Shown here: positions 1 through 64,000 of the stretch, piece after piece
Numbering within the stretch: position 1 is the first letter of the stretch
Layout: each line of letters begins with the position of its first letter
Assembly: GCA_964016885.1 (NCBI GenBank)
Contig: CAXHJY010000567.1
Coordinates: forward strand, 19,390-83,389
Reading direction: 5' to 3'
From: Eledone cirrhosa
Lineage: Eukaryota
DNA length: 64,000 bases
Made by a program: the position numbers and the translations under genes
Notes under the pieces: model-generated
Database searches by the model: none
What the model was told of the DNA's origin: nothing
What the model saw: only the letters and a program-made list of their open reading frames with translations

Positions 1-702
1 TAGTTTGCCAACATAATCCAAGCAGGGTCACGTGGTGGTAACCTCGTCAAACTTGCCTTCCAGCCGGTCCTGCCTGAAACATTATATTTATAATATAATA
101 TATAATATATATATAATATATATTATAAATATTATTTAAATATATATTGTATAGTATAATAAATATTATATACACAATATACATTATATATAATGTATAA
201 TAAACAGTAAATATTCTATTATATTGTAATATATGGTATGTATATTATATAGAATATATTATATATACTGGCAAATATGAAAGTCTCTAAGAGGTGACAG
301 TTGAGAGAAGGAAACCGCCAGAAACTGGTCTCTGGTGTCACGTGGTAATGTTTCTATAGCAACAGTGGTTCTCTTGGACTTACCAAAGTAAGTGGAGAGG
401 GGAAGGTAATATTTCTGTAACGCCAACCACTTCTCTCTCTCTATCTTCCTCTCTCTCTCTATAGAAATACAACGGGGAAGGGGAGGTTGATTTTTCTATG
501 ACACGATTACTCTCTCTCTCTCTCTTTTCCCCCTCCCTCTCCCTCACCGAAGATATAGAAGTGGGAATGTAATGTTACTACAACGCCTGTCATACTAGGT
601 GGCGATTCGACCGCAAGTTCTGCTAGTTTTAGCTTCTTACTTAGCTGAGCACCAGCTAGTTAGTTGAACCACGTAAAAGAGCACATATACATTTCTCTCT
701 CA

Positions 703-735
703 CTGTGTGTGTGTGTGTGTGTATGTGTGTGTGTC

Positions 736-802
<67 letters not shown>
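703..802. repeat. (TG)n microsatellite
   Basis: Direct dinucleotide run. Confidence 0.95.
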
Positions 803-803
<1 letters not shown>

Positions 804-847
804 TGCGCGCGTGCGCGCGCGTGTTTATATGCTTGTATAATATATAT

Positions 848-895
848 AACGAAGGAATTGTGGTAAGGAACCAGATGAACCAGAGTACTCAATAA
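848..895 (-). mobile_element. Fragment of the fold-back TA-inserted family seen at 14095 and 60249
   Basis: AACGAAGGAATTGTGGTAAGGAACCAG...AGAGTACTCAATA shared with those copies; preceded by TATATAT. Confidence 0.7.
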
Positions 896-1001
896 TTAGG
901 GAGAGGGAGAGAGAGCGTCAGAGATAAAAAAAAATATATGGAAATATAAAGAAAAGGAAGAAAAAAAGACAGGACGGATGAAAGAAGAGACAGACAGAAA
1001 T

Positions 1002-1083
1002 AATTGTTTCTACTTTAGGCACAAGGCCAGCAAATACCAATTGCATTACTGGTACTTTATTTTATCGACCCCGTAAGGATGAA
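1002..1083 (-). mobile_element. tRNA-derived SINE family 1, 3' fragment
   Basis: Reverse complement of TTTCATCCTTACGGGGTCGATAAAATAAAGTACCAGT...GGCCTTGTGCCTAAAGTAGAAACAATT. Confidence 0.85.
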
Positions 1084-1341
1084 ATGGAAGGAAGATAGAA
1101 AGGAGAATGAATGAGAGACAGACAGAAGTAAATAGAAGAAAAGGGCAGTGTGTAAAGCAGCAACATTTAAGCTTTTTGAACCGAATGAAACTTTAATTAC
1201 TGAACGGCTTCGACAATATTATCGTGACAGTTGTACATAGCTTCTGTCAGAATTGGTTAAAGATTTTGCCTAGATTTTATATTATCGAACATACTTCTTC
1301 AGCCTACCGCTCTCTCTGTCTCTCTCTGTCTCTCTCTCTCT

Positions 1342-8631
<7,290 letters not shown>

Positions 8632-8758
8632 GCACCTCTCTCCAGCTATAAGTTGTATATCGTCTGTGAAATTGGATTTGAAACAAACGTTTATTCTTTC
8701 TTAAGAAATCGATTTGTGACACTCATAATATTTCTTGTTCCCGAACATAAAGGAAAAT

Positions 8759-8790
<32 letters not shown>

Positions 8791-8838
8791 GGTAGTAGTA
8801 GCATTAGTAGCAGCAACAACAATAACAATAACAACAAT
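8759..8838. repeat. (CAG)n/(AAC)n trinucleotide repeats
   Basis: Direct repeat. Confidence 0.85.
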
Positions 8839-8954
8839 ATTGGCGGAAGTAAATAAAAGATACGAAGGAAGATATTTTATTAAAATTTTTCCTGTCACGC
8901 GTCTCTTGTTCGTGTCTGGCACATTCAGATTTGGTATGCTTACTGGTACATTTA

Positions 8955-9178
8955 ATCTACTGGTACTCCGTCGGCTACGACGACGAGTGCTTCAGTTGAT
9001 ACGATAAAGGGAACAGCCTGTTCGTGAAATTAACAAGAATGAGCAAGTGGCTGATTTATTCCACAGACACGTGTACCCATAACGTAGTTCTCTGGGAGAT
9101 TCAGTGCAACACAGAAATGTGATAAGGTTGGCCCTTCGAATTACAGGTATAATTCATTTTTTGACAGTTGGGTGGACT
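8955..9178 (-). mobile_element. SINE body/3' part (probably a long form of the CORE-type family); degenerate relatives at about 43235-43330 and 55130-55378
   Basis: Blocks such as CGTGAAATTAAC and TAACGTAGTTCTCTGGGAGATTCA recur at 55130-55210, where they adjoin a degenerate tRNA-like head. Confidence 0.6.
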
Positions 9179-9826
9179 CGTAGGGATTCCTTATTCATAT
9201 ACTCTTCGTATTGAGCATTTCACCCTCGTGGAATGAAACACCTCGCTGTCTCTTAGGGTACTTAACTAATGTTGGAATCGTAGGGACGCTATCTTGACGA
9301 ATGAAGTGTCTTGGGTATTTTCAGCCAGACGGAGTGCATCCTCTTATTTTTTCTATATCATCTTTAATTTTTTTAACTTCTGATAATCTGATAAAGAATT
9401 AGGGTCCGAATTTTAGATAAACTTTTCCTTCTTCAAAAAGTGTTGAACTAATATATTTCATCATTGTCCTCTGCTATTTGCTTTGTTGATTCCAGTTACG
9501 TTTAGCATTTATATATATATGTGTGTGTGTCTGTGTGTGCGCGTATATTTGTATATATATATATATACATACATATATATAAATATATATATGAATGGTA
9601 CAGGAAAAAATAAAATATATATATATATATGTAATAATAATTTTAATCTGTTATTTTAATAAATATATATATATATATGTATACATATATCGATATATAC
9701 ACTCATATATATATATACGTACATATACACACACATATATATACATATATATATATACATACATATACAAACATATATATATATACATATACACATACAT
9801 ACAAACACACGCACACACACGCTCAC

Positions 9827-9885
<59 letters not shown>

Positions 9886-11772
9886 CACACACATGCACAT
9901 ACACATATATGTATATATATATATAGAGAGAGAGAGGGTGAGAGGATGGATTCCGATTCGATGTGTGGCTAGAATTTATTTAAAACATAATATCATGAAA
10001 AATAAAATGCCGGAGTGAGGTAGATGTAGAGAGGGATGGTGTCGTTACGAATCTGATTAAAACTGCAAACGCAAACATAATATTAAATCAAAATTTCTCC
10101 ATTGATCAGCAAATTTTGTAAGTTTATAACTTAATGATTATCAAACGAAGCAGCTTTAAGTTGTCTATGAAAGAGCCAAGCCAATGAATATGTCCTCATA
10201 AAACTAATAAAACCAGTTTATGATATATCGTCGTTGTATGGTAACTTTACGTGACCTTACGATATTTTATTCGTTTTACTCCATATAAATTCCGTCTCTG
10301 ATGAATAGGCATTCATTGGATAGATAAGAAAACCACCATTAATCTTAACAGAAAAGAAACGAAATGTGAGAGAGTGATAGCGAGTGAGAGAGAGAGAAAC
10401 AGTTAATTAAAGATGAGGGAGTGAGAGATAGAGAAAAAGAGACAGAAGGATAGACCGAGTGCGAGATAGACGCACAGAGACGGACGAGATATTTCGCTTC
10501 ACAACCAACAATACAAATGGTTGTTACCTTATAATGTGTGCGTTTGTGGTGTGAAAAAAAAAGAAAAATGAACAAAAGAAATCCCTCAAAAAGAGAATAC
10601 ATTCATTGCATTACTAAAGAGAGAAGATAGATAAATTTAGCAATAGTTTGTTAATAAATAACATGCTAGTAAATTATAGTATATTATGCTGTATATTATT
10701 CAAATTTTCGCAGACGATAATCGACGCCATTTTTTAATATTTTTAGTTTGCCTTGGCTTGCTTTGCCTTTCATATATTTATATTTATACTCGTTTTCGTT
10801 TTAGTTATATATTTTGCGTTCGTCTATCTAATTTTAAATGAGTTTTCATTATCCTTAGATTGTGTAAGGTCTTTGAATTTTATTTTATTCTATTTAATTT
10901 TATTTTATATATCTCTTTTTGTTTTGTTTTCGTGACACCGGACAGTTGCATTCATATGAAAGTATTCATTGTTAATGTACTTTCAAGTATTAAATTGAAA
11001 GCAACGTATTGCTACTTAATGCAACAGTGTAGACTCCTAACTTTTATTAACGTAATTGAACGCTTTAGTTCAGAGAAGAGCAAGCATGGTTAATCTTTAT
11101 TTAAATTGGCGACGTAATTTAAACCAAAATCAGATACTAGCTGGATAGAATCATCGCCATTGAAAATACAAAATAAAGGAAAAGAGGAGATTAAAAAATA
11201 AATTAAGTCTTTATCTACACAATTACAGTCAAATTTAGTGGATGATATAATCAGTCAAAGTATTATACGACATGTTTTGTTGTAAATATTTGTGTTCTCA
11301 GTTCAAATCCTATGAGCATTACTTTGAATTGAAAGCCTATAATAATGGGAAAAGATTTAAAAAATAAATGACATCTTTTATGTTGATAATTGCGGTCAAA
11401 TCTTCTAGAGGATAGAATCAGTTAAAACCATGTACAACATGCTTCATGTAATTTCTTTACGATTAAACACAGCAATGGTTGGCTTTGAATATCAAGTCTT
11501 TATATAGATACCTACACTGAAATCTAGTTGACGATCGAACCAGGTAAAGCCATGTACAAACGTATTTTGTGGCAATCATGTATATCCTGTTTTCAAATAT
11601 TACAGAGTGTGGCTTCGAGATGTTATGGTCCTGTGTTACTAAGAGAAGGTGCCTCCCTCCCAACTGGCTGGCCATCACCAGCCCTCCTTCAAATCTCTAC
11701 CTTATTGCTTCCTACCCTTCTAATAAGCATCCAATACATTACCCACATTCACGTCTCAACGTAAACCAGGAA

Positions 11773-12182
11773 TAGGGCTACCTCCCTACTCACCACCATA
11801 GGCACTGAGCTAGCTAGCCGTAGCAGTGGAGACTTCTGGTGTCCTTGGCCCCAGGGCTACCTCCATACTCACCACCATAGGCACTGAGCTGACTAGCCGC
11901 AGGTGTGCACCTTACGAGATGGAATGGCTCTTCCAGCGCAGCTCCCTTACCATCCTTCGGGGAAACGCCTTCTCCATTCTGTCCACCGGGTGGTGTGGGG
12001 AGGCCAGCACGTGGGACCCCATTTGCTCACGATACAGTGCAATGGGGAGGGCTGAGAGATGGGTTCATTAAAGGTGGGAGTTCGGCTCTTCCGTTTTCGG
12101 ACACATTGCACCTGTCTAGAGCGTATTTTCACACATGTAACGAACATTATAAATTCCTGTGTATAGTTTGAATTCTTAGTAT

Positions 12183-12188
<6 letters not shown>
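11773..12188 (+). mobile_element. 5'-truncated CRE/R2-group non-LTR retrotransposon: C-terminal restriction-like endonuclease region plus 3' UTR
   Basis: AVETSGVLGPRATSILTTIG...EMEWLFQRSSLTILRGNAFSILST fits the AVET.G..G...WLFQR.S....RGNA C-terminal motif; ends at a (TA)n tract. Confidence 0.75.
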
Positions 12189-12220
<32 letters not shown>

Positions 12221-12264
12221 AAAGGATAACAAGAACGATTGATTATTCCTACATTGCATTTATT

Positions 12265-12356
12265 GATAGGTGACGCGCGTTTCGCCACTGATCACCTCAC
12301 GGTTCGATCTATATCGATCCTACCCGACTCAATAATCGGCAGCTCGACGGACCATC
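12265..12356 (-). ncRNA. Degenerate type-I hammerhead ribozyme (family H)
   Basis: Minus strand GATGGT-CCGTCGA-[branched stem II]-GAAA-CGCGCG-TC-ACCTATC; two core mismatches; related 3' half at 62410-62453 (+). Confidence 0.5.
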
Positions 12357-12656
12357 TTAAAATGCTATAAGAAAATGAAATTATATATATATATATATAT
12401 ATATATTATATTATTATTATTTCGTGTTGACTATATAGATTAGTTTTAAAAGATTTATGACTGTCATTCAAATTGATATAAATCTTACTTTCATTCCATC
12501 TAGATATAGGTGAGAAAGACAGACAGACGCAGAAACAGCTTTTCTTTTATAAGAAAGATTGATGTTTAACATCATCTCCAAATCTGACGGTGTGTTTATG
12601 TACTTTGCATGTGTGATTCTGGTGTTGATTAGTTGAATTATAGATATAATTTCTAA

Positions 12657-13043
12657 TGTGGGTTGGCAGTATCGGTAGAGAGTCGGACACCATGCTTTGG
12701 AGCATAGAGTTACGTCCCTTTATGATCTGAGTTCAAATCCCGCCGAGGTTGACTTTGCCTTTCATCCTTACGGGGTCGATAAAATAAAGTACCAGTAATG
12801 AACTGGGTTATTGCTGGCCTTGTGCCTAAAGTAGAAACAATTATTTCTAATGTGGATTGGCAGTATCGGTAGAGAGTCGGACACCATGCTTTGAAGCATA
12901 GAGTTACGTCTCTTTATGATCTGAGTTCAAATCCCGCCGAGGTTAACTTTGCCCTTCATCCTTACGAGGTCGATAAAATAAAGTACCAGTAATATACTGG
13001 TTAATTGCTGTCATTGTGCCTGAAATAGAAACAATTATTTCTA
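12657..13043 (+). mobile_element. tRNA-derived SINE family 1, two tandem copies
   Basis: A-box TGGCAGTATCGG, B-box GAGTTCAAATCC, conserved body, about 193 bp unit. Confidence 0.9.
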
Positions 13044-13305
13044 ATGTTGGATCGATTCCAGCTGTCTTTACAGGGTGGGGAAAAAGTCAATTATGTCATC
13101 CACAGTATTTAACTGGTACTTACTTTTATATATATTATAAAGAGCTCAGCCGTCGGGGTCCCGACTCATTACAATATAACCATACCGTACTATATCAATT
13201 ATCGAGTATTCTGTTGGGTAATGGTCTAACCAGATTCAGACTGAATCGATCCATGATTTATATATATATATTAGTATATGTTGGTTTGGTTACACCGGAG
13301 TAATG

Positions 13306-14073
13306 TAAAATAATTAATTCAAATATTTAAAATTTAGCTTCGTTTATTAAAGATGTACTGCTATATATATTTCGGTGACAGCCATCATTGGCTGTGACCT
13401 CTTCAGGCAGTCCGAATTGTTGTGGTAGAGACAGGTACACATGTTGTTGAAGTGTTTTACTCCGTCAATACTCCGATATGTCCAGCTCCTGGTTCGGTTG
13501 TTATTTCTCTGAGGAACTGGAATCATATGAATTCGAACAAACAAATTTCGGCGTTGAAAGGACACTCTCTCCTACCATTGGTCAGTTGTGAGAACATTCC
13601 TCAGTCAAAAGTCTATAGAATTTTTTCTGAGGCATGACAATCTGGTGTGGTTGTTTTTGTTAAGTACATCTGACCTCCTCCCTTGTGTTGGTAGTGGTAT
13701 TGGTGTTAAGGGGTCAGCTGGCAGGTCAGCTTTAGCTCGGCTACTGCTATATTCAGAAGAATTTGTGTAGTGGCTTGCCATCTTTCCTGCCACCACTTCA
13801 CGTGGTGGGGCCGCCAAAGAGATAAAGAAATAAGATAAAGTAAAATGAAGAAATAAAAAAATAAGATACAATAAAATGAAGAAATAAAAAAATAAAAGAA
13901 TAAAATAAAATAAAATGCGTTTGTGTTACAACCGATAACAAAGTTTGAAAGATTTGGAAAGTATTGACTGAAGTCGAAAGGCTGTGTCGGAATCGTGTAG
14001 TGCAAAGGATATATATAGCAGTACATCTTTCATAAACGAAGCCAACTTTTAAATATTTGACTTAATTATTTTA
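13306..14073 (-). mobile_element. Non-autonomous Penelope-like element (family A) with about 65 bp inverted ends
   Basis: 13306-13370 is an imperfect inverted copy of 14009-14073; contains a hammerhead; right end abuts (TA)n. Confidence 0.7.
13357..13411 (-). ncRNA. Type-I hammerhead ribozyme, intact core (family A)
   Basis: ACTGC-CTGAAGA-GGTCACAGCCA-ATGA-TGGCTGTCACC-GAAA-TATATA-TA-GCAGT: stem I 5 bp, stem II 10/11 bp, palindromic minimal stem III. Confidence 0.88.
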
Positions 14074-14094
14074 TATATATATATATATATATAT

Positions 14095-14288
14095 AACGAA
14101 GGAAATGTGGTAAGGAACCAGGTGGACCATAACGCACCAAAGTACTCAATACTTGAGGTAGTAGAGTGGGTAATAGGAACCAGTAAGACCCCGACAGCTG
14201 AGCTCAAGCCGTTTCGACGGCTAATTCTGGACAGTCCAGAATTAGCCGTCGAAACGGCTTGAGCTCAGCTGTCGGGGTCTTACTGGTT

Positions 14289-14293
<5 letters not shown>
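14095..14293 (-). mobile_element. TA-flanked fold-back element (family I) with a perfect 60 bp inverted repeat carrying a hammerhead 3' half
   Basis: Arms 14173-14232 and 14234-14293 are exact reverse complements; each contains GAAA-CGGC..GCTG-TC. Confidence 0.8.
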
Positions 14294-14325
<32 letters not shown>

Positions 14326-14466
14326 AGTAACATTCAAAGACCAACCAGATGTGAGAAAAACCACAGACCCTCCATCTCAACTCTACTTTTGAAAAGCACA
14401 AGAACTGCGAAACCGGTAAAGGAACCAAATAAATATATATATATTTTTTAAAATAAGACTCCAGTT

Positions 14467-14467
<1 letters not shown>

Positions 14468-14529
<62 letters not shown>

Positions 14530-14652
14530 CTATATATATATCTATATATATATATCTATATATATATCTATATATATATATCTATATCTATATATATCTA
14601 TATATATCTATCTATATATATATCTATATATATCTATCTATATATATATCTA

Positions 14653-14707
<55 letters not shown>
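14468..14707. repeat. (CT)n-(TA)n compound microsatellite
   Basis: Direct repeat. Confidence 0.95.
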
Positions 14708-14709
<2 letters not shown>

Positions 14710-15864
14710 GAGACCATATTCAGGTTTATTTAAAACTCTGTTATACATATTTCACTGAGGAATATCAGTTATTATAACCTGGGCGCTTCTGACGGCAAAA
14801 CCGAAAATAAACATAGAAAGTTCCTAAGAGAGCTTTAAATTTTGAAAAATCTTATAATTTCGCCGAAATTTTCTTTTCATGAAATTGGGAGCCGGGTGAA
14901 CGCGTGGTGTTCTTTCTTCGACAGGGGCCGGGTGTCGTACCATTTATACAGGTCGTTGAGCACTTCTTTTTATATAGATATACAATAAAATATTGATGCA
15001 ATTCCATATATATATTATTTTTTTTTTATGCATTTCCATATATATATATATAATTTTTTTTTCTTGGGGATGGTATCAGGGAGATTTGATCTCGGAAAGT
15101 TCGTATCTAGATGATGCAAAGATTGTTTGCCCAACTCTAAAGTTTCTGGCAATCCTGCGCCCTTATAAATACATATAATAGATACGGTTCTGCCTCATGG
15201 AAGCAGTCACCCCTTCAGTAACGGTTTATTGTAATTCATATATATAACTATAAATCTACAACCCGATATTAATCTCCCTCCCTTCGTCCCTCATTCCCCT
15301 TCTCTGTTTATCTCCCTCGCACACAATCTCTATCCACACAACATTGCTCTCTTTCTTTCCCCCTGTCTCTCTCTCTCTCTCTTGCTCTCGCTTTCTCTCT
15401 CGCTCTCTGGCTATATATATACACAAATATCAATATCAATATATGTATACATAATATATATACATATCAATATATATGAATATCAATATATATATGCATG
15501 CATGTATAGTTATACAATCACAAACACATGATATTCACAGTTACAAAGCCTTTGATCATAGATTTTGATATATGAGGGGCTGACCTGGGTTTAAATAACT
15601 ACAATGTGATATGTTGTAAACATATATTTGTATGGGATTAACTCTTTTGATATCGTATACGTCAGTTTCATTCCATGAAACCGAAGATTTATTTGTAATT
15701 CTAACAACAGAATGGATTAATGGCATTTATTATCAAGCATCCATTCCAACGATTTTAATGGAGGCATAGAATCAGATTCTGAAATATTTGAAATACTCAG
15801 CAGGTTATTTTATTATTAATATTTTTTCCTTGCCTGCGTTTACAGATTTTGTATGTGAGACGAT

Positions 15865-16770
15865 GTATTGGCAGTCATGTTAGAACGTCGGCGAGAAGGA
15901 ACCGGCCCTGTGCACTCTGAGTTCTAGTCCCATTCGGCCAATTTTGCCTTTGATTATTTCGAGGTTGATTGGCAGAGCGTCAGACACTATGCTTTCCTGC
16001 ATAGTTACGTCCCTTTACGTTCTGAGTTCAAATCCCGCCGAGGTTAACTTTGCCTTTAATCCTTACGGGGTCGATGAAATAAAGTACTAGTCACACACTG
16101 GGGTCGATCTAATCGACTTTCCCCCTCCCTCCATATTACTGGCCTTGTGCCTATATAAGAAACCATTATTTCGAGGTTGGTTGGCAGAGCGTCAGACACT
16201 ATGCTTTCCTGCATAGTTACGTCCCTTTACGTTCTGAGTTCAAATCCCGCCGAGGTTAACTTTGCCTTTAATCCTTACGGGGTCGATAAAATAAAGTACT
16301 AGTCACACACTGGAGTCGATCTAATCGACTTTCCCCCTCCCTCCAAATTACTGGCCTTGTGCCTATATAACAAACCATTATTTCGAGGTTGGTTGGCAGT
16401 ATCGTTGGACACCATTTTGTGCAGCATGGATATACGGCTCTTTGTTCTGCGTTTAAATCCCGCCGAGTTTAGCTTTAACTTTCATCTTCACGGAGTCGAT
16501 AAAATAAAGCACCAGTGATACACTGGCGTCGATTTAATAGACTTTCCCCTCCACTAAAACATGTTGGCCTTGTGCCTCAGACATTATGCTTTCCAGCATA
16601 GTCACAGCTCTCTACGTTCTGAGTTCAAATCCCGCCGTGGTTAGCTTAGACTTTCATCCTTACGGGTGTCGATAGAATAAAGTACCAGTAACACACTAGG
16701 CTCGATTTGAACGACTTTCCCCTCTCACAAAATCGCTAGCCTTGTGCCTAGAGTATAAATCATTATTTCC
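15865..16770 (+). mobile_element. tRNA-derived SINE family 1, head-to-tail array of about 5 copies
   Basis: Repeated GAGTTCAAATCCCGCC...GTCGATAAAATAAAGTAC...GGCCTTGTGCCT units of about 200 bp. Confidence 0.9.
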
Positions 16771-17265
16771 AAGTTCATAAATAAAGTTCCAATTTAGTAA
16801 TGGGGGTGATCCGTCCTCTATATCTCTTTTTCACTTCCTTTTATTCACTGGAACAGATCTGCGGTGATCAGACCTGGAGACGAGATGGGATCCACTCGGG
16901 TTTTATAATGACCTATGATGGCCTAAAACCGCTATATTTCAATATAGCGTCCCTAAGGCTCCCTCGGGAGGTCCGGATCCATGCCTATATACATATATTT
17001 TGTATTTGAGTCGAAGGATTAGGCGGTCTCTTTAGACCCTTTGCTAGAAGATTCCGGATCTCTGCACTCTGGGTTCTAATTCCATAGAGAGCGATTTTGT
17101 CTTTTATCATTTAAGGTCGAAAAATTAGTACCAGTCATATGCTTGAATTGATTCTTCGATATGACATTTCAGGCGTTTCGTTTGCGCAGTGGTCATTTTT
17201 TGTTGGTGGTTTTTATTATCGTCAACTGGCAGCTTGAACTAGTTTCCTTTGATCAATACACATGG

Positions 17266-17309
<44 letters not shown>

Positions 17310-17312
<3 letters not shown>

Positions 17313-17581
17313 GAAGTTCTATTTAAATTGTTGGGATACAACAAGCAAATATTTTTATAACTGATATAAAGCACTCAACAAATTATTGGAGTAAAAATAC
17401 GATATATTAACAAATGGAAACGATATTTATGAAAGCATTTTTGTCAATATTTATTTATAAAACTGCTCTATATTATATTTTATCTGATGAAAGCACATCA
17501 TAAGTTAACTTGGTGTCCTTGAAATATGTATAATGAAATAAATATGGTTTTATAAATATAGTTTCCATTTGTTAATATATC

Positions 17582-17582
<1 letters not shown>
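17310..17582 (+). mobile_element. TA-flanked hammerhead element (family B), short copy
   Basis: Same 5' start (GTAGAAGTT..TATTTAA) and 3' tail as 18390-19430; 17400-17440 is an inverted copy of tail 17540-17582. Confidence 0.7.
17476..17540 (+). ncRNA. Type-I hammerhead ribozyme (family B)
   Basis: TATTTTAT-CTGATGA-AAGCACATCA..TGGTGTCCTT-GAAA-TATGTA-TA-ATGAAATA. Confidence 0.8.
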
Positions 17583-17624
<42 letters not shown>

Positions 17625-17694
17625 CATATTTACATGCGTCTGTTTGTGTATGTGTTATTGTATATATATATATATCAGTTCGTAATTTGAAAAG

Positions 17695-17780
17695 ATCCTT
17701 CGGACGAGAGTCCTTCTTTTCTATGGATGTCCGTAAGGACTATCCATTTATTTTTGAGACTTGAAACCGTACAGTAAAGG
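17695..17780 (+). ncRNA. Hammerhead ribozyme, core-mutated copy (family C)
   Basis: CCTT-CGGACGA-GAGTC..GACTT-GAAA-CCGTACAG-TA-AAGG. Confidence 0.65.
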
Positions 17781-18176
17781 TAACTATAGCAGCTACAGTG
17801 AATTTTTTAAAATTTATTTTAAAACATTTTCTTATTTGCTAAACCTTGATTATATATGTTTTTCTCGTTAATTTATTTACATGCCATAGAACCACATTGG
17901 CATATGGTTGGATAATACATGTGTCCCTATATGTATTTTGCATGTAGAGATATATCCTTTATTATTAATCTCCCCTGGCCGAGATAACATTTTGGTCATT
18001 TTGACTGATGCTATTTCTAGTGGCAGTGAATTGACCTTTCCGCCTCTGCCTTCTATCTTTGCACACGGCACTGGACAGAATTGCTTCTATATCATCCGCT
18101 CTCATCTCGGGAACAATTTTGAATAGGGCCAGTTCGTAATTTGAACTCGGGAATTTTATATTATCCGAGTGAAAAG

Positions 18177-18262
18177 ATCCTTCTGACGAGAGTCTTTCTT
18201 TTCTATGGATGTCCGTAAGGACTATCCATTTAATTTTGAGACTTGAAACCGTACGGTAAACG
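18177..18262 (+). ncRNA. Hammerhead ribozyme, intact core (family C)
   Basis: CCTT-CTGACGA-GAGTCT..[ATGGATGTCC-GTAA-GGACTATCCAT]..AGACTT-GAAA-CCGTACGG-TA-AACG; palindromic stem III. Confidence 0.78.
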
Positions 18263-18389
18263 TAACTATTTAAAATTTATTTTAAAACTTTTTCTTATTT
18301 TCTAAACCTTGATTATATATATATATACACATATAGATATTAAAAATATATATATAGAGAGAGAGATATTAATATATATATATATATAT

Positions 18390-19430
18390 GTAGAAGTTGT
18401 ATTTAATTTGTTGGAATTCCGACAAACATAAATGTTTATAACTGATATAGAATACTCAACAGTTTACTGGAGTAAATATTTATTTCCTGAAATTTTTTAA
18501 AGAATCTTTTCCAGAATTTTTTCCAGAACTTTTAATATTTTTATATTTTGTAATATTTTTTAAATATTTTTCATACTTTTGACATTTTTTAATTATTTAA
18601 TATTAGTGTTATGACCAATAACTAATTCTGGCTAAATATATCTTTCAACATTTATATCTTCGTCAAAATGGTCTCATACTAACTAATAAATAAACAAATC
18701 TGTGCTTTTCAATATCTTCCCAATTTAAAACATTGAAGACATATAAATAATCTTATTAACTCAGTTAATTTAATATAAACCAGTATCCCCCATAAGTTAT
18801 TAAAACAATTATCTATAACATGATATACCCATTCATATATCTATTCTTCTATCTATATTTTTGTATCTATTGATTCTCCTACTTTACATCTATTTTCAAT
18901 TTATTTTCCAATACATCTTTATATATATTTATTTTTTCTATATATCTATTTTTTCTATATATTTATAATAGTAAATATTATATTGTATTATATTAGAATT
19001 CTAACAATAATTAGTAAATATACGTAACATTAATATAAACTTCAGACTTATTTACGTTACACGAGTTCATCCTCTGATAAATTTCTTTTTTCTCTCTATC
19101 TATCTCATAACTTTAATTTTTTCTCTTTTCTCTCTCTCTTTCTTTTCTTTCTTCCCTATCTTACAGTGTAATTTAAATAAAAGGTTGTTTTTTCAAATTT
19201 TCATACATTTGTTTGCATATTCACACATAATTTTGAATTACCCCTAATAAGTTTCCAGTATCCAGCGAAATTCCGACCGTTATGGTTGATTCCCATGGGT
19301 ATGTCGTTATTTATAAAACAAATCTTGTATTTTATCTGATGAAAGCGCACCAAGTTTGGGTTGGTCGCCTTTGAAATATATATAATAAAATAAATATGGT
19401 TTTATAGTTTCCATTTATTAATATCTTGGT
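18390..19430 (+). mobile_element. TA-flanked hammerhead element (family B), long copy
   Basis: Shares both ends with 17310-17582; AT-rich non-coding interior. Confidence 0.6.
19328..19392 (+). ncRNA. Type-I hammerhead ribozyme, intact core (family B)
   Basis: TATTTTAT-CTGATGA-AAGCGCACCAA..TTGGTCGCCTTT-GAAA-TATATA-TA-ATAAAATA; perfect 8 bp stem I. Confidence 0.88.
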
Positions 19431-19504
19431 ATATATATATATATATATATATAGATAGATATTAAAAAAAATATATAAATATATATATATATATAGTATG
19501 TATT

Positions 19505-19702
<198 letters not shown>

Positions 19703-20044
19703 AATACATATATATATATATTACCAGGTGTACGTATCAAAGTAAGTTAAACACTGTAGTTTAAGCCAACACCAGTAGCAACAACAACAATGACGAGAAC
19801 GAAACGCCTGCAATATAATCGCACCTCAGACTGGTGATGTGGTATCTTCAATAAATGCTAAGTTCAGCAAAATCGTTTATACTATATTTTATTTAAAACA
19901 GAGTAAACACTCTCCCAGCTGTGTTAAAGAACATTTAAATAGAAACGTAATATATATTGAAACATGTGAGCCTGACTTCTTATATGTAAATCGTTTGTAC
20001 TTTTTTTTTCTCATTCTCTGACGCATGTACATATATAAATACAA

Positions 20045-20082
<38 letters not shown>

Positions 20083-20285
20083 GTATGTATATATACTTGC
20101 GTATGTATATATATATATATATATATTTATATCATTATGTATATACATGCATACATACACGCATATTTATATTCATATATATATGTCCGTGTGAGCATAT
20201 ATTTATATATATGTGTGTGTTCGTGTATGTATGTATATATATATATATATTTTTTTTTTTCATATATATATATATAATATTCTTT

Positions 20286-20325
<40 letters not shown>

Positions 20326-20658
20326 TAAACAGACAGATAGTTAGATATATAGATAAGTTTTTTTTCTCATTTCATACATGAAAGCGGATACTTAATCTTA
20401 CATTCTTTAGTTCCTTTAATCTTTTATTCTTCATAGAGAAGAATAGCGTCCAGTGGACTCCACACAACAGTATCAGTGTGAAGCAGGAAATGAATAATAA
20501 TACACCACAGAGTTACAGACATGTCTGTTATAACTCTTCAGGATTCTGAAATTAAAAAAAATAATGCATCTTCATAAACAAAAGCACTTCGCTGAAGTAT
20601 GAATAGAAATTGAAAATATCATATAACTAGTTAATATGTATGTATGTATGTATGATAT

Positions 20659-21389
20659 ACCTATAGAGGTATATCATTGCTTTCTGTCGTAGGGAAAGTT
20701 TTATGTAGGGTGCTTCTGGACCGTGTGCTGACACACATTGAAGATTGTGTTCTTCCTGAAAGTCAATCTGGTTTTCGTGCTGGACGCGGCACTACTGATA
20801 TGATCTTCTCAGCTAGACAGCTCCGGGAGAAGTGCATGGAACAAGGTTTGGATCTGTATCAGGTTTTTGTAGATCTAACAAAAGCTTTCGATACTGTTAA
20901 CAGAAATGCATTATGGAAGGTTCTCCAGAAACTTGGTTGCCCTGATAAGTTCCTTGCTTTAGTTAGGTTTTTCCATGACGACATGAAGGCTTGGGTTAAT
21001 GTCGGATGTAACAAGTCGGAGCCTATCTCAGTAAAAATTGGCGTGAAACAGGGGGATATTCCAGCACCGACCCTGTTTGCCATATACTTTGCAACGGTTT
21101 TCTTTATTGCATTCAGGAATTGCGAGCCTGGTGTTTACATCCGATATCGAATCTCAGGCAGCATATTTAACATCAGGCGCTTTGCTGCAAAGACAGAAGT
21201 ATTTACATCAATCATAAAGACCTCTTTTATGCAGATGATTGCGATCTTGTAGCGCACACAGAGAGTGATATGCAGCACATTTTGAATGCATTTTCTGACG
21301 CTTGCAGTGCCCTAGGATTGACTGTCAGTCTCAAGAAAACCGTCCTCATGTACCAACCTGCCCCTGGTAAGCAGTACAGTGAACCAAAT
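20659..21389 (+). mobile_element. RTE-clade (BovB-like) LINE reverse transcriptase fragment, frameshifted near 21225
   Basis: YRGISLLSVVGKV..LPESQSGFRAGRGTTDMIF..FVDLTKAFDTV..GVKQG..APTLF, then LFYADDCDL in another frame; flanked by (TATG)n on both sides. Confidence 0.93.
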
Positions 21390-21667
21390 GCATGTATGTA
21401 TGTATGCATGTATGAACGTGGTTGGTTGGTTGGGTGGGTGTGTGGGTGTGTCTGTGTGTGAGTGTGTGTGTATGAATGCAAGTACGTGTGTGTGTATGTA
21501 CGTATGTATGTATGTATGTGTGGGCTAATAGAATTTAATGGTGTCGTAGAGGTGGTGTCATGATATACGGCGTCACTTGTCCTCTTTAAACAAAGCGGAA
21601 GCCACCCCTCTTAAATTTAAACAGTCAACTTCTTCCAGTAATTTTAGAAATAGAGAGAAAGAGAGTG

Positions 21668-21728
<61 letters not shown>

Positions 21729-21753
21729 AGGAAGAGGAATAAATATAGAAAGA

Positions 21754-21882
21754 TAATTGTTTCTACGTTTGGCACAAGGCCAGCAATTACCCAGTGCATT
21801 ACTGGTACTTTATTTTATCGACCCCGTAAGGATGAAAGGCAAAGTTAACCTCGACGGGATTTGAACTCAGATCGTAAAGGGA
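21754..21882 (-). mobile_element. tRNA-derived SINE family 1, 5'-truncated
   Basis: Reverse complement of B-box, body and tail. Confidence 0.88.
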
Positions 21883-22250
21883 GAAAGATAATGGGAGAAA
21901 GGAAGAATTGACTCAAAGAATGGATGGGTACTTCTTTAATCGACCTCGATGTATATTAACTCCGGAGGTGCATAATGCAGTTAAGTTGCATATTTATACA
22001 AATAATAAAATGGGGAAGAACAATTATTAGGTTTTACATACATATTTATAGAAGAGAGTTTATGTCTCTGTACGTGGTTGGCCTTCGTTCTCCGTTACTT
22101 GGCTATATATATATACACACCAGTGTTTACTGGTATATATATATATATATATATATAACAAAATAAGATGTTCCGGTTACGTAAATCGTTTTTACCGAAA
22201 GAATCTCTTCGCAACATATTCTCTCTCTCTCTCTATATATATATATATAG

Positions 22251-22468
22251 TTTTAATATAGATGAGATTCTACAGGACTAGAACTGTTACATTCTTGAGA
22301 AATCATCAGGAATCTCTGGTGATTCCTTAGAGATTCCTTATGATTTCTCAAGAATGAAACACTTCTAGTCCTGTAGAATCTCATCTATATTAAAAATGTT
22401 ATACTCTGCTATGTATTGAGTACCTTACTTTCTGTGGTTACCTCCGATTCAACCCGGAATAACTTACC
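22251..22468 (+). mobile_element. TA-flanked fold-back hammerhead element (family D)
   Basis: Inverted arms 22251-22317 / 22329-22395, each a hammerhead with one different core mutation; tail also found inverted at 44478-44546. Confidence 0.78.
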
Positions 22469-22917
22469 TATATATATATATATTAAAGCGTAGAATTAGA
22501 CTAGACCACCAGTAGACAACTGATGAGGAAAACTAAACCTCCCCCGTTCTTTCTTTCTTTCTTCTTATTCTCACTCCATTTTAAGATACCTTAAATAGCA
22601 ACTACACGGTCATTTCTTATCTCCATATATTTTATATATATATATATATTTCTTTATTACCGCTAAATATATACAACAGAGGCAACACTCCTTCATAGAT
22701 TTGCCTAAATACGGGATTTCATAAATTTTGCTAATCGCCAGTATGATATTCATATTCCCTGACAATGAAGATATTATTAGCAAGATGGCGGCGGCAGAAT
22801 TTAATAATACATCGCTTGAATCATTAACGTAATGTACCGAAATCAAAAGGTAGAATGGTGCAGAGCCGAGACACTCACGAAAATCGCACATTTCATTATT
22901 TTCATTAAGTTTGGATT

Positions 22918-23096
22918 ATGTGTGTGTGTGTATATCTGTGTATATATACACATAAATATATATATATATATAGATGCATATATATGTATATATATATATG
23001 TATATATATGCATATATATATATGTATATATTTATATATATGTATATATGTATATATATATATGTATATATATGTATATATATGTATATATATATT

Positions 23097-23130
<34 letters not shown>

Positions 23131-23346
23131 TATTTATATACACATATATATATGTATATACACATATATATATATAGACATATATATACACTATATATCT
23201 ACATATAAATATACACACACTATATATATAAATATATATATATATATTCAAATATATATATATATACAAACACACCCACACACACACACACCTACACAGA
23301 CACCCACACGAACACATACACACACATATATATATGCATATGTATG

Positions 23347-23415
<69 letters not shown>

Positions 23416-23467
23416 CATACATATGTATGTATATATATGTATATATATATATATATACATACATATG

Positions 23468-23506
<39 letters not shown>

Positions 23507-23515
23507 TATATATAA
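22918..23515. repeat. (TA)n/(CA)n microsatellite
   Basis: Direct repeat. Confidence 0.95.
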
Positions 23516-23984
23516 AATCTGTGTTCCCAAATTTGCTTTGACAATTAAATGTAGTAAAGCGAGATAAACTGTACTATGAAGAGGGAGGTTTCAGGTAGGA
23601 TTGAAGGCGGCGATTCCAATGGTTCAGTTAATTTTTATGGTTGTTCGCCATCTTTAATCCTATAAAGGTTCATTATTCGATTAATTTCTCCGTGATGTAA
23701 GAATTTAATCAACTCTAATACGTAAGGATCGATAGTTTTCAATTCAACGTTCGCCTGTCATCAGAAACATTAGCAAGCTGTGGCTTAGGCGCTGCCACTC
23801 ATTATCAGAGTTTTCTGAAGAGATAGGCTAGCTGGCGAAGCTAAATAAATAACTGTGAAACGGCTTAGCTACGCAATTAATATTATTTGAAAAGGTGATG
23901 ACCGCCATCACAAACTCTAGTTTTAATTTGAGACCATTAGGCAAATTCCGAAATACCGAGATGTATTTAATAGCGAAGAGAAGA

Positions 23985-24790
23985 TTTGCTGCTGTTGTTG
24001 ATTCTGTTGTTGTTGTTCTCGTTGTTGTTGCTCTCGTTGTTGTTGTTTTTGTTGTTGTTGTAGTCGTAGATATTCTCGTTTTTATTTCTATAGTTTTTAT
24101 TGTTGTCGCTGTTGTTGTTGTTGCTTTTGTTGTTGTAATCTTTGATTTCCTTGTTCTTATATCTTTAGTTGTTGTTGTAGTCGTAGATATTCTCGTTTTT
24201 ATTCCTATAGTTTGTTGCTGTTGTTGTTGCTGTTGTTGTTGCTTTTGTTGTTGTAATCTTTGATTTCCTTGTTCTTATATCTTTAGTTGTTGTTGTAGTC
24301 GTAGATATTCTCGTTTTTATTTCTATAGTTTGTTGCTGTTGTTGTTGCTTTTGTTGTTGTAATCTTTGATTTCCTTGTTCTTATATCTCTAGTTGTTGTT
24401 GTTGCTTTTGTTGTTCTAATCTTTGATTTCCTTGTTTTTTTATTTCTATAGTTGTTACTATTGTTTTGTTGCTGTTGCTATTGTTGTTGTTGTTGTCATT
24501 TCTATCGCTGTTGTTGTTGTTGTTGCTATTGTGTTTGTTGTTGATAGTGAGGTTGTTGCGACTGTTGATGTTAATGTCGTTTCTATTGTAGTTAATTCTA
24601 CTGTTGTTGTTGCTGTTGTTGTTGTCGGTAGTTGGGGTGTTAGTGCAGTTCCTGTTGTTGTTGTTTGTGCTGCTGCTCTTGTTGTTGATGTTGCTGTTGC
24701 TTTTGTTGTTGTTGTTGTTATAGGTGTTGGTACTGCTGTTGATGTTGTTGCTGTTGTTGTTGGTGGTGTTGCTGTTGTTGTTGTTGTTTG
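23985..24790. repeat. Cryptic (GTT)n simple repeat with an about 115 bp higher-order triplication
   Basis: GTAGTCGTAGATATTCTCGTTTTTATT occurs at about 24060, 24177 and 24295. Confidence 0.9.
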
Positions 24791-25482
24791 TTTAACAGTT
24801 TGTCAACCTTAATCAGCCAGACAGATCGATTATCAAAGACATTCACTTCTTTTTAACCGCGCTGTTATACAACTATATTATCTATTGTCTGTTTCTCTAT
24901 CTGGAAGGCAGTTTGGGAATAATTCGAAATTAATTTACATACTGTTTTTAGCAAATCGAGCGACGACATAGAACCCTTACATTTTACAAATTAAATTACT
25001 GCTGTTCGTGGTGTTTCTTTCACGTTTGATCAACCAGGAACATGCAAACCTATGATCAACCACACATTACTAGTTAATTACTAGTTAGAATACTCGTTGT
25101 TAAGGTAGACTCTCTAGGATTACGTTATCTAACGTGTATTTACGTTCAGCTTTGTTAACTCTAGTAAGGGTTAGATTTGAAGATCATTTAGCTAATGGTT
25201 TTAGCATGTCCAGCGAAAATATTGAGCGTCCATTGTGTGTTCAAAGGCGAAACAATGCCGTCCCTGTTGCTGTTATTGTGTTTAACATTTAGTCAAGCTG
25301 CAGCGAATGCACATTTGTTTAAATGCATTCTAGCAGTAAATACCACGTCCTTTAAAGATAGTCAAGGACCACATTATCATATGCCGGTGTTTCTATATGA
25401 TCAGCATAAGCAATTTGTTATCAATTAAGCTAATTACGATCCATTTCAAGCAATGTCGCATCTTCCGCAACAAAAGGTCTAC

Positions 25483-28004
<2,522 letters not shown>

Positions 28005-28103
28005 CTGTAAATGCATGGATACATAAATGTGTAATATATATATATATATATATATATACCCACTCCCCCCCCCCACATATATATATATACATCCACTCAC
28101 TCA

Positions 28104-28158
<55 letters not shown>

Positions 28159-29004
28159 AGTTTATATGCATACATGTACGCATGCATAGTGAGATACACT
28201 TTCAAACATAACCCTATGCTATGCATATACTTATATATACACACCCACACGCACACACACACTTCCAGATATATATATATATATATATATATACATAAAT
28301 ATGTATGTTATAGATGTATTTATGTATATAGCACTATATACATTGCTATTATACAAGAATACACGGTACATAAATCTAAAGGGGTATGAAGTTTATATTC
28401 ATTACAACATATATAGTTGTGTGTGTGAGAGAGCGTATGATTGAGTGTGTGCCTGTGTGTATGAGGGACAGTAAGTGAGAGTGTGTAAGCGTATGTGTGA
28501 CTGTGAGTGAGTGAGAGAGAGACAGAGAGAGGTACCGTTTGATTGAGTATGTGTTTGAGTGTGTGTTGGTGGGTGTCAGTGATTGGGGTTGTATATGTCT
28601 GTATATAACTATGAATGTATATATATTATGGTACATTTTATCAACTTTAATGACACAGACATTTCCATGTGTTAAAGAGGTTTCCTGCTTAGTAACCACC
28701 GGATTCCTGTTTCGTCTCCATCGCGGTATGCAGAATCAACGTTTTTAGAAAGCCTTATATCAGAGATACTCGAAATTTTGGTGAGACCTCCTTCCAGGCA
28801 GATAGTAAATAATATATAATAGAGAGAATCGTTAATTTATATATAATAAATAGTATAATTCAGAGGTTCTTAAGTGCTTTGGGCCTCTGTCCTTCTCACG
28901 GCCACATAATAGCCTCTGTTCCAGCCCCCTCCACTCTATTTCCACAGAGACCTACTTACACGCAAATTGTAAATGATATTTAACAAAGAAAATTATTTTT
29001 CATA

Positions 29005-29188
29005 TAATTGTTTCTAATTTTGGCCCAAGACCAGCAATTACCCAGTGTATTACTGGTACTTTATTTTATCGACCACGTAAGGATGAAAGGCAAAGTTAAC
29101 CTCGGCGGGATTTGAACTCAAAATGGAAAGGGCCGTAAGTCTTTGCGTCAAAGCAAGGCGTCCGACCCTCTACTGATACTGACAATCC
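29005..29188 (-). mobile_element. tRNA-derived SINE family 1
   Basis: Near full-length reverse-complement copy. Confidence 0.88.
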
Positions 29189-29785
29189 AATAAATATGAT
29201 CGTTCATTTATATAAAATAAAATCCAGATATAATATAATATAATCCAGAGGTTCTGCCTTTACACGTGGTTTTACACTCTGCTTTGGTCCATCGGGGTGT
29301 ATGATCCACTAAAGAAACAACAATGGCTAATCATTAAAACCTTTAGCATTTAAACCGGCCATATCCGCCCAAAATTCTCTCACCTCCTTCCATTAAAACC
29401 ATCTATAACCGCTGCTCATAATTATGTTAAGATAAAGAAATACATTATGTGAGATAAAGAGTTTAACGTGAAAATGCAATAGAAAATATGAAGTAATATA
29501 AATGTTACAGGGTTAAGGTATGAGCATTAAAAACCTGTATTTGCAATAAAAATGGCAGGCGAAATTGTTTTCAAAATCACGCCATATCGTTTGTAAATAG
29601 ACCACCACAAATAATACTGTATTTAAAGTTAACTCGAAAATGACGGGCATATGGTCAACTCTGGTTTAACTGTGCGTCTAAATAGCTGAAACAAGATTAA
29701 CAACGTGTTTATAATATGTTGTATTTGACCCTTATATGATAACGTCTGGAATTATATCGGACATGCGACGCCTAAAATATCAGGC

Positions 29786-31180
<1,395 letters not shown>

Positions 31181-31238
31181 TTTGATTTTAAAACTTCACT
31201 GTTCACAAGTGTGTTTTAACCTTCATATCATGTCTCCC

Positions 31239-31309
31239 TTTTTTATATGATGAGAACGCAGATATCATCCCATGATTATATTTGTTATTGAAATGCGCAT
31301 AATAAAATA
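31239..31309 (+). ncRNA. Hammerhead ribozyme, C3-mutated copy (family E)
   Basis: TTTTTTAT-ATGATGA-..-GAAA-TGCGCA-TA-ATAAAATA; homologous to 46228-46298 including flanks. Confidence 0.65.
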
Positions 31310-31344
31310 CTTGGAACTCTTTTAACCATCATTTGATCTTATGT

Positions 31345-31383
<39 letters not shown>

Positions 31384-31386
31384 GTA

Positions 31387-31425
<39 letters not shown>

Positions 31426-31428
31426 GTA

Positions 31429-31466
<38 letters not shown>

Positions 31467-31737
31467 CATATACGAAGAGTTTACGTTTAATAAACGAGTC
31501 TCTTGCTATGAACATATTAAGTTGTGATCACGTCACATTTAACATCACTTACCTGTGAGAATGTCAGACGTGTGATTCTGGATTTTCATATATATATATA
31601 ACGACATATGCACGTACGGTTCATGTACACACACCCACACTCTCACACACACACACTCTCACACACACACACACTCTCACACACTCTCACACACTCACAC
31701 GTACGCACACACACACACATACACACACATTGACATA

Positions 31738-31879
<142 letters not shown>

Positions 31880-32438
31880 GACACACATACGTGCGCTCTA
31901 ATTTGGCGTAATGAGGTGAGGGGGGAGGGGAATTTACACAGAAACGCAAGAGCGATGTAGGAGGATGAGAAGAAAAAGAAGTTGAAGAAGAAGGGGAAGA
32001 AAAAGAAGGAATATAAGGAGTGCCTAATAAATCAAAATGGCGATGGGTAGTTTCCTTTCAATTATAGACAAACTGCAATTCCTTCATATAATTCACCACT
32101 GGATTCTTAATAGTCAGTTCCCTTCAAACATGGATGCCTTTTAAACAGTCGCCCATTAATCATCTCGTAACATATAAAGCGTTCCATCACACACCTCTTT
32201 ATTTTATATCTCTCACTCTTACACCTTATTACTCTTCATACACCCTCCTCTTCCCAACACTACTGTCCTTCCTCCTACCCACTGTCCGTTAAATGTTGTG
32301 GAGGGGGCGGCGATGGGGGAGGTAACGTGGGGTTGTTTCAGATTGACAATGTTTACAGCTGGGTAACATTCTATCTCATCATCAGCAATATATTTATGCT
32401 TGGATGTGGGTTTAGCTGTTTATGCATCTGTATGTATG

Positions 32439-32474
<36 letters not shown>

Positions 32475-32657
32475 AATATATATATGTATATATATGGATG
32501 TGTGCTTTGATGGATGGTTGTACATAATTGTGTGTATATTTTGACGTATGTATATATGCAACTATGATTATGCATGTATATATATGTTTATGTGCGCGTG
32601 TATCTGTGGGCGTGTATGTTTATATGTGCATATATAATTTATATATTATATATACGC

Positions 32658-32698
<41 letters not shown>

Positions 32699-32784
32699 AT
32701 TATATTATACATATATATGTATTTATGCTCACAAACACACACAGACACACATTAATAAATACATACATATATATATATATATAT

Positions 32785-32835
<51 letters not shown>

Positions 32836-33042
32836 TAGTTATGCATCCACACATACATATATCCATACACATAGATAGCCAGAGAGAGATTGCGAGACGG
32901 AGAGAGAGTAAGAGAGAGTAAAAAGGGAGGAAGAGAAAGTAAAAAGTGATGAGAGAGTGCAGAGATCCAAATATCCCAATACATAGAAAGAAAACATGCT
33001 GCAAATTGAAATGTTCTCGCTCTGCTCTATTGACAAAGCTCA

Positions 33043-35414
33043 CATTATATAGCCCTCATTTTCCATGGTGGAAGTAAGGACCTTATGAATGCCGCCCTTT
33101 AATCTATAAATCAATGCGACTCTCTCCTCTACTAATCCAATATTATAACTGCCATAACTTCGTAAGAAGAGGAAAAACTGCAGTTGTCTAGCTAACGTAG
33201 TAGTATTTCTAGTAGTATCATTAATAGTAGTAGTGCTTGTGGTGGTGGTAGTGGTGGTTGTGGTGGTTGTATTTCTAGTAGTATCATTAATAGTAGTAGT
33301 GCTTGTGGTGGTGGTTGTGGTGGTTGTAGTAGTAGTATTTCTAGTAGTATCATTAATAGTAGTAGTGCTTGTGGTGGTGGTAGTGGTGGTTGTGGTGGTT
33401 GTAGTAGTAGTATTTCTAGTAGTATCATTAATAGTAGTAGTGTTTGTGGTGGTGGTAGTGGTGGTTGTGGTGGTTGTAGTAGTAGTATTTCTAGTAGTAT
33501 CATTAATAGTAGTAGTGTTTGTGGTGGTGATTGTGGTGGTAGTGGTGGTTGTAGTAGTAGTATTTCTAGTAGTATCATTAATAGTAGTAGTGTTTGTGGT
33601 AGTGGTGTTTCTAGTAGTAGTATTTCTAGTAGTATCATTAATAGTAGTAGTGTTTGTGGTGGTGGTAGTGGTGGTTGTAGTAGTAGTATTTATAGTAGTA
33701 TCATTAATAGTAGTAGTGTTTGTGGTGGTGGTAGTGGTGGTTGTAGTAGTAGTATTTCTAGTAGTATCATTAATAGGAGTAGTGTTTGTGGTGGTGGTAG
33801 TGGTGGTTGTAGTAGTAGTATTTCTAGTAGTATCATTAATAGTAGTAGTGTTTGTGGTGGTGATTGTGGTGGTGATTGTGGTGGTAGTGGTGGTTGTAGT
33901 AGTAGTATTTCTAGTAGTATCATTAATAGTAGTAGTGTTTGTGGTGGTGATTGTGGTGGTGATTGTGGTGGTAGTGGTGGTTGTAGTAGTAGTATTTCTA
34001 GTAGTATCATTAATAGTAGTAGTGCTTGTGGTGGTGGTAGTGGTGGTTGTAGTAGTAGTATTTCTAGTAGTATCATTAATAGTAGTAGTGCTTGTGGTGG
34101 TGGTAGTGGTGGTTGTAGTAGTAGTATTTCTAGTAGTATCATTAATAGTAGTAGTGTTTGTGGTGGTGATTGTGGTGGTGATTGTGGTGGTAGTGGTGGT
34201 TGTAGTAGTAGTATTTCTAGTAGTATCATTAATAGTAGTAGTGCTTGTGGTGGTGGTAGTGGTGGTTGTAGTAGTAGTATTTCTAGTAGTATCATTAATA
34301 GTAGTAGTGCTTGTGGTGGTGGTAGTGGTGGTTGTGGTGGTTGTAGTAGTAGTATTTCTAGTAGTATCATTAATAGTAGTAGTGCTTGTGGTGGTGGTAG
34401 TGGTGGTTGTGGTGGTTGTAGTAGTAGTATTTCTAGTAGTATCATTAATAGTAGTAGTGCTTGTGGTGGTGGTAGTGGTGGTTGTGGTGGTTGTAGTAGT
34501 AGTATTTCTAGTAGTATCATTAATAGTAGTAGTGCTTGTGGTGGTGGTAGTGGTGGTTGTGGTGGTTGTAGTAGTAGTATTTCTAGTAGTATCATTAATA
34601 GTAGTAGTGCTTGTGGTGGTGGTAGTGGTGGTTGTAGTAGTATCATTAATAGTAGTAGTGTTTGTGGTAGTGGTGGTTGTAGTAGTAGTATTTCTAGTAG
34701 TATCATTAATAGTAGTAGTGTTTGTGGTGGTGATTGTGGTGGTAGCGGTAGTAGTATTTCTAGTAGTATCATTAATAGTAGTAGTGTTTGTGGTGGTGGT
34801 AGTGGTGGTTGTAGTAGTAGTATTTATAGTAGTATCATTAATAGTAGTAGTGTTTGTGGTGGTAGTGGTAGTAGTATTTCTAGTAGTATCATTAATAGTA
34901 GTAGTGTTTGTGGTGGTGGTAGTGGTGGTTGTAGTAGTAGTATTTATAGTAGTATCATTAATAGTAGTAGTGTTTGTGGTAGTGGTGGTTGTAGTAGTAG
35001 TATTTCTAGTAGAGTATCATTAATAGTAGTAGTGTTTGTGGTGGTGGTAGTGGTGGTAGTGGTAGTCGTGGTAGTAGTATTTCTAGTAGTATCATTAATA
35101 GTAGTAGTGCTTGTGGTGGTGGTAGTGGTGGTTGTAGTAGTAGTATTTCTAGTAGTATCATTAATAGTAGTAGTGTTTGTGGTAACAGTAGTAGTAGTAA
35201 TTGTAAGAGTAGTCGCAAAAGTAGTAGTAGTGGTAGTATGAGTAGTGGTAGTATGAGTAGTGGTTGTAGTACTAGTAGTAGTAGTAGTAGTGGTGGTGGT
35301 TGTAGCAGTGGTAGTGGTTGTAGTAGTAGTTGTAGTAGTAGTAGTAGTAGTAGTTGATGTAGTAGTAGTGGTAGTGGTTTTATTAGTAGAAAATGACGGT
35401 ATGGATATAGAATA
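33043..35414 (-). pseudogene. Candidate Thr-rich mucin-domain exon (one frameshift near 35011)
   Basis: Minus frame reads FSTNKTTT..TFATTLTITTTTVTT, then (TTTINDTTRNTTTTTTT[S/N])n, then unique LARQLQFFLFLRSYGSYNIGLVEERVALIYRLKGGIHKVLTSTMENEGYI; absent from the ORF track because it has no start codon. Confidence 0.55.
33197..35183. repeat. Minisatellite, units of about 45-75 bp, roughly 30 copies
   Basis: Core GTAGTAGTATTTCTAGTAGTATCATTAATAGTAGTAGTGYTTGTGGTGGT; unit lengths vary in multiples of 3. Confidence 0.97.
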
Positions 35415-35659
35415 TCAATACAAATGCAAAAGATATTGTTGACAATTAGTCTTTTACCTTAAATTTATTTAAATATCCTTAATTTTCGAGAAAATATCTC
35501 TTCTTCGGAGGGGAGTAAACGGGTTAATCCAGCGTTCTAATTAGCTTGCCAAGTCATGCTGACAGGAAATGGTATAGAGATTCTATTCTATCTCTAATGT
35601 CAGAGAGTGAAGGTTAGGTGGATAAAGAGTTGACTCCCTTTTAAAGGGGTTATGTGACC

Positions 35660-35777
35660 TCTTCAGTGACTGGGGATTCTTTTCTTTGTTTTTTGTGCCT
35701 CTCCTTTGTTCTGTCCTAGGCCAAACAAGGAGAGAACAAAGGAGAGGCACAAAGAAAAGAATCCCCAGTCACTTAAG
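35660..35777. repeat. Inverted repeat, about 45 bp arms, with hammerhead 5'-half-like CTGAAGAGGTCACA on the minus strand
   Basis: 35660-35712 vs 35733-35777; the 14-mer is identical to the family A hammerhead. Confidence 0.65.
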
Positions 35778-35789
35778 AAGGTGTGACGA

Positions 35790-62963: not shown

Positions 62964-63379
62964 TAATTAGAAGAGATTTAATTAAGGCATCCAAGATTTC
63001 ACAGTTCAAGCATCACTCATTCATATTGAAACTATGAACATTTCAGCCCAGTCTCGTATCTCAAACTGGCAAATAAAACAATTGGAATCTTCATCGTAGC
63101 AATTGACGGATGTCCTTTCTAAGCCAACGATATATTTTGAATTTCTCTCACTAGATATCGATCTATATTTACTCATGTCTGTATTTGCAATATTTACAAT
63201 TCCTTTGTTCTCATCACTTAGGCTGATTATTTTATATATGCATATATACAGGATGCCGCCAAAAAAAATGTATATATAGCAACAGCTTTCTAATAAATGT
63301 GTATATGTTTTTTTGGGGACAACCTGTATCTATAATAAATATAATATATAAATATGAATATGAAACTATATATATATAA

Positions 63380-63415
<36 letters not shown>

Positions 63416-63509
63416 GCATGCATGCATACTTACCAATGAATGTGCATATGTATCGGTTATATATATAAATGCATAGATACTTATCAATATATGGATATAT
63501 ACATGGGTA

Positions 63510-63784
63510 CATGTATATTATATATATATATATGTGTGTATATATATATATATATATGTGTGTGTATATATATATATGTGTGTGTATATATATATATATG
63601 TGTGTATATATATATATGTGTGTATATATATATATGTGTGTATATATATATATGTGTGTATATATATATATGTGTGTATATATATATATGTGTGTATATA
63701 TATATATGTGTGTATATATATATATGTGTGTATATATATATATGTGTGTATATATATATATGTGTGTATATATATATATGTGTG

Positions 63785-63833
<49 letters not shown>

Positions 63834-64000
63834 GTGTATATATATATATATGTGTATATATATATGTGTATATAAATATATATGTGTATATATATATATG
63901 TGTATATAAATATATATGTGTATATATATATATGTGTATATAAATATATATATGTGTATATATATATGTGTATATATATGTGTATATATATATATATGTG
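63510..64000. repeat. (TATATATATATATGTGTG)n 18-bp compound microsatellite
   Basis: Regular higher-order TA/TG unit. Confidence 0.93.

Follow-up and report, generated by a model that had tools for sequence, protein, structure and literature searches.

The double-hammerhead element at 17676-18316 of the window, by which we mean the whole 64,000-nt stretch of Eledone cirrhosa DNA analyzed here, most likely comprises about 1.4 turns of a single unit of ~480 nt ending in (TA)n, an arrangement best taken as a partial tandem of the kind formed by Penelope-like elements (PLEs). The unit belongs to a real, high-copy family with a shared non-coding body and an intact majority hammerhead, and is best read as a retrozyme-type, PLE-dependent, non-autonomous element; animal retrozymes as a kind are already known. 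A preliminary description, made from the window sequence, had seen the locus as two repeats around a spacer. Both the repeats and the spacer are real, but a PLE-type partial tandem is the better reading of how they are arranged.

As shown in Table 1, each of the two direct repeats carries a hammerhead, as had been described; both are of type I, with cut sites after 17776 and 18258 and thus 482 nt apart. Among the 163 letters that align between the repeats, 7 are mismatched, and each copy has a gap, with 28 nt missing in copy 1 and 19 nt missing in copy 2; with both gaps restored, the insertion would measure about 688 nt, or 1.4 turns. The spacer, said to be non-coding and about 270 bp long, was borne out as well: it measures 272 nt, has stops in or near all six frames, and the three longest frames overlapping it gave no Pfam match. 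A tRNA-derived head was looked for in the unit, which has a GC content of 0.36, and none was found. The TA flanks also hold, and as both are TA runs, a target-site duplication of more than 4 bp may be hidden in them. The surroundings of the element in the 64-kb window are AT-rich and laden with microsatellites.

Table 1. Features of the double-hammerhead element, in positions of the window
Feature	Position	Strand	Basis or remark
(TA)n run, left, putative target	17663-17675	.	sequence
Repeat copy 1, 5'-truncated extra part-turn, lacks the 28-nt hairpin after 17687	17676-17857	+	repeat alignment
Hammerhead 1, type I, with defects at 17702, 17713 and 17773 and the cut after 17776	17697-17780	+	motif, majority letters
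Long hairpin just past the cut, predicted to capture the AAGG strand of helix I	17777-17847	+	predicted circular fold
Short internal TA run, 3' end of unit, putative priming point	17851-17857	+	sequence, contig ends
Non-coding, hairpin-rich body (spacer), common to other copies	17858-18129	+	contig and read coverage
Repeat copy 2, 3' part of a full turn, keeps the 28-nt hairpin (18142-18169)	18130-18316	+	lacks 19 nt after the cut
Hammerhead 2, type I, core and helices II and III intact, helix I broken at 18261	18179-18262	+	cut after 18258
Predicted 482-nt cut-to-cut monomer	17777-18258	+	cut-site positions, fold
Decayed (TA)n run, right	18310-18389	.	sequence

The cores of the two hammerheads read CGGACGA at 17701 (copy 1) and CTGACGA at 18183 (copy 2). 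In copy 2, helix II has 7 bp, is closed by a G.U pair and is extended by a second hairpin to 55 nt in all, helix III consists of 3 bp with a palindromic 4-nt loop, and helix I, of 4 bp, contains the break at 18261. In copy 1, helix I is intact, and the defects lie in the core (17702), helix II (17713) and helix III (17773). The preliminary description had given each copy a single defect, which is correct for the helix I break of copy 2, but not for copy 1, which has three. A strict type I descriptor matched nowhere in the linear window and once in the monomer read as a circle, and when helix I was relaxed to 2 bp, copy 2 was the only match. Neither search gave a match in 200 shuffled windows, indicating that the double hammerhead is not a product of chance. 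Rfam returned no match at gathering level across the 64 kb, and none of the 12 chance-level matches in 17600-18400 was a hammerhead, probably because helix II is as long as 55 nt.

Helix I has just 4 bp, helix II is long and closes with a G.U pair, and helix III is short and palindromic, features by which the ribozyme is of the PLE type. In the available parts of PMC4209133, PLE hammerheads are given a long helix II, a helix I of 4-5 bp and a palindromic helix III, and canonical hammerheads a 6-bp helix I and a 4-bp helix II. The claim that the consensus of the two copies is fully canonical therefore stands only in part: the majority letters do repair all four defects, but G.U replaces G-C at the base of helix II and helix I has only 4 bp even after repair, so the wording was overstated for a hammerhead with PLE traits. 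A U before GAAA and a 4-bp helix I are found in many rows of the Hydra-clade hammerheads in the accessible part of PMC8557442, and 235 Rfam hammerhead loci are listed for the giant squid in that of PMC6962438.

To describe the family, public records were aligned at 80% likeness. These came from four of seven DNA runs and from two organisms, with RAD runs X6 and X7 and contig run X3 left out, and comprised 2410 and 2641 contigs from organism A, 26 contigs from organism B and 5332 raw reads. The counts include matches to the TA flank, and among the raw reads such matches predominate. If X1 is from the same species as the window or is its source, as may be the case, it is not independent evidence. 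A spacer not shared among copies had been set beforehand as the refuting result, and this did not occur: the spacer was covered in every bin in X1, X2 and X5, and the X1 bins from 17872 to 18111 had depths of 1,422-58,308, with raw reads in all bins. Majority letters mend the core, helix II and helix III of copy 1 in 54 of 57 (17702), 60 of 61 (17713) and 431 of 438 (17773) raw reads, and a majority G at 18261 mends helix I of copy 2 in 32 of 35. It is this repair of four defects, together with the very high depth of the whole unit in two organisms, that makes the family real and high-copy, and the multi-copy, retrozyme-like family proposed earlier is thereby supported. Summed contig depth is not a copy number, and we infer copies in the order of thousands.

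Most aligned records were less than 95% alike to the window copy, which is thus old or of a minor subfamily. The 28-nt gap of copy 1 is private to the locus, since X1 depth was 22.9 at 17680-17703 and 83,209 at the matching 18136-18159 of copy 2; summed contig depth across the gap was 13.5-23. In other subfamilies present in the loose-end consensus, the outer helix II differs in sequence and, judged by eye, still pairs. Read-end pile-ups at 17804, 17811, 17870, 18082 and 18152 were considered as RNA ends, but coincide with AATT sites and were taken as library cuts, and 'go-back' joints of about 480, considered as circles or arrays, were not counted as they are expected from the direct repeat alone. 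Pattern scans of metagenome, viral, prokaryote and phage collections gave no match. No description of the family was found in the openly accessible literature on octopus or cephalopod hammerheads, retrozymes and Penelope, which does not establish its absence from print.

The ends of the unit could also be followed in the contigs. In 18 X1 contigs, the unit gives way to a TA run at 17857, which places its 3' end in (TA)n, 81 nt past the hammerhead cut. Other contigs, in X1 and X2, cross the end-to-start junction at 17862 and have 51-57 letters left before they end, and in X4 a single contig covers 17832-17928, with 26 letters on the repeat side and thus below the 31-letter rule used. The junction is therefore not private to the locus, at which the head-to-tail arrangement amounts to 1.4 turns. 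The same layout would arise if an autonomous PLE whose 3' UTR is long and structured had inserted two of its 5'-truncated ends in tandem, without any independent mini-element or circle. We regard this as unlikely, yet as an explanation to be taken seriously, for its architecture and target are those of PLEs in the available parts of PMC8557442, the hammerhead is PLE-type, the neighboring families B and C resemble truncated PLE ends, one of them with an inverted end copy, and contig depth dips at the 17858 junction (4,659 at 17862, far below 38,328 at 17878). However, depth is already high where the body begins (about 55,000 at 17872-17919) with no fall toward the 5' end, the share of contigs running on into unlike sequence is 0 in X1 and X2 (0.05 in X4), the junction is crossed in three contig sets, and the body contains no coding remnant. 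A long parent element, if rare, can escape notice in Logan contigs, as these are interrupted at branch points.

A single unit-length insertion that was later part-duplicated at the DNA level, by slippage or unequal exchange between TA runs, would mean that the two hammerheads never came from one RNA. The TA runs that flank all parts are unstable, and both repeats share non-majority letters (e.g., 18194, 18196 and 18204), but such letters are equally expected from one RNA template; moreover, copy 1 starts (17676) at a point internal to the unit, whose counterpart in copy 2 (18130) has no TA run, and the end-to-start junction is shared with other copies and with the second organism, so that we consider this duplication very improbable. 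Hardly credible is the joining, by template jump or circle recombination, of a fresh cut-to-cut monomer to a solo repeat of its subfamily that was older and had decayed, with the hammerhead cut site as the point of fusion. In its favor, the damaged state lies outside the monomer in 7 of 9 repeat differences, the interval in which the state changes (17773 to 17779) includes the cut site, and reading the monomer as a circle yields an intact hammerhead. Against it, the other two differences (17826 and 18233) are damaged inside the monomer, at least 7 of 9 is expected by chance in ~9% of cases (one-sided binomial), three of the seven were polarized by depth and not by the variants listed, and the monomer itself differs from the majority at a minimum of 27 positions. 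A seeming rule that all defects lie outside the monomer (7 of 7) fell to 7 of 9 once reads polarized two more.

The copy in the window is old and damaged, and shows no sign of a host function. By established hammerhead rules, it can probably not release the 482-nt monomer, since helix I of site 2 is broken and so is the core of its dimer partner. The intact core of copy 2 is predicted to be able to pair with site 1 in a dimer, with a helix III duplex of -10.5 kcal/mol, where perfect pairing would give -16.4. A preprint calls an element 'active' if two successive units each have a complete hammerhead; this copy does not, as no strict match lies in the linear window. In the available part of 10.64898/2026.07.22.740005, cleavage was seen in only one of nine predicted dimers tested. 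Neither the GUA-AAGG junction, which is present in the DNA of every intact copy, nor divergent RT-PCR, which also amplifies linear tandem transcripts, is diagnostic of a circle.

Compared to shuffled sequences, the monomer folds with a z-score of -3.82 (minus strand, -2.83), a value to be read against control windows, 7 of 34 of which fold as extremely, four of these in one satellite. For the effect of the majority letters, 27 positions inside the monomer were used among the 40 variants listed (170 further ones exist), with 5 outside the monomer and 8 minor or split ones set aside and indels ignored. The 27 letters lowered the folding energy by 17.7 kcal/mol, versus a change of +7.2 +/- 6.0 for matched random changes, and none of 300 such random sets came as low. 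At the level of pairs, 5 letters keep a pair, 5 close a mismatch, 6 break a pair and 11 are unpaired. Taken as predictions, the folding data show that this copy has decayed from an ancestor with more pairing; they do not in themselves show an RNA function. When the copy is folded as a circle, the post-cut hairpin captures the AAGG strand of helix I with a pair probability of 0.73-0.98, and the active ribozyme fold costs 6.7-8.2 kcal/mol; the hairpin is thus a predicted off-switch of the ribozyme. With the majority letters, the capture probability is 0.19-0.24, and a rival partner at 18056-18059 takes 0.38.

The element would work like a non-LTR retrozyme, and the family has the DNA-level features of animal retrozymes: a type I hammerhead, a non-coding, multi-copy whole unit, and a self-paired monomer, the last with the control windows just mentioned as a limit. 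Like the animal non-LTR retrozymes in the accessible parts of PMC7229834 (Cervera & de la Pena 2020) and 10.64898/2026.07.22.740005 (Li, Clavereau & Pollet 2026, the preprint cited above), it is low in GC, has no LTR, carries one type I hammerhead per turn and is linked to PLEs. Its 482 nt exceed the ~170-400 nt of invertebrate retrozymes and fall inside the 51-972 of 10.64898/2026.07.22.740005. Unlike animal retrozymes, it has a PLE-type hammerhead without evident loop 1-loop 2 contact, is seen as 1.4 turns and is known here from DNA. A ribozyme sequestered in the circle, as predicted here, is reported in the available text of PMC7229834 for plants and some mussel circles, not for most animals. 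Plant LTR retrozymes likewise have two repeats with one ribozyme each, a non-coding middle and a ribozyme blocked in the circle, but their hammerhead is type III, and here no 4-bp duplication is visible, the element ends in (TA)n and the repeats are a partial tandem, not LTRs.

On the side of the PLEs, the accessible parts of PMC8557442 describe Hydra-clade and TA-targeting elements that share the (TA)n target, the partial tandems (pseudo-LTRs), a sense-strand hammerhead separated from the 3' end by a few dozen nt, a short helix I and, in many, the U before GAAA. Unlike the Hydra-clade PLEs given there, the element has no open reading frame with RT and GIY-YIG, as an autonomous PLE would have, its helix II is much longer, and no match to the published consensus sequences was found by exact motif search. 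With the PLE pLTR hammerheads in the available parts of PMC4209133, it shares a helix II of at least 7 bp, a 4-bp helix I, a palindromic helix III and loop, and the dimer type, and it differs from them by G.U in place of the conserved G-C at 10.1-11.1 and by the second hairpin that extends helix II.

Taken together, it is probable that the family is a non-autonomous hammerhead retroelement of ~480 nt that uses the RT and endonuclease of a TA-targeting PLE of the Hydra, Neptune or Naiad type. According to the available text of PMC8557442, Hydra and Naiad target (TA)n and include some families from Octopus, Hydra has a 3' hammerhead, often with U before GAAA, and partial tandems and non-autonomous PLE derivatives occur; that of 10.64898/2026.07.22.740005 derives animal retrozymes from PLE ends. 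Read-through Pol II transcripts would carry the unit, Pol III being disfavored by 11 runs of four or more U, and the hammerheads would cut these transcripts, probably as dimers via the palindromic helix III. The helper would nick the (TA)n target, and the nicked TA would prime on the short internal UA run, after which copying would proceed upstream past the two cut sites in turn, and stop after ~1.4 turns. Since the genomic unit ends at the TA run and not at the cut site, it is a permuted form of the cut-to-cut monomer, and this fits target-primed copying from the internal UA run through both cut sites. As copying would pass both, the template must be unbroken there, and a ligated circle and an uncut multimer are about equally probable; more-than-unit copying from circles has been proposed earlier (PMC4209133 and PMC7229834, parts available). 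In a circle, the hairpin past the cut would hold the ribozyme off. The locus copy would since have decayed, and most likely yields no monomer.

As to the helper, no PLE frame was found among the 140 frames of the window. Five exact motifs did not match the published Naiad, Chlamys and Hydra consensus files, in an exact search in which line breaks can hide matches, and the 3' end of Hydra-1_Obim, compared by eye, is unlike the unit. A more far-reaching version, which we consider improbable, is that of a living circular-RNA parasite without a parent of its own sequence, present in thousands of copies, UA-primed by a TA-targeting PLE (possibly a hammerhead-less Naiad) and equipped with a built-in ribozyme lock, the insertion recording RNA or cDNA joining exactly at the cut site. 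If true, this would provide a countable genomic test of circle-templated PLE retrotransposition. The tie between retrozymes and PLEs has so far been argued mainly in vertebrates, and the element represents a high-copy invertebrate family. Its PLE-type ribozyme, fixed and putatively TA-primed 3' end and more-than-unit insertions make it a convenient case for distinguishing circle from uncut-multimer copying by PLE machinery.

The double-hammerhead element is less singular than it may appear, since it sits in a nest of TA-targeting, hammerhead-bearing insertions: the window contains four more hammerheads from two other TA-flanked families (0 in 200 shuffles), two of which flank the element. The second family (+ strand) comprises 17310-17584, 18390-19428 and 54469-54572, with cores at 17484, 19336 and 54473, a helix I of up to 8 bp, a palindromic helix III and the hammerhead ~45-55 nt before a TA run. 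The first 90 nt are common to both copies that flank the element, and the copy at 17310-17584 contains an inverted copy of its own 3' end at 17392-17442. Similar interrupted TA motifs at 18333-18357 and 19449-19495 surround the 1-kb neighbor, and are possibly a target duplication. The third family, at 13303-14076 (- strand), has an intact type I hammerhead (core 13406, cut 13362), no Pfam match, and a 68-nt inverted copy of its 3' end at the other end (92.6%), a PLE hallmark.

Several other repeats were observed in the window. An almost perfect palindrome of 121 nt (99%) lies beside a TA run at 14173-14293, with a relative at 60226-60414, and strong self-pairing at 43429-43910 (z -14.8), 47271-47752 (z -5.7) and 56641-57122 (z -10.1) probably reflects palindromic elements. 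A SINE-like unit of 141-212 bp, presumably octopus-type by its look, forms tandem arrays at 12649-13052, 15953-16549, 40661-40933 and 55581-56024. A broken reverse transcriptase in two frames at 20656-21458 (+ strand; Pfam RVT_1, E 2.6e-20 and 8.3e-7) is by its look, we assume, an RTE-type LINE and not a PLE. The 164-aa frame at 41840-42331 (- strand), without Pfam match and 44-89% alike to uncharacterized animal proteins, is one we take to be probably a DNA transposase fragment. Similar frames at 48125-48295 and 48774-48944 (+ strand) have one C2H2 zinc finger each, below the Pfam cut-off, and 49830-50012 (- strand) gave a weak match to a hAT dimerization domain (E 0.006).
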